A stretch of 64,000 nt of DNA from Bacilli bacterium (GTDB lineage Bacteria > Bacillota_I > Bacilli_A > RFN20 > CAG-826). The notes under the pieces were generated by a model. That model was not told the DNA's origin and did not search any database. It saw nothing but the letters and a program-made list of their open reading frames with translations. The stretch spans positions 564,478 to 628,477 of the forward strand of contig JAFSOD010000004.1 in assembly GCA_017447165.1 (NCBI GenBank), in the 5' to 3' direction. Made by a program: the position numbers and the translations under genes. Shown here one piece after another: positions 1-64,000 of this stretch; positions within the stretch are counted from its first letter, which is position 1, and each line of letters starts with the position of its first letter.

Positions 1-762
1 ATTGATAAAAATATTAATGTAGGCCTAATTGCTAATCCACAAGTTGGTTCATTTGGACATAAAGAAAACAAATATTTAAAAGACTGCGTAGAACTATTGC
101 TTAACGATGTAACACCTTTTTTTATCGTCGGTAATGATTTTTCTGAGTGGGTCGATGTTATTAAAAGACCAATAGAAGAATGTGGTTTTGTTTTCAAAAA
201 GAGAGACTATATCGATGACTATTTAAAGTTGTCTAATAATCAAGATAATCATTTATATGCACTGATACCAGATGAAGGATCTTATAGAAGAGTGATACAC
301 AAAAATCGCATTATTCTTAGTGATCACTTTGAAGTTAAACAAAGGAATTCTGATTATTCAGACGATTCCGAAGTTTTTTCTGAAGACCACCTATACTATG
401 AAGAAGATGGATATGTCGGTTTTTCGGATTATTCTATAATCGGCAATCGATATAACGAAGGAGGATTTCTTCCTTATTGTGTTGTTATTCACATAACATA
501 CTTCGATGATAAAAAAAGGCTAATGATAAAGCATTTTAAGTCTGATTCAATTGATGATACAAGTGATACCGCCAATAAATTTTATGAGGCTGTAACTAAG
601 TTTGTTGAATGGAACAAAAACAAAATTGTTGACACTTATGCCTCAAGAGAATTAGAAAGATTGCACGCGTATGGTCTATACCCAGGCTTAGGCACTATAA
701 AAAAATTAAGCTTAATGAATCACATTGAACTAATATGCAACTATTTAAATAATGAGAATTAG
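1..762 (+). CDS. hypothetical protein, 5'-truncated at the window edge; first gene of a three-gene overlapping operon
   Basis: The reading frame is open from nt 1 (IDKNINVGLIANPQVGSFGHKENKYLKDCVELLLNDV...) through the ATG listed at 97 to the stop at 762. Its last 11 nt overlap the start of the RES gene (ATGAGAATTAG). No domain recognised by eye. Confidence 0.5.
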   Translation: MDKNINVGLIANPQVGSFGHKENKYLKDCVELLLNDVTPFFIVGNDFSEWVDVIKRPIEECGFVFKKRDYIDDYLKLSNNQDNHLYALIPDEGSYRRVIHKNRIILSDHFEVKQRNSDYSDDSEVFSEDHLYYEEDGYVGFSDYSIIGNRYNEGGFLPYCVVIHITYFDDKKRLMIKHFKSDSIDDTSDTANKFYEAVTKFVEWNKNKIVDTYASRELERLHAYGLYPGLGTIKKLSLMNHIELICNYLNNEN

Positions 763-1846
763 TAGTGCTTGCTTTTTAGATAACGAAATCAAATTAATTA
801 TTGAATCAAATAAACGCTCTGGTTTTTGTGATGTGTTAAAGCGAAACGAAACATTTATTTATGACACTAATCAAGATAACGGACTTGGAGATTTATTTTT
901 AGATTTTTTAAGTATTTATAAAGTGGCGACGGATGAAACATCTACTGAACTAAGAGTTTTATTGAGAGATGAGCTTTGCGACAAGTGGAATATTTTTTCC
1001 AAAGACTATAAAGAAACTGCTATTGATATAGTTAAAGCAATTGTAATTGATTGCAATTCTTATGATGATGAATTGTTTGACCTTGATATCTTTTCTAAAG
1101 AGGTATATATACCTCAGTTATCTAATAAAGTTTATTACAAAGAAAATAGTATTTTAAATGGTTTTAGTTGGGATGATTTTTGCAATAGCATCAAATTTTC
1201 AAACAGATATCATACAAAGCTTTTTAACAGTGAAGTATTTAAAATTTTCTCTTATAACCTAAACACTCGTTTTTTGACTGGAACATATTTTTATAGGGCC
1301 AGAATTAATAAGACAAATAAGCGCTTTAAGAAAAATGAGATTGGGATGCCGCCGCCGGCTCATTCTAAATCAGGGAGAATTGCTGCTGATTTTATACCTT
1401 GCCTTTATTTGGCTAATGATATTGAAACTGCTATTTGCGAAGTTCGAGCAGGCGCTCATGATATTGTTGATGTTGGTCTTTTTGTTAACACTGCTGAACT
1501 ATCAATTGTTGATTTTAGGCTTTTGGATAAAATCAGTCCATTTGCTGTAGAGGATCCGTTATCTCTCTATATAAACAAACCAATTTTTATCAGCATGAAA
1601 AAAGAAATGGAAAAGCCACTTAGATCATCTGAAAATATTGTTGATTATATTCCAATACAATATTTATGCGACTACATTAGATTTCTTGGTTTTGATGGAG
1701 TGGCTTACAACAGCACGATGAATGAAAATGGTTTTAATGTTTCTGCTTTTTCTGATTCAAAATTTAGCTGTAAAAACATTGAAACGTACAAGATTAAAAA
1801 AATAGATTATTTGTATAAAAAAACAGAGCATAAAAATGAAAATTGA
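752..1846 (+). CDS. RES-domain protein (C-terminal RES NAD+-glycohydrolase-like toxin domain with a ~200 aa N-terminal extension)
   Basis: The C-terminal part reads FYRARINK...GMPPPAHSKSGRIAADFIPCLYLANDIETAICEVRAG. This matches the RES signature: Arg in YRAR, the GRxN/GRxA motif, LY(L)A, and E in the ETAxxE motif. Start and stop overlap the neighbouring genes by 11 nt each. Confidence 0.65.
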   Translation: MRISSACFLDNEIKLIIESNKRSGFCDVLKRNETFIYDTNQDNGLGDLFLDFLSIYKVATDETSTELRVLLRDELCDKWNIFSKDYKETAIDIVKAIVIDCNSYDDELFDLDIFSKEVYIPQLSNKVYYKENSILNGFSWDDFCNSIKFSNRYHTKLFNSEVFKIFSYNLNTRFLTGTYFYRARINKTNKRFKKNEIGMPPPAHSKSGRIAADFIPCLYLANDIETAICEVRAGAHDIVDVGLFVNTAELSIVDFRLLDKISPFAVEDPLSLYINKPIFISMKKEMEKPLRSSENIVDYIPIQYLCDYIRFLGFDGVAYNSTMNENGFNVSAFSDSKFSCKNIETYKIKKIDYLYKKTEHKNEN

Positions 1847-4112
1847 ATATAAAGAACTAATAAAAACTTCAAGCTGCAAAAGAAAATATCAATATATTGA
1901 ATATTTTTTTAAGAACATAGTTGGAACAAACCAAAAACCATTCATTGGAAAAGATGAGAACGATATTAAAAATCCGTTTGATATCGCCATCGTTAGAAAT
2001 TTTCAAGAAAAGAAAAGTCGATTTGGAAACAAGTATATTGACCGTAACTGGAGAACATGTATTTTTTACTACATTGACAAAAAGGATGCGTTTGAATATT
2101 TAAACGACAGCAACAAAGACAACTACAAATTTACAAGAGATGACGCAATAATTTCTTGGGATTCTACAAATGGTTTTCCAAGTAGTAAAATAAATAGTAC
2201 GAATTTAGATACAATTAATTATCACGTGTTTAGATATTTTAAAACAGCCAGATCATCATGGTTTGTTAGGTCTTTTGTTTATTTTGTGTTAGTTATTTGC
2301 GACGACAATAGCGAAATTAGTTCTAAGGATTTTTATATTCATTATTGGAACAGCAATTATAAATTTAAGAAATCCGCTAAAAAACCATTATTTGGAAAAA
2401 ATAATTCGCTAGCGTTTGTTGAGAATGTTTCTGAAGAATTAAGTTTGATAAAAAACGAAAATAAAGACTCTCTGGATTGCGTTAAAGCATATTATGGCGA
2501 GTTAGACTTCTTTCCAGAAAGTGAAGAAGCATATATTGATATTAAGAATGATATTGATAGTGGAATAGAATTTATCTTATGTCAGGGTGCAGCAAGAACA
2601 GGGAAAACAATTTTAGCAATGAGATTCCTTCATGAATATCCGGAATATAAACTGCTTTTGATGAATTATAATTTTTATTTATCATTAAAAGATGCTTTTG
2701 GTGTTTTAAATGTTACATTCCCTTCAAATAGAATATTTCATCATAACTTAAAGCACAAAAATGGTTGTTGGATTTCTGGATCAATTAATAAAATATATAG
2801 AATTAGTCTTTCTAATTTAATTGTTGATGAGGCGCAAAGACTTGGAGTGGTTGATGAAAGAGAATGCAGATATGGAACTCTTTCTAAGTTGGATGAAATT
2901 GATGATATCGTTAATTGCGATAATCATGTTTGTACTTTGTTTTTTGGTGATGATTCTCAGATGTTGAACCCAAGATATGACCAAGGCTTTTCGGCGATAA
3001 AAACTGTTTTAGGAGATAAAAATTATCGAGAATACTATTTCGCTTCTCCCTTAGGTGTTCCACCTGAAATAATAAAAAATGTTCGTTTTTTGTTGGGGTA
3101 TGAAAATACTTCGCCTCATCCAATTAATCAGTTTTCAATTTTAATTGAAAAAGATGCAAATAAATTCGTCGATACATACCTAAATGACCAACAAACAAAG
3201 AGACATCTTGTTGTTCCTGTTATCGACAACGAATTATCAAATGGCACATTAATTGGAGAGCATTTCTTTGATAATATCAAAAACAAAGAAGAGCCTATTT
3301 ATCTTTTTGACAGCGAAATACAAAAAGAATACTTTTTAACTGCCTACTCTGTAATTTCTAGAGAGATTGAATCAGTATATCTGTTTTTGCCAAAGAACAT
3401 ATATTTGAGTGATGACAACCAAATATCTATTGTTGGATATTCAAATAATAGGTTTTTAATTAATCACTTGTACACAATAATGACAAGAACAACAATGAAT
3501 CTTTATATTTGCTGTGAAGATGAAGCGTTAGGAACTTCACTAAGCGAAAAAATCGATGCCATAAAAAGCGAAATCGAAAAAGACGAAGACGAAGATGAAC
3601 AGCAACAAAACGATTATGACTATGATGTTTTCTTATCGTATTTTGGCACTGAACGAAAAGATGGAACGTATGCTAGCGCAAGACGAATTTGTGATTTATT
3701 GACTAGCATAGGGTTGAAAGTGTTCTTGTACAATTATTCCTGTACTAGAGAAGATATAGACATGGAATTTAGCGAAACTTGGCACGCAATTTCAAGAAGT
3801 AAAACATTACTTTTTGTTTTTAATGAGTTTGTTGAAAAAGATAGTTCTGGGTTAATTAAAAGAAAAACAGCCAACGGAGAGACAAGTAGGATTTATCAAG
3901 AACTAATGCTTTTTACTGAACTTATAACACTTGGCGATAGAAAAGCTAAGACAGATGCGAAATTTTATTATGTTGGAACGCAACTCAATAAATTCACAAT
4001 ATATCCATTTCTAAATCGATATATTCCGTTACTAACCCAGGGCAACTCTAACTGTTGCTTTATGAATGATGAAGAATTACTTCGCTGGATTAACGGAAGA
4101 TTTTCTGACTGA
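1836..4112 (+). CDS. three-part protein: unknown N-terminal domain, a DUF2075/Schlafen-like P-loop ATPase, and a C-terminal TIR domain
   Basis: Walker A is CQGAARTGKTILA and Walker B/DEAQ box is LIVDEAQRL. After an acidic linker (EDEDEQQQNDYDY) comes the classic TIR beta-A motif DVFLSYFGTERKD...ARRICDLLTSIGLKVFLY...SKTLLFVFNEFVEK...ELMLF. Confidence 0.6.
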   Translation: MKIEYKELIKTSSCKRKYQYIEYFFKNIVGTNQKPFIGKDENDIKNPFDIAIVRNFQEKKSRFGNKYIDRNWRTCIFYYIDKKDAFEYLNDSNKDNYKFTRDDAIISWDSTNGFPSSKINSTNLDTINYHVFRYFKTARSSWFVRSFVYFVLVICDDNSEISSKDFYIHYWNSNYKFKKSAKKPLFGKNNSLAFVENVSEELSLIKNENKDSLDCVKAYYGELDFFPESEEAYIDIKNDIDSGIEFILCQGAARTGKTILAMRFLHEYPEYKLLLMNYNFYLSLKDAFGVLNVTFPSNRIFHHNLKHKNGCWISGSINKIYRISLSNLIVDEAQRLGVVDERECRYGTLSKLDEIDDIVNCDNHVCTLFFGDDSQMLNPRYDQGFSAIKTVLGDKNYREYYFASPLGVPPEIIKNVRFLLGYENTSPHPINQFSILIEKDANKFVDTYLNDQQTKRHLVVPVIDNELSNGTLIGEHFFDNIKNKEEPIYLFDSEIQKEYFLTAYSVISREIESVYLFLPKNIYLSDDNQISIVGYSNNRFLINHLYTIMTRTTMNLYICCEDEALGTSLSEKIDAIKSEIEKDEDEDEQQQNDYDYDVFLSYFGTERKDGTYASARRICDLLTSIGLKVFLYNYSCTREDIDMEFSETWHAISRSKTLLFVFNEFVEKDSSGLIKRKTANGETSRIYQELMLFTELITLGDRKAKTDAKFYYVGTQLNKFTIYPFLNRYIPLLTQGNSNCCFMNDEELLRWINGRFSD

Positions 4113-4466
4113 TTTTTTTGTTGTGTAAATAATCTATGCCACTAATGATGATATGGAGCATTAGCAAATCTTATTAGAAAAAAGATTTAGAGTTTCTAGA
4201 TGGATATTTTTGTCTTTAGCTATCATCTTTAATGGTTTTATAATTGCGTATTCATGTTTTTCTAAAGATACCGCTAATAAATTAAACAACTGGATTACAG
4301 ATCTATTTTCAAGATTTATTAATAATATTACTGAAAAAGAAATGAAAGTTATCTCTATAACTGAAATATCAGCATCGTTTTAAATTAATAAATATAAGCA
4401 ACTGCGAGATAAATGACGTGCTTATTTGATAATTATGCTAATTTAATTTAATATATTTATGCTTAT

Positions 4467-5216
4467 ATGAATATTATGGTTAGTATTATAACCCCTGCAT
4501 ATAATTGCAAAGATACGATCAAAGAAACATATGACAGTATTCTTTCTCAAACTTTTTCTAATTGGGAATGGATAGTTGTGGAAGATCATTCTAAAGATGA
4601 TTCTTTTGAATATATTAAAGAAATTGTTAAAGATGATTCTAAAGTAGTCTTGCTAAGAACAAATAAAAATAGTGGTGCTGCAACAGCTAGAAATGTCGGT
4701 ATCAAAGCCGCGAAAGGGAAATATATTGCGTTTTTAGATGCTGATGATATGTGGTCGCCAGATAAATTAGAAAAACAAATCGCATTTATGGAATTAAATA
4801 ATTGTTTTATTTCTTATAGTGATTACGATGTTTTATACCCAAACGGAGAGATAAAGCATTATAAACCAAAGGCTAAGTCTATTGGTTATAAGCAAATTTT
4901 ATATAAAGTTGATATTGGTTGCTTGACAGGCATGTATAATGCTGAAGCTCTTGGAAAAGTCTATATGCCATTAGACTGTGAAAAAAGAGAAGATCATGGT
5001 TTTTGGCTTGATTTAACTAGAAATGGGACTGTTGCATATAAAATATCAGAAACACTAGCAACTTATAGAATTGGCAATCAAGGTGTATCTTCTAATAAAA
5101 GAAAAATGATTAAATACCAATATCGTTTATATAGAAAGCACGAACATTTTAATGTAATTAAATCCTGGTGGTATCTATTCCGTCGCATAGCAAACAAAGT
5201 ATTTCATAAATATTAA
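4467..5216 (+). CDS. family 2 glycosyltransferase (GT-A fold)
   Basis: VSIITPAYNCKDTIKETYDSILSQTFSNWEWIVVEDHSKDDS...ATARNVGIKAAKGKYIAFLDADDMW. This is the typical GT2 N-terminus with DxD (DAD). Confidence 0.8.
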   Translation: MNIMVSIITPAYNCKDTIKETYDSILSQTFSNWEWIVVEDHSKDDSFEYIKEIVKDDSKVVLLRTNKNSGAATARNVGIKAAKGKYIAFLDADDMWSPDKLEKQIAFMELNNCFISYSDYDVLYPNGEIKHYKPKAKSIGYKQILYKVDIGCLTGMYNAEALGKVYMPLDCEKREDHGFWLDLTRNGTVAYKISETLATYRIGNQGVSSNKRKMIKYQYRLYRKHEHFNVIKSWWYLFRRIANKVFHKY

Positions 5217-5234
5217 TAAAAAGGATGCATCAAC

Positions 5235-6314
5235 ATGAAAGTTTTAGAAGTAATTAGTAATTTATATCCAACAGGAGGAGGAGAAACATTCGCAGTTAAT
5301 TTGTCACGCGAATTATCTTCGATGTGTGAACTTAAAGTTGTTGTTTTATATAGCAAATACAAACAATATTTTATTGATCGTTTAAAAGAGAAAGGCATTG
5401 AACCAATAGTGTTAAATAAACAAAAACATTTTGATTTAAAAAACGCTAAAGAATTAAGAAAGATTATTAACGATTTTAAGCCTGATGTGATTCACACTGA
5501 AAATAACGCATTAATTCCTACCTATTTAGCTTTAAGAAAAACTAAATACAAGAAAACAATTAATGTGTTCCACACTATGCATTTAGAGCCTAAAGATGAG
5601 TGTCCAAAAAAGATATTGTATATGCTTTTTAAGCATATTTTAAGAAAAAAGAACTACGTTCCAGTGGCGATCACCAAGCAATTATCTGCAATCTCATCAT
5701 CTTATTATAAAGTTGAAAATGTCCCGTTCATTAATAATGGCTCAGACTTAGAACCGTTTGTTAATAAGATTGAACTAAATAAGCGTAATTACGACATTGT
5801 TGTTGTTGGCCGTTTTTCCGAGCAAAAAAATCACAAATTCTTGATACCAGCTTTTGCAGAACTTAAGAAGTTAGTTCCATCTTTAAAAGTTGCTCTTGTT
5901 GGTGGTGGAGAATTATTTGATGAAATTAAAGAATTAGCTAAGCAACATAACGTTTTAGACTTTGTTGATTTTAAAGGGCTTATGAATAGTCCTGCTGAAG
6001 TAGTCAATGATTCTAAAATCATTTTACTCGGATCTTTATTTGAGGCTAATCCGTTATCTCTACTTGAAGGGATGTCTTCTGGGTGTATTGTTGTTTCCAC
6101 TAATGTTGGTGGGGTTTCTGATATTATCAAAGAAGGAGAAAATGGATTCTTGTTTGAAGTTAATGATCAAAACAAGTTTTTATCAATTACATCAAATATT
6201 TTAAATAACATTAATAGTTATCGAAATATGTCTAAACATAACACTGAATATTCAAAGAATTTCTCAATGAATAAGTGTGCAAAAGACTACATTGAACTTT
6301 TTAATAGATATTAA
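5235..6314 (+). CDS. family 4 glycosyltransferase (GT-B fold, group 1)
   Basis: The C-terminal region EANPLSLLEGMSSGCIVVSTNVGGVSDIIKEGENGFLF matches the GT4 E-x7-E nucleotide-sugar motif region. Confidence 0.8.
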   Translation: MKVLEVISNLYPTGGGETFAVNLSRELSSMCELKVVVLYSKYKQYFIDRLKEKGIEPIVLNKQKHFDLKNAKELRKIINDFKPDVIHTENNALIPTYLALRKTKYKKTINVFHTMHLEPKDECPKKILYMLFKHILRKKNYVPVAITKQLSAISSSYYKVENVPFINNGSDLEPFVNKIELNKRNYDIVVVGRFSEQKNHKFLIPAFAELKKLVPSLKVALVGGGELFDEIKELAKQHNVLDFVDFKGLMNSPAEVVNDSKIILLGSLFEANPLSLLEGMSSGCIVVSTNVGGVSDIIKEGENGFLFEVNDQNKFLSITSNILNNINSYRNMSKHNTEYSKNFSMNKCAKDYIELFNRY

Positions 6315-6369
6315 TAAACATAACGTTTTGTTGATTTATCTTTGTGTACGCGTGTAGAATAATATATCT

Positions 6370-7701
6370 ATGAAACGTATCAAGGATTTTTATGCTAAAC
6401 ATAAAACAGGTTCATTAATGGGCTTTGTGCTTTTGTTCTCTTGCTTAGGAATCTTGTTTTCTTATTTATACGGCATTTCCAATTCTGATGTTAATAGATA
6501 CGCAAACTTAATGGTTCTTGATTATGAAGCCAAACAACAAAACATCAATTTTATTCATGGCTATGTAGAATTGGATTCATCCTTAGACGGAAAGGAACAA
6601 TATAACAAGAATATCAATTTACAATATAAAACAATTTTTAAGCAGAGACTTTATAATTCTTATTTATTATCAAGCTCGTCAGCAGAAATCCTCCAATATG
6701 ATTCCACAATCTATAGATATTCTACCAAAACCCCTATTTCTTCTTTGGGGGAATATCAACTAGCAAGAGTGAGAAACTACTGGGATTATAAATATATGGA
6801 ATCAATCGGACTCCCGCTTTTTTATATAAATGAAAACGCTTCAAAAAATAATATCGGATCAAAAAAGCAAGGTATTAATTATGGCTGCTACATTTCGTCT
6901 ACGCAAGCATTCAACATCGCTGTTGAACTGGGATTATTAGATAAGCAAGAGTCCGATCTTAATGTTATAAGAGAAGCATTTAATAAAATTATTGCGCCAG
7001 ATAATGATTATTATTTACATTTAAAAAAATCCGGCCGCGAACCAATTTTTACAATAAACAATATTTATATAAACTCAGAAAGATTTGTTTCTTTATTAAG
7101 CAAAGAACAACTCGCCGATTTGCATAGGACATACGGAGACTACTATAAGTCTTTTGCATATTGGAACAAAAATACAATATTTACTAATTGTGATGGAAAC
7201 AATGTTTTTTCTAGCGGTTCCTTATTGTGTTTTGATATCAGAGGAAGTTATAACAATATCTATTTGTTTATGAATGAAGTAATTGGTAAAAACTATGTTA
7301 ATGAAGGTTCCACTGTTCATTTTCAGTCACAAAATAAATCCTTGGATTCATTATCAAAAAATATTAATGATGCATATGCAAACACCAAAAAAGGTAATTT
7401 GGTGTTTTTGCTTGCCTCAATTTTGTTTTTTGAGTTATTGATGTATTTCCAAATAACATTGATTTCTACTAAAAGTCCAACTAGGAAAAATTATTTTTTA
7501 AAAGCGTTTATGCCTTCAATTCCATTTGCTTTATTGTGGCTCATAATATCGGTGATGCTGATGAGTTCCTCAACATTTGCGTTCTCATACACCATGTTTA
7601 ATTATATTGGTAATGGTGTATCGCTTGTATTTTTGACTGTTGTTATCCTTTCTGGTGTTTTATGGAAGAAATTTGGAGAAGATGATGAAAAGATTATTTA
7701 A
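6370..7701 (+). CDS. membrane protein: one N-terminal TM, a ~340 aa extracytoplasmic region and C-terminal TMs; possibly a chain-length determinant-like protein
   Basis: Hydrophobic N-terminus (LMGFVLLFSCLGILFSYLYG) and a C-terminal TM cluster (LVFLLASILFFELLMYF...ALLWLIISVMLM...SLVFLTVVILSGVLW). The topology resembles Wzz/CpsC, but no sequence motif was recognised. Confidence 0.4.
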   Translation: MKRIKDFYAKHKTGSLMGFVLLFSCLGILFSYLYGISNSDVNRYANLMVLDYEAKQQNINFIHGYVELDSSLDGKEQYNKNINLQYKTIFKQRLYNSYLLSSSSAEILQYDSTIYRYSTKTPISSLGEYQLARVRNYWDYKYMESIGLPLFYINENASKNNIGSKKQGINYGCYISSTQAFNIAVELGLLDKQESDLNVIREAFNKIIAPDNDYYLHLKKSGREPIFTINNIYINSERFVSLLSKEQLADLHRTYGDYYKSFAYWNKNTIFTNCDGNNVFSSGSLLCFDIRGSYNNIYLFMNEVIGKNYVNEGSTVHFQSQNKSLDSLSKNINDAYANTKKGNLVFLLASILFFELLMYFQITLISTKSPTRKNYFLKAFMPSIPFALLWLIISVMLMSSSTFAFSYTMFNYIGNGVSLVFLTVVILSGVLWKKFGEDDEKII

Positions 7702-9925
7702 AACATATTTTTCCAATTTTGAAACGTCACTTAAGTCAATAATCTTTTTAATTATTCCTTTTGCTACATTCTTTTCTGTTATGTCTGATAGGACACCTTA
7801 TAACTATATAAACATCATGGTTTATGGCGTTCTCTCAATACTCATTATTTTTTATGTAGCAAGGTATAAAACATTTAAGTTCGATATATTTACATCACTA
7901 ATAATTACATTTAACTTAATTATCTTTGTTTCTCAATTGCTAAATAAAAGAGTTTCTGAGTTCCCTAGAACGATTATTTTGCTTTCGCTATTTTCTATAG
8001 TGATATATCAATTCTTTATTAATGTTGAAAACAAAAACGCTGTATTCAAAGCAATTTTGATTGGTGGTGTTATTTTCGCGTTGTACTTTATTTACACATA
8101 TAGAAAAGAAATAATTCATTTTGATTTTTCTGGTAGAATAGGCGATAAATTTTCAGATCAAAATGATTTATCAAAATATTTGTCTGTATTTGGCTTGATT
8201 TCTTTAATATCCTTTGTGTCTGCAAAAAAATGGATGAAGGTTTTATATGTTTTTTCGGCTGCTATGTTTGTTGGCATCATTTTATTGACAGGGTCAATAT
8301 CCAATATTTTATGTTTTATAATATGTAGTTTGATTTTGCTTATTGTTAACACTAAAAGGCAAAATAGATGGATTACTATTTTAATTATCGTTTCTATTAT
8401 TTTGCTCTTAATTATAACTGTTCAACTGCCTGGTATGGAATACTTCAAAAAAAGGATTGAAGAAATATTTAATGCGCTTTCTAAAGCAGATGGAAAAAAA
8501 GATGGTTCTGCGGCCGATAGAGCAGCACTCTTTTCTGAAGGTTTGCGTTTATTTCTAACAAGACCATTGTTTGGTTTTGGCTATGACCAGGTTCAGCATT
8601 TCACACATGGGGTTGGTTTGTTCTCACATAATAATTTTATTGAATTAGGAGCATCTTTTGGTGTTCTTGATCTTTTGGCATATGAAACACTATTATTAAT
8701 GCCACTCATAAAAATGTTTAAACATAAGAGAATTAATCTAAATCTATTAATACTTGTAATATATTTATTCATTTTCCAATTTTTCTTAGTTATTTTTAGA
8801 AAGAAAATTGAATTCATATTAATGCCACTATTTTTCTCTATTTCTTGTTTCGGTTATTATTCATATTATGAAGTTGGAATTAAAGATAGAAAACTATTTG
8901 CAAGATATGTTAAGTCAACAAGAGAATTTGAAGAAAAAGTTATAGAAGAAGATAGAAAAATTAGAGTTTTAAACTTATATAGTGTTGATGAATTTTCAAG
9001 TGGTTATTCAAAAGAACTAGAATCACTACTGTGTGAGCAAGTTAATTTAAGAAGCATTGGTGTTAAGTTTGATCTAACAGATTGCGATAATGCAACTGAT
9101 GACTTGTTTATCGTTAATAAAAAAATCTTTAAATATCGTAAGTTATCATTTGAAATAGATAAATACAAGCCGGATGTTGTTTATGTTGATAGTAACTTGC
9201 TGAATTTTGGGTTTGCCTCATGTATTGGGTTTTCAAAAAAGGTTGTTTGCTATATCAGGAATGATTTTGATTATGAAAAGCTTTATAAGCGTAAAAGCAT
9301 TCAATATGTTGCATTTAATTTAGATGCAGAGAATCGATTTAAAACATCAAACAAAAAGAATAAATACCATATTACTTCTATTTTAGATATGGATATAAAA
9401 AACGATGTTACACCACAAAAATATTCTTCATGCTTTGTTGGTGGAAAACATTTACATAGCTACTATAAGGATGCGGTTGCTATTTTTGAAAAAGCACATG
9501 AAATTAATGCAGAATTAAGATTTTCGATATATTGCGATCCTTATGCTTTTTCCCGCTTGGACGAACACTTTAAGAAAAATAATGTCGACTACATAGATTT
9601 AATAAGCGAGCACTCTGACGTTTTGAACATTATTAAGAATTCAAATAGCGTGCTGTTGCTTGATGATAGCAAAATTGATTATGCGTCTCTGGAGTTATTG
9701 AAAGAATGCAATAAATTTATAATATGTTATTCGACTAACGAAAACGAAATACTATTTAATAATTCGGAACCAATACTAATTAAACACGATATTAAAGAAG
9801 TGTCTGATTTAATTGTTGAAATTTCATCTTCTGATAAAAAGGCTGAAAATGTAGCCAACTATAATGAACAAATAGTTAAAAAGTTTATACAATATCAGTA
9901 TGTTTGTTTGTTTATGTTAAAATAA
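7682..9925 (+). CDS. O-antigen polymerase/ligase family (Wzy-like) polytopic membrane protein with a ~350 aa C-terminal soluble extension
   Basis: More than 10 predicted TM segments and a Wzy_C-like motif (FSHNNFIELGASFGVLDLLAYETLLL). A GGAGA RBS sits 6 nt before the ATG at 7682, which is preferred over the track start at 7640. Confidence 0.55.
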   Translation: MMKRLFKTYFSNFETSLKSIIFLIIPFATFFSVMSDRTPYNYINIMVYGVLSILIIFYVARYKTFKFDIFTSLIITFNLIIFVSQLLNKRVSEFPRTIILLSLFSIVIYQFFINVENKNAVFKAILIGGVIFALYFIYTYRKEIIHFDFSGRIGDKFSDQNDLSKYLSVFGLISLISFVSAKKWMKVLYVFSAAMFVGIILLTGSISNILCFIICSLILLIVNTKRQNRWITILIIVSIILLLIITVQLPGMEYFKKRIEEIFNALSKADGKKDGSAADRAALFSEGLRLFLTRPLFGFGYDQVQHFTHGVGLFSHNNFIELGASFGVLDLLAYETLLLMPLIKMFKHKRINLNLLILVIYLFIFQFFLVIFRKKIEFILMPLFFSISCFGYYSYYEVGIKDRKLFARYVKSTREFEEKVIEEDRKIRVLNLYSVDEFSSGYSKELESLLCEQVNLRSIGVKFDLTDCDNATDDLFIVNKKIFKYRKLSFEIDKYKPDVVYVDSNLLNFGFASCIGFSKKVVCYIRNDFDYEKLYKRKSIQYVAFNLDAENRFKTSNKKNKYHITSILDMDIKNDVTPQKYSSCFVGGKHLHSYYKDAVAIFEKAHEINAELRFSIYCDPYAFSRLDEHFKKNNVDYIDLISEHSDVLNIIKNSNSVLLLDDSKIDYASLELLKECNKFIICYSTNENEILFNNSEPILIKHDIKEVSDLIVEISSSDKKAENVANYNEQIVKKFIQYQYVCLFMLK

Positions 9926-9943
9926 ATAAGATTGGAGAAAGAT

Positions 9944-10729
9944 ATGAAAGTAGTAATTTTAGCAGGTGGATATGGCACACGTATCTCTGAAGAAAGTCAA
10001 TTTAAACCAAAACCAATGATTGAAATAGGAGATATGCCTATTTTATGGCATATAATGAAGTCCTACTCTGCGCATGGTTTTAATGAATTTGTTATTTGTG
10101 CTGGATATAAACAAGACTACATTAAAAAATGGTTTAGAGATTATTCTCTTATCACTAGTGATGTTACTTTCGATTTTTCCAAAGCAGATCGTAAGGATAG
10201 AATTATTATTCATGAAAAGCATACTGAACCATGGAAAGTTACAGTTGTGGATACTGGTTTAGGAACCCAAACAGGCGGTAGAGTTAAACGTATCAAAGAT
10301 TACGTCGGCAGTGAACCATTTATGCTCACATATGGTGACGCAGTCGGAGATATCAACATTAGAGATCTTTTAGAATTCCATAAGAAACACGGAAAGATTG
10401 CCACAGTTTCAGTTTATAACTTTGGGCAAAATAAAGGTGTTTTAGAAATTAAAAACGATAAAGTTGAAGCATTTAGAGAAAAATCTGATTTAGATGGCGA
10501 TTTAATTAATATTGGCTTTATGGTCTTTAATCCAGAATTCTTTGATTTAATTGACGGTGACTCCACAGTTCTTGAAAGAGAACCGATGGAAAGACTTATT
10601 AAGCAAAATCAGCTAATGGCCTATACACATAAAGGGTTCTGGCAATGTATGGATACATTAAGAGAAAAAGAAAAGCTAGAAAAACTATGGAATAGTGGCA
10701 ATGCTCCGTGGAAAGTTTGGAAAGAGTAA
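9944..10729 (+). CDS. rfbF: glucose-1-phosphate cytidylyltransferase (CDP-glucose synthase)
   Basis: MKVVILAGGYGTRISEESQFKPKPMIEIGDMPILWHIMKSY...GGRVKRIKDY is the canonical RfbF/DdhA sequence. GGAG lies 6 nt upstream of the ATG at 9944; the track start at 9932 is a TTG. Confidence 0.85.
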   Translation: MKVVILAGGYGTRISEESQFKPKPMIEIGDMPILWHIMKSYSAHGFNEFVICAGYKQDYIKKWFRDYSLITSDVTFDFSKADRKDRIIIHEKHTEPWKVTVVDTGLGTQTGGRVKRIKDYVGSEPFMLTYGDAVGDINIRDLLEFHKKHGKIATVSVYNFGQNKGVLEIKNDKVEAFREKSDLDGDLINIGFMVFNPEFFDLIDGDSTVLEREPMERLIKQNQLMAYTHKGFWQCMDTLREKEKLEKLWNSGNAPWKVWKE

Positions 10730-10732
10730 TGT

Positions 10733-11785
10733 ATGGATTTATCATTTTATAAAGGAAAGACGGTTTTAGTTACCGGACATACGGGTTTTAAAGGGTCTTG
10801 GTTATGTAAGATTCTTTTGATGCATGGTGCAAAAGTTGTTGGTTATGCATTAGAACCAGAAACAAAACCTAATCTCTTTTCTCAACTTAGTTTAGAAAAA
10901 GAAATGGTGTCTATAATTGGTGATATTAGAGATTTAGAAAAATTAAACAAAGCGTTTGATAGATATCAACCTGAAATAGTGCTTCATTTAGCGGCCCAAC
11001 CGATAGTGAGAACATCTTATCAAAAGCCAGTATATACCTATGACGTTAATGTGATGGGCACTGTAAATGTTTGTGAATGTGTCAGAACTCATAGATGTGT
11101 TAAATCATTTTTGAATGTCACAACAGATAAAGTCTATGAAAATGATGATATCCCAGATCATCCGTTTAAAGAAGATGAGAAATTAGATGGATATGATCCT
11201 TATAGCAACTCAAAGAGTTGTAGCGAAATAGTCACCCATTCATATTATAAGAGTTTCTTAAAAGAATTAGGTGTCGCTGTTAGTACCGCTAGAGCGGGTA
11301 ATGTTATTGGTGGAGGAGATTTTTCTAAAGACAGAATTATTCCTGATTCCGCTAGAGCATTAGCAAGTTCAACCGAATTAGTTATTAGAAATCCAAATTC
11401 CACTAGACCATATCAACATGTTTTAGAACCTCTTTTATGTTATTTAATAATTGCCAAAGAACAATATTTTAATCACGATTTGTGTGGTGCTTATAATATT
11501 GGGCCTGATAGTTGTGACTTCTCTACAACTGAGAAGTTAGTTAAGCTATTTGCTAAAAATTGTGGACCTGAATTTAAATACGTTATCAAAAGTGACAACG
11601 GCCCACACGAAGCTGCGTTTTTATCTTTAGATAATAGTAAGATGAAAAAGACATTCAACTGGTCTCCAAGAATTCATATTGAAGACGCTGTTAGATTGTC
11701 TGCTGAATGGTATAATGCTTGGGTCAATAATCAAGATTTAATTAAGTTAACAGAAAAACAAATTAAGGAGTTTTTAAGTGAATAG
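10733..11785 (+). CDS. rfbG: CDP-glucose 4,6-dehydratase
   Basis: FYKGKTVLVTGHTGFKGSWLCKILLMHGAKVVGYAL...YSNSK is the RfbG/DdhB signature. It follows rfbF immediately. Confidence 0.8.
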   Translation: MDLSFYKGKTVLVTGHTGFKGSWLCKILLMHGAKVVGYALEPETKPNLFSQLSLEKEMVSIIGDIRDLEKLNKAFDRYQPEIVLHLAAQPIVRTSYQKPVYTYDVNVMGTVNVCECVRTHRCVKSFLNVTTDKVYENDDIPDHPFKEDEKLDGYDPYSNSKSCSEIVTHSYYKSFLKELGVAVSTARAGNVIGGGDFSKDRIIPDSARALASSTELVIRNPNSTRPYQHVLEPLLCYLIIAKEQYFNHDLCGAYNIGPDSCDFSTTEKLVKLFAKNCGPEFKYVIKSDNGPHEAAFLSLDNSKMKKTFNWSPRIHIEDAVRLSAEWYNAWVNNQDLIKLTEKQIKEFLSE

Positions 11786-12704
11786 AGTATTAGTTACCGG
11801 TGCAGCGGGTTTTGTTGGTTCTGCAGTTGTTAAAGAATTACTAAAACATAGTCTTTTCGTATGTGGATTAGACGTGGTGGACAACCCTAGTAATCGTTTA
11901 CCAAAAAATTCTGAAAATTTCGTTTATATTCAATCAGACATTTTTAATATCTCTTCGTTTAAAGACATTTGCAAAGAACATAATATTGATACTATTTACC
12001 ATTTTGCTTGGGTTGGTAGCGCTGGCCCTCTTAGAGAAGATTATAACTGCCAGGTTAAGAATGCCCTTAATACAGTAGAACTTATGAAAGCGGCCAAAGA
12101 AGCTGGATGTAATAGGTTTATTGTTGCTGGCACAATTATGGAGTTTGAGGAATTGGATGCTGTTTATAAGCAAGAAAGCAAACCTCATGATGCTTATATT
12201 TATGGAGTTGGAAAGCAATTAGCGCATTCCTTATGCAAAATGGTTGCCAACGAAATACATGTCGAATTGATTTGGACTTATGTTACTAATGCCTTTGGTG
12301 TTGGTGAGTTATCACCAAGACTTGTTAATACCACTATTAGAAAGTGTATAAATAAAGAACCATTACAATTTACATCTGGTACACAAAATTACGATTTTGT
12401 GTATATTGATAATGTTGCTAATGCCTTTTATTTAGTTGGTGAAAAAGGCAAGGCTAATAAAGCATATACAATTGGAAGTGGTCATGCTGGTCCTCTTAGA
12501 GGGTTTTTAGAAAAAATTGTATATACTTGTGACAAAGATGCAAAGCCTTTGTTTGGGGATATTCCTTATACAGGAACAAATATGTCTTTAGAAACGTTTG
12601 ATATTTCTGAACTAGTTAATGATTGTGGATTCAAACTTGAAATCTCTTTTGAAGAAGGCATTAGAAGAACATTTGAATGGCTTAAGGAAGTTGAGAAGAA
12701 ATAA
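11778..12704 (+). CDS. NAD(P)-dependent sugar-nucleotide epimerase/reductase of the SDR family (CDP-sugar modifying)
   Basis: N-terminal Rossmann motif VLVTGAAGFVGSAVVKELL. GTG start with an AAGGAG RBS 7 nt upstream. Sits within the CDP-hexose gene set. Confidence 0.7.
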   Translation: MNRVLVTGAAGFVGSAVVKELLKHSLFVCGLDVVDNPSNRLPKNSENFVYIQSDIFNISSFKDICKEHNIDTIYHFAWVGSAGPLREDYNCQVKNALNTVELMKAAKEAGCNRFIVAGTIMEFEELDAVYKQESKPHDAYIYGVGKQLAHSLCKMVANEIHVELIWTYVTNAFGVGELSPRLVNTTIRKCINKEPLQFTSGTQNYDFVYIDNVANAFYLVGEKGKANKAYTIGSGHAGPLRGFLEKIVYTCDKDAKPLFGDIPYTGTNMSLETFDISELVNDCGFKLEISFEEGIRRTFEWLKEVEKK

Positions 12705-12705
12705 T

Positions 12706-13278
12706 ATGGTACAAAAGTTTTCATTTGAAGAATTAGAACTTAAAGGCGCTTATCTTATTAAGCCGTTTTTCGCTGATGATATTAGAGGTGGATTTGTTAA
12801 AGATTATTCAAAAGAATTGTTTTTAGCAAATGGCATTGATTACGAACTAAAAGAAGTGTTTTACACAATATCGCATAAAGGGGTTATTCGCGCTCTTCAT
12901 TTTCAAGAAGTTAATCAGCAACCTAAATTAGTAAGATGTGTATCCGGGAAAGTGTTTGACGTTATTGTTGATCTTAGACCTGATTCACCGACATTTAAAA
13001 AATGGATGGGTTTCTATTTAAGCGGAGATAATATGAATGAATTATTAATTCCTGCTCATTTTGCACATGGATATTTAGTTATTGAAGATTCAATTGTTTC
13101 TTATAAATGCTCCGCTCCATTTGATGGACCGAACGATAGTGGAATTATGTTTAATGATCCAGACATCGCTGTTAAGTGGCCTTTTGAAGAAATTGGTGGA
13201 ATTGATAAATTAATAATTGCGGATAAAGACAAGAATTTGCAATCTTTTAAAGAATATTTTGAAAAGGGATGTAATTGA
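12706..13278 (+). CDS. RmlC-like cupin, sugar-nucleotide 3,5-epimerase family
   Basis: KGAYLIKPFFADDIRGGFVKDY...IRALHFQ...AHGY resembles the dTDP-4-dehydrorhamnose 3,5-epimerase fold. The ATG at 12706 directly follows the stop of the upstream gene and is preferred over the overlapping track start at 12619. Confidence 0.7.
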   Translation: MVQKFSFEELELKGAYLIKPFFADDIRGGFVKDYSKELFLANGIDYELKEVFYTISHKGVIRALHFQEVNQQPKLVRCVSGKVFDVIVDLRPDSPTFKKWMGFYLSGDNMNELLIPAHFAHGYLVIEDSIVSYKCSAPFDGPNDSGIMFNDPDIAVKWPFEEIGGIDKLIIADKDKNLQSFKEYFEKGCN

Positions 13279-14333
13279 TGAAGAAGAAAAAAATATTATT
13301 TATTGCCTCCCTCCCCACAAAGAAATTTAATTTTGATGGCGAAAGAAATAAAAGTCGCGATATTTTAAATGCATTAAAACAAACAGGCAGATATCGTTTT
13401 TCTATAATTGACTTGTCAAAAAACAAAATATTTCAAATGATAAAATTGATTGTTTTACATCTATTCAGAAAATTTGATTATATTTTTGTTTCTAAATGCA
13501 TTGTTGGCGGTTCTTTGGCGCTACATATTATTAACAAAATAAACAAACACGAAAAAAAGTATTTTTATATTGTTGGAAATGGTGATTATGGATTAAAGGA
13601 CAAACATATTTATTACGATGATATTAAAATATGTGATCACATAATTATTGAATCTGAAGAAGTAAAACAATCATTCATCAATCTTTTTGATTTAGATAAG
13701 ATGCACATTTTTCCTTGCTTAAAGCCATATTATGAATTAGATGTTGTCACAAAGGATTACAAACCTAATCAGCCGCTCAAATTGATATATTTTTCTAGGA
13801 TTAATCCAGATAAAGGGCTTGGCGATTTGCTTGAAGTAGTTATTAAAATAAACTCAAAATTTGAAAAGCCTATTTTATATTTAGATGTTTCTGGTGGCGT
13901 TTCGAATGAGCCCGGAATCAAAGAGTTCAACGAAAAAGTCATGAAAATTTGTGAATCTCACTCATATTTAAATTATCTTGGAATGAGCCTGCGAATTAAC
14001 GGAATTGAATCATATAAGCAACTTCAAAATTATGATCTTCATGTTTTTCCTTCAAGGTTTAAACAAGAATGTGCACCTGGGTCTATATTGGATATGTTTT
14101 TAGCGGGCGTTCCTACGTTATCTGCAAAGTTTCCATCTTATAGCGGATTACTAAGTGAAAATGATTCATTTCTTTTTGAACAAAATAATTTGGATGATTT
14201 AGAAGCAAAATTGATTTACGTTTATAATAATTCATATTTATTAAATGAAAAACGCATCAATTCACATTCTGAATATTATAAATATACAGACAAAGCATTT
14301 ATATCCTTTTTAAAGGGGATTAATTTATATTAA
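13278..14333 (+). CDS. glycosyltransferase, GT-B (group 1-like)
   Basis: IYFSRINPDKGLGDLLEVV...FPSRFKQECAPGSILDMFLAGVPTL is a GT4-like C-terminal domain. The ATG overlaps the upstream stop (TGATG). Confidence 0.6.
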   Translation: MKKKKILFIASLPTKKFNFDGERNKSRDILNALKQTGRYRFSIIDLSKNKIFQMIKLIVLHLFRKFDYIFVSKCIVGGSLALHIINKINKHEKKYFYIVGNGDYGLKDKHIYYDDIKICDHIIIESEEVKQSFINLFDLDKMHIFPCLKPYYELDVVTKDYKPNQPLKLIYFSRINPDKGLGDLLEVVIKINSKFEKPILYLDVSGGVSNEPGIKEFNEKVMKICESHSYLNYLGMSLRINGIESYKQLQNYDLHVFPSRFKQECAPGSILDMFLAGVPTLSAKFPSYSGLLSENDSFLFEQNNLDDLEAKLIYVYNNSYLLNEKRINSHSEYYKYTDKAFISFLKGINLY

Positions 14334-14352
14334 TATAGGAGAAAAAAAGATT

Positions 14353-15471
14353 ATGATTAAAGTTGCAAGAGCTTGCGTAAGCAAAGAAGAATTGGATGAA
14401 ATCAAGGAAGCGCTGGACTATGGCTATTTTGGACTAGCTTATAAAGTGAATGAGTTAGAAGAACAAATTGCTAAATATTTAGGCACAGAACGTAATGTTG
14501 TATGCTGTGCTAATGGCACCTCAGCCCTTCACTTAGCTTTAGAAAGCGCTGGTGTTGGTCCTGGAGATGAAGTTATTGTTCCATCGTTCACATTTATTGC
14601 TACAGCTCAAGCAGTATTGATGTGTGGAGCAAAAGTGGTTTTGTGTGAAATTAATAAAGATGATTTCTTAATTGATATTGAGGATGTTAAGAGAAAAATA
14701 ACCAAGAAAACCAAAGCGATTATACCGGTTCATTATTCAGGCAATGTTTGTGACATGGATGCCTTGCTTGAATTGAAGGAAAAATATGGCATAAGAATTA
14801 TTGAAGATGCCGCTCATGCATTTGGATCTTGTTATAAAGGCAAGAAAGTTGGCACTTTTGGAGATATTACATGCTTCTCATTTGATTCTATAAAAGTTAT
14901 GACTTGCGGAGAAGGTGGAGCTGTTGTGACAAACGATTCTGATGTTTGTGAGCTAGCCAAACAAAAAAGATTATTAGGAATTGATCGTAAAACCATGCAT
15001 GTTAAAGATTGGAAAAAAAGATCTTGGATGTATGATGTTGGCACACCTGGATATCGTTATCATATGAGCAATATAAATGCGGCAATTGGTTTAGCACAGA
15101 TTAAAAAAGTTGATAAATTTATAGAAATTAGAAAACACATTTGTGAATTATATTTGGAAGAACTTATCGGAACAAAAAACGTTTCTTTTGAAAAGGCTGA
15201 TTGGAGTGTTGCATCTCCATTTATGTTTCCAATATTAGTTGAAAATGGTAAAAGAGATGGCTTACGTGATTATTTAAAAGAATTCGATGTTGAAACCGGA
15301 ATTTCTTATATCCCGCTTCATAGATTTGATTTGTTCAAGGATGACATTTCTAAATATCCAAGTACTGAAGATGTCTTTTCTAAAATCGTATGTCTTCCTA
15401 TTCATCCAAATTTAACTGATGAAGATATTCGTTTTGTTTGCGCTAAAATTAAGGATTATTTAAATGATTGA
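14353..15471 (+). CDS. DegT/DnrJ/EryC1/StrS-family PLP-dependent sugar aminotransferase
   Basis: CANGTSALHLALESAGVGPGDEVIVPSFTFIATA...FSFDSIKVMTCGEGGAVV. The Schiff-base lysine is retained (SFDSIK). This argues for an aminotransferase rather than an RfbH-type 3-dehydrase, which carries His at that position. Confidence 0.8.
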   Translation: MIKVARACVSKEELDEIKEALDYGYFGLAYKVNELEEQIAKYLGTERNVVCCANGTSALHLALESAGVGPGDEVIVPSFTFIATAQAVLMCGAKVVLCEINKDDFLIDIEDVKRKITKKTKAIIPVHYSGNVCDMDALLELKEKYGIRIIEDAAHAFGSCYKGKKVGTFGDITCFSFDSIKVMTCGEGGAVVTNDSDVCELAKQKRLLGIDRKTMHVKDWKKRSWMYDVGTPGYRYHMSNINAAIGLAQIKKVDKFIEIRKHICELYLEELIGTKNVSFEKADWSVASPFMFPILVENGKRDGLRDYLKEFDVETGISYIPLHRFDLFKDDISKYPSTEDVFSKIVCLPIHPNLTDEDIRFVCAKIKDYLND

Positions 15472-16276
15472 TTATTCAATTATTATTGATTGTCCCGATG
15501 AGTATTTAGACATATTAAATGTATTTTTCATATTTTGTGAAAAGAATTGGCCTACAAGGAAGAGCAAAATTTTTATAACCAGTCAAAATGATGAAATAAA
15601 AGCGCCAAATAATGTGGAGTTTGTTAAATGTGGTAAAGGGCTTAATTCAATACAGCGTACAAAGGAAGCATTAAAATTAATTAAAACAAAATATATATTA
15701 ATTATTGATTGCGATGACATAATTAGCAAAAAAGTTGATGATAAATCAATTGACGATATGTTGATATATGCCGAAAAGAACAAACTATCTTACATTCAGG
15801 TTTGGAGTTTGAAAAATCGTGAGCAAAGAAAATATAAAACAGGATTTAAAGGTCTTTATTATTGTAACAAAAAGGCGCGTTATTCAAGGTCGCTTATGGC
15901 GAATTTTTGGGATGTCGAGGAATTTCTGAATGTTTTTTCTTCTGATACCGATGATGGATGGACTGTTGAAGGAAAGTGGCTCAAAGAAGCACAAACAGAA
16001 ACAATAGGACATTATGATAATTATTGTTATTATGATTTAGATCCTTTTAATATTGTCCATGCTGTAAGTAAAGGAAAATGGATTAGAAAAGCATATAGAT
16101 TTTTTGTTAAGAATAAGATTGAAAAAGACCTTTTAGCTAAAAGAGATAAATTGTCTTTAAAATTAACAATCAAATACAACGTTGGTATGTTTTTTTATAG
16201 ACACATTTCTTCAAAAACTTATTTGCGATTTAAAAAGATTTTCAAAAAATTTGTAAAAACAACGACTGATTATTAA
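15464..16276 (+). CDS. hypothetical protein, possibly a glycosyltransferase (DxD motif)
   Basis: A DCDD motif (YILIIDCDDIISKK) in an N-terminal alpha/beta-like region. No confident family assignment. Confidence 0.35.
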   Translation: MIDYSIIIDCPDEYLDILNVFFIFCEKNWPTRKSKIFITSQNDEIKAPNNVEFVKCGKGLNSIQRTKEALKLIKTKYILIIDCDDIISKKVDDKSIDDMLIYAEKNKLSYIQVWSLKNREQRKYKTGFKGLYYCNKKARYSRSLMANFWDVEEFLNVFSSDTDDGWTVEGKWLKEAQTETIGHYDNYCYYDLDPFNIVHAVSKGKWIRKAYRFFVKNKIEKDLLAKRDKLSLKLTIKYNVGMFFYRHISSKTYLRFKKIFKKFVKTTTDY

Positions 16277-16279
16277 GCT

Positions 16280-17155
16280 ATGAATATTGAGGCAATTTCT
16301 TTTAATGATGACTTAAGCAAGATTTTGGAGTTTGCTAGCCAAACACCTTTTGCTTCATTTTATAAAAATTATCTTTCTAAAAAATGGTTCACTTGCAAAA
16401 GTGATGTTGCGGCATTAGTTATCTTAGAAGAAACTAATATTATTGGCAGCACTTTGTTAATCTTGCATGACGAAGGAAACTTGATGATTGGGAATATTTC
16501 ATGCACATATATTTCTGAAAGATATAGAGGTCAATCCCTTTCTTCAACCTTAATTAATGAGGCAAAGAAGTATTGCGATGTTTTAACTAATTTAACCCCT
16601 GTAGATTCGATAATCAAACAAATAAATAGCAATAGAATTAAGGGTTTCAAGCCTATTAATAATTACCAAGTGTGGTTTAATTGTAAAAAACTTACAAAAA
16701 GATTCATCAAAGAATTCTCAATTGAAAATATAACTGATGGAGCCACATTATTTAAAGATAATATTCAAAACAACATTTCTTTTTATCGCGTTTCAAACAC
16801 TGATAGCTCAATTATTGGGATATATTCGTTTATTCGAAAAGGCATCAAAGTTAGTGAAGTGTGTTATGTGGAAAACACCATTTTTTTCTTTAATAATTAT
16901 GAATCAATCATAAAACTCATTTCTTTAAGTAATGGATGCAAGATAATGCTTGCTGATAATACGTTTTTTGGAAAATCGAATATAGCAAAAAAAGTGAAAA
17001 ACAATAAAAAAAATAATTTTCAGTATTTTATGAAACTTTTGATTCTTTTATTTAAAAAGCGTATTTTTGTTGCTAATAGAAAGTATTTTTGGTTGAGAAA
17101 TTCTATTGATTGGAGCGTCAATTATTTATCAACTGAATTTTGCTTTTATGAATAA
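16280..17155 (+). CDS. hypothetical protein (possible acyltransferase-like fold)
   Basis: Weak GNAT-like segment (ERYRGQSLSSTLINEAKKY). Otherwise unrecognised. Confidence 0.35.
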   Translation: MNIEAISFNDDLSKILEFASQTPFASFYKNYLSKKWFTCKSDVAALVILEETNIIGSTLLILHDEGNLMIGNISCTYISERYRGQSLSSTLINEAKKYCDVLTNLTPVDSIIKQINSNRIKGFKPINNYQVWFNCKKLTKRFIKEFSIENITDGATLFKDNIQNNISFYRVSNTDSSIIGIYSFIRKGIKVSEVCYVENTIFFFNNYESIIKLISLSNGCKIMLADNTFFGKSNIAKKVKNNKKNNFQYFMKLLILLFKKRIFVANRKYFWLRNSIDWSVNYLSTEFCFYE

Positions 17156-17473
17156 TAAAATGCAAAACTAAAATATTAGCTGCTATTAATAATAGTTGCT
17201 GATTTTGGAGTTAATTGTTAGGCATCAGCAAAGAACTTTTGGCAAGCAGAAGAAAACTACCTCTGAAGCTTTCTATCAAATTTCTTTTTCAATGTTCTTG
17301 TTAAACCACATATCATCTAAATCGTTTTTCAGATTAAAAAAATAAGTGGTAGAAAAAAATCTTTTACTACAGACTATTAATCAAACAGTTTTTCGATCGT
17401 TGTTTTCTAGAATTTTCATTGATTTTTTTATTATTAAATACTATGGTATATGACATACTAATGTCATTTTAAA

Positions 17474-19015
17474 ATGGAAAACAATATTAATACTACTGGA
17501 AACAATACTTCTTCATCATTACTAAGAAAAAATATAGTCCTAAACACTATTTTTCGTGTTTTGATGATAATTGCACCTTTTATTACCGCACCTTATGTTT
17601 CTAGGGTTCTTTTAAGTGATGGCGTTGGTATTTATAGTTATACACAAAGTCTTGTTACATATTTTACGATGTTTGCGGCGTTAGGAACTATTTCGTATGG
17701 CACAAGAGAAATTGCTAGAAAAAGAGATAATAGGAGTGATTATTCTAAAACATTCTGGGAAATTGAACTAATATCTATTATTTGTTCTGCTATTGCTTTA
17801 CTTGCGTGGATAATTTTATCAATCAGTTATTTAGAATATCGAACATTTTTGCTTATTTTTTCTTTTAGTATTTTAGCGACTTGTTTTGACATTAGCTGGC
17901 TTTATGCTGGTTTAGAGAAATATAAATATACTGTTGGTGTTAATTTATTATTTAAAATTATCAGTGTCGTACTTATTTTCGTTCTTGTTAAAAAACCAGA
18001 TGATGTTTGGCTGTATATTTTAATTTATTCAGCATCTTTATTTTTAGGGAATGCTTCTATGTGGCTTTTCTTACCAAAAATATTGGTTAAGACCAAAATT
18101 AACAAGCATAGCTTAAAGCATCATTTTAAAGAAACACTTATATATTTTATTCCTGCGGTTGCAACATCTTTATACACAGTTTTGGATAAAACGTTAATTG
18201 GTTCGTTAATTCCCGGTACAACTACAGTTATTGTTGATGGTAAAGAAGTGGTAAAGAAGACCTCAGAAGTTGAAAGCGGCTATTATGAGCAAGCCACAAA
18301 GATTATCGATATTGTTAAAGCTGTTGCATTCGTTAGTATACATAGCGTTATGTCTTCTAGATCTAGTTACTTGTATAAAATTGATGATAAAAAACAGATT
18401 AAAGAATTAATGATTAATACTTTTGACCTTACCTTATTTTTATCAATAGGTGCGGCTTTTGGCTTAATAGGTGTCGCACCATATTTTGTTCCGGTGTTTT
18501 TCGGGGCAGGATATGATAAAACTGTTTTAATTTTGCAGATTTTAGCTTGCCTTGTTCCAATTATTTGTATCAGTGGTGCATTAGGTTCTGTTTATTACAC
18601 TCCGGTTGGAAAAAGGAAGCAATCATCTTTATTTTTGATTATTGGGGCGGTTATTAATTTAGGGCTAAGTGCACCATTGATTATTTATTTCCAATCTGTT
18701 GGTGCTGCGATTGCCTCTGTTATTGCAGAAACAGTAATTGTGGTTTTGTATTTTGCTTTTTGTAAGAAAGCAATAACACTCAAGGAATTTTTGACAGTCA
18801 TTTGGAAAAAGCTTATTGCTGGCGGCTTAATGTTAGGTTCAATATTTCTTTTCATTAATTTTGTAAGCATTCCTAATAAATATCTATTTTTCTTTGTAAT
18901 TTTCGTTCTCGGGTTCTCAATTTACATTTTAGCTCTATTAGCGCTTAGAGATAGATCCATGCAAAAATTTATCTCACTAGTTTTTAAAAGGAGAAAAAAA
19001 GATTATGAGCAGTAA
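17474..19015 (+). CDS. wzx: oligosaccharide/polysaccharide flippase (Wzx, MOP superfamily)
   Basis: 12-TM protein with the typical Wzx N-terminus NIVLNTIFRVLMIIAPFITAPYVSRVLLSDGVGIYSYTQSLVTYF. Confidence 0.8.
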   Translation: MENNINTTGNNTSSSLLRKNIVLNTIFRVLMIIAPFITAPYVSRVLLSDGVGIYSYTQSLVTYFTMFAALGTISYGTREIARKRDNRSDYSKTFWEIELISIICSAIALLAWIILSISYLEYRTFLLIFSFSILATCFDISWLYAGLEKYKYTVGVNLLFKIISVVLIFVLVKKPDDVWLYILIYSASLFLGNASMWLFLPKILVKTKINKHSLKHHFKETLIYFIPAVATSLYTVLDKTLIGSLIPGTTTVIVDGKEVVKKTSEVESGYYEQATKIIDIVKAVAFVSIHSVMSSRSSYLYKIDDKKQIKELMINTFDLTLFLSIGAAFGLIGVAPYFVPVFFGAGYDKTVLILQILACLVPIICISGALGSVYYTPVGKRKQSSLFLIIGAVINLGLSAPLIIYFQSVGAAIASVIAETVIVVLYFAFCKKAITLKEFLTVIWKKLIAGGLMLGSIFLFINFVSIPNKYLFFFVIFVLGFSIYILALLALRDRSMQKFISLVFKRRKKDYEQ

Positions 19016-19859
19016 AAAAATATACAAAGTATATAAAAAAGAAGAGTCGGATAAATTAGTGGGTATTGCAGATTGCCAAAAACGCATTTTATCTATGTTT
19101 GGCAGATTTTGTCAATTTTGTGATGAACATAGTATTTCTGTATTTTTGTTATGGGGTACTTTACTCGGCGCTAAAAGAGGCGGAAAAATCATTCCATGGG
19201 ATGATGATGTTGACTTAGGAGCGTCTAATGATGATTTTAATAAGTTGTTAGAACTCAAGGAACACCTCTCTAAATATAATTTAAAATTAGTTCATTTCTC
19301 AATCAACCCACATATCCATTCTAATGAAATTAGAATTTATGAAGATGGACTTTATGAATTATGTGAATCGAACACAAAAACATATATTAAACCAGTTTAT
19401 ATAGACATATTTCCTTTTTGCAAAGTTTCAAAAAATGACGAAACAGATATAATTGTGAATAAAATTAGAAAATATTCTAGTTTACTTATCGCGAAAGAAA
19501 CCAGGTGGAAATCCACCAGTGTTTTTAAAGCTTTCCTACGCTTTATTTATAGATGCTTGCTATCTGCGGTTTCCTCTTATAGATTACATTTGCGAATCGA
19601 AAAATGCATTACCAGATTATATGATGGATCTAGCGATTATGAAATCACGTTTCCGGATACGTTCCATAATGTTAAGATAAATTATTTCGAGAAAGATTCG
19701 TTCACCGAACTTGAATCAATTATGTTTGAAAATATCAAATGTTTTGTTCCTGCTAAATCTGATTATGTTTTAACAAAAGCATATGGTAATTGGAAGGTGC
19801 CAAAAGATCGTAGCTCTGGCAAAATATTTGAAAAACATTATCTAATAAGAAAACAGTGA
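19005..19859 (+). CDS. licD: LicD-family phosphotransferase (transfers phosphocholine or polyol-phosphate onto glycans)
   Basis: LLWGTLLGAKRGGKIIPWDDDVDLG is the LicD nucleotidyltransferase-fold motif. Adjacent to a CDP-glycerol synthase. Confidence 0.75.
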   Translation: MSSKKIYKVYKKEESDKLVGIADCQKRILSMFGRFCQFCDEHSISVFLLWGTLLGAKRGGKIIPWDDDVDLGASNDDFNKLLELKEHLSKYNLKLVHFSINPHIHSNEIRIYEDGLYELCESNTKTYIKPVYIDIFPFCKVSKNDETDIIVNKIRKYSSLLIAKETRWKSTSVFKAFLRFIYRCLLSAVSSYRLHLRIEKCITRLYDGSSDYEITFPDTFHNVKINYFEKDSFTELESIMFENIKCFVPAKSDYVLTKAYGNWKVPKDRSSGKIFEKHYLIRKQ

Positions 19860-19884
19860 TTATATAATTAAAAAACAGAATTAT

Positions 19885-20283
19885 ATGAAAAAAGTAGTGA
19901 CATTTGGAGTATTTGATTATTTCCACCTTGGACACCTTCGTTTATTTAAAAGATGTAAAGAAAAAGGTGATTATTTGATTGTTGCTATTCACGATGATGA
20001 TCACGTTAAGGTTAATAAGCCAGAGTGCGACCTTTATTACACTCAACAAGAAAGAATGGAAATGATATCTGAAATCAGATGTGTTGATAAAGTTATTTTC
20101 TATGATCAAGTTGATGAAACTATAAAAAGGATTGATTTTGACACTTTAATTGTTGGTCCAGATCAAATTAATCCTCATTTTCAAGCAGCTATAAAATATT
20201 GCAACGAACACAATAAAGAGGTTATAGTTTTGCCAAGGACTCCTAACATAAGTTCTACTGATATAAAGATTTACAAAAAATGA
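19885..20283 (+). CDS. tagD: glycerol-3-phosphate cytidylyltransferase
   Basis: VVTFGVFDYFHLGHLRLFKRCKEKGDYLIVAIHDDD. It has the (H/T)xGH cytidylyltransferase motif and the ~130 aa size typical of TagD. Confidence 0.85.
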   Translation: MKKVVTFGVFDYFHLGHLRLFKRCKEKGDYLIVAIHDDDHVKVNKPECDLYYTQQERMEMISEIRCVDKVIFYDQVDETIKRIDFDTLIVGPDQINPHFQAAIKYCNEHNKEVIVLPRTPNISSTDIKIYKK

Positions 20284-21044
20284 TTAAGAAAGTTGAAAGT
20301 GTTTCACAGATTAAAAAAGAAATGTTTGCCATGCCATGGTCTATTTATCCATATGCTAATTTTTTAAGATATGGAGTAGATAAAGATTTTTATTCTCTTT
20401 ATCTTGTAGATGATGTTTTGTTTACAAAATATCATGATTCAGTACAAGTTTGCTCTAAAGCAATTGGTGAACTTCAAGCCAAAGAAATCTCCTCTTTTGT
20501 TTTAGACAACAATATCAGAATGGTGTCTGGCCCTACAGAAAGTTTAGAAAAAATATTTGCTCTTCTTGGCAAGGGAAGAATTGAGAACGGGCATATTTTC
20601 GAGTTAGATTCTTTCAATAATAGTTGCGTGTCAAATATTACACTTGCTACCGAGATTAAAATTTTCAAGGAAATAGCTGTTCTAGTTTGTGATGCTAATT
20701 CTAGTAACACCGGTTATTATGGGCTTGAGCAGTATTTCGATCAAATATATTCAAGGTATTCAGAAGGTTATTGCCGTAATTGGATTTATATTGTGAATAG
20801 AAAAATTGTTGGACATATTGCTACTTACGCTGAAGCAGAAGGATATGCGGTATTAGGCGGTTTGGCTGTTGATAAAGATTATAGAGGACAAGGCATTGCA
20901 AAAGCTTTACTGAATAACGCAATTAATGATATGAAGTCTGAAAACAAAAAGTCCTACGCTTTTTGCTATAATCACAATCTTCTTGGCTTCTATTCAAAAA
21001 TATCTAAATCTTCATTCAAATCTTCAAAAATTATGCTGAAATAA
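20280..21044 (+). CDS. GNAT-family N-acetyltransferase
   Basis: IVGHIATYAEAEGYAVLGGLAVDKDYRGQGIAKALLNNAI matches GNAT motif A (R/Q-x-x-G-x-G/A). Confidence 0.6.
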   Translation: MIKKVESVSQIKKEMFAMPWSIYPYANFLRYGVDKDFYSLYLVDDVLFTKYHDSVQVCSKAIGELQAKEISSFVLDNNIRMVSGPTESLEKIFALLGKGRIENGHIFELDSFNNSCVSNITLATEIKIFKEIAVLVCDANSSNTGYYGLEQYFDQIYSRYSEGYCRNWIYIVNRKIVGHIATYAEAEGYAVLGGLAVDKDYRGQGIAKALLNNAINDMKSENKKSYAFCYNHNLLGFYSKISKSSFKSSKIMLK

Positions 21045-21134
21045 ATATAATGCACTTTTTATAGCACTCATCATCATTGAGTGCTTGCTTCTTCTTCTAT
21101 TTAAAATAAATAGCAGCAAATGGGGAAGATAGGT

Positions 21135-22667
21135 ATGAAAAGAAAAGCACTCAAACATTTTATTTGGCTTGGCCTTTTAGCAATTAGTTTAACCGGTTGT
21201 GGAGCCGAACCGGTAGTGGGCCCACAAGGGGAGCCTGGTAAAGATGGCGTTTCTATTGTTTCGGTTACTTTAACTAGTTCAAGCGAAAATATTGACACAT
21301 ATACAATCACTTATTCTGATGATCACACATCAACTTTTAATGTTACCAATGGTGTTGATGGTGAATCTATCCAGGGTGAACCGGGTAAAGACGGACATAC
21401 TCCAAACATTACTATCAGCGAAGATGGATATTGGATCATTGATGATGTAAAAACATCAATCCTTGCCAAAGGCATCCAAGGTGAAGCGGGTGTTTCTGTT
21501 GTATCAATCGAATTATTATCCTCGGTTGGTTTATTGGATACATATCAAATTAATTATAGCGATGGAACTCATTCAACATTTACAGTTACTAACGGTAAAG
21601 ATGGTGAATCTATTCAAGATAAACCTGGTAAAGACGGACATACTCCAGAGATTATTATTGGTGAAAATGGTCATTGGTTTGTTGATGGAGTGGATACCGA
21701 AATAAAAGCACAAGGCCCACAAGGCCCAATTGGTCCACAAGGTGAACCTGGCAAAGATGGGTCTTCAATTATAACTGCAAATGGTGTTCCAGAAGATAAT
21801 CTAGGTAAAAACGGTGATTCTTATATCGATTTAGATAACTGGAATTACTATATTAAGGAAAATGGTGCCTGGAATTTAAAAGGTAATATCAAAGGCCAAG
21901 ATGGTAGCAATGGATCTAACGGCAAATCTGCGTATGAAATATATTGCGAAGCCCATCCTGAATATGAAGGTGATGAAACTAAATGGCTTGATGATTTAGT
22001 TAATGGCAATCTTGGAGATAAACAAATTCATACAGTGACATTTAATTCTAATGATGGAACACCTGTTGAAACTCAATTTGTGTTACACGGAGAAAAAGCG
22101 GTTAAACCAGTTTCTCCGACTAAAGAATATTATGTTTTCTCTGATTGGGTTGATGAAAATAATGATCACTGGGTATTTAATGGATTTAGTATTACCTCTG
22201 ATATCACCTTAAATGCAGTCTGGAAACAAGAATATGATTATAGTAAAATCGTGATTAACGAAGTTTGCTCTAAAAGTAGAAAAAGTTTCTTAGATAAATA
22301 TGGAGAAGAAAGTGACTGGATTGAACTCTATAATAGTGGATCTGGTGATATCAATTTAAAAGGGTGTGGCTTATCTAAATCAGTAGACGATCCATATGCT
22401 TTAGAATTTGATAACTGCATTTTAGAAGGAGACAGCTATTTAGTTGTTGTGGCTTCTGGTAGAAAAAATAAATTATATGAAAATGAGTACCATGCCCCAT
22501 TTACTCTTTCTAATAAAAAAGAAGGAAACTTATATTTCACTTCTCCTTTTGGTGTTAGTGATTCAATTAGTTATCCAGCTTTAAAAGATGATATTTCTTT
22601 TGGTGTTCTAGGTGATGAATTAACTATGCTTCAACCTTCAGCAGGAAGAAACAATGAAGAAGTGTAA
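21135..22667 (+). CDS. surface lipoprotein with collagen-like G-X-Y segments in two ~80 aa tandem modules, a Listeria/Bacteroides-type repeat and a lamin-tail-like domain
   Basis: Lipobox LLAISLTGCGA. GPQGEPGKDG, GEPGKDGHTP, DKPGKDGHTP and GPQGPIGPQGEPGKDG triplet runs. Tandem repeat at 21229..21480 and 21480..21780. HTVTFNSNDGTPV...YVFSDW (flg_new/List_Bact-like). VINEVCSK...DWIELYNSGSGDINLKGCGL (LTD-like). A GGGGAAG RBS precedes the ATG at 21135. Confidence 0.6.
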   Translation: MKRKALKHFIWLGLLAISLTGCGAEPVVGPQGEPGKDGVSIVSVTLTSSSENIDTYTITYSDDHTSTFNVTNGVDGESIQGEPGKDGHTPNITISEDGYWIIDDVKTSILAKGIQGEAGVSVVSIELLSSVGLLDTYQINYSDGTHSTFTVTNGKDGESIQDKPGKDGHTPEIIIGENGHWFVDGVDTEIKAQGPQGPIGPQGEPGKDGSSIITANGVPEDNLGKNGDSYIDLDNWNYYIKENGAWNLKGNIKGQDGSNGSNGKSAYEIYCEAHPEYEGDETKWLDDLVNGNLGDKQIHTVTFNSNDGTPVETQFVLHGEKAVKPVSPTKEYYVFSDWVDENNDHWVFNGFSITSDITLNAVWKQEYDYSKIVINEVCSKSRKSFLDKYGEESDWIELYNSGSGDINLKGCGLSKSVDDPYALEFDNCILEGDSYLVVVASGRKNKLYENEYHAPFTLSNKKEGNLYFTSPFGVSDSISYPALKDDISFGVLGDELTMLQPSAGRNNEEV

Positions 22668-23307
22668 GTATGATATTGAAGATCCAATTGTTTGGAAGGC
22701 TGGCGAAATTGAAGAAGGATATCAAACAGATATCTCTTATTTCCAAGAGGCTAGAGCCACAATTAACTCCGGTATCTTATCCGAGGCAGGATATGAAAGA
22801 TTCTGCAACAAATATTCTGTTTCTAGTTTTGTAGACACAATCATCTATCATTCTTATATTGATCATTATGACTATAGTATGTTCTCGTCTAATAGTTCGA
22901 TGTGGAGAAGTAGAGATGTTGATGAATCTTTAGAAAAGTCGGATGGATTAATAAGATTTATGCTTTATGATACTGATTTTTCATTAGGAACCCACTTTGA
23001 TTATACGCACTATCCAAAGTTAATTAGTGATTTCAAAGCAAGTTCAACACTCAAATATTTATTTGAAAATGCACAATTCCTCGAACTACTTAAAACAAGA
23101 GTGGCAGAATTAATACCACAATTTTCTAGCCAAGAATGTCGCGATATGGTGACCAATTATTTCAATAAGATTGAACCATTAATTCAACAAAATAATATTA
23201 GACATTATGGCTCAGTTGGTACTTCATACGTAAAAATGTGGAACACGTTAATCGAGTATTTAGAGAATCGTGGATCTTATTATTTAACATTCATTGAGGA
23301 ATTATAA
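22654..23307 (+). CDS. hypothetical protein; may be the frameshifted or translationally coupled continuation of the upstream lipoprotein
   Basis: The start overlaps the upstream stop by 14 nt. No domain recognised. Confidence 0.35.
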   Translation: MKKCKYDIEDPIVWKAGEIEEGYQTDISYFQEARATINSGILSEAGYERFCNKYSVSSFVDTIIYHSYIDHYDYSMFSSNSSMWRSRDVDESLEKSDGLIRFMLYDTDFSLGTHFDYTHYPKLISDFKASSTLKYLFENAQFLELLKTRVAELIPQFSSQECRDMVTNYFNKIEPLIQQNNIRHYGSVGTSYVKMWNTLIEYLENRGSYYLTFIEEL

Positions 23308-23704
23308 AAATAGATTAATGTTTGTAAAAATGCCTTCAGATTAGGTGTATTGTGCTTTCATGATAGAATAAAAACTATCAGAAAGCAAAAATGGGATGTG
23401 ATTCCTCTTTTCTCTTGAAAACCATAGGTGGCTCATGCTTATTCTTTATATTGGCGAAGGTTTTATGTTTGTTGGACAAATACTCGCCTTAGACAAGCTA
23501 AGGTTTAAAATATGTTGGATGGTTTAAAATAACCATGAAAGGCATTGTGTTTTAGAGTGAAGTTATGTTAAAAAATACTATCTTAAAATAAAACACAGAA
23601 TTATATATTAATAAATTAATATATATGCATATTGATAAAAAATGGAATATTTTGATATTTTTGCTTGATTTAACAATTATATTTGTTATACTACAAGAGA
23701 TTTT

Positions 23705-24310
23705 ATGAGAAAGAGTCAAAAGTTTTATTTAGTAATTAAGACAATAATAGGGATATTTGGGGCTTTTATAGGTATGTTAGTGTGCCTACCTTTAATTTAT
23801 TGGTGGATATTTATTGTCAATTTTATTGTCACTAAAGGACATCCATTCTATGTTCAAAAAAGATTAGGAAAACATAAAAAGGTGTTTGGATTAATCAAAT
23901 TTAGAAGCATGAGAGTTGATGCGCCTGAAGTTGCTCCTAGCGATATTAGTGAAGATACTCAAAAGAGTATGGAAACAGGATTTGGCAAGTTCTTAAGAAG
24001 AACATCATTAGATGAGACACCTCAACTATTTAATATATTAATATGCCAAATGGCATTCATTGGTCCTAGACCAGGTGCTGCGCATAATGAAGAAGAACTA
24101 GTTAGACTTAGGGAAGCATATACTCCTAATGCGTTTGATGTTAAACCAGGTTTAGGAGGATGGGCTCAACTAAAGAATAATAGAGCCCATGATCCTGAGG
24201 CTAAAGCTTTATTAGATCATGAATATGTTAAGAATATATCTTTATGGTTAGATATGAAGATATTTGTCTTAACAGTCTTACATTTATTCGGTAGTGGAAA
24301 GGGGAAATAG
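23705..24310 (+). CDS. undecaprenyl-phosphate sugar phosphotransferase, small monotopic PglC/WcaJ-C-terminal type (Bac_transf); initiating transferase
   Basis: One N-terminal TM, then KRLGKHKKVFGLIKFRSMRVDAPE...DETPQLFNILICQMAFIGPRPG...PGLGGWAQLKNNR, the Bac_transf catalytic core. Confidence 0.85.
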   Translation: MRKSQKFYLVIKTIIGIFGAFIGMLVCLPLIYWWIFIVNFIVTKGHPFYVQKRLGKHKKVFGLIKFRSMRVDAPEVAPSDISEDTQKSMETGFGKFLRRTSLDETPQLFNILICQMAFIGPRPGAAHNEEELVRLREAYTPNAFDVKPGLGGWAQLKNNRAHDPEAKALLDHEYVKNISLWLDMKIFVLTVLHLFGSGKGK

Positions 24311-24424
24311 TTCCTCTTTTCTTTTTTTATGCTCTTTAACTTATGTTGCTATAAAAACGATTGGTGGCTCGTATTTGTCCTTAAGTGTTGATAAGTGTTG
24401 CTTTGTTTGCTAGACAAACACTCG

Positions 24425-24680
24425 TCGCATAGGGGAGATAGGCTTTATTGGACCTAGACCATTAATTGATAAAGTTGATGACCACATTACCATTGAGATG
24501 AGAAAACAAAATAGTTCTTTAAACTAGTTCCTGGCATTAGTGGATATGCGCAGATAAATGGGCGTATTGATATACCTCCTGAGGAGAAGGCCATATTAGA
24601 TGGGTTCTACTATGAACATATTTCTTTATGGTTTGATACTAGAATATTCATTATCACTTTTTACAAACATTATATTTAAG
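24425..24680 (+). pseudogene. degenerate, frameshifted 3' remnant of a second, divergent sugar-phosphotransferase gene
   Basis: Frame 1 gives GFIGPRPLIDKVDDHITIEMRKQNSSLN*. Frame 3 continues PGISGYAQINGRIDIPPEEKAILDGFYYEHISLWFDTRIFIITFYKHYI*, a Bac_transf C-terminus. There is no start and a frameshift. A terminator-like hairpin follows at ~24700. Confidence 0.55.
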
Positions 24681-24818
24681 AAAAAACAAACCTAAAAGTG
24701 AACAAGAAGGGAAATAGAAATCCTTCTTTTTTCACCTATGGTTTGTTTTTGATATCATAATATAATTAAATAGACTATTTTTAAAATGCGACATCCAATA
24801 TGATTAAGGAGATTGTTT

Positions 24819-25445
24819 ATGTATAGTTATCTTTTAAACAAAGAATTAAGGAATGAATTAAGAATGTATTGCGAGGAGAAGATTTTTTTATTGCAAAAAG
24901 AAGTAAGCGAATATTTTACATTTTCATTCAAATTAATTGGGAGTGGTGATAATCGCTTAATGACTATTAACGGAAACAACAAATCGATAGATTTGGATTA
25001 TAACATTGTTATTCAACGCGATAAAAAACAGCTCATTGGGGAACCAGAGCAGATTAAAAAAATATTTATGAGAGCATTCAAAGATGTTTGTGGTCGTGAC
25101 ACCAAAGTGTCTGACTCTACACAAGTGATTACTTGTAAGGTTGGAAAAATTGATGGGTATGATTTCTCGTTTGACATCGCTATATTCGTGGAAGGGAATG
25201 ATGGATTTATTTATAAACTTATTAACGACAAAAAAACAATACCATCGAGATATGTATGGAATAGAATCCCGAGTTCTAAAGATTTCAATTTCAAGTTTTC
25301 ATATTTAAAAAGAAATGGGCATTGGGAAGATATCAAATCCTTATATTTAAAAAAGAAAAATTTGTATTTAACTAGAGGCTCAGATAAAACGTCTTTTTCA
25401 ATTTTAATTGAAACCGTGAATGAAATTATGCAAAAGATGGAATAG
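24819..25445 (+). CDS. Pol-beta-superfamily nucleotidyltransferase (minimal NTase/SMODS-like)
   Basis: hG[GS]-x9-13-DxD motif LIGSGDNRLMTINGNNKSIDLDYNIVI and a third acidic residue in YDFSFDIAIF. An AAGGAG RBS lies 7 nt before the ATG at 24819; the track start at 24813 is a TTG. Confidence 0.5.
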   Translation: MYSYLLNKELRNELRMYCEEKIFLLQKEVSEYFTFSFKLIGSGDNRLMTINGNNKSIDLDYNIVIQRDKKQLIGEPEQIKKIFMRAFKDVCGRDTKVSDSTQVITCKVGKIDGYDFSFDIAIFVEGNDGFIYKLINDKKTIPSRYVWNRIPSSKDFNFKFSYLKRNGHWEDIKSLYLKKKNLYLTRGSDKTSFSILIETVNEIMQKME

Positions 25446-25448
25446 CTT

Positions 25449-26126
25449 ATGATTGATTATGACAAATTCTTTTCAATTATAGATATTGATGAGAGCGAGA
25501 AAGAATCCGCTAAAGAATACATTGCTTTAAGAGGGTTGCAGGAACACATCGATATGGCAACATATTTATCGTCATTTCTTGCAGCAAGGAAACCAACATA
25601 TAAGGAAGTTGCAACAGCATTTAGATACGATAAGAGAATAAGAAGAATTCTATATAAATATATAGGCTTATTAGAAGAGATGTATCGTGCATACATTTGT
25701 AACAATTTTAATAACATCAAGCAATTAGGATTAAAGACCAGCAAGCCATTATTTCAATATATTTCATTGTCTCTATTTAGTTCTCTCGTTAATATAGTGT
25801 GGTCACTAGATGAAAACCATAAAAAAGAATTATTTGAAGGCAAGGCAGTTCTTAAAAAGAATTTAGATGCTCTTGTTACTTTACGAAACGCAATAGGACA
25901 CAATAGGACAATTATCAATTACCGAGATTATAAAGAAGCAACATTAAGCACTGGAGAGGTCGGAAATTCTTTGTTAATTAATATAAAAAATATGTTGGAC
26001 TTTTTGCCGTCGGAAATTAGAAACAAATGCATTAAAGAAACTAATGAAGCAAATAGAAGCGGGACAAAGAAAATAAAAAACCAAGTAGATTGGGCGCTTA
26101 TTTCAATGCTTGTTATTAAGTTATAA
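25449..26126 (+). CDS. Abi_2 (AbiD/AbiF-like)/HEPN-family protein
   Basis: Rx4H HEPN motif in VTLRNAIGHNRTI. Upstream FRYDKRIRRILYKYIGLLEEMYRAYI resembles the Abi_2 family. Starts 4 nt after the NTase gene. Confidence 0.5.
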   Translation: MIDYDKFFSIIDIDESEKESAKEYIALRGLQEHIDMATYLSSFLAARKPTYKEVATAFRYDKRIRRILYKYIGLLEEMYRAYICNNFNNIKQLGLKTSKPLFQYISLSLFSSLVNIVWSLDENHKKELFEGKAVLKKNLDALVTLRNAIGHNRTIINYRDYKEATLSTGEVGNSLLINIKNMLDFLPSEIRNKCIKETNEANRSGTKKIKNQVDWALISMLVIKL

Positions 26127-26202
26127 CGTATAAACAAATTGTTTAAAATGAAAATAGAATTGTTTATAAACTTTTTTGTGGTTTATAATTAAACCAATCA
26201 AT

Positions 26203-27234
26203 ATGCAAAGAAAAAAATATCAAGTATTTACGCCAGAGGCAGTAGTTGAAAAAATGCTGGATCTTTTAGGGTATAAAGGCGAATTAATTATTAATAAAAG
26301 AATTATTGATATTTCCTGTGGAGATGGTGCTTTTTTGGTTTCGGCCGCTGAAAGATTAATTGCTGAATGCAAAAACAAGAATTTGACAACAAAAGAAATC
26401 ATGGAAAAGTGTTCGCAAAACATTTGCGGTATTGAAATTGAAACTGAATATTATAAAAAATGTATTAAACGCCTTAATGAAGTTATTAAAAAGCACTTTA
26501 AAAAGTTATACATTAAATGGAAAAACGTAAATAACGGCGATGGACTTTTACACTCAGAGGATAATTATGATTTTGTTGTTGGCAATCCGCCTTATATTTC
26601 ATATAAAGATATGTCAAGCGAACAAAAAGAGTATCTTAGGAACAACTTTTTAAGTTGCAAGCAATACAGATTTGATTATTCGTTTGCTTTTATCGAAAAA
26701 AGCCTTAACATTTTGTCTGATCAAGGCAAAGGATGCATTATTTCCCCTATTAATATGTATAGGATTAAATCTGGAATTGGAATAAAAGAATTAATCCGTC
26801 CTTATCTTGATGTTATAGTTGATGTTACAGAAGATAACATTTTTCCAAGAGTATTAACGAACCCTGTCATTTCTGTTTTCAGCAAAACAAAAAAAACCAA
26901 TGAAATTGTTTTGTTAAAGCGCGATTTAGCTCCAAGGAAATTGCCAAGGGAAACGTTCGAAAACGACATCAACTTGTTTATAAACGTCGGATCGCGTCGT
27001 TTTGGAGATTATTTTTCGGTTCACAATGGTGTGGCGACTTTGTATAACGAAGCATTTATTGTTAATAGCGATAGTGATCTTGAATCAGAAGTATTAATGA
27101 ATGCTAGAAGTCCGAAGTTTAGCAGATTCAATTTGAATAAGAAAATTATTTTCCCTTATTTGCACTCCAGTGGCACAATAAACAAAATTGATGAAAAAGA
27201 TTTTTTTGAAAAATATCCAAACTGTCCAAATTGA
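26203..27234 (+). CDS. N6-adenine-specific DNA methyltransferase (gamma-class, Eco57I/TaqI-like)
   Basis: Motif I IIDISCGDGAFLVSAAE and motif IV VVGNPPYISYK in gamma order. A TATAAT box sits 13 nt upstream of the ATG at 26203; the track start at 26176 is a TTG. Confidence 0.75.
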   Translation: MQRKKYQVFTPEAVVEKMLDLLGYKGELIINKRIIDISCGDGAFLVSAAERLIAECKNKNLTTKEIMEKCSQNICGIEIETEYYKKCIKRLNEVIKKHFKKLYIKWKNVNNGDGLLHSEDNYDFVVGNPPYISYKDMSSEQKEYLRNNFLSCKQYRFDYSFAFIEKSLNILSDQGKGCIISPINMYRIKSGIGIKELIRPYLDVIVDVTEDNIFPRVLTNPVISVFSKTKKTNEIVLLKRDLAPRKLPRETFENDINLFINVGSRRFGDYFSVHNGVATLYNEAFIVNSDSDLESEVLMNARSPKFSRFNLNKKIIFPYLHSSGTINKIDEKDFFEKYPNCPN

Positions 27235-27604
27235 TCATATTGATTCATCTGAGCCAAAAGACAACACGTTAAAAAATTTGGCACCGGCATGTTTTGATTG
27301 TAATCAAAAGAAAAAAGACATTTGTGACAAACATTCACTTGCTTCTATTATAAATCCATATAATTCTATACATAATGTATTTCAAAGGAATGATGATTAT
27401 AGCATTTGCATAAAAGATGGTTACATAGATAATGAAGATGTTAGGGTGTTTTTTGAAAAACTTAAGCTTGGATCTCAAATTAAAAGAATTGATTATCTTC
27501 TATCGTGTATTCGCTCAATCAAAGATAAACAAGAAAATAGATTTATTAAATCTTGTTTGTCTGATATATATAATTCACTTCTAGACAAAAGAATAATGAT
27601 GTAA
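27191..27604 (+). CDS. HNH-family endonuclease domain protein. Its 5' end overlaps the MTase 3' end in another frame, so it may be a frameshifted C-terminal domain of the MTase
   Basis: QIDHIDSSEPKDNTLKNLAPACFDCNQKKKD is an HNH core (His-...-Asn-...-CxxCN). No RBS was found. A 44-nt frame overlap contains a T7 run (27201..27207). Confidence 0.45.
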   Translation: MKKIFLKNIQTVQIDHIDSSEPKDNTLKNLAPACFDCNQKKKDICDKHSLASIINPYNSIHNVFQRNDDYSICIKDGYIDNEDVRVFFEKLKLGSQIKRIDYLLSCIRSIKDKQENRFIKSCLSDIYNSLLDKRIMM

Positions 27605-27649
27605 GTCCAAACTGTAAATCATACTCTCATACGTTTTAGTTAAACAAAT

Positions 27650-27917
27650 GGCTTTTATTGGTCCTAGACCAGGAACTGCTAAAATCTGAGTGAGTCAATT
27701 AGACTTAGAGAAGCATATACTCCTAATGCATTTGATGTTAAACTTGGATTAAGTGGATGGGCACAACTCAAGAATAAGAGAGCACACAACCCAGAAAATA
27801 AAGCTAAATTAGATCTTGAATATGTAAAGAATTTATCTTTATGGCTAGATATTAAAATATTTGTGTTAACAGTATTTCGTTTATTTGGTAGTGGAAAGGG
27901 GAAGTAATTCCTCTTTT
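27650..27917 (+). repeat. direct duplicate (~85-90% identical, frameshifted) of the last ~250 nt plus terminator of the sugar-transferase gene at 24058..24326
   Basis: atggcttttattggtcctagaccagg...gcatatactcctaatgcatttgatgttaaac...ttatctttatggctagatat...ggtagtggaaaggggaagtaattcctctttttt parallels ATGGCATTCATTGGTCCTAGACCAGG...GCATATACTCCTAATGCGTTTGATGTTAAAC...GGTAGTGGAAAGGGGAAATAGTTCCTCTTTTC. The copy has stops and frameshifts. Confidence 0.7.
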
Positions 27918-27997
27918 TTAGTGATCTAGAATTTCTATTTAATAAGGGTCAATATGTTACGCTTAATTATTATAGATAGTCATGATATCATTCTCTT

Positions 27998-28936
27998 ATG
28001 ATACCAAACGAATTTAAATATTTTTGTCAAAACGAAATGCATCTACCTTACGCAGACGATTCTTGCGTTACATCAGTTAAGAGCAGTATTTTTAGTTGCC
28101 TTATTCATGATAGCTGTTATTTCAGCAACGACATTAAAAAATCAAATATCATAGCGAATTGTATTTTTATTTTTTTATTGGATCGACCATTCTACAACAG
28201 ATCTGATTATTGGTATTTTTATTATGAAGAAAATAATACACCAGGTAACGGACGCCGCATTAATACATATCAGTTATTTCTTAAATATCCAATAAATGTT
28301 ATAGGCAAAACAGATTTATGCTTAAAACTTATTGGCTTGCACCTTGGAAATATTTCGAAAGACATTTCAAACACTTTTATAGAAAGACATTACCGTATTT
28401 TTTTACCAGAAGATAAACTCACTGGTTATTACACAATGTTAGATTTCTTGGTTCAACGCGGATTAATTTTTAATTATAAGCTTACTGTTGAAGGGTGGAA
28501 AAGATTTGATGAAATAACAAACAAGAACACTTCATCAAATCAATTGTTTATAGCAAGCCAATTTGAAGGATTCGATGAAATAATTGGTGTGGTTAAAGAC
28601 TCTGTTATAGAGTGTGGCTATTCACCAGTTTACATGAAAGATCACCAAACGAATAACTATATAATGCCTGAGATTTTTTCTTTAATAGATAATAGCAAAG
28701 CTGTTATCGGAGAAATATCATCAAATAATAATGGTGTATATTTTGAAATTGGTTATGCAAAAGGCAAAGGAATAGATGTTATTTTGATATGCAAAGCTCA
28801 GCGAGATGATAGCGGAAAATTAATAACTAAAACACATTTTGATGTTTCTCAAATTTCTATTATTTACTATGACGATAAAGAAGATTTAAAGAAAAAACTA
28901 ACGTTTAGAATCGAAAATACAATAAGCAAGAGTTAA
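27998..28936 (+). CDS. hypothetical protein with a C-terminal nucleoside 2-deoxyribosyltransferase-like (SLOG/Rossmann) domain
   Basis: The C-terminus QLFIASQFEGFDEIIGVV...NYIMPEIFSLIDNSKAVIGEISSNNNGVYFEIGYAKGKGIDVILIC resembles the NDT-family core with its catalytic Glu (E[LI]GYA). N-terminal 180 aa unrecognised. Confidence 0.4.
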   Translation: MIPNEFKYFCQNEMHLPYADDSCVTSVKSSIFSCLIHDSCYFSNDIKKSNIIANCIFIFLLDRPFYNRSDYWYFYYEENNTPGNGRRINTYQLFLKYPINVIGKTDLCLKLIGLHLGNISKDISNTFIERHYRIFLPEDKLTGYYTMLDFLVQRGLIFNYKLTVEGWKRFDEITNKNTSSNQLFIASQFEGFDEIIGVVKDSVIECGYSPVYMKDHQTNNYIMPEIFSLIDNSKAVIGEISSNNNGVYFEIGYAKGKGIDVILICKAQRDDSGKLITKTHFDVSQISIIYYDDKEDLKKKLTFRIENTISKS

Positions 28937-29046
28937 ATAGCGTATCAACTAATGTTTGCTTTTTAGCATAAATTTCATACATCTTTAAATATAATGTTTT
29001 ATAGAATTAGGTGCCATTTTGTCACAATAGTTATATAATAGTGAAC

Positions 29047-30450
29047 ATGACACTAAAAGAATTAAGAAAATTAAAGAATCTAACACAGTTAGAAGCATCT
29101 GAGATTACAGGTGTACCACTCCGCTCATATAAGCGTTTAGAAAGTGATGAGAAGTATGTTTCATCACTTAAATATAAACAAGCATATTCTATATTAAAGG
29201 GCCATAGTGGCACTTTTATTGATGATATTAAATTATCATCTAAAACTATTTCTGTTGCGGGTACTGGCTATGTCGGTTTATCTAATGCGATTATCTTATC
29301 GCAACATAATAAAGTATACGCAGTAGATGTAGTTCCTTCTAAAGTTGAACTAATTAACTCTAAGAAATCTCCTATAGTAGATAAAGAGATAGATGAGTAT
29401 TTAGCTACTAAGGAATTAGATTTAGTGGCAACATTAGATGGTGATAAGGCTTATAAAGAATCTGAAATAGTGATTATTGCTACTCCTACTAACTATGATA
29501 GTGTGACTAATAAGTTTGATACCTCTAGCGTAGAATCTGTTATTGAACAAGTTAAAAGAGTGAATCCTAATGCTTGGATCATTGTTAAATCAACAGTGGG
29601 TGTTGGCTTTACTAGATATGTTAGAGAGAAATATAACTATGACAAGATATTATTCTCTCCAGAGTTCTTAAGAGAAGGCAAAGCCTTATATGATAACTTA
29701 TATCCATCTCGTATCGTGGTGGGTGTACCAGAAAAAGTAGAACCTTATTTATCTAAAGCAAAAGAGTTTGCTGCTTTATTAAAACAAGGTGCACTTAAAC
29801 CTAATGTTGATGTGCATATCTTAGGATATACAGAAGCAGAGGCTGTTAAGTTATTCGCTAATACTTATTTAGCGCTTAGAGTCGCATATTTTAATGAATT
29901 AGATACTTTTGCCCAAACCAAAGGTTTAGATACCTTAGATATTATTAAAGGAGTATGTGGAGATCCTAGAATTGGTGATTTCTATAATAATCCATCCTTT
30001 GGGTATGGAGGATATTGCTTACCTAAAGACACTAAAGAGTTAAGAGCGAACTTTGAAGATGTACCAGAAAATCTTATTTCTGCGATCGTGGAATCTAATA
30101 GAACTAGAAAACAATTTATTTGTGATGATGTATTAAGAAAAGCGGGATATAAGAATGATGGTAAAGACGATATTACTGTTGGTATATATAGACTTACCAT
30201 GAAAAGTGGTAGTGATAACTTTAGACAATCCTCTATTCAAGGGGTGATGAAACGCTTACACGCGAAAGGTGTGAGAATAGTTATTTATGAACCAACACTT
30301 AAAGATGAAGAATTCTTTAACTGTAAGGTTATAAAAGACTTTGATAGCTTTAAGTCTATGAGTAAGGTGATTATCGCTAATAGATATGATTCATCTTTAG
30401 ATGATGTTAAAGATAAAGTCTACACAAGAGACTTATTAAGGAGAGATTAA
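29047..30450 (+). CDS. ugd: UDP-glucose 6-dehydrogenase with an in-frame N-terminal XRE-type helix-turn-helix extension
   Basis: [19 protein letters not shown] (NAD-binding) and the catalytic [14 protein letters not shown] motif. The N-terminal 60 aa [31 protein letters not shown] are HTH_XRE-like. The ATG at 29047 is preferred over the track GTG at 29011. A TATAAT box lies 8 nt upstream, suggesting a leaderless mRNA. Confidence 0.75.
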
Positions 30451-30451
30451 C

Positions 30452-31477
30452 ATGAGCAGCAAAAAGGCCTTCGTTATTTTATCTTTTGTTGGGTTTGTTT
30501 CTTTGTGTGGACTTGTTATAGCTGACATTTGCTTACATTTTTTAAATAACATAGATTCGTTGATTATTCGACTTTTAGAGTTGATTTTTGGTTGTTTAAC
30601 ATCCGCATCAATTTCTTTAACGGTATCATTTTCTAATAATATAAAACAAACAGTAAAGTCTAATTCTGGCACAATAACAAATATTACATATAACCATTCG
30701 CCAATATCCGATCTTGGTCTTATGCTTCCAACATGCACTCCGGTCCAATTAAAGAACGAATTAATTAAGGTTGGAAATGACCTTGAAATATTGAAAAAAG
30801 AGAACGTAGAAAATATTGTCAATTTAGTGTATGAAAGAATTAAAGAAAGCGACTCGATTCATCCAATTGACTTGAACTTTGTGTTAAAATACATTGACTG
30901 TGCATCTACTATTTCAGATAAAGATATTCAAAAAATATGGGCTGAATTACTTGTTTCGAAAGTGATCGATGGAGTGACAACATCAAAAAGGCTACTTGAT
31001 ACTATAAAAAATCTATCTTCCTATGAAGCGAAATTGTTTGAAAAGGTTGCCATACTTTGTACACCCGAAGGTGTATTATTTGAAAATTTTAAAGAAGATT
31101 TTTCTTTTGAAGAATTATCTACTTTGACCGAAGCTGGACTCATTAAACCACACGATTTATTGACTGATACATTTCATCTTGCACCCAGAACCAACAAAAC
31201 TGTTCTCGTTAAAAGTGACTCTATTGTTATTTTAGGCTCAAATGATTCTGAAAAAGAAAAAGAACTATCATATTCTTGCTCGATGTTAACCACGGAAGGT
31301 ATTATATTAAAGAAAATATTAAAGCTAAAAATTGATGATAGTAGTATGATAAAACTTGCTTTAGAAATGAAAAAAGTTGCTTCAAGAGAGGGTGTAAAAA
31401 TATCTGCCCACAGCATAAATTTCACAACCCAAAATGGTTTGAATTATAAACTTGAAGATTTGATTGGTAATAAATAA
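30452..31477 (+). CDS. hypothetical protein with N-terminal hydrophobic segments, inserted between ugd and the epimerase
   Basis: N-terminus AFVILSFVGFVSLCGLVIADICLHF...FGCLTSASISLTV followed by a ~250 aa soluble region with no recognised motif. Confidence 0.4.
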   Translation: MSSKKAFVILSFVGFVSLCGLVIADICLHFLNNIDSLIIRLLELIFGCLTSASISLTVSFSNNIKQTVKSNSGTITNITYNHSPISDLGLMLPTCTPVQLKNELIKVGNDLEILKKENVENIVNLVYERIKESDSIHPIDLNFVLKYIDCASTISDKDIQKIWAELLVSKVIDGVTTSKRLLDTIKNLSSYEAKLFEKVAILCTPEGVLFENFKEDFSFEELSTLTEAGLIKPHDLLTDTFHLAPRTNKTVLVKSDSIVILGSNDSEKEKELSYSCSMLTTEGIILKKILKLKIDDSSMIKLALEMKKVASREGVKISAHSINFTTQNGLNYKLEDLIGNK

Positions 31478-32499
31478 TGTATATTTTAGTCACAGGTGCA
31501 GCGGGTTTTATTGGTTCATTCCTAGCCAAGAAATTATTAGAAAGAACTGATCATGAGATTGTTGGGGTTGATAACCTTAATGACTATTATGATGTGTCTT
31601 TAAAAGAAGAAAGATTAAAGATGTTGTCTCCTTTTAAGAACTTTAAGTTCGTTAAAGGCGATATATCAGATAAAGCATTTATCGATAAATTATTTGAGGA
31701 ATATCGTTTTGATATTGTTGTTAATTTAGCGGCGCAAGCAGGGGTGAGATACTCTATCGATCATCCTGATGTTTATATTAATTCCAATATTATTGGATTT
31801 TATAACATATTAGAAGCTTGTAGATATCATATGCCTAAACATTTAGTGTACGCTTCTAGTTCTTCTGTATATGGAGGAAACACTAAAGTTCCATTTAGTA
31901 CAGAAGATAAGGTAGATAATCCAGTTAGTTTATATGCGGCTACTAAGAAATCTAATGAATTATTAGCCCATGCTTATTCTAAGTTATATAACATACCTAC
32001 TACTGGATTAAGATTCTTTACAGTATACGGCCCAATGGGTAGACCTGATATGGCGTATTTCTCATTTACTAATAAACTTATTAAAGGAGAGACTATTGAG
32101 ATCTTTAATTATGGTAACTGTAAAAGAGATTTTACTTATGTAGATGATATTGTGGAAGGCATTATCAAGGTTATGGGTAAAGCACCTTCTAAAAAAGATG
32201 GAGAAGATGGATTACCTATTCCTCCATATAAAATCTATAACATTGGTAATAATAACCCTGAGAACTTATTAGACTTTGTTGAGATATTGTCTGAAGAGTT
32301 AGTAAGAGCAGGAGTATTACCTAAAGATTATGATTTTGAATCTCATAAGAAATTGGTGGCGATGCAAAAAGGTGATGTCCCTATTACTTACGCAGATACA
32401 TCTGATTTAGAAAGAGATTTTGGATATAAACCTTCTACATCTTTAAGAGACGGATTAAGAAGATTCGCTGAGTGGTATTATTCCTATTATATTAAATAG
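31477..32499 (+). CDS. UDP-glucuronate 4-epimerase (NAD-dependent epimerase, Cap1J/WbnF-like)
   Basis: MYILVTGAAGFIGSFLAKKLL...VDNLNDYYDVSLKEERL...YASSSSVYG...YAATKK is the typical GlcA/GalA epimerase subfamily sequence. Confidence 0.8.
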   Translation: MYILVTGAAGFIGSFLAKKLLERTDHEIVGVDNLNDYYDVSLKEERLKMLSPFKNFKFVKGDISDKAFIDKLFEEYRFDIVVNLAAQAGVRYSIDHPDVYINSNIIGFYNILEACRYHMPKHLVYASSSSVYGGNTKVPFSTEDKVDNPVSLYAATKKSNELLAHAYSKLYNIPTTGLRFFTVYGPMGRPDMAYFSFTNKLIKGETIEIFNYGNCKRDFTYVDDIVEGIIKVMGKAPSKKDGEDGLPIPPYKIYNIGNNNPENLLDFVEILSEELVRAGVLPKDYDFESHKKLVAMQKGDVPITYADTSDLERDFGYKPSTSLRDGLRRFAEWYYSYYIK

Positions 32500-32521
32500 C
32501 AATTACTTAAGTTAATTATTT

Positions 32522-32550
32522 GCCCATATTATTTATATGGGCTTTTTTAT
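32522..32550 (+). terminator. rho-independent terminator after the epimerase gene
   Basis: gcccatat-tattta-tatgggc followed by tttttt. Confidence 0.6.
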
Positions 32551-32678
32551 AAATATCAAAAGACTAGTTCTTAATTTAATATTGGTATCTATTTTAAAAT
32601 AACTAATCTATTGACATAAAAGTGATCTATAATTAAAATATATTTGTTCAAAAAACTTGAACTAACGGAGGTGTTACT

Positions 32679-33836
32679 ATGGTTATCTTGGATTTAAAAT
32701 TAAACAATGTTTTAGGTTTTAAAGACATTCATTTCAATTTTACATATCCGAAGAAATTAAGAAAGAATTCTTTGGGAGAAGAGTGCTTAAAAGGAGTCCC
32801 TAATTTCAGATATAAAAAAGTTAATGTCGTTATGGGTAGCAATTCTAATGGAAAATCATCTTTGGGCAAAACTATCTGGGGGCTCTGTTTATTTTTTCGT
32901 AAAAAAGAAAGTAACAATCTTATTAAGTTGATGTCTGATGGTTCTGATTCAATGAATATATCAATTGATTATGTTTGTGCATCAGAAACTCAAAAATATA
33001 TTTTAAACAGAGTGGCTATCAGAGTGAAAAAAGATGAAAATTTAACTACTGGATACAGTATTAAAATGGATTATGATTGTGTTACCCTTAGAGGTGACGA
33101 CACTTACGAAACAGCCTGTAAAAATTTAGTTAGAAAAATTTATAATTTGGATTATTTAGACTGCTTAAATGCAATTTCCCATTCCGACGGATGGTTTATT
33201 GCAATGCCAATTACTGAGACAGGTTTTGATAAATTTGAATTGGAACTTGAAAAGCCAAACAGAGAACTGTTTTCAAATATATTATTTAAAGTTTTGAATA
33301 CACTTGACCCCAATATTCAGTCTTCTACAGTTAGTAACGAAATTGATGATGCATATATTATCAAATTTGATGATGGAAAAAATACCATTGTCAAATCTGG
33401 TGATCGAATAACTGATATTAGATATTTGTCCAGCGGAACAAAATATGGTTTTATAATTGCAACTGTCATTTATTCAATTGGAAAGCAACATAATGGTTTG
33501 TTTTATATTGATGAGCTTTTTTCTTATGTTGATTCTGATATAGAAATCGCAATATTAAATTTAATGATTTCGCTACTTGGGGATTGCGAGCAACTATTTT
33601 TTTCAACACACAACTCTGAAGTTTTATTACTCCCATATCCTTTACATTCGTTTATGTTTTTAGGGAAAGAAAAAGTCGATGATCAAATTAAGATTAAGAC
33701 CATTTGTGCGTCAGATGTTGAAAAGAGAAATAATGTCGTTGTAAAGAATTTATACGATAATGACTATTTCGATATTTCGCCAGATTCTTCCAGAATTTTT
33801 GAGATTGAGGAGTTATTTGATAATGGGGAACAATAA
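32679..33836 (+). CDS. ABC/OLD-family (AAA_15/21-like) ATPase; first gene of a three-gene operon
   Basis: RecF-like N-terminus ILDLKLNNVLGFKDIHFNF...VNVVMGSNSNGKSSLGKTIW (Walker A). C-terminal LFYIDELFSYVD (Walker B/D-loop) and FFSTHNSEVL (H-loop). A GGAGGTG RBS lies 7 nt upstream. Confidence 0.6.
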   Translation: MVILDLKLNNVLGFKDIHFNFTYPKKLRKNSLGEECLKGVPNFRYKKVNVVMGSNSNGKSSLGKTIWGLCLFFRKKESNNLIKLMSDGSDSMNISIDYVCASETQKYILNRVAIRVKKDENLTTGYSIKMDYDCVTLRGDDTYETACKNLVRKIYNLDYLDCLNAISHSDGWFIAMPITETGFDKFELELEKPNRELFSNILFKVLNTLDPNIQSSTVSNEIDDAYIIKFDDGKNTIVKSGDRITDIRYLSSGTKYGFIIATVIYSIGKQHNGLFYIDELFSYVDSDIEIAILNLMISLLGDCEQLFFSTHNSEVLLLPYPLHSFMFLGKEKVDDQIKIKTICASDVEKRNNVVVKNLYDNDYFDISPDSSRIFEIEELFDNGEQ

Positions 33837-34341
33837 TTTAATTCAGTATTTTGTAGAAGGTGAATGTGAGGAAAAATTTATTAATGTTTTCAAAACCGGC
33901 AGCGATGCTTTTTTAAAGGCTGGTAAAGTTGAAGTTTTGAATCCTGTCAATAAGATTATAACCGAGGCTAGAGCGAGAACTATTAAGCAAAATACAACTG
34001 TTGTTCTTGTATATGACATAGACAAAGGAAATATAGATGTTTTGCTTAGCAACATCAAAACACTTAAAAACCACTCTTTAACAAAAATTATTCACATTCA
34101 GTCAGTAATGAATTTTGAAGATGAAATAGTAAGATCAACTAGTATTAACTCTATTGATGAAATGTTTTCCACGAAAGGAGTGGAAAATTTTAAGGAAAAA
34201 TTTATTGGTCATAAGAATATTAAGTCTAAATTGGAAAAAGTAAAATTTGATAATTCTATTTTTTGGTCTAAAGTCTATAGAAATGGCCAATTTAAGGATT
34301 TCGCAATTAAGGGTTCGATAAAAAACATAAGAAAAGAATAA
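33823..34341 (+). CDS. small Toprim-like domain protein (AriB/OLD-C-terminal-like) that overlaps the ATPase gene
   Basis: Conserved Glu in LIQYFVEGECEEKF and a DxD in VVLVYDIDKGNIDVL, spaced as in Toprim. The ATG at 33823 overlaps the ATPase stop by 14 nt. Confidence 0.45.
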   Translation: MGNNNLIQYFVEGECEEKFINVFKTGSDAFLKAGKVEVLNPVNKIITEARARTIKQNTTVVLVYDIDKGNIDVLLSNIKTLKNHSLTKIIHIQSVMNFEDEIVRSTSINSIDEMFSTKGVENFKEKFIGHKNIKSKLEKVKFDNSIFWSKVYRNGQFKDFAIKGSIKNIRKE

Positions 34342-34368
34342 TCAAAGCGCGGAAAGGAGCAAAACAAA

Positions 34369-34977
34369 ATGGAAAGACATAAAGTGTTTATAAGTTATTA
34401 TCATAAAGACCAGTCATATAAGGATTTGATTTGTGATGTTTGGAATTCTAATCAAGAGTTATTTGACGATTATTCTGTAGGGTTTGGAGACATTGATGAC
34501 ACAAACAAATCTGATGAAACAATTCGCAAAATTATTAGAGATGAATATATTGCTGATGCCACTGTCCTTCTTTTGCTATGCGGCCCTGAAACAAAAACCA
34601 GGAAATATATCGATTGGGAATTACATGCCGCCATGTACAATACAGAAAATAATCCAAAAATGGGCATTGTGGTTATTAATTTACCCAATTCTAGGAATGG
34701 TGTTAGAGCGCCAACGGATCGAGAAAAAGAAATAGTTGCTCCAAACAGTAACTGGACTTCGTTTGACACAAGAAAAGAATTCGAAGAAAGATATCCTTCA
34801 GCGCCATCTAGAATTATTGATTCTTTATACAAATGTCATTCAGATATTACTTTTGTGGATTGGAGCACCATAAATAATAATCATTTGTTACTAAAAGAAT
34901 TAATTGACTATGCTTTTAAAAGAAAAGATGAGATTGAATATGATACATCAGCTACATTGAGGAGAAAAAATAGTTAA
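34369..34977 (+). CDS. TIR-like domain protein (ThsB/DUF1863-like)
   Basis: HKVFISYYHKDQSYKDLICDVWNS...ATVLLLLCGPETKTRKYIDWELHAA follows the ThsB-type TIR-like pattern (F[FI]S[FY]H..D; vLIG.eT..s.wV.wEi..A). An AAGGAG RBS is present. Confidence 0.6.
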   Translation: MERHKVFISYYHKDQSYKDLICDVWNSNQELFDDYSVGFGDIDDTNKSDETIRKIIRDEYIADATVLLLLCGPETKTRKYIDWELHAAMYNTENNPKMGIVVINLPNSRNGVRAPTDREKEIVAPNSNWTSFDTRKEFEERYPSAPSRIIDSLYKCHSDITFVDWSTINNNHLLLKELIDYAFKRKDEIEYDTSATLRRKNS

Positions 34978-35234
34978 TCTATATATAATGACGTATTATC
35001 TATACAAACGTAATTTAAATATTTAGTAAAAAATTTAAAAAAAGAAAGCAAATATATAAGTTTATTGTTCCTACGCTTTTGAGGTTTGCTGTACAAAATT
35101 TATAAAACAAATACTTATAGTGCCAGTAGCACTTTTATTGTTAATAAAAAACCAATATAAATGATTACAAATTAACAAAACATAATTAGCATTTTATCTA
35201 ATTATGATATAATTTGTCGCAAGGGGTTAAAATT

Positions 35235-37046
35235 ATGCAAGCATTAATGTTAGCAGCTGGCTTAGGAAAAAGACTAGCCAAATATACAAAAGATAACACC
35301 AAATGTATGGTGGAAGTCGCTGGTCAAAAGTTAATTGATCGCGCGATTACCGCTATTAAAAAAGCAGGTATTAAAAGATTCGTCATTGTTACTGGATATA
35401 AAGGTGACAATTTAAAGAAATATATTTTAGATAATTATGAAGGCCAATTAGACTTTGTTTTTATTGATAACAAAGACTATGCGACCACCAATAATATCTT
35501 CTCTTTCTATTTAGCCAAAGAAGAATTAAAGAAAGATGACGTTATCTTACTAGAAAGCGATATCATCTTTGATGAAGACTTAATTAAAGATGTCTTAGAA
35601 AGCGAAGACAAAGATATTGTTACAGTCGCTAAATATGAATCTTGGATGGATGGAACATGCGTTACTTTAGATGAAAATAACTGCATTAAAAAGTTCATCG
35701 AAAAAGCTAGATTCCTATATGAATTCATCGATAAATATTATAAGACAGTGAACATCTATAAATTCTCTAAAGAATTTGTGAATAACATCTATATCCCATT
35801 CTTAGAGACTTATATGAAGATGTATGGTCTAAATTGTTATTATGAGACTCCACTTAAATATATTTGTAAATTACCAGAGATCTCCTTTAAAGCGTTCACT
35901 ATGGATGATCGACCATGGTATGAAATCGATGATGCGCAAGATTTAGATATCGCGACTGTCTTATTCTCCAATGGAGAAGATAAACTCAAATTAATTGAAA
36001 AGAAGTTTGGTGGCTATTGGAGATTCCCAGGACACTTAGATTTCTGTTATTTAGTGAATCCATATTTCCCACCTAAAGAAATGGTGGCGAAACTCCAATA
36101 TGAACTTCCAACCCTATTAACTCAATATCCTTCGGGATTATCCGTCCAAAATATGAACGCCGGTAGATTATATAATGTTGATGAGAATCATATCTTTGTG
36201 GGGAACGGCGCAGCTGAACTAATTAACGCGCTAGGACATGTCTCTAAAGGTAAGAAAGTCGCTGTCAATTTACCAGCATTTAACGAATATGTGAGATGTT
36301 TCAAAGAATCAGAGATTATTGAGATCGATAACTCTAAATTTGATTATCAGTTAAATTTATCAGCGATTAAATCGGCGATTGATAAAGCGGATATCACTGT
36401 CATCATTTCTCCAGATAACCCTTCTGGATACATGCTCAAAAAAGAAGAAATCGTAGAACTTGCGGAATACTCTAAAGCCAAAGGCCATAAATTAGTGGTG
36501 GATGAATCCTTCGTGGACTTCGCTAGAGACAAAATTAGATTTACTTTATTAGATGACGATTTTATCAATAAATATCCAAATGTCATCGTTGTGAAATCCA
36601 TCTCTAAATCTTATGGAGTGCCTGGCTTAAGACTTGGTTTACTCGCTACAAGTGACACTAAGCTATTAAAAGAGCTCAAACAAGAAATGCAGGTTTGGAA
36701 TATTAATTCCTTTGCGGAATATTATCTTCAAATCTATCAACTCTTTTCTAAGAGCTACGCTGAAGCGTGTGATAAGATCGTGGAAGCTAGAGAAGAATTT
36801 GTTAGCAAACTCAAAGAGTTTAAAGGATTTAAAGTCTATCCTAGTGAGGCCAACTTTGTAATGGTTGATACTGGAAAAGTTAGTTCTCATGAACTCGCTA
36901 TTGAGTTACTTAATAAATACAAACTCATCATTAAAGACTTATCTAGCAAGCATACTTTTGAAGGCAAAAACTTCATTAGACTCGCAGTGAGAAATAAAGA
37001 AGATAACGATTACTTAATTGACTGTTTAAAAGAAACGCTTAAGTAA
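35235..37046 (+). CDS. bifunctional protein: N-terminal sugar/alcohol-phosphate nucleotidyltransferase fused to a class I/II PLP-dependent aminotransferase/decarboxylase (HisC/CobD-like)
   Basis: N-terminus MQALMLAAGLGKRLAKYTKDNTKCMVEVAGQKLIDRAI is the NTP_transferase G-x-G-x-R motif. The C-terminus has DNPSGYMLKKEEIVELAEY...LVVDESFVDF...SISKSYGVPGLRLGLL, with the PLP lysine in SxSK. An AAGGGG RBS precedes the ATG at 35235. Confidence 0.65.
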   Translation: MQALMLAAGLGKRLAKYTKDNTKCMVEVAGQKLIDRAITAIKKAGIKRFVIVTGYKGDNLKKYILDNYEGQLDFVFIDNKDYATTNNIFSFYLAKEELKKDDVILLESDIIFDEDLIKDVLESEDKDIVTVAKYESWMDGTCVTLDENNCIKKFIEKARFLYEFIDKYYKTVNIYKFSKEFVNNIYIPFLETYMKMYGLNCYYETPLKYICKLPEISFKAFTMDDRPWYEIDDAQDLDIATVLFSNGEDKLKLIEKKFGGYWRFPGHLDFCYLVNPYFPPKEMVAKLQYELPTLLTQYPSGLSVQNMNAGRLYNVDENHIFVGNGAAELINALGHVSKGKKVAVNLPAFNEYVRCFKESEIIEIDNSKFDYQLNLSAIKSAIDKADITVIISPDNPSGYMLKKEEIVELAEYSKAKGHKLVVDESFVDFARDKIRFTLLDDDFINKYPNVIVVKSISKSYGVPGLRLGLLATSDTKLLKELKQEMQVWNINSFAEYYLQIYQLFSKSYAEACDKIVEAREEFVSKLKEFKGFKVYPSEANFVMVDTGKVSSHELAIELLNKYKLIIKDLSSKHTFEGKNFIRLAVRNKEDNDYLIDCLKETLK

Positions 37047-37050
37047 ATTA

Positions 37051-37076
37051 GAGGGAAGAAATTCCCTTTTCTTTTA
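37051..37076 (+). terminator. rho-independent terminator
   Basis: gagggaagaaattccctttt-ctttt. Confidence 0.5.
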
Positions 37077-37119
37077 ATGCTATATATCATTTCTCAATTA
37101 CTTTGATATAATTAGAGAA

Positions 37120-38244
37120 ATGAACTTTTCCGTTAACAAAGATATCAAACGACAAATTATATTTAACATCATTTATATAGTGATAGTTTTAGGTTTGACC
37201 GCTTTAGCGTTTTATTTCACTTTAAGAGGTAAGACCAGCGAAGTTTTAAAAGACTTAGGTAGTGCGAATTGGGGTTATATCATTGCGATATTAGGGGTAG
37301 TACTAGGTTGTATTTTAGCGAGATCTATCGCCGTGTTTTCTTTAACTCGTATCTTTGATAAAGACTATCGCTTCCACAGAGCGATTGCAATTGACCAAAT
37401 TGGCTCCTTATATCGTATGGTTACTCCAGCAGGCTTAGGAAGCCATGTGATGGAGACCTTTGTTTATAATAAACAAGGTATTCGTATGTCTAACGCTTTA
37501 AGCATTTTAGCGATGTATACGATTGTCTATCAGGTAGTGCTAATCTTATATGGCTTACTTAGCATTATTATCAAACATCAAATGATATCTGATATTGGCT
37601 ATATATCTTTTGGTAGAGGCGCGGTCTCTATTTGGTTATTAATCGGTATTGGTTTTGGTTTTAATATTCTCACTATTGGATTTGTGTTCTTATTAAGTTA
37701 TTGGGAACCATTTTATAAATTTATAAAAGGTCCAATCTATTCTTTAGCCCACAAATTACATTTAATCCGTGATTTAGAGGCTTCTAGGACACGTTTGGAC
37801 GCTTCTAAAGTAAATTTCCGAAACAACTTAAAAAATCTCTTAAAACACGTAAAAACGTTATTAGTAGTGGCACTTATGTTCTTTATCTACATCACGATTA
37901 GCTATAGCGTTCCTTATATTTGTGGTTTAGCGGTAGGAAACACCTCAGCGACTGCGAATTACTGGGATAGTGTTTTATTATCTAATGTCCATCAAATGGC
38001 GACATGTGTAATTCCTATTCCTGGAAGTGCTGGTGTATCAGAACTAGTGTTCTATAACTTATTTTATAAGTCTAATTTCTATAGTAGTGAAGATATCACT
38101 AGAGCGTCTTTACTATTATGGAGAACACTTATGTTCGTGATACCTCTATTTATTGCCTTTATTTATACGATTATTTATCGTCCTAGAAAGAAAGTAGTGA
38201 GTTATGAAAATAATCAAAATCAAGATACTGAAGTCCAAGGTTAA
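37120..38244 (+). CDS. polytopic membrane protein, UPF0104/lysyl-PG-synthase-TM-like 'flippase-like domain' family
   Basis: 8-9 TM helices with N-terminus IIFNIIYIVIVLGLTALAFYFTLRG. Located in a glycan-modification context. Confidence 0.45.
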   Translation: MNFSVNKDIKRQIIFNIIYIVIVLGLTALAFYFTLRGKTSEVLKDLGSANWGYIIAILGVVLGCILARSIAVFSLTRIFDKDYRFHRAIAIDQIGSLYRMVTPAGLGSHVMETFVYNKQGIRMSNALSILAMYTIVYQVVLILYGLLSIIIKHQMISDIGYISFGRGAVSIWLLIGIGFGFNILTIGFVFLLSYWEPFYKFIKGPIYSLAHKLHLIRDLEASRTRLDASKVNFRNNLKNLLKHVKTLLVVALMFFIYITISYSVPYICGLAVGNTSATANYWDSVLLSNVHQMATCVIPIPGSAGVSELVFYNLFYKSNFYSSEDITRASLLLWRTLMFVIPLFIAFIYTIIYRPRKKVVSYENNQNQDTEVQG

Positions 38245-38962
38245 TATATCTTTAGATAATGGGTCTAAGTTATCTATAGATAAAGATACTTTCACTAATT
38301 TCTATTTATATGAGGGGAAAGAATTATCTAAAGAAGAATATAAAAAGATTACTGAACTTAATAATTCCTCTAAGCTACTAGCATATGCCTTAAAGCTTAG
38401 AAGCAAGTCTCTTTATAGCGAATATAAGATGAGAGAAAAACTCTATCAAAAAGAGGCTAGCAAGAAAGAAGTGGATAAAGTTATTAAAATTTTAAAGAGT
38501 TATGACCTAATTGATGATAAAGCCTACTCTCTTGAACTAGTGGAATACTATAACTCCCTAAATTATGGAGAAAATAAGATCAGAACTAAGTTAAGTGATA
38601 AAGGGATATTTAAAGAACAAATTGATAAAATTAAATTCCCTCTTTCCATAGAAAAGAAAAAAGCGAATAACTTATTTTCTAAATTAGAAAAGAAATATTC
38701 TAAATATAATGCCTCTCAAAAGAAGCAACATATCTATAATGCCTACTTACAGGAAGGGTTCTCTATAGAGATCGCTAGTGAGATGGCCTCTAAAATAAAA
38801 GAACCTAATCAAAAAGAGGAATTAACAAAGTTAAAAGTAGATTATCAAAAAGTTAAAATTAGATTAGAAAGAAAATATAAAGGGAAAGAACTTAAACAAA
38901 AGATATTAAGTAGTTTATTAACTAAAGGTTATAAGATGAACGATATCTTAAAAGTGATATAG
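38204..38962 (+). CDS. recX: RecX-family regulatory protein
   Basis: Helical repeat protein with ALKLRSKSLYSEYKMREKL...SYDLIDDKAYSLELVEY...IRTKLSDKGI, the RecX three-repeat pattern. The start is uncertain because it overlaps the upstream gene by 41 nt. Confidence 0.55.
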   Translation: MKIIKIKILKSKVNISLDNGSKLSIDKDTFTNFYLYEGKELSKEEYKKITELNNSSKLLAYALKLRSKSLYSEYKMREKLYQKEASKKEVDKVIKILKSYDLIDDKAYSLELVEYYNSLNYGENKIRTKLSDKGIFKEQIDKIKFPLSIEKKKANNLFSKLEKKYSKYNASQKKQHIYNAYLQEGFSIEIASEMASKIKEPNQKEELTKLKVDYQKVKIRLERKYKGKELKQKILSSLLTKGYKMNDILKVI

Positions 38963-38970
38963 GAGGATAT

Positions 38971-39903
38971 ATGGTATTACTCAAAGATTTATTAGAAGGA
39001 GATAGAACCTCAATTCAAGCGTTGGTAGGTTCGGTATCTAATGGCACGAATAAAAGTGGCATCCCATATTTAAATGTGGAACTAAGAGACAATAGTGGCT
39101 CCCTTACCTGTAAGAAGTGGGAAGTTGATGGTAGCGATAAAGATATCTTTGTCGTTGGAAATATCGTTGAAGTGATGTTAGAAGTCATTAAATATAATGA
39201 CTCTCTTCAAGGAAAGATCCTAGGAGCGAAGTTATTGCCATTAGAAGGAATAGACACCACTAGATTTATTAAAGCCCCTCCAATTCCTAAAGAAGAGTTG
39301 ATCGCTAGATTCAATAAATTAGTGGACTCAATTAAAGATAAAGACTGTAAAGCTTTATTAGATTATTTCATTAAGAAGTTTGGTGAGACTATATATGTCG
39401 CTCCCGCAGCCTCTAGTGTCCATCACGAATTCTCTAGTGGTTTATTAATGCACTCAGTCTCCTTAGGAGAACATGCGGATTATTTTGCAAAATATTATCC
39501 AGATATTAATAGAGACTTATTAGTAACAGGCGCTTTGCTCCATGACTTTGGTAAGATGATTGAACTAGAAGGACCAGCGGTATATCACTATTCATTGGAA
39601 GGCAAGTTACTTGGTCATATCTCTATTATGTGTGCAGAACTAAGAATGGCCGCTAAAGAGTTAGGCATTAGTGGAGAGACTCCGTTACTATTAGAACATA
39701 TGGTGTTATCGCATCACGGCCAATTAGAGTTTGGCTCGCCGGTTCTTCCATTAACTAAAGAAGCCTTACTTCTATCTATGATAGATAACCTAGATAGCAA
39801 GATGCTTGTACTAGATAAAGCGTTTAGCGATGTTGGTGAAGGAGAATTCACCCAAAAAGTGTTTGCGCTTGACGGTAGAAGCTTCTATAAACCAAAGAAA
39901 TAA
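38971..39903 (+). CDS. yhaM: 3'-5' exoribonuclease YhaM (OB-fold plus HD domain)
   Basis: N-terminal OB-fold (IQALVGSVSNGTNKSGIPYLNVELRDNSGSL). HD motifs HHEFSSGLLMHS and LLHDFGK. Confidence 0.75.
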   Translation: MVLLKDLLEGDRTSIQALVGSVSNGTNKSGIPYLNVELRDNSGSLTCKKWEVDGSDKDIFVVGNIVEVMLEVIKYNDSLQGKILGAKLLPLEGIDTTRFIKAPPIPKEELIARFNKLVDSIKDKDCKALLDYFIKKFGETIYVAPAASSVHHEFSSGLLMHSVSLGEHADYFAKYYPDINRDLLVTGALLHDFGKMIELEGPAVYHYSLEGKLLGHISIMCAELRMAAKELGISGETPLLLEHMVLSHHGQLEFGSPVLPLTKEALLLSMIDNLDSKMLVLDKAFSDVGEGEFTQKVFALDGRSFYKPKK

Positions 39904-39904
39904 T

Positions 39905-39937
39905 TAAAAAAACAAGGGTTCAACCCTTGTTTTTTAT
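39905..39937. terminator. bidirectional rho-independent terminator shared by yhaM (+) and the small ORF (-)
   Basis: aaaaaaacaagggttcaacccttgtttttt is a perfect hairpin flanked by an A-run and a T-run. Confidence 0.7.
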
Positions 39938-40072
39938 TTACTTAAGGGTGATTGGCCCGTAAGCCTTGCCTTTATCTAAGTTTGCCATTGAATCATCCAT
40001 CTCTTTGAGTGTTTTCTTGGAAACAGTTATAGATTTTTTTGACGACTTAGATTTCTTGCTTACTTTGTTCAT
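39938..40072 (-). CDS. small basic hypothetical protein (44 aa)
   Basis: MNKVSKKSKSSKKSITVSKKTLKEMDDSMANLDKGKAYGPITLK. GGAG lies 8 nt upstream. It starts 2 nt after the HIT stop and is not in the ORF track because it is under 60 aa. Confidence 0.35.
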   Translation of the reverse strand: MNKVSKKSKSSKKSITVSKKTLKEMDDSMANLDKGKAYGPITLK

Positions 40073-40073
40073 G

Positions 40074-40484
40074 TTATAACTCCTTTTTAATCTCTTTAGC
40101 AATGGCTGGAAGATTAAGGCCTTCAGAGTTATTCTTCATCTCTAAGATGAATCCTTCTTCAGCTTCGTAGCGAGGAATAACGTGGACATGGAAGTGCATC
40201 ACAGTTTGACCAGCGGCAGGATAGCAGTTAGTTAAGATATTGACTCCTCTAGCCCCTAAGAGTTTAACTTCAACTTGTCCAATTCTTTGAGCGACATCCA
40301 TCACTTTATGCATTTCACTTTGTGGAATGGTTAAGAAATTGTCATAGTGTTTCTTTGAAACCACCAAAGTGTGTCCTTTAGTGACTTGAGAAATGTCTAA
40401 GAAGGCGAGTACATCATCGTCTTCATAGACTTTATGACATGGGATTTCCCCATCAATGATTTTACAAAAGATATCTTTTTCCAT
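40074..40484 (-). CDS. HIT-family (histidine triad) nucleotide hydrolase
   Basis: HFHVHVIPR histidine triad plus the HIT N-terminus IFCKIIDGEIP. Confidence 0.85.
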   Translation of the reverse strand: MEKDIFCKIIDGEIPCHKVYEDDDVLAFLDISQVTKGHTLVVSKKHYDNFLTIPQSEMHKVMDVAQRIGQVEVKLLGARGVNILTNCYPAAGQTVMHFHVHVIPRYEAEEGFILEMKNNSEGLNLPAIAKEIKKEL

Positions 40485-40596
40485 AGTGATATACCTCTAA
40501 TTACTATTTTAGTAACTTATTAAAATAAATAAAGGTATTTATAAATAAAATAAAACCAGGCACACATGCATGTACCTGGAGTTTTATTTTTGTTAA

Positions 40597-42597
40597 TTAT
40601 TCTTCGTCGTCGAATAAGTCTGGATAGTTACTCTTGAAGTATTCATAGACACTTTGATCGTGGTATTTGATATCCATCTTCTTTAACCAATATTCTTTAC
40701 TTAAAGAGGAATAGCTACCAGTTTCAGCGACTTTAGTGGTGACTTCAGAAATAACAGCATTTAAGAATTCTTGTCCACGAGTCTTAGCATAACTGCTATC
40801 GGAATCAGAATTTCTTAATTTGACATCCTTAACGGCTTCAACGACTTGGCAGATGTAATATGCGCTTCCATCGTCATAGACGATATCGTTGACATAATCA
40901 CTACCAGCGTAACTTCCTTCAAACTTGAGGAAATAGGAGCCGTTAACGGAACAAAGATATTTATTTTCGCCTTTGGCTTTTTCTTCTCTGACTTCCCATT
41001 CATCATTAACTCTAACAAATCTATCAGTTGCAGCTAATCCGCTTTCGTTATCAAACTTAAGGACTTCAGCAGTTGCGTTTTTCGCTTCTAATTTGTTATT
41101 AGCAACAGATAGTTGGAATAATCTAGATTTGATAGTACCGTCACTATCTAAACTTGGTCCACTCTTTTGGACGTACCAACCTTTAGTGATGGCTTCGACT
41201 TGACTTAAAGAAATTCTTTCTTGGTCAAATCCTTCTTCAGGAGAGACAGTGCCACTTGATGTGAATTTGTTTCTTAAGGAAACATCAATTTCATCGAAGC
41301 TTTCAGCACTTAAGAATTCATCATAGTCTTCGACTAAGTCACCATAGGTGGTGTTTTCATAGTAGGCTTTGCCACGGAGTTCAGCATACTTGAAGGCGTC
41401 AGAACGGGAATTGTGAATTCTATAGATAATTTGTTCAGCATTCCAGTATTCCGCACTTGTTTCATCAGTAACTGGAGTCACAGTAGCAGGATCGTATACT
41501 TTTAATCCTTTAGAGATTTCTTCGTATTTTTCAAAGATATCAAGATATGGATTATCGTATTCATCGACATAAGCGAGGTAATCGCCAGTTGGCTTATTAG
41601 CGTAGATTTCTTTCACTAATTGTTTGACTAATAAGTCAGCATTAATGTGGAAGGAGCTATATTTTTCAATCTTAATAACGTTGATAAGTCTTGCTCTAGA
41701 TTGTTTAACAGCGTTACTTTCTTCGTCTAATAAGTATTGTTCGACTAATAAATCACTAAAGATTTGTGGAACGATTTCTTTTTCAATGTAGTGATATTGA
41801 ACTCCATCGACATCTGCGGATTCATCTTCATCGATTCTATAGTTAGTTTGATAGAATTCTCTATGGAGAATTTCGCTATCGAAGACTTGATCATCTTCAA
41901 CAGTGTAATCGATGATTAATGGTTTAACATCTTTAACAGCTTGCTCAGTGTGTTTGATAACACTTTGACCAGCATCGTATAAAGATTTTACATAATCAGC
42001 TTCTTTAAAGAAGTGTTTTGAGGTATATCCGCCAGTACTAATCTTGCCGAACATGTTTTCAGCAATTCTCTTTTCAATGTCATTGAATCTAGAGAGAACT
42101 CTGGTTCTTTCAGATTGAGCTGGAGTGAAGTTTTTGTCATCTTCAACAACATACCACTTCTCTGGATCTTGGTCATCGTCATTGATATGTTGACCTTTTT
42201 CATTATAAGTCCAGTAAACTTTATGGGCTCTAATAAATGGATCACAGATGGTGTGCTCTTGTAAATTTGGATTAGCATCAAGAGCTGCTGCTTTTAATGT
42301 AATAGAGGTATCTCCATCAGCGAGTGTAATTTTGTTATACGCGCCGAACACGCTTTGTGCGTATCTATATAAGACTTTATATAAAGTCTTACTTGGGAGA
42401 TCTCCATCATGGAATTGATCTTCAATAATTTTAAGAATATTGTTGTGGATCTTTTCGGTTTCATTATCGATGGTGATAATTGGGTCATTGTAGTTACTTG
42501 GATGAGATTTGATTTCATCGCTGTCACCACAGCTTGTTAAGCCTAAGACACCTAATAAGGATAAAACTGCTAATTTAGAGAATTTCTTATTTAACAT
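40597..42597 (-). CDS. large surface lipoprotein, function unknown
   Basis: Lipobox LGLTSCGD. An AGGAGG RBS lies 8 nt before the ATG (MLNKKFSK), embedded in the 3' end of the upstream lipoprotein gene with an 11 nt overlap. Confidence 0.55.
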   Translation of the reverse strand: MLNKKFSKLAVLSLLGVLGLTSCGDSDEIKSHPSNYNDPIITIDNETEKIHNNILKIIEDQFHDGDLPSKTLYKVLYRYAQSVFGAYNKITLADGDTSITLKAAALDANPNLQEHTICDPFIRAHKVYWTYNEKGQHINDDDQDPEKWYVVEDDKNFTPAQSERTRVLSRFNDIEKRIAENMFGKISTGGYTSKHFFKEADYVKSLYDAGQSVIKHTEQAVKDVKPLIIDYTVEDDQVFDSEILHREFYQTNYRIDEDESADVDGVQYHYIEKEIVPQIFSDLLVEQYLLDEESNAVKQSRARLINVIKIEKYSSFHINADLLVKQLVKEIYANKPTGDYLAYVDEYDNPYLDIFEKYEEISKGLKVYDPATVTPVTDETSAEYWNAEQIIYRIHNSRSDAFKYAELRGKAYYENTTYGDLVEDYDEFLSAESFDEIDVSLRNKFTSSGTVSPEEGFDQERISLSQVEAITKGWYVQKSGPSLDSDGTIKSRLFQLSVANNKLEAKNATAEVLKFDNESGLAATDRFVRVNDEWEVREEKAKGENKYLCSVNGSYFLKFEGSYAGSDYVNDIVYDDGSAYYICQVVEAVKDVKLRNSDSDSSYAKTRGQEFLNAVISEVTTKVAETGSYSSLSKEYWLKKMDIKYHDQSVYEYFKSNYPDLFDDEE

Positions 42598-44749
42598 AGC
42601 ATCTTCCTCCTTCTTTCCAATCATCCTCATTACCTCTGGTAAATGAGAAGGCACAAGTTGTTGGAACAAATGATTTCTTGTACATACCATCTTCGCTTCT
42701 TAATTCGTTTTGATTAATTAATTGCATAAGGTATTCTGTCCAAGCCTTGTTGATGGATTCTTCTTGTGAGAGTTTTGCACTTTCTCTTAATTGAGAAATG
42801 GTTCTCTCAATATTACTCTTAATGACTGATTTTCCTTCGACTTCATCAGAGAAGTGAATTCTATCTGCTAACTTGCCACCTTCTAGTGGGTAGTTAAGAA
42901 GAGTTTCATATAAACGATAGTCATAAGCGGCATCAAAGTTGCTGGATTTGACATCGTTCTTGATAGTATTTACACGATCTGTATAGTAGGAGCTATCATT
43001 AACATTTTTAATGTTAACATATGTTTCGTGATCATGGTCATAATCTTTATCGGTTGGGATTTTAGCGGTGTAATAGTAGTCTTCTAATGAAGTGTGTGTC
43101 TTTAAGACAGAGTTTGCTTGATCAATTTGACCATTATTGTCATAGACAACCTTTTCATATGCTAAACCGTTGGTATTTTCAAAGACTGATTTTCTCATCA
43201 CCATAAAGTGAATACCAGCAGAGCTTCTAACACCAATAACAACGTTACCATTAGTGTCACATAAGACTTTCTTATTGAAAGCAGTATTGCTAACAGTAGC
43301 TAATTTTCCGCTTTGGAAATTATTGTTTTGTAACTTTAAGATGTCTTCATCATCAAAATCATATGGAGTTGTTGTAATTGCATCGTTTGTCACATGGACT
43401 GTCTCTCCGCTTACTGGATCAACTTCATCATGACCAAAGTCAACTGATGCTTCGTTTAATAACTCATTTGTAATAACAAATGGAGAACGGAAGTTTAAGA
43501 ATGCGTTGAATAAAACGTTTCTTGGTAAGGAAGCTTGACTGCCTTCTGGTGTGAAGACTCCGATCTTGTCTTCTTTAGCTGCTAAACCAATTTGTCTAAA
43601 GACATCAAATGGAATAGCTGGTAATAAAGTTTGTTCTTCTTTTAAATGAACGTTAACTTCATCTAACATTGTTTCCTTAACTAAGTCGACAACCTTTTCT
43701 TTGGTTTCATTGATATGTTCAACACCAGTTAATGGATCAGCTTCGGACATGGTTTGAGTCACAACTTCAGCTTCAGAATCAATACCAAAAGCCTTATAGA
43801 TGTTATTGTTAACATCAGCGGTTTCTTTATTGTTTTCACTTAATAAAGCATCAAAGGCATAAGTACCTAATTTGAATTCATTATAGAATGAAGTTCTGGT
43901 GCTCATTAATTCAACGTCACCGAATTCAGCGCTACTGGTATCATCGGATAATTTAGCAGTTTCTTCGAAACTGTATTGTCCGTCGACTAAGTGTCTAACG
44001 ATATCCCATAATTTTTCCGCTTCGGATTCAGAAATAGTTGCACGGTTATAATCAGTGGCATCCGCACTTAATTTAACTAAGATGTGGATAACGTGATATG
44101 GATAAACTGGTTCAACATTTTCAGTGGCTGGTTCAATTTGTTCCCAATCGGAAGTAATACCAGTTTGTGAATCTTCGGTTGCAGAAACACCAATGTACTC
44201 TTGTCTTAATCCGACAACAGATTGATCATCGTTAGTTTCATAGTGTTTCTTGAAATACCAATCAGTCATTGCGTCTTTTTCTAATTCGTAGACGTATTTT
44301 AATCTGAGTTCTTCTTCAGTTTCGACGTTATTGTTTTCTAAAATTTTAGACCATTCGTCTTCTGGGTCAGTGCCATTATTGCTAGCGTTATCGTTAGCGG
44401 TTTGTCTAGCTGCTTTAACTTTATCAGCGGCTTCTGACTTAATTCTGCTAAACTTCTTGAGATCAGGTTCTTTTGGATTCTCATCTCCGGCGAGTTTTGG
44501 ATATTCGTATCTGATTAAAGATTCAAGGATAGCGTTATAGTATTTGGTTGTGCCATCTTTGCCTTCTCCGAATTCACGATAGAGTTCATCCACATTGATT
44601 TCGATACGGTCAGTAGAATTATTGTAGCCGATGAAATCAACAACAGATTTGTCACTTGGTGTAACGTAAACTGTGTCACCACAGCTAGTTAACGCAAGAG
44701 CGCCGATGAAACTAGTAACTAAACCGATAGATAGCTTACTTTTTTTCAT
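42587..44749 (-). CDS. large surface lipoprotein, function unknown
   Basis: Lipobox ALALTSCGD. 720 aa, acidic, no recognised catalytic motif. Confidence 0.55.
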   Translation of the reverse strand: MKKSKLSIGLVTSFIGALALTSCGDTVYVTPSDKSVVDFIGYNNSTDRIEINVDELYREFGEGKDGTTKYYNAILESLIRYEYPKLAGDENPKEPDLKKFSRIKSEAADKVKAARQTANDNASNNGTDPEDEWSKILENNNVETEEELRLKYVYELEKDAMTDWYFKKHYETNDDQSVVGLRQEYIGVSATEDSQTGITSDWEQIEPATENVEPVYPYHVIHILVKLSADATDYNRATISESEAEKLWDIVRHLVDGQYSFEETAKLSDDTSSAEFGDVELMSTRTSFYNEFKLGTYAFDALLSENNKETADVNNNIYKAFGIDSEAEVVTQTMSEADPLTGVEHINETKEKVVDLVKETMLDEVNVHLKEEQTLLPAIPFDVFRQIGLAAKEDKIGVFTPEGSQASLPRNVLFNAFLNFRSPFVITNELLNEASVDFGHDEVDPVSGETVHVTNDAITTTPYDFDDEDILKLQNNNFQSGKLATVSNTAFNKKVLCDTNGNVVIGVRSSAGIHFMVMRKSVFENTNGLAYEKVVYDNNGQIDQANSVLKTHTSLEDYYYTAKIPTDKDYDHDHETYVNIKNVNDSSYYTDRVNTIKNDVKSSNFDAAYDYRLYETLLNYPLEGGKLADRIHFSDEVEGKSVIKSNIERTISQLRESAKLSQEESINKAWTEYLMQLINQNELRSEDGMYKKSFVPTTCAFSFTRGNEDDWKEGGRCYVK

Positions 44750-44938
44750 CTAATTGTTTCTCCTTTTCAAATACATAGCGAGTATATTTTATATATGTTC
44801 GTTTTTGCGCGCAATAATAATTTTAATTATTTTCGTATGAGTGTATGTGCATAATAACCCATTTTTACATTTTTCTTACTATATCGTTTGCATATTATTT
44901 TAGAGAAAATTACAATATTTCAGCATTGAGGTACGAGT

Positions 44939-45760
44939 ATGGCAACTTTAAAAATTAATGACCTACATGTCCAAGTTGAAGGAAAAGAAATCCTTAAAGG
45001 TGTCTCTTTTAGTATGTCTGAAGGAGAAACTGTCGCTTTATTAGGGCCTAATGGACATGGTAAGTCTACTTTATTTAATGCGATTATGGGTCATCCTAGA
45101 TATAAGATTACTCAAGGAAGTATTTATCTGGATGATGTTGATTTAACGCATATGACTACAGACCAACGCGCTAGAGCGGGCTTATTTTTGGGGTTACAAA
45201 ATCCTGCTGAAGTTCCTGGAGTTATTAATAGTGATTTCTTAAGAGCTGCAGTAAACGCCACAAGCGAAGAAAGAATCTCAACTTATAAATTTTATAAGTT
45301 ACTTGATAGCGCAACTAAAGAATTAAAGATGCCATTTGATTTAGCTACCAGAAGTTTAAATGAAGGATTTTCTGGCGGAGAAAAGAAAAGGAACGAAATA
45401 CTTCAACTTATGTTATTAAATCCAAAGATTGCGATGCTTGATGAAATCGATTCTGGATTAGACGTTGATGCGATTCAAACTGTCGCTGATGTGATCAATA
45501 AATTAGAAGGTGAAGGCAAGGGGTTTTTAGTTATTTCTCACTATGCTAGACTATTCGATTTAATTAAACCTACAAGAGCGATTGTTATGGTGAATGGAAA
45601 AATCGTTTTAGATGGTGATCCAAGCCTTATCAAACGCATTGACCAAACTGGGTATGAATTCATCAAAGCAGAACTTGGAATTAATATCGAAAAAGAAGAG
45701 AACAAAATGAATGAAGTCTCTATTGGAAGTTGTGCAGTTAGAGAATCAATCAAGAAATAA
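44939..45760 (+). CDS. sufC: Fe-S cluster assembly ATPase SufC
   Basis: LLGPNGHGKSTL Walker A and the ABC signature region; canonical SufC. Confidence 0.9.
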   Translation: MATLKINDLHVQVEGKEILKGVSFSMSEGETVALLGPNGHGKSTLFNAIMGHPRYKITQGSIYLDDVDLTHMTTDQRARAGLFLGLQNPAEVPGVINSDFLRAAVNATSEERISTYKFYKLLDSATKELKMPFDLATRSLNEGFSGGEKKRNEILQLMLLNPKIAMLDEIDSGLDVDAIQTVADVINKLEGEGKGFLVISHYARLFDLIKPTRAIVMVNGKIVLDGDPSLIKRIDQTGYEFIKAELGINIEKEENKMNEVSIGSCAVRESIKK

Positions 45761-45762
45761 AT

Positions 45763-46536
45763 ATGAACAAGGTTATTGTAGATAGAAATTCAAATTTAGA
45801 CTTGTCCACTTTAGACAGTGAATTGTCTTTTGAATTTGGCTCTGGAGAGTCATTTTTATATCTACATGATTTAAAGAGTGATAACAATCTAAATTTTGAG
45901 TTATTTGAGAACTCGATTTTGTACTTATCTATTTTTGCAGATAACGCTTTAGAAAACGCTAAAATTACTGCAAATCTGGGAAAAAATTCGAAAATTGTTG
46001 TATATTTTGCTGATTTTAGTGTTGAGAAGAATAAACTTGATGCGACTATAAATCTTAATGACGAAGGAGCAACTTGTGAATGGCATTTAGCCTCCCTTTC
46101 TTCTAATAAGGATAATAAGGATATAGTGGTCAATATTTATCACAATCATCCATCAACTTTTGGCCGTATTGATAACTATGGAGTGTGTAAAGATGAGGGC
46201 AAATTACAGTTCTCCGGAATCTCTTATATTTTAAAAGGATGTCACCAATCTAAATCTCATCAAAATGCGAAGATTGTGGTCTTTGATAACGACTGTGTCG
46301 CTAAAGCTAAACCAGTACTTAAAATCGATGAAAATGACATCGAAGCAAGTCACGCTGCAAGTGTAGGAAAAGTGAGTGATGAACATATCTTCTATTTAAC
46401 CTCTAGAGGTTTAAATTTAGAAGAGGCAAAAATGCTTATTACCCTTGGTTATTTAAAGCCAATTTTGAAGGGATTTAATGAGTCTATTCAAGGAGAAATT
46501 GACGCTTTAATCGAAAGGAGACTATCTAATGTATAA
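45763..46536 (+). CDS. sufD: Fe-S cluster assembly protein SufD (short form)
   Basis: C-terminal FYLTSRGLNLEEAKMLITLGYLKPIL is conserved between SufB and SufD. Position between sufC and sufS. Confidence 0.75.
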   Translation: MNKVIVDRNSNLDLSTLDSELSFEFGSGESFLYLHDLKSDNNLNFELFENSILYLSIFADNALENAKITANLGKNSKIVVYFADFSVEKNKLDATINLNDEGATCEWHLASLSSNKDNKDIVVNIYHNHPSTFGRIDNYGVCKDEGKLQFSGISYILKGCHQSKSHQNAKIVVFDNDCVAKAKPVLKIDENDIEASHAASVGKVSDEHIFYLTSRGLNLEEAKMLITLGYLKPILKGFNESIQGEIDALIERRLSNV

Positions 46537-47767
46537 GTTAGAAGAAATTATAAAACAGTTTCCAATGTTAGATGGAAGTAAAACTATGCAAGGCCATCCT
46601 TTAGTGTTCCTTGATAATGCTTCTACTACCTTAAAACCTTATTGTGTCATTAAAGCAATTGAAGAATATTATAGTGACTATACAGCTAATCATCATCGTG
46701 GTGACTATGATCTTTGCTATAAAGTGGATATGAAAGTCCAAGAAGTTAGAGAAAAGGTTGCGAAGTTTATTAATTCTGAAGTTAACGAGGTTGTATTTAC
46801 TTCTGGAGATACTGAATCTCTTAATTTAATCGCCTATGGTTATGCTTTAGATAATCTTAAAAAAGATGATGTTATTTTATTAAGTTTAGAAGAACATGCC
46901 TCTAATACTTTGCCTTGGTATCGAATTTGTGAATTAACAGGTGCGAAAGTAGAATTTGTTGATTTAGAAGATAAAAAAATTACTGTTAACAGAGTTAAAG
47001 AAGCTTTTAATAAATGCAAAAATATTAAGATTGTTTCCTTTGCTCACGTTGGAAATGTTTTAGGTTATGAGATTGATGCGAAGAACATTGCTAATGTGGT
47101 GCACGAACACGGAGCGATATTTGTGCTTGATGCGGCTCAGTCAGTGCCACATATTAAAACAGATTTCAAAGATTTAGATGTTGATTTTATCACTTTCTCC
47201 GCACATAAAATGTGCGGCCCTACTGGTATCGGCGCTTTAATTGGTAAATATAGTTTACTTCAAAAGATGTCTTTATTTAAAACCGGCGGCGGGATGAATG
47301 TTAAGTTTAATAAAAATATGGAAGTCATTCCTTTAGATGCACCATATAAATTTGAAGCTGGTACTTTAAATATTGCGGGTATTATTGGTTTTGGTGCGGC
47401 AATTGATTTTATTAATTCCATTGGTCTAGATGCGATTAAAGAACATGAATTAGAACTAGCGAGATACGCTTTATCTAGATTAGAAAGTTGTAAAGACGTT
47501 GTTATTTATAACAAAGACTCTAATTCTGGCATTATTGCTTTTAATAGAGCGGGTGTCTTTGCGCAAGATGAAGCTACTTTATTAAATTCTAAAGGTATCG
47601 CAGTTAGAAGTGGACAACACTGCGCGAAGATGATTGATGAAGTACTTGATACAATTGCTACTGTAAGAGCAAGTTTCTATTTATATACTTCTAAAGAAGA
47701 AGTTGATATATTTTGTGACAATTTAATTAAGGGAGGAGATATTTTAGATGCCTATTTCTCTAAGTAA
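46529..47767 (+). CDS. sufS: cysteine desulfurase SufS
   Basis: PLP aminotransferase class V with FITFSAHKMCGPTGIGAL (PLP Lys) and SGQHCA (catalytic Cys). Confidence 0.9.
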   Translation: MYKLEEIIKQFPMLDGSKTMQGHPLVFLDNASTTLKPYCVIKAIEEYYSDYTANHHRGDYDLCYKVDMKVQEVREKVAKFINSEVNEVVFTSGDTESLNLIAYGYALDNLKKDDVILLSLEEHASNTLPWYRICELTGAKVEFVDLEDKKITVNRVKEAFNKCKNIKIVSFAHVGNVLGYEIDAKNIANVVHEHGAIFVLDAAQSVPHIKTDFKDLDVDFITFSAHKMCGPTGIGALIGKYSLLQKMSLFKTGGGMNVKFNKNMEVIPLDAPYKFEAGTLNIAGIIGFGAAIDFINSIGLDAIKEHELELARYALSRLESCKDVVIYNKDSNSGIIAFNRAGVFAQDEATLLNSKGIAVRSGQHCAKMIDEVLDTIATVRASFYLYTSKEEVDIFCDNLIKGGDILDAYFSK

Positions 47768-48182
47768 CGATATGATGAGATCCATAATTATGGATCATTC
47801 CTCTAATCCGATGAATAAACATCTCCCAAAGGGTGAAGGATACGATAAGGTTCATATGCATTCCGATAACTGCATTGATGATTTAGATATCTACTTTAAA
47901 GTAGAAGGAGATAAAATCACTGATGCTTGTTTTGAAGGTGTAGCTTGTACTATCTCCTTAAGTAGCACTGATATTATGTGCGACTTAATTAAAGGAAAAA
48001 ATAAGCAAGAAGCAGAATATATGATTAGCCAATATCAAAAAATGATGCACGAAGAAGAATTTGATGCGGATGTATTAGAAGATGCGATTGTTTTTATTAA
48101 TACTTCTAAACAGGCTGCTAGAATTCGTTGTGCGACTATTGGCTGGAACGCTGCTAGTAAATTATTAGAGGAAAAGAAATAA
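47748..48182 (+). CDS. sufU: sulfur acceptor/scaffold SufU (IscU-like)
   Basis: DNCIDD...[14 protein letters not shown]...RIRCATIGW carries the conserved Cys triad of SufU/IscU. Confidence 0.8.
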
Positions 48183-49579
48183 TGCCAAAAGATATCAAAT
48201 TCCAAGACGATTATAAATTTGGTTTTAAGGACGAAGATGTCTCTATTTTAAAGACGGAAAAAGGTCTTAATGAAGAAATAGTTAGACAAATTTCTCACTA
48301 TAAAAATGAGCCAGAATGGATGCTGGAATTTAGACTAAAAGCTCTTAAGAGCTTCAAGACAATGCCGCTTCCAAATTATGGTCCAGATTTAAAAGGCTTA
48401 GACTTTGATTCTTTTACTTACTTTATTAGACCAAGTGAGAAAGAAGTGAAAAATTGGGATGAAGTTCCAGATACGATTAAAAACACTTTTGATAAATTAG
48501 GTATTCCTGAAGCGGAACAAAAATATTTAGCAGGTGTCTCCACTCAATATGAATCCGAAGTGGTATATCACAATATGCTAAAAGAAATCGAAGATAAGGG
48601 AGTTATATTCTTATCTACTGATATGGCTTTAAAACTATATCCAGATTTATTTAAGAAATATTTCTCTACAGTTATTCCAGTTGCCGATAATAAATTTTCT
48701 GCTCTTAACGGAGCAGTATGGTCTGGAGGATCATTTATCTATGTTCCTAAAGGAGTACATCTAGATAAACCATTACAATCCTATTTTAGAATTAATAATG
48801 AAAAGTCCGGACAATTTGAAAGAACCCTCATTATTGTTGATGAAGGAGCGGACGTCCACTATGTGGAAGGTTGTACAGCTCCAACATATTCTAAAGAATC
48901 TCTCCACGCTGCTGTTGTGGAAATCATTGTTTTAAAAGGTGGTAAATGTCGATATTCAACAGTACAAAACTGGTCCACTAATATTGTTAATTTAGTTACC
49001 AAAAGAGCAGTCTGCTATGAAGATGCTTCTATGGAGTGGATTGATGGCAATATCGGTAGTCAAGTGAATATGAAATATCCTGCTTGCATCTTAAAAGGAA
49101 GAGGCGCAAAAGGAACTTGTATTTCTATTGCTGTTGCGGGAGCGGGCCAATATCAAGATGCTGGAGCAAGAATGATTCATGAAGCTGAAGATACAACTTC
49201 TACAATCATTTCTAAATCTATTGTTAAAAATGGTGGAGTAGCGAATTACCGTGGAACGGTAAGACATAAAGCAAACGCTAAAAATTGCCGTAGTCACGTA
49301 GAATGTGACACGCTGATTTTAGATCACATCTCTAAGAGTGATACCATTCCTACAAACGAAGTACATAACAATACTTCTTATATTGAACATGAAGCGACTG
49401 TTAGTAAGATTAACGAAGATCAATTGTTCTATTTAATGAGTAGAGGAATATCTGAAAAAGATGCCACTCAAATGATTATTATGGGATTTATTGAACCATT
49501 TTCTAGAGAACTTCCTATGGAATATGCAGTGGAACTTAACCAATTAATTAAGATGGATATGGAGGGTAGCGTCGGCTAA
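48182..49579 (+). CDS. sufB: Fe-S cluster assembly scaffold SufB
   Basis: Canonical SufB with [21 protein letters not shown] at the C-terminus. Confidence 0.9.
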
Positions 49580-49580
49580 T

Positions 49581-51455
49581 ATGGACTATCAAGTCATTGT
49601 TGTTGGTGGTGGACATGCGGGCTTAGAAGCTGCTTTTAGTAGTGCTCATATGGGCATGAAGACACTTTTAGTGTCTATCAATATCAAGATGATGGGTAAT
49701 ATGCCTTGTAATCCTTCAATCGGTGGATCTGCTAAAGGGATTGTGGTTAGAGAAATCGATGCGCTAGGTGGTATGATGGGTATTGCGGCAGACCATCATT
49801 ATTTACAAATGAAGATGCTTAATACTGGCAAAGGTCCAGGAGTGCAGTGTCTAAGAGCCCAACAAGACAAATTAGAATATCCTAAATATTTACAAGGCTT
49901 AGCTTTGGCTACACCTAACTTAACAGTAGTGGAAGGTATTGTTAATGAATTAATTCATGATGATACACATGTTTTTGGAGTTAAGCTCACTGATGGAAGA
50001 AGTTATACTTCTAAGGCAGTGATTTTAAGTACAGGAACATATATGGAGTCCTATATTTTTAGGGGCCATAAAAAGATTCAACAAGGTCCTGATGGAGAAA
50101 AGCCATCTTTAGGTTTATCACCATATTTAAGAAGTATGGGTATAGAAACCTATAGATTAAAAACAGGCACTCCTCCTAGAATCAAAAAAGATTCAATTGA
50201 TTTTTCTAAAGCAAAAATTGAACCAGGCACTAAAGGACATTTAGCCTTTTCTTATACCACAAAGGAATACATTCCTTTAGATGAACAAGAAGTGTGCTAT
50301 TTAATATACACAAATCAAAATACTCATAACATCATTAAAGAACATTTAGATGAGACTGCTTTATATAGCGGGAACATCGTTGGAGTAGGCCCTAGATATT
50401 GTCCGTCTATTGAATCTAAGATTATGACTTTTAAGGATAAAGAAAGACATCAATTATTCCTAGAACCAGAATCTAGATACACTGACTCTATTTATTTACA
50501 AGGTTTCTCCACCTCTATGAGTGAAGAGGTTCAAGAATTAATGGTGAGATCCTTACCAGGATTTGAGAACGCCGTATTTTTGAAATACGCTTATGCGATT
50601 GAATATGATGCGATAAAGACAACGGAGTACGGACCAACTCTAGAATTAAAAAAGTGGCCAGGACTATATATTGCTGGTCAAATTTGTGGAACTTCAGGTT
50701 ATGAAGAAGCAGCAGGTCTTGGTTTACTTGCAGGTATAAACGCTTCTTTAAAGATTCAAGGGAAAGAACCACTTATTTTAAGAAGAGATCAATCTTATAT
50801 TGGTGTGATGATTGATGATTTAGTTACTAAAGGAACAGAAGAACCTTATAGGTTACTCTCTTCTAGAGCAGAGTTCCGTCTCTTATTAAGACACGATAAC
50901 GCAGACTTAAGATTAACGGATATTGGTCATAAAATTGGTTTAATTAGTGAAGATAGATATAACTATTTCTTAAAGAAAAAACAAAACATCAAAGAGGTAT
51001 GTGAAATCTTGGAGTCTAATTATTTAGGAAAAAGAAAAGATATAGAAGATTACATTATTTCTTTAGGATTCAATGAACTTAAAGGTGGAATATTAGCTAG
51101 TGAATTATTAAAACGTCCAGGAGTGGAATACACCAAACTCTCTAAGTTTATTCCTGAATTAGATAAATATGATTTAGATGAACAGACTATTGAAGAGATA
51201 GAAATCATTGAAAAATATGAAGGCTATATTATTAAACAAAAACGAGACGCTGAAAATCATCAGAAACTAGAGGAATTAAAAATTCCTCAAGATATCGATT
51301 ATTTAAATATGTCCGGAATTAGACTTGAAGCTAGAGAAAAGTTAAATAAAGTGAGGCCATTAACTGTTGGTCAGGCTAGTAGAATTAGTGGAGTTAATCC
51401 AAGCGATGTCTCTATGTTAATATTAAATATAAAGAAGATCTTAAATCATGAATAA
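49581..51455 (+). CDS. mnmG: tRNA uridine-5-carboxymethylaminomethyl modification enzyme MnmG (GidA)
   Basis: YQVIVVGGGHAGLEAA FAD motif, full-length MnmG. Confidence 0.9.
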   Translation: MDYQVIVVGGGHAGLEAAFSSAHMGMKTLLVSINIKMMGNMPCNPSIGGSAKGIVVREIDALGGMMGIAADHHYLQMKMLNTGKGPGVQCLRAQQDKLEYPKYLQGLALATPNLTVVEGIVNELIHDDTHVFGVKLTDGRSYTSKAVILSTGTYMESYIFRGHKKIQQGPDGEKPSLGLSPYLRSMGIETYRLKTGTPPRIKKDSIDFSKAKIEPGTKGHLAFSYTTKEYIPLDEQEVCYLIYTNQNTHNIIKEHLDETALYSGNIVGVGPRYCPSIESKIMTFKDKERHQLFLEPESRYTDSIYLQGFSTSMSEEVQELMVRSLPGFENAVFLKYAYAIEYDAIKTTEYGPTLELKKWPGLYIAGQICGTSGYEEAAGLGLLAGINASLKIQGKEPLILRRDQSYIGVMIDDLVTKGTEEPYRLLSSRAEFRLLLRHDNADLRLTDIGHKIGLISEDRYNYFLKKKQNIKEVCEILESNYLGKRKDIEDYIISLGFNELKGGILASELLKRPGVEYTKLSKFIPELDKYDLDEQTIEEIEIIEKYEGYIIKQKRDAENHQKLEELKIPQDIDYLNMSGIRLEAREKLNKVRPLTVGQASRISGVNPSDVSMLILNIKKILNHE

Positions 51456-52134
51456 AAGTGAACTTATTTTAGAGTTAGAAAAATTAAATTTAGATGCTTC
51501 TAAAGTTGATAAATTAGAAGACTATATGTTAGCGACTTTAAAGGCTAATGAATCTTTTAATTTAACTGCGATAAAAGAAGTAGAAAAGTTTAGAGAATTA
51601 ATGATTTTAGATAGCGCTTTCGCTCTTAAATATTTTGATTTTAGTGGTAAGAAAGTTATTGATATTGGTACTGGCGCTGGCTACCCAGGAATGGTGTTAG
51701 CGACTTTATCTAACGGAGAATTTACATTACTTGATTCCACTAAGAAAAAGATTGATTTTATAAGCATTTACGCGACGGAGCACGCTTATTTTAACGTAAA
51801 ACCTGTAGTAGACCGCGCGGAATTATACGCTAGAAAACATAGAGAAGAATATGATTTTGCAGTTGCTAGAGCGGTATCGGAATTACCTATTTTACTTGAA
51901 TTGGTGTTACCTCTACTTAAGGTTGGAGGATATTTTATTGCTCTAAAAGGTTCAAAGGGACAAGATGAGTTAAAAGCGTCTAAAAAAATGTTAGATAAAT
52001 TAGGTGGAGAATTATATCAAGTCGATGAATATGAACTTCCTGAGTCTTGCGAGAAGCGCGTGAATATTATTGTAAAAAAGATAAAGGAAACACCTAGAAA
52101 GTATCCAAGAGAATATTCGGAGATAATAAAGTAA
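51448..52134 (+). CDS. rsmG: 16S rRNA (guanine527-N7)-methyltransferase RsmG (GidB)
   Basis: VIDIGTGAGYPGMVLA SAM motif. Downstream of mnmG, the conserved gene order. Confidence 0.85.
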   Translation: MNKSELILELEKLNLDASKVDKLEDYMLATLKANESFNLTAIKEVEKFRELMILDSAFALKYFDFSGKKVIDIGTGAGYPGMVLATLSNGEFTLLDSTKKKIDFISIYATEHAYFNVKPVVDRAELYARKHREEYDFAVARAVSELPILLELVLPLLKVGGYFIALKGSKGQDELKASKKMLDKLGGELYQVDEYELPESCEKRVNIIVKKIKETPRKYPREYSEIIK

Positions 52135-52173
52135 ATCTAATTGATATCTAATTAGTAATTAATTACAATATAA

Positions 52174-52329
52174 TCACTTCAGGGCAGCGAATTAACGCGA
52201 CCGGCGGTATACCCCGCAAGCTATATGCATGAACTAGTGAAATTCTAGTGGCGACAGTAAAGTCTGGATGAGAGAAGTATATAGAATGTGTTTTCTATAT
52301 GTAGCCCCTGAAGTAGAGGGCTATTTTTT
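52174..52329 (+). ncRNA. FMN riboswitch (RFN element) with a terminator expression platform
   Basis: CTTCAGGGCAGCGAATTAACGCGACCGGCGGTATACCCCGCAAGC...GTGAAATTCTAGTGGCGACAGTAAAGTCTGGATGAGAGAAG matches the conserved RFN core (GGGCAGGGUGAAAUUCCCGACCGGCGGUAGUAAAGCAC...GCCGACAGUGAAAGUCUGGAUGGGAGAAG). Terminator hairpin tagcccctgaagtagagggcta followed by ttttttta, then the ATG. Confidence 0.8.
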
Positions 52330-53085
52330 ATGGATTCAAATGAGTTAAAAGCCTTTATGGGCTGGTTTAAATGGGTATTATTCGCTCTAATGATTGTAGC
52401 GGTAATCCTTTTGGTGTTCTTTTCTATTAGAAGTTTTAAAAAGAGAAGAGTTAATCCTAGCAAGTTTATCGCTGTGACTGGTATATTTGCAGCGTTATCT
52501 GTTCTTTTATATGTTGTTATACCTGATTTTGGATTAGGTTTTACTCCATTTTGGTTAAAGGTTCATTTTGATGAAATCCCAATGTTTTTAGCGGGTTATA
52601 TGTATGGACCATTATCTGCGATTATGATTAATCTAGTGAAGACTCTTATTAAGTTACCGATGTCTACCACCGCATGTGTTGGAGAAATTGGAGACTTTAT
52701 CTTCTCTTTAATATTCGTGATTCCTGCAGTGATTCTCTATGAGAAAAGAAGAAAATTCTCCTCAGTATTTATTGGAGTTGGGATTTCTACTGCCGCGCAT
52801 ATTATTTTTGCGATGATCTTTAATGTCTATGTTATGGTTCCATTCTTCTCTTATTTCTATAACTATCCTTTAGAAGGATTAGAGAAAGCATGTTCCGCGA
52901 TTATTCCTGCAGTAAGCGGAGAAAACTGGATTTGGATGTATGCTCTTATTATGGTCGCGCCTATGAACTTGATTAAGGACGCGATAGTCTTTCTTGTTGT
53001 CCTTCTTTTGTATAAAAGGTTACATATCCTCATTAATAGAATTGGCTCTAGGAACGATAATTCGATACCAAAAGAGCAAAATTAG
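52330..53085 (+). CDS. putative riboflavin transporter (ECF S-component RibU-like membrane protein)
   Basis: Six hydrophobic helices, directly controlled by the FMN riboswitch. Assignment is by regulatory context. Confidence 0.5.
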   Translation: MDSNELKAFMGWFKWVLFALMIVAVILLVFFSIRSFKKRRVNPSKFIAVTGIFAALSVLLYVVIPDFGLGFTPFWLKVHFDEIPMFLAGYMYGPLSAIMINLVKTLIKLPMSTTACVGEIGDFIFSLIFVIPAVILYEKRRKFSSVFIGVGISTAAHIIFAMIFNVYVMVPFFSYFYNYPLEGLEKACSAIIPAVSGENWIWMYALIMVAPMNLIKDAIVFLVVLLLYKRLHILINRIGSRNDNSIPKEQN

Positions 53086-53233
53086 CAGTAGTGCATTGGG
53101 CATTAATATGCTTTGATTTCTCTTTTTTGTAAAACATTGCTTAATTTTGTTTACAAAAAATCAAAACTATGTTTCAATAAGCTTACCGGTTGATATACCT
53201 GTCTTAATTGATGTGAGTTCGATACCGGTTTTT

Positions 53234-54126
53234 TTATGAAGTTTTATCAACTAGTTCTAATAATATATTTATGATTTCCTTGTTCTCATTTTTAATAATA
53301 TTAAACATTTTTTTGCCAATATAATTTAAAGACGCGCCTAGTTGAAAGCATTCTTCATTATCAATAATTAAATATCTATCATGGTTATCATCCAGATGCT
53401 TGACATCAATCTTTCCATATTGTAATTCAAATTTTTCTATTTCATCTGTATCTAATTTTGATAATTGCCTATACAAATTGTAAGATAGGCTGTTTCTTTT
53501 TTATTTTTTAAGAAAACAAACGCTCTAGAATCACAATATGGATCGATTAAAATAATTGAGCTGTTTGCTTTTCTAATAATCTCAGATATAAATTCATACG
53601 CATCATAAAATTGTCCAGCAAAAAAGAGAGCCTGTTTCGGCAAATCAACTTTGCTTATGAGTTTTAGAATCTCATCAAATTTATTATTTGTTTCATTTTC
53701 GAATTCAATTTGTCTATTTTGAAGTTTTGCAAGTGTAAACAAAGTGTCGCCATTTTCTAAAATTAATTTCCGCATTTGAATAAACTTTCTAGCGATTTCG
53801 ACACTCATTTTATTTGCATTGTCGCTTTTTAACACTCCAGCAAGAGCGATAATGCCTTCTTCTGTATAAACATATGGATTATATCTTCTTTTAGAAGATA
53901 AAAATTTTGCTGTGCCAATTTGGCTTCGCAAATAATTAATATCTTTGTTTTGCAACTGGAAACAAAAATCGTCAGGAAATCTTTCTTTGTTTCTTCTCAT
54001 TTGCCTATTCATTATTGAAACTGTAGTTCCAAAAAACAAAGCAATATCACTATCTATCATTACTTGTTGCCCACTTATGTTATAAATACAATCTTCTATA
54101 TTTTTGTTTTCGATTGAATTCAACAT
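53234..54126 (-). pseudogene. ORF6N-domain protein gene split by a frameshift in a homopolymer tract
   Basis: N-terminal ORF6N-like IYNISGQQVMIDSDIALFFGTTVSIMNRQMRRNKERFPDDFCFQL. The C-terminal family tail HDRYLIIDNEECFQLGASLNYIGKK is in a different frame (80 aa ORF). The two ORFs overlap at 53452..53476 near T6/T6 runs at 53493..53510. Confidence 0.5.
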
Positions 54127-54310
54127 TAATAATTATTTTTTATTCATTTTTGTCTCCTTTTATGTCTTTTGCTAATAAAGCCCTACATTATATAAGGAGT
54201 GGTTTTTTCGAAAATTTGTGAAAAAAAGTTTCTGAGTTCGGCTCAAAAACTTCATTATGCTATGCATAAAAAAACCAGATTATTTTTTGTAATCTGGCTT
54301 TTCTATATCA

Positions 54311-54490
54311 TTACTCTTCTACAGAGATTGCACCAACTGGGCAGACACTAACGGCTTCTTCTTCGCCTTCTCCAGAAACAGCTTCTGCTAATCCGCTATC
54401 GCCAATTGCAAAATTTTCTGGATATGTACCTGCGCAACATCCGCAACCGATGCAAAGACTTTGATCGATTCTGACTTTCTTTTTCGCCAT
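54311..54490 (-). CDS. 4Fe-4S ferredoxin (59 aa)
   Basis: MAKKKVRIDQSLCIGCGCCAGTYPENFAIGDSGLAEAVSGEGEEEAVSVCPVGAISVEE. It has the CxxCxxC motif and a distal CP. Not in the ORF track because it is under 60 aa. Confidence 0.7.
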   Translation of the reverse strand: MAKKKVRIDQSLCIGCGCCAGTYPENFAIGDSGLAEAVSGEGEEEAVSVCPVGAISVEE

Positions 54491-54579
54491 TGATATTTAC
54501 CTCCTGGGTTTTGTTAGGTTTATTATACTATCGCCTATTTTATTTTGCTAATTATTATTAAAGAGATTATTATTATCGC

Positions 54580-55251
54580 ATGAATATTGCGCTTATTGTC
54601 TTTGCGGGAAGTGGTTCGAGGATCCATTCTGACATCCCAAAACAATTTATTAAAATTAAAGATCTTGAAATGGTGGTATACTCCATTAAAAAGTTCAATG
54701 AAAATCCTCATATTGATGAGATTAACCTTGTCACTTCTAAGGAATTTATTCCTTATGTTGAATGTTTTAAGGAGAAATATTCTTTAGATAAGATTAACAA
54801 AATCATCCAAGGTGGAGAGACTAGACAAGAGTCTGTCAGACGTGGTTTAGAGGCTCTCGAATTACATGAAAAAGATAAGATTTTAATTCATGACGGAGAT
54901 CGCCCATTAATTAGTCACGCGATTATTAATCAAGCGATTGATTGTCTTGATGAATATGATGTGGCGTGCCCAGTTATCTTAGTGGAAGACCAAATTCCAG
55001 AAATCTCTAACTTAGGTAGAAGATATGTTTTAGAAGGGAAAGAAGTCCACATTCAAACTCCTCAATCTTTTAGATTTGGACTGATTAAAGATAAGCACAT
55101 AGTTAGCAAAAAAGTCCCTGTCAATGATGACATCTCTTTAGTTGATGCTTCCATTGTAAAATTCTATCCCGGAGATAGACTTAACTTTAAAGTTACGACT
55201 GACGAAGATTTAAAGTATCTACAAAAACTATTAGAAGAAAAAGATGAGTAA
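54580..55251 (+). CDS. IspD/TarI-family cytidylyltransferase (2-C-methyl-D-erythritol-4-phosphate or ribitol-5-phosphate cytidylyltransferase)
   Basis: NIALIVFAGSGSRIHSDIPKQFIKI matches the IspD/TarI family. IspD cannot be told from TarI without context. Confidence 0.7.
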   Translation: MNIALIVFAGSGSRIHSDIPKQFIKIKDLEMVVYSIKKFNENPHIDEINLVTSKEFIPYVECFKEKYSLDKINKIIQGGETRQESVRRGLEALELHEKDKILIHDGDRPLISHAIINQAIDCLDEYDVACPVILVEDQIPEISNLGRRYVLEGKEVHIQTPQSFRFGLIKDKHIVSKKVPVNDDISLVDASIVKFYPGDRLNFKVTTDEDLKYLQKLLEEKDE

Positions 55252-55660
55252 ATTCAGTGATAATTTCCGTAAATATCGTAAAGCTTATATTTACACTTTT
55301 ATTATCTCCTTCCTAATTGGTGTAGGAATCTTTTGCTTATATTTTTTCTTAAACGGATATTTTATTATTGAAGCGCTTAACGGAGTGAGTATTGCTGCAG
55401 TTGCTTTAGTAGCCTCTGCGGGATTAGTGTTTGTTCACTCTCAAGGGGCTTTTGACACTATCGCGTACGGCTTTAAACAAATGTTTACAAGCTTTGTGGC
55501 GAGAAAACCAAATAAGTATAACGATATGTATTCTTATAAACAGGCGAAGATTGAAAAAAGAGAACATTCTCCTCGAATTTATTTTGCAATTTTATTTGCT
55601 TCTTCTATCTTTGTTTTAGCTGTAATTGTACTTGAAATTGTTTATCACGTTGGCATATAA
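55244..55660 (+). CDS. small membrane protein (DUF3899-like)
   Basis: Two TM pairs flanking the soluble segment AFDTIAYGFKQMFTSF. Confidence 0.45.
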   Translation: MSKFSDNFRKYRKAYIYTFIISFLIGVGIFCLYFFLNGYFIIEALNGVSIAAVALVASAGLVFVHSQGAFDTIAYGFKQMFTSFVARKPNKYNDMYSYKQAKIEKREHSPRIYFAILFASSIFVLAVIVLEIVYHVGI

Positions 55661-55794
55661 CTCGTTATTAGAGTCAAGAAAGAAATGGCGAAATCCGCTG
55701 TTTTTTTTGTTTGCATTATTTACGCACATTATATATACTATTACGCAAACAACATTTACACGTGCTTATATACACGAGAAAAGGAGGTAAGATT

Positions 55795-58700
55795 ATGATT
55801 AAAAAATTAGCGATGCTTGCTACTGTCACAGCGGGACTATTCATGGGCGCTAACGTTGCTGGAAACATTCCTCAACAACAAAAAGCTCCATTAGACGCTA
55901 GACTCATTGTTGAACTTGATAGACCATTAAGCTCATTAAGTGAAGAAGGCATTAAAAACGTACAAGATAGTTTGATCAGTCGCATTCGTAGTGAAGTGAC
56001 AAGCAATGTTAAAGTATTGTCTAATTACACTGTCTTAAATAACGCTGTCGGTATTGCAGTTAATAGTCAATATGTTGATCAAATTACCAATTTAAGTGGT
56101 GTGAAAAGTGTAACCAAAGATAAATTACACGTTATTCAATCTACTGGAGGATATACCGCAAAAATATCCCTCTCTGATGCTGAACATGATTATGGTGGAC
56201 CTGATAACATCTCCGCTGAAACCATGGAAAAGCCAGATAACACTAACGACGGTGAAGGAACAGTTATTGCTATTATTGATAACGAATTCTATTTCCGCGC
56301 TAAACACAGTGAGAAAAACGAAGCAGGAGAAGAGGTCGTGGTTCCTTCTTGGCACCATGAAACATTCACTTCTTTTGAAGAATTAGGAGAAACTGTCGTT
56401 CAAAGATATGTTCCTCAAGCAAAGTATGTGCAAGGTAAAACCGTTTATATCGCTCCAAAAGAATTTGAAAATACTAAACACGCTCACGCTTACAAGAAGA
56501 AACAAAAATTAGAGAACACCCCAATTGGTGAAGAAGGTTCTTTATACTTCAATAGTAAAGTTCCATTCTACTTCGACTACGGAGGAGAAACACCAGTCTA
56601 TGGTGATTCCTATAGCGAAGACTTTGATGTTACTAGTGCATCTGATTACCACGGTAGTCACGTTGCCTCAACCGCAGCTGGTCACGCTGAATTCTACAAA
56701 GGCATTGCCCCAAAAGCGCAATTAGTCTGTATGAAGGCATCTACTGAATTTAGAAGTACTTCCTTTACAGATGCGATGGGCTTAACTTCATTCTCTGGCT
56801 TCTTTGAAATGCCAATCTTAAACGCATTAGAAGACGCGATTGACTTAGGAGTTGATGGCATCAATATGTCTTTAGGTAGCAATCTTGATGACTTTGATAG
56901 TGATTCCATCACCTTAAAGACATTAACAAGATTGTCCAATTCTGGAATCTTAAGCGCTATCTCTGCTGGTAACGCTGGTAAAACTTCTTATTCATCTTTA
57001 GGTGGCTACGCTAACTGGACAAGTGAAATGACAGAAACTGGAATTATTTCTAGTTATGTTAATAACCATTCCACAACTTCAGTTGCTTCTGCTCAACCAA
57101 CCAAAATCTTCTATACCCAAGCTTTAAAAGTTGCCACTGGTAACGAAATTGGCTTCGTGGCATTTGAAGACCAAGTTGTTAATAGAGAAGGATTACCAAA
57201 AGAATTCAAAGATGAACATCCATTAAAAGACTTATTCCCAGAAACAACTACTCAATATGAATGGCAATATGTCCCAGGATTTGGTACCGCTGCTGATTAT
57301 ACTGGACTTGATGTCCGTGGAAAGATTGCAGTTGTTAATCGTGGTAGTACATCGTTCTCTGATAAATATACAGTGGCGAAGAATATGTCTGCTGTTGCTC
57401 TTGTCGTTATTAATAACGACCCAACAGCTAACGACTTCAACTTCCGTTTCTCATTTGGTGACACCAAACCTGATATCCCAGTCGTTTCTGTCTTATTTAA
57501 AGACAAGGGATACTTCGATGGCACCAAAGGAAATAAATCAGGAACCATTACTTTAGCCAAAGACGAAATCTTCGTTAATGACAAAGAAAAGACTTCCTCA
57601 ACATTTACATCTGATGGTATTGCATATGACCTCGAACTCAAACCAGACATTTCTAGTCCAGGTGACTTCATTAGAGGCGCCGTACCACCACAAAATAAAG
57701 AAGACAAAGCTGATAGACCATTAAGATCCTATGCATTCTTAAGTGGTACATCTATGGCTGCTCCTAACTATGCTGGAGCGCAATCCGTGCTTTTATCTAA
57801 AGAAGCTAAAGGCACATATGGTAATGAACCAGGCGCGATGAGCAAAGATGAATTAGCAGCTTATAAAGCAACCATTGATATGCGTTATTTATCTACCGCA
57901 AACCCAATGCTTGATGCTGAAGATTGTCCAGAGAATCCAGGACACAAAACCTTAACTTCTCCAAGAATTCAAGGTGCTGGACTTGTGGATATGGGTGGTG
58001 CTTATAGAACCGATGTATATCTTGAAGGTGCTGATGCTGCTACCGGAGAAAAAACCGGTAAAGCCAAGCTTTCCTTAAAGAACTACGAGGCTATTAATAA
58101 TGGTCGACTCGATCTTAAGTTCTATTCCCATAACGAAAGTGAAGAAAATAGAACCTATAACGCTTATCTCACAGTGATGAGACCAGCGATTAAAAATGAC
58201 AATGGTGTTGTTACTAAAGACTACACCTTCCGTGCAGAAATCGATGATATCACCGCATGGGCAACTAGAACCTATTGGGTGGAAACTGTTGATCCAGTCA
58301 CCGGCCAAAGAGGATTTGTCCAAAGAACTGCACCTGGTGAAGTTAAAGATAAAGACTACTACAAAGTTAGTAGAGAAATCGAATACTACGCTACTGAATC
58401 AGATATCTATAACGCCTTCAAAGATCAAGAAGATGGTACATGGACTTGTAGTGAATGTGGTGAACTCCACATCGCAGTTAGTGAAGACCACTGTCCAAAC
58501 TGTGGTGCTGATCATGAACACCACACCGAAGACTTCTTGACTAGAATCCCAGTTGGTAAATATATGTATGATAGTACGTCCGAAGAAAAATGGGTGACAT
58601 TACCAGGATATGACTATCAATCCACTCAAGATGTTTACATCGAAGAGAAATTACCACTTGGTGAAATGACTTTCGCTCCAGGAGAAGAATTCCATCAAAT

Positions 58701-60135
58701 CGATTCTTATTCCTTAAGCTCAACAGTCAAAGAAGATATCCTCAGCTTCTATGAATACGGTTGTTACATCGAAGGTTATGTGACATTCGAAAGCACACAA
58801 TCTAAAGAAGACCTTAACTTAGTCTATGTTGGATTCTTCGCTGGTGGAGAAAGAACATATCAAGACGCTCCAGTTGTGGAACCATTCAACTTCGAAAAGA
58901 GTAGTAGCAAAGTTTACCCAAGCGATTTAGTTAACGATGTTGCTAAAACCTTAGTTGGTAAAGATTTATGCGACTTCGGAAGTACTTGGATTGTTGGCTA
59001 TGTTGAATCTGGAAAATCATTCAGCACTGAAAGTTTTGAGTACAATGATAACTCCTTATCTAACTTAGCTAGGACATCCTCTAGCTGGCACTTCCTTGGT
59101 GAAGATCCATTTACTGGAAAACTTGCTGAAAATGCTAAAGACCACCTCTATGTTGGAAATCCATATACTTCTAACACCATGATCATTCAACAGTTCATCT
59201 TAAGATCTGTCGCTGATAACTATTTCACAATCGTGAATCGTGAAACCGGCGAAATGGTCTATAAGTCCTGTATGATTGATGCGATGTCGTCATATGGTTA
59301 TATGGGCAAATGGCCTCTATATAAATCACACGTTAACGGTGATAGATTAGGTAGCTATATTGCTGATAAGGCTCTTGCTGTAGTCCCATTATATGATTCT
59401 GAGACTGGTGAGCCATTCCCAGATGGTGAATATGATATAACCTTTAATTATTTACTCGCGGGCACGAATGAATGGACCGGTGATAAATATCAATACACTC
59501 TAGTTATCGATAGCACTGCTCCAAAAATTACCGGAGTAACTCATAATTCCGCTGAACACATGGTGAGACTTGATATTGAAGAAGAAAATATCTCTTATGC
59601 CTCATTTGGTGGAATTAGTGGAGGATTAACTGAAATCTATGAAGATGAAAAAGGTAAATACATTGAAATTGATGAAGATTACCTCTTAACTCTTCTTGAA
59701 GATAACATTAACGAGACCACTGATTATACCGGAAGATTATTCCTCTCCTTGATGGATAATGCCTTCGGAAGAACCGGTGTCATCGTCAGATTCAAATATT
59801 CCTTCAAGACCCATACATATGACTTTGATAACTACATCATGGGTCAACACGCGAACTTACAAATTAGTCACGACTTAATTGACTTAGGTACATATGTCCA
59901 AGTTATTGAAGTTGACGATACCGAATATCATCCAGTGACAGATGAAGATATCGCGAAATTCACAACCTTCATGAGAAATGGTCAGGTTGTCGAACACGTC
60001 GAATATATTCCTGTAACCACAAGTGGTTGTGGCGGTAATGTCGCAGCTACAAGTATCGTCTTATCAACATTATCATTATCCGCAATTGTCTTATTAACAA
60101 TTGCTAGAAAAAAGAAAAAAATAGGAGGTAAATAA
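55795..60135 (+). CDS. cell-surface subtilisin-like serine protease (peptidase S8 with inserted PA domain and C-terminal hydrophobic anchor)
   Basis: Signal peptide. Catalytic triad contexts VIAIIDNEF (Asp), DYHGSHVASTAAG (His) and GTSMAAPNYAG (Ser). PA domain YTGLDVRGKIAVVNRGSTSF. C-terminal TM plus KKKK. An AAAGGAGG RBS precedes the ATG at 55795. Confidence 0.85.
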   Translation: MIKKLAMLATVTAGLFMGANVAGNIPQQQKAPLDARLIVELDRPLSSLSEEGIKNVQDSLISRIRSEVTSNVKVLSNYTVLNNAVGIAVNSQYVDQITNLSGVKSVTKDKLHVIQSTGGYTAKISLSDAEHDYGGPDNISAETMEKPDNTNDGEGTVIAIIDNEFYFRAKHSEKNEAGEEVVVPSWHHETFTSFEELGETVVQRYVPQAKYVQGKTVYIAPKEFENTKHAHAYKKKQKLENTPIGEEGSLYFNSKVPFYFDYGGETPVYGDSYSEDFDVTSASDYHGSHVASTAAGHAEFYKGIAPKAQLVCMKASTEFRSTSFTDAMGLTSFSGFFEMPILNALEDAIDLGVDGINMSLGSNLDDFDSDSITLKTLTRLSNSGILSAISAGNAGKTSYSSLGGYANWTSEMTETGIISSYVNNHSTTSVASAQPTKIFYTQALKVATGNEIGFVAFEDQVVNREGLPKEFKDEHPLKDLFPETTTQYEWQYVPGFGTAADYTGLDVRGKIAVVNRGSTSFSDKYTVAKNMSAVALVVINNDPTANDFNFRFSFGDTKPDIPVVSVLFKDKGYFDGTKGNKSGTITLAKDEIFVNDKEKTSSTFTSDGIAYDLELKPDISSPGDFIRGAVPPQNKEDKADRPLRSYAFLSGTSMAAPNYAGAQSVLLSKEAKGTYGNEPGAMSKDELAAYKATIDMRYLSTANPMLDAEDCPENPGHKTLTSPRIQGAGLVDMGGAYRTDVYLEGADAATGEKTGKAKLSLKNYEAINNGRLDLKFYSHNESEENRTYNAYLTVMRPAIKNDNGVVTKDYTFRAEIDDITAWATRTYWVETVDPVTGQRGFVQRTAPGEVKDKDYYKVSREIEYYATESDIYNAFKDQEDGTWTCSECGELHIAVSEDHCPNCGADHEHHTEDFLTRIPVGKYMYDSTSEEKWVTLPGYDYQSTQDVYIEEKLPLGEMTFAPGEEFHQIDSYSLSSTVKEDILSFYEYGCYIEGYVTFESTQSKEDLNLVYVGFFAGGERTYQDAPVVEPFNFEKSSSKVYPSDLVNDVAKTLVGKDLCDFGSTWIVGYVESGKSFSTESFEYNDNSLSNLARTSSSWHFLGEDPFTGKLAENAKDHLYVGNPYTSNTMIIQQFILRSVADNYFTIVNRETGEMVYKSCMIDAMSSYGYMGKWPLYKSHVNGDRLGSYIADKALAVVPLYDSETGEPFPDGEYDITFNYLLAGTNEWTGDKYQYTLVIDSTAPKITGVTHNSAEHMVRLDIEEENISYASFGGISGGLTEIYEDEKGKYIEIDEDYLLTLLEDNINETTDYTGRLFLSLMDNAFGRTGVIVRFKYSFKTHTYDFDNYIMGQHANLQISHDLIDLGTYVQVIEVDDTEYHPVTDEDIAKFTTFMRNGQVVEHVEYIPVTTSGCGGNVAATSIVLSTLSLSAIVLLTIARKKKKIGGK

Positions 60136-60136
60136 T

Positions 60137-63100
60137 ATGAAGAAAATTCATTATTTATTCTTAACAGCATCTGCTTTATCCGTGATGTTTGGTGTCGCTA
60201 GCTGTGGAGAAGCGCCAAGCAGCCCTCAAGCAGATTTCGACTTCTCCGTTGCCTTTGAGTCCGGAAGAAACACAATTTACTTAAACGAATATGAAGAAAC
60301 CCATATTCCAGAGCACATTGTTATTAACCCTATTAACCAAGTACCAGGAGTTAACTACAATTACACTTACACTGTTATTGGTAGTGGTAAAAACTATGCT
60401 ACTGTTGACCAACAAGGTTACGTTACTCCATTAAAACTCACTGATAACACTGTTAAACAAGTGAGAATTGAAGTTTTAGAAAACGTTACTGAAACTCCAC
60501 GTAACTTAATCTTCAAGATCATTAATAAGTCCCCTGCCGCTAACGAAGGCGCTAACTACTCTTCAGATAAAGATGCCAGAAACGAAATTCTTGGTGAACT
60601 TGAAAGCTTTGCGATGAATAACTTCTTAACTGGTATCACCTTATTCGAAAATGGTGGCTGGGTTAGATATTCTGATCGTGTTAAATTAGGCACTGAAGAC
60701 TATATTGCTGGATATGGCTTTGGTTTATTAGCAGAAGGTTCCTTAGATCCTAACAAACCTCTTACAGGTGTTACTGATGCTTGGTCAACTTATTTAAGAA
60801 GTGCAACCAGTTCAGAAACCTATTCCATTAACGCTTGGGATACCGAAGGTAGCCAAATTAGTGACTTAAATGGTTATATTACTTCTGGCTATTGGAGCAC
60901 CAGAATGGGCGCCGATGGCAAGAGTTATGAATGGTTCCCATGTTTAGCAGCTGACAAGGTTGTTAGATATAACCTTGAAGAAGGTGGTTCATCTTTAGTT
61001 AATAACGATAGACCAGTTCCAGTTGATAACAATGGTAATTTAATTACTAAAGACACTAAAAACGAAAAAGGCTTATACCGTAGATGGAGAGTTTACGTCA
61101 AAACTAACGAAGTTCAATATCGTACAATGGCTGCTGGTAGCCCATATGAAAAAAGAGCGATTGAACTTGAAGACTATGTCACTCCATTTAAACTCTTATT
61201 AACTCAATCCTGTGGTACTTTCCGTGGTGGTGAATTAGCTTCTGATACCTCCTATGGTATTAAAGGCGGATTTACTTACTATAGAAATACTGAAACCGCA
61301 ACTTCTGCTAAAGCTGATGAAGCATTTAACTACGCAACTGGTTATGATGAAGAAACTGGCACCAGAAGTGGTGGAGAATTAGGTATTACTACCGGCTTTG
61401 ATGATGAACTTGGTAATGGTGCTTACATCGAATTTGAATTAATCAACCCAATTGATGACTTCACTGCGATGTATACCTTAAGTAGTAACTTATATTCACC
61501 TCTTCCAAATTCCTATGTTTCTAGTTTATATGGAACTGCCGATAAATGGATTGATGGTGCTAAAGCGTACGGTAAATACGGTAACAAACCATCTGGTATT
61601 TCTGATACCGAATGGTTCCAACAAAATACATTATGTGTTGGTCCTTTCTTCTTAGAAAGATGGGATACAACTTCCCAAATCATCTTCAAATTAAATGAAG
61701 ACTGGTTCGAACACAATTTAGCCACTAACTCTAGATACCACATTGATGGTGTTCATATTTCCATCGAATCTGCTGCTCAAAAGAATCCAGACACTGTTTG
61801 GAACTTATTCAACAGTAGAAAACTCGATAGTGCTGGTATTCCAAAATCTTACTTAGAAGGTCACGCAATCCCAGAAACCGGATTTAATGATTACCAAACT
61901 AGAGGTGACTCTACATTTAAATTAAATGTTAACTCCTGTGACCAAGAAATGAGTGACTACTTATTTGGTCCAGAAGGTAAAATTGAAAAACACAATCCAG
62001 GTAGAACTGTGAAACCTTGGATGGCGAACAATAACTTCTTGAGAGGATTATTCTGGTCCATCAAGAGAAAAGACTTCGCTAGAGATCGTGGTGTGAACCC
62101 ATCTTATGAATACTTTGCTGATGCATACTTAACTGAAATTTATAATCAAGCTGAAGAAGAATATAAGTCTGTTTCTTATAACACCACAAGTGCCCATAAT
62201 AAAGCTTTAACAAACTTCTTAGGATTTGATCCTACTAGCTCAGCTTATAAAGACACAGATAGGGCAAAATACGGCTATGATAAGACCTTAGCTGTTAACT
62301 TCTTCAAAACTGCTGTTTCCGAATTATTAAAGAAAGGTAAAGACGGCGGTATTGAATCCTTAGGTAGTAAAGAAAATCCATATCCAATTACTATCGATAT
62401 TTGGTGGATGTATCAATCCGATATCGAAGAATATGGTAAAGATATCAAAAACTACTTCGAAGAAACCTTTAACGACAACAGTGTCGCTAACGGACAAATT
62501 AGATTAACAGTTAATAACGAATACGTTACTAACTGGGAAGATGTTTATAAGAAACACCTTATGACAGGTGAATTCGACCTTGGCTTTGGTGCTATTAGTG
62601 GTAACACTTTAAACCCACTCAACTTCCTAGAAGTTTTAAGAAGCGATAACTCTTCCAAATTCACCCTTAACTGGGGTACTGATACCGGAAAAATCTCTGA
62701 TAAATATCCTATTACCTATGACGGAAAAGAATGGACATTCGATTCCTTATGGGCTGCTGCTGACCACGGTGTGGTTGCTAAAGATGGCGAAGAAGTCAAA
62801 CCAGTTAAATCTGGCTATATGAAATCCGCTAAAAAATTAGATAACCCAACTGAAGTCATCCCAGGCGGTGATTTAACCGAAGGATGTATCTTAGATATCG
62901 ACTTTAGCTTTGTTGAAGTTGAAAGTAGTGTTGATTTCGACATTACCAAGGTTCAAGTTTATCTCCCAGGTACTGATAACTTAGTTATCACTGTTGATGA
63001 TGTTGAACACTTAACAATCGTCAAAGAAGGTGGCAAAGTTGTTGGCATCCAAATCAAGATTGAAAAAGAAGTGGCAGAAGATATCAACAAGAGACTCTTT

Positions 63101-63313
63101 GATGCGAACGATTTACAAGATGCTTATGATCATGAAACCGACGAGGAAAAGAAAAAGGATATCCTCAAGCCATTTAAGAGTAGTAAATACGACATTTACT
63201 GGTCTGTTGAAGTCTATTATGACTTAATGATTGAAGGCGCTATGCCTGTAGAAAATGTCTACTATATTGCTCCAAGTGAAAGTGATGTCGAAAGAAGCTT
63301 TGCACGCTTATAA
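60137..63313 (+). CDS. very large surface lipoprotein (possibly a solute-binding-protein-like domain), function unknown
   Basis: Lipobox VMFGVASCGE. 1058 aa. Translationally coupled: its ATG lies 2 nt after the protease stop. Confidence 0.55.
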   Translation: MKKIHYLFLTASALSVMFGVASCGEAPSSPQADFDFSVAFESGRNTIYLNEYEETHIPEHIVINPINQVPGVNYNYTYTVIGSGKNYATVDQQGYVTPLKLTDNTVKQVRIEVLENVTETPRNLIFKIINKSPAANEGANYSSDKDARNEILGELESFAMNNFLTGITLFENGGWVRYSDRVKLGTEDYIAGYGFGLLAEGSLDPNKPLTGVTDAWSTYLRSATSSETYSINAWDTEGSQISDLNGYITSGYWSTRMGADGKSYEWFPCLAADKVVRYNLEEGGSSLVNNDRPVPVDNNGNLITKDTKNEKGLYRRWRVYVKTNEVQYRTMAAGSPYEKRAIELEDYVTPFKLLLTQSCGTFRGGELASDTSYGIKGGFTYYRNTETATSAKADEAFNYATGYDEETGTRSGGELGITTGFDDELGNGAYIEFELINPIDDFTAMYTLSSNLYSPLPNSYVSSLYGTADKWIDGAKAYGKYGNKPSGISDTEWFQQNTLCVGPFFLERWDTTSQIIFKLNEDWFEHNLATNSRYHIDGVHISIESAAQKNPDTVWNLFNSRKLDSAGIPKSYLEGHAIPETGFNDYQTRGDSTFKLNVNSCDQEMSDYLFGPEGKIEKHNPGRTVKPWMANNNFLRGLFWSIKRKDFARDRGVNPSYEYFADAYLTEIYNQAEEEYKSVSYNTTSAHNKALTNFLGFDPTSSAYKDTDRAKYGYDKTLAVNFFKTAVSELLKKGKDGGIESLGSKENPYPITIDIWWMYQSDIEEYGKDIKNYFEETFNDNSVANGQIRLTVNNEYVTNWEDVYKKHLMTGEFDLGFGAISGNTLNPLNFLEVLRSDNSSKFTLNWGTDTGKISDKYPITYDGKEWTFDSLWAAADHGVVAKDGEEVKPVKSGYMKSAKKLDNPTEVIPGGDLTEGCILDIDFSFVEVESSVDFDITKVQVYLPGTDNLVITVDDVEHLTIVKEGGKVVGIQIKIEKEVAEDINKRLFDANDLQDAYDHETDEEKKKDILKPFKSSKYDIYWSVEVYYDLMIEGAMPVENVYYIAPSESDVERSFARL

Positions 63314-63329
63314 TTAGGAGGGCATATAT

Positions 63330-64000
63330 ATGAAAAAATTAGCTCTTTCAATACTTAGTATTGCTGGTGTAGTTGCCCTTGCTGGTTGTGGCGAAAGTGT
63401 TACTTATGTTCCAAAAGTCATTGTTGAGAAATTAGTTCCAACAAAGATTTACGTTGATGAGCCTGGTTTCGTCCTATTTAGTGGCGAAACCGCGCAAATT
63501 CACGTCAACATTAGACCACTCGTTGCTGCTAATGCAGATTTAGTCTATGAAAGCACTAATGAACAAGTGGCTAAAGTTGATGAAAAAGGTTTAATTACTG
63601 CTGTTGGCGGTGGTAGTGCAGTTATTACAGTCTATGCTAAAGAGAATCCTGCAGTTTGTGAAACTGTCTCTGTCGGCGTGGAAAATAACGTGCTTACTGG
63701 CGAAAGCGAAGCTGAACTTGCTAATCAAAGAAAATTAGTGACTGATGCTTTAGGTAAACAAGCCACAGTTCAAAGTCGAACATATGGCAAATCCGATGAT
63801 TTAACTGCTGTTAATGTCTATAACGGATTTGTAACATTAACAACCAAAAACGGCGAACACTTCTATAGCGAACATGCTAGACAAGACTACACAATTTCTC
63901 GTGAATTAGGATATTTCCAAATGGATATCGAGGATGTTGAAGTTCGTTCACCAATGGGAAATCCATCATTTGATTCCTTTGCTTATTATTTCTTCTGCAA
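63330..64000 (+). CDS. lipoprotein with a bacterial Ig-like (Big_2-type) domain, 3'-truncated at the window edge
   Basis: Lipobox VALAGCGE. The AQIHVNIRPLVAANADLVYESTNEQVAKVDEKGLITAVGGGSAVITVYA pattern is Big_2-like. An AGGAGG RBS lies 8 nt upstream. Confidence 0.55.
   Translation, partial: MKKLALSILSIAGVVALAGCGESVTYVPKVIVEKLVPTKIYVDEPGFVLFSGETAQIHVNIRPLVAANADLVYESTNEQVAKVDEKGLITAVGGGSAVITVYAKENPAVCETVSVGVENNVLTGESEAELANQRKLVTDALGKQATVQSRTYGKSDDLTAVNVYNGFVTLTTKNGEHFYSEHARQDYTISRELGYFQMDIEDVEVRSPMGNPSFDSFAYYFFC

What the first reader, a model, noticed from the sequence alone, without database searches (positions are those of the whole stretch)
32600..34977. OLD/ABC-type ATPase + mini-Toprim + ThsB-like TIR operon inserted into the housekeeping part of the glycan locus
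The epimerase gene ends in a clean terminator (32522..32550). Between it and the next glycan gene sits a compact operon with its own candidate promoter (TTGACA-17-TAAAAT at 32611..32639). Gene 1 is a RecF/OLD-like ATPase (Walker A GSNSNGKSSLGK, Walker B FYIDE, H-loop STHN). Gene 2 overlaps it by 14 nt and is a 171-aa Toprim-like protein (VEGE...YDIDKG). Gene 3 is a 202-aa TIR-like protein with the ThsB/DUF1863 pattern (VFISYYHKD...LLCGPETKTRKYIDWELHAA). An ATPase plus split Toprim is reminiscent of PARIS (AriA/AriB) or class-1 OLD. Coupling to a ThsB-like TIR with no ThsA-like partner is unusual and may be an undescribed combination.
Basis: partly seen in the sequence, partly recalled or inferred. 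Interest (0 to 1): 0.8.

Follow-up and report, generated by a model that had tools for sequence, protein, structure and literature searches.

The report
Split OLD-like pair plus orphan TIR
The three genes are real, but they are a mobile two-gene ATPase plus small nuclease anti-phage module from an uncatalogued family, followed by a Thoeris-type TIR gene that lacks its usual partner; they are not a conserved three-part system.

Summary
Three tightly packed + strand genes (32679..34977) sit between a terminator and promoter upstream and a weak terminator downstream.

The trio is not conserved.
- Gene 2's family has 742 clusters of about 170-aa proteins.
- In 40 of 42 other sampled lineages, and in two phage genomes, the gene-1 homologue lies directly upstream.
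- No other lineage has a TIR. The downstream gene changes even between near-identical pairs.
- The TIR's relatives sit with a 211-236-aa membrane protein or with SIR2-SLOG ThsA. Neither is in this window.

Best reading: an autonomous, uncatalogued split OLD/PARIS/AbiL-class module, followed by a separately acquired orphan ThsB that is probably co-transcribed with it.

Modest interest, mainly for the unannotated mini-Toprim family.

The parts
32522..32550 (+). Intrinsic terminator of the upstream epimerase gene; 5' boundary of the unit
   Evidence: 8-bp stem with 4 GC pairs, a 5-nt loop and a T-run
32611..32639 (+). Candidate sigma-70 promoter TTGACA-17-TAAAAT
   Evidence: 11 of 12 matches, the best site in 32300..35400. 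Function is inferred, not shown.
32679..33836 (+). Gene 1: 385-aa Rad50/SMC-type ABC ATPase (AbiLi/AriA-like), the proposed sensor/regulator subunit
33823..34341 (+). Gene 2: 172-aa stand-alone mini-Toprim, an OLD-type nuclease core and the proposed effector subunit
34369..34977 (+). Gene 3: 202-aa ThsB-type TIR (DUF1863), orphaned from its family's usual partner
   Evidence: Pfam ThsB_TIR 8e-18 (gathering score 21.2, observed 65.1) and PADLOC ThsB 1.9e-10. E84 in the IDWE motif is at least 95% conserved in 120 homologues. Relatives are paired with a TM protein or with ThsA. Neither partner is in the window.
35119..35141 (+). Weak terminator-like hairpin; possible 3' end of the transcription unit
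   Evidence: 5-bp stem with 3 GC pairs and a T-rich tail. Weak evidence.

Best explanation
The locus is two modules placed side by side. Module A (genes 1 and 2) is an autonomous, horizontally mobile two-gene anti-phage cassette of the 'ABC ATPase + separate Toprim nuclease' kind, that is, a split OLD nuclease related to PARIS and AbiL. By analogy, the Rad50-like ATPase oligomer holds or gates the 172-aa Toprim subunit. On sensing an infection cue it licenses two-metal cleavage of nucleic acid (DNA as in OLD and GajA, or tRNA as in AriB), which stops the phage or the infected cell. Module B (gene 3) is a ThsB-type TIR captured downstream. It is probably co-transcribed, but it is not a component of module A. 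It has lost, or never had here, its family's usual partner. It therefore either signals to an effector encoded elsewhere in the genome or is functionally stranded. Shown: domain identities, conserved catalytic residues, strict gene1-gene2 linkage, and absence of TIR linkage. Inferred: defence role, subunit interaction, substrate, and co-transcription.
For: Pair identity. The gene-2 residue pattern E12/E16, D65xD67, E99xE101, K124 follows the same order as BpOLD E400/E404, D455xD457, T506/E508, K562 (PMC6755086).

Pair linkage: a gene-1 homologue lies immediately upstream in 41 of 43 lineages clustered at 90% identity or more. The same holds in two phage genomes, where the pair is a moron next to the integrase (Acinetobacter Ab105-3phi) or between the portal and terminase genes.

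Cassette boundary: L055 and L057, whose gene-2 homologues are at least 90% identical, diverge immediately after the gene-2 stop. L024 and L025 have identical gene 2 but different downstream genes.

Defence-island context: the window carries Abi_2, MTase, HNH and Abi_alpha genes. L009 has an AbiL-like AAA_21+RloB pair and a reverse transcriptase. L018 has an AbiH fragment and PDC-S53 (5.8e-289). L034 has a PifA-like KAP NTPase.

TIR independence: no TIR of either type occurs in the 66 other pair-carrying loci. TIR relatives at 76%, 72%, 67% and 42-44% identity sit with a homologous 211-236-aa TM protein. A 55% relative sits with SIR2-SLOG ThsA (PADLOC 7e-141).
Against: Genes 2 and 3 are only 27 nt apart on one strand, with a good RBS, no intervening terminator and no strong internal promoter. 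The arrangement is fixed in every contig of this species. Physical coupling is therefore real and a functional link cannot be excluded.

Confidence: 0.68

Rival explanations
1. The trio is one integrated three-component system peculiar to this lineage. Either the TIR makes a nucleotide signal that switches on the ATPase-Toprim pair (a Thoeris type with an OLD-like effector), or the ATPase sensor controls two effectors, the Toprim nuclease and a TIR NADase.
For: There is a single apparent transcription unit with 14-nt overlap and 27-nt spacing, and no internal terminator. The TIR lacks any known partner in 64 kb. ABC ATPases of this clade are known to team up with varied effectors (PMC11464382). 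Yirmiya et al. 2025 list 29 putative Thoeris effector types, including an 'ATPase' category.
Against: The TIR is present in 1 of 43 lineages. No TIR occurs in about 30 lineages with at least 600 nt of downstream sequence. The gene in the third position is a different, self-sufficient or unrelated gene each time: PDC-S53, a KAP NTPase, a CapD-like enzyme, or TM proteins. The 'ATPase' TIR cluster in that preprint is a different, canonical TIR type. The gene-1/gene-2 proteins here show no lineage-specific extra domain.
Confidence: 0.1
2. Gene 3 is a self-sufficient single-gene TIR defence (an NAD+-depleting effector) that needs neither the pair nor a Thoeris effector.
For: The catalytic Glu and the whole 200-aa architecture, including the C-terminal extension, are highly conserved. 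Stand-alone TIR proteins exist and were deliberately excluded from the Thoeris census.
Against: In every other context examined (seven: L075, L076-79, L082, L080/81 and three enterobacterial plasmids) a partner gene is adjacent, either the TM protein or ThsA. This includes a 5.3-kb plasmid where TIR + TM is the only cargo besides a toxin-antitoxin pair.
Confidence: 0.12
3. Genes 1 and 2 are a housekeeping RecF/RecR-like or Rad50-like DNA repair pair rather than a defence module.
Against: The distribution is patchy and the flanks vary. The pair occupies phage moron positions and defence-island neighbourhoods. The acidic/Lys catalytic set is the OLD type. The best profile matches are defence ATPases: AbiLi, AriA, mad3, PtuA.
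Confidence: 0.05

Closest known systems
PARIS (AriA/AriB; 'class 4 OLD')
   Different: AriB is a roughly 35-kDa DUF4435 protein. Gene 2 is 20 kDa and has no DUF4435 or AriB profile match at E <= 1. Gene 1 (385 aa) is smaller than AriA (about 53-55 kDa). The trigger and the substrate (tRNA for AriB) are unknown here.
AbiL (AbiLi/AbiLii) of Lactococcus
   Same: This is the best PADLOC hit for gene 1 (AbiLi 3.9e-17). It has the same two-gene layout of an ATPase followed by a Toprim-superfamily protein. RloB was placed in the Toprim superfamily in PMC12065111.
   Different: Gene 2 does not match AbiLii or RloB (PF13707). Only 1 of 133 family members gives a 0.0097 hit, and hhalign against an RloB protein is not significant. 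PADLOC 2.0 would therefore not call AbiL here.
OLD family nucleases (P2 Old and TsOLD class 1; GajA and BpOLD class 2; retron Eco8 class 3)
   Different: The ATPase and Toprim parts are separate polypeptides. The Toprim plus helical part is compressed to about 170 aa. No UvrD-type partner or retron is present in the window. No fused forms appear among the top 150 family representatives.
MADS Mad3/Mad4 and Septu/retron PtuA-type ATPases
   Different: Only 4 of 133 gene-2 relatives graze DUF4276. There are no other MADS genes, no HNH PtuB and no reverse transcriptase in the unit.
Thoeris ThsB
   Same: Gene 3 passes the Pfam ThsB_TIR threshold and has the conserved Glu. A 55% identical relative sits in a classic ThsB-ThsA (SIR2-SLOG) operon.
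   Different: No ThsA and no other effector lies adjacent or anywhere in the 64-kb window. The closest relatives pair instead with an unannotated 211-236-aa TM protein.

Membership tests
PARIS | AriA-type ABC ATPase (AAA_15/AAA_21) | tested here: met
PARIS | AriB: DUF4435 Toprim nuclease of about 35 kDa | tested here: not met
   Gene 2 has no AriB or DUF4435 match at E <= 1. None appears among the top families for 133 relatives. It is 172 aa.
AbiL | AbiLi ATPase | tested here: met
   PADLOC AbiLi PDLC02335 3.9e-17.
AbiL | AbiLii / RloB-like (PF13707) partner | tested here: not met
   Gene 2 gives no hit. Only 1 of 133 relatives hits RloB, at 0.0097. hhalign against an RloB protein gives E 0.38.
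OLD family (classes 1-3) | ABC ATPase and Toprim in one polypeptide | tested here: not met
   They are separate ORFs overlapping by 14 nt. All top 150 family representatives are 77-212 aa.
OLD family (classes 1-3) | Toprim Glu, DxD, extra acidic residues and a catalytic Lys in OLD order | tested here: met
   E12, E16, D65, D67, E99, E101 and K124 are invariant or at least 90% conserved in 133 sequences. They follow the order of BpOLD E400, E404, D455, D457, T506/E508 and K562. This rests on sequence order and predicted secondary structure only. No 3-D superposition was done.
OLD class 2 / Gabija | Adjacent UvrD/PcrA-type helicase (GajB) | tested here: not met
   There is none in the window. 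The L018 relative has an SF1 helicase downstream, but it is PADLOC PDC-S53 (5.8e-289) and matches GajB only at 0.0026.
Toprim fold | Four-stranded parallel sheet with Glu after beta-1 and DxD after beta-3 | tested here: inconclusive
Thoeris | ThsB TIR protein with the catalytic Glu | tested here: met
   PF08937 65.1 bits against a cut-off of 21.2. E84 is conserved.
Thoeris | Adjacent signal-activated effector (ThsA SIR2-SLOG, Macro-TM, or another Ths effector) | tested here: not met
   tblastn and HMM searches with ThsA and with the TM partner find nothing in the window. PADLOC's only Ths hit is a generic HIT protein 5 kb away on the other strand. The rest of the genome was not searchable.
Menshen (NsnABC) | NsnA with ParB-DUF262 plus NsnC with an inPIN domain and a nuclease | tested here: not met
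   Gene 1 gives only a weak NsnB hit (2.5e-5). No NsnA- or NsnC-like gene is present. Definitions are from PMC12065111.

The most novel reading that the evidence does not exclude
In this Bacilli lineage an orphan ThsB TIR has been wired into a split-OLD module to form a hybrid system. One possibility is that a TIR-made nucleotide signal gates the ATPase-Toprim nuclease. The other is that the ABC ATPase sensor drives both a nuclease and a TIR NADase. Either would be a Thoeris/OLD chimera not described so far. Separately and more safely, the gene1-gene2 pair would be the founding example of an uncatalogued 'mini-Toprim' class of split OLD defence systems, present in hundreds of gut and rumen Bacillota lineages and in phages.
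Probability: 0.1. Interest if true: 0.75.

Novelty: new variant of a known kind. Interest (0 to 1): 0.35.

Why it matters
The proposed new three-gene system is most likely a chance neighbour arrangement, so it should not be catalogued as a system.

The useful result is the two-gene core. It is a strictly linked pair of a roughly 380-aa ABC ATPase and a roughly 170-aa Toprim protein. It has no Pfam or PADLOC model for the nuclease subunit, 742 representative clusters, and carriage by phages as a moron. It looks like the most compact split form of the OLD/PARIS/AbiL design among those compared here. That would make it a convenient minimal model for how ABC ATPases gate Toprim nucleases. It would also be a missing entry for defence-finder tools in gut and rumen Bacillota and Mollicutes-like genomes.

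A side result is that the ThsB subfamily of gene 3 is consistently paired with an unannotated 211-236-aa membrane protein, from Bacilli MAGs to 141 enterobacterial plasmids. This is a candidate Thoeris-like effector worth testing.

Tried and rejected
- Direct profile assignment of gene 2 failed. Pfam, PADLOC and NCBIfam gave nothing meaningful (HobA 0.024, HEC-06 2.8e-4, an SDR model 0.006).
- hhalign of the gene-2 family against a single RloB protein was not significant.
- A profile of 133 gene-2 relatives against PDB sequences gave only noise.
- Foldseek against PDB gave no significant match. The afdb50 library was unavailable.
- phmmer of genes 1 and 3 against PDB gave noise.
- A search for insertion scars, flanking repeats and RNA elements around the unit found only short chance repeats and no Rfam match.
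- The Menshen, Gabija and MADS assignments were considered and rejected because the required partner genes are missing.
- A remnant of the TIR's usual partner downstream of gene 3 (34978..35213) was looked for and not found.
- An IMG/VR scan with near-family peptide patterns found nothing, and the broader alignment had no searchable block.
- The HIT-family gene at 40077..40484 hits PADLOC 'ThsC' (4.8e-13). It was judged a generic HIT/Hint protein (Pfam HIT 8e-28) on the opposite strand, beyond four unrelated genes.

Full report
**1. What is in the sequence**

Three + strand ORFs lie at 32679..33836 (385 aa), 33823..34341 (172 aa, 14-nt overlap with the first) and 34369..34977 (202 aa, 27-nt gap). 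Each has a Shine-Dalgarno sequence: GGAGGTG, GAGGAG and GGAAAGGAG. Upstream, the epimerase gene ends in a hairpin plus T-run at 32522..32550. The best sigma-70-like site of the region (TTGACA-17-TAAAAT, 11 of 12 matches) is at 32611..32639. No terminator-like site separates genes 2 and 3. A weak one follows at 35119. GC content (0.28-0.33) does not set the unit apart from its flanks. The only correction is that gene 2 is 172 aa.

The window matches contigs of an uncultured 'Bacilli bacterium', up to 722 kb long. The trio is identical on all eight fetched contigs.

**2. Gene 1**

Gene 1 matches Pfam AAA_21 (1.7e-9), with weaker SMC_N and AAA_15 hits. In PADLOC the best model is AbiLi (3.9e-17), followed by AriA (1.5e-10, full model length), mad3, HEC-02A, NsnB and PtuA.

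**3. Gene 2**

No library assigns gene 2 to a family. Its family is nevertheless large. A profile search of 1.84 billion representatives found 742 clusters at E <= 1e-3 and 439 at E <= 1e-10. The top 150 are all short, stand-alone proteins of 77-212 aa, mostly 165-180 aa.

Across 133 diverse members the conserved positions are Y9, V11, E12, G13, E16, G34, N40, D65, D67, N77, E99, E101 and K124. The model (pLDDT 90.3) places E12 after strand 1, D65xD67 after strand 3, E99/E101 at the start of the helix after strand 4, and K124 in a later helix.

This is the order described for the class 2 OLD catalytic core. There E400 and E404, D455xD457, and T506/E508 bind two metals, and K562 is the catalytic lysine (PMC6755086).

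I read gene 2 as a minimal OLD-type Toprim nuclease. The fold evidence alone is moderate; the residue pattern makes the case.

**4. The pair is the conserved unit**

I fetched 66 loci from other lineages that carry a gene-2 homologue. Clustered at 90% identity or more, they form 42 lineages besides the window's own. A gene-1 homologue lies immediately upstream in 40 of them. The two exceptions have truncated gene-2 matches.

Hosts are Bacilli, Acholeplasmatales, Anaeroplasmataceae, Erysipelotrichaceae, Clostridia MAGs and a Butyrivibrio isolate.

Two phage records carry the pair alone. In Acinetobacter prophage Ab105-3phi it sits beside the integrase. In gut phage NatCom_17901 it lies between the portal and terminase genes on the opposite strand. 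The upstream proteins are gene-1 homologues (1e-57 and 3e-27).

Neighbours are often defence genes:
- an AbiL-like AAA_21+RloB pair, a reverse transcriptase and another AAA_21 gene in L009;
- an AbiH fragment in L018;
- a Panacea-domain antitoxin in L014;
- HNH_5 in L044.

This pattern is typical of a mobile defence cassette, but I did not test enrichment statistically.

**5. The third position is not conserved**

A tblastn search with gene 3, a 120-sequence ThsB HMM and two canonical TIR queries found no TIR in any of the 66 other loci. About 30 lineages have at least 600 nt of downstream sequence. In five of them a same-strand ORF of at least 100 aa starts within 60 nt, and each is different:
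- a 911-aa SF1 helicase that is the single-gene PADLOC candidate PDC-S53 (5.8e-289);
- a PifA-like KAP NTPase;
- a CapD-like polysaccharide enzyme;
- two unrelated membrane proteins.

L055 and L057 have gene-2 homologues at least 90% identical, yet their sequences diverge immediately after the stop codon. L024 and L025 encode the identical gene-2 protein but are followed by different genes. The cassette therefore ends at gene 2.

**6. Gene 3 and its own family**

Gene 3 passes the Pfam ThsB_TIR threshold (65.1 bits against 21.2) and hits PADLOC ThsB models. It has more than 850 full-length homologues of about 200-210 aa. Conservation runs through the C-terminal half, and E84 of the IDWE motif is conserved. 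From my own recollection, not from a paper read here, this position corresponds to the catalytic Glu of B. cereus ThsB.

The contexts of its relatives are as follows.
- The 76% and 72% identical relatives lie in ThsB / 211-218-aa single-TM protein / canonical TIR operons (L082, L075).
- The 67% relative follows a homologous 214-aa TM protein (L076-79).
- A 55% relative precedes a SIR2-SLOG ThsA (PADLOC 7e-141), a classic type I Thoeris arrangement (L080/81).
- On 141 enterobacterial plasmids a 42-44% identical homologue occurs. In all three plasmids inspected it faces a convergent 236-aa protein of the same TM family (blastp 4e-8; HMM 4e-56 to 9e-62). One is a 5.3-kb Col plasmid where this pair is essentially the only cargo besides a toxin-antitoxin pair.

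Neither the TM partner nor ThsA has any match in the 64-kb window. Gene 3 is thus an orphan by the standards of its own family.

**7. Literature check**

PARIS, AbiL and MADS3-4 are grouped as ABC ATPase + Toprim systems, and OLD classes 1-4 are defined by gene context (PMC11464382; PMC10568477). RloB and DUF4276 were recently placed in the Toprim superfamily (PMC12065111). The December 2025 census of TIR signalling systems lists 29 putative effector types. Its main text mentions no Toprim, OLD or ABC effector. An 'ATPase' category in its Table S1 belongs to a different, canonical TIR cluster. A DUF1863-type TIR resembling gene 3's relatives is listed there under 'DUF6650 - Type VI'. I found no description of the gene-2 family or of the trio.

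**8. Interpretation**

The most likely picture (about 0.68) has two parts. Genes 1 and 2 form an autonomous split-OLD defence module that works like PARIS or OLD: ATPase-gated, two-metal Toprim cleavage with an abortive or direct outcome. Gene 3 is a separately acquired ThsB sharing the transcript. It acts with an effector elsewhere in the genome or is stranded.

Rivals:
- a true lineage-specific three-part hybrid (about 0.10);
- gene 3 as a self-sufficient TIR effector (about 0.12);
- a housekeeping repair pair (about 0.05).

The pair is not a member of PARIS, AbiL or classical OLD, because the defining second-subunit or fusion features were tested and not met. It plausibly works like them.

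**9. Limits**

No experiment exists for this family. Toprim fold scores are modest. Only about 6% of gene-2 clusters were examined in context. The rest of the genome could not be searched for a Thoeris effector.

Noticed in passing
window 27998..28936 (+): A 312-aa protein with no family above threshold. Its C-terminal region (about 180-280) gives sub-threshold hits to Nuc_deoxyrib_tr (2.5e-4), DUF4062 (8e-4) and PADLOC 'Effector TIR' (1.6e-5). This suggests a TIR/NDT/SLOG-like Rossmannoid domain 5.4 kb upstream of the ThsB gene. It could be another defence gene or, speculatively, a nucleotide-signal sensor.
   Followed up: partly
window 30452..31477 (+): A DUF2806/Abi_alpha-like gene (1.5e-16 / 6.7e-6) is wedged between the UDP-glucose dehydrogenase and epimerase genes. 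Its start lies 1 nt after the previous stop, and its own stop overlaps the next start. It is a defence-like gene translationally embedded in the glycan operon. In strain L004 it is split into 239 + 64 aa.
   Followed up: partly
window 24813..27604 (+); compare L001 and L002: Upstream lies an Abi_2/HEPN-like gene, a 352-aa MmeI/Eco57I-type methylase fragment and a small HNH gene. In strain L002 the same site instead holds a 467-aa methylase, a 727-aa HATPase_c protein and two small genes. This is a strain-variable defence hotspot inside the glycan locus.
   Followed up: no
window 29047..30450 (+): The UDP-glucose 6-dehydrogenase has an N-terminal extension of about 60 aa that reads like an XRE-type helix-turn-helix ([32 protein letters not shown]). 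This is an unusual fusion for this enzyme. It was judged by eye only.
   Followed up: no
window 40077..40484 (-): A 136-aa HIT-family protein hits PADLOC model 'ThsC2|ThsC HIT family' (4.8e-13). It is most likely a generic Hint-like housekeeping gene (Pfam HIT 8e-28), on the opposite strand and four genes away from the TIR.
   Followed up: partly
L075 5001..6981; L082 6001..7981; L076 4367..5615; L085-L087 (plasmids): The gene-3 subfamily of ThsB TIRs is recurrently paired with an unannotated 211-236-aa membrane protein that has no Pfam or PADLOC model. The pair is operonic in Bacilli MAGs, often with a second, canonical TIR, and convergent on 141 enterobacterial plasmids, including a 5.3-kb Col plasmid. 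It is a candidate Thoeris-like two-gene system with a TM effector.
   Followed up: partly
L014-16 and L071 (UDP-Glc dehydrogenase), L021 (Bac_transf, pyruvyl transferase, deacetylase), L032 (CapD-like), window: The ATPase + mini-Toprim pair repeatedly lands inside or beside polysaccharide-synthesis loci in unrelated lineages. Surface-glycan loci may be preferred integration or variation hotspots in these small-genome Bacilli.
   Followed up: no
L009 1..9240: A dense island holds an AAA_21+RloB (AbiL-like) pair, a 661-aa reverse transcriptase, the gene1/gene2-type pair, an IS66 remnant, and a further AAA_21 gene with a 251-aa partner. That is three ABC-ATPase two-gene modules side by side.
   Followed up: no
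L083 2237..4004 (Acinetobacter phage Ab105-3phi); L084 2405..4004 (phage NatCom_17901): The pair occurs as a moron in phage genomes, annotated only as hypothetical proteins. In one it lies next to the integrase. In the other it lies between the portal and terminase genes on the opposite strand.
   Followed up: yes
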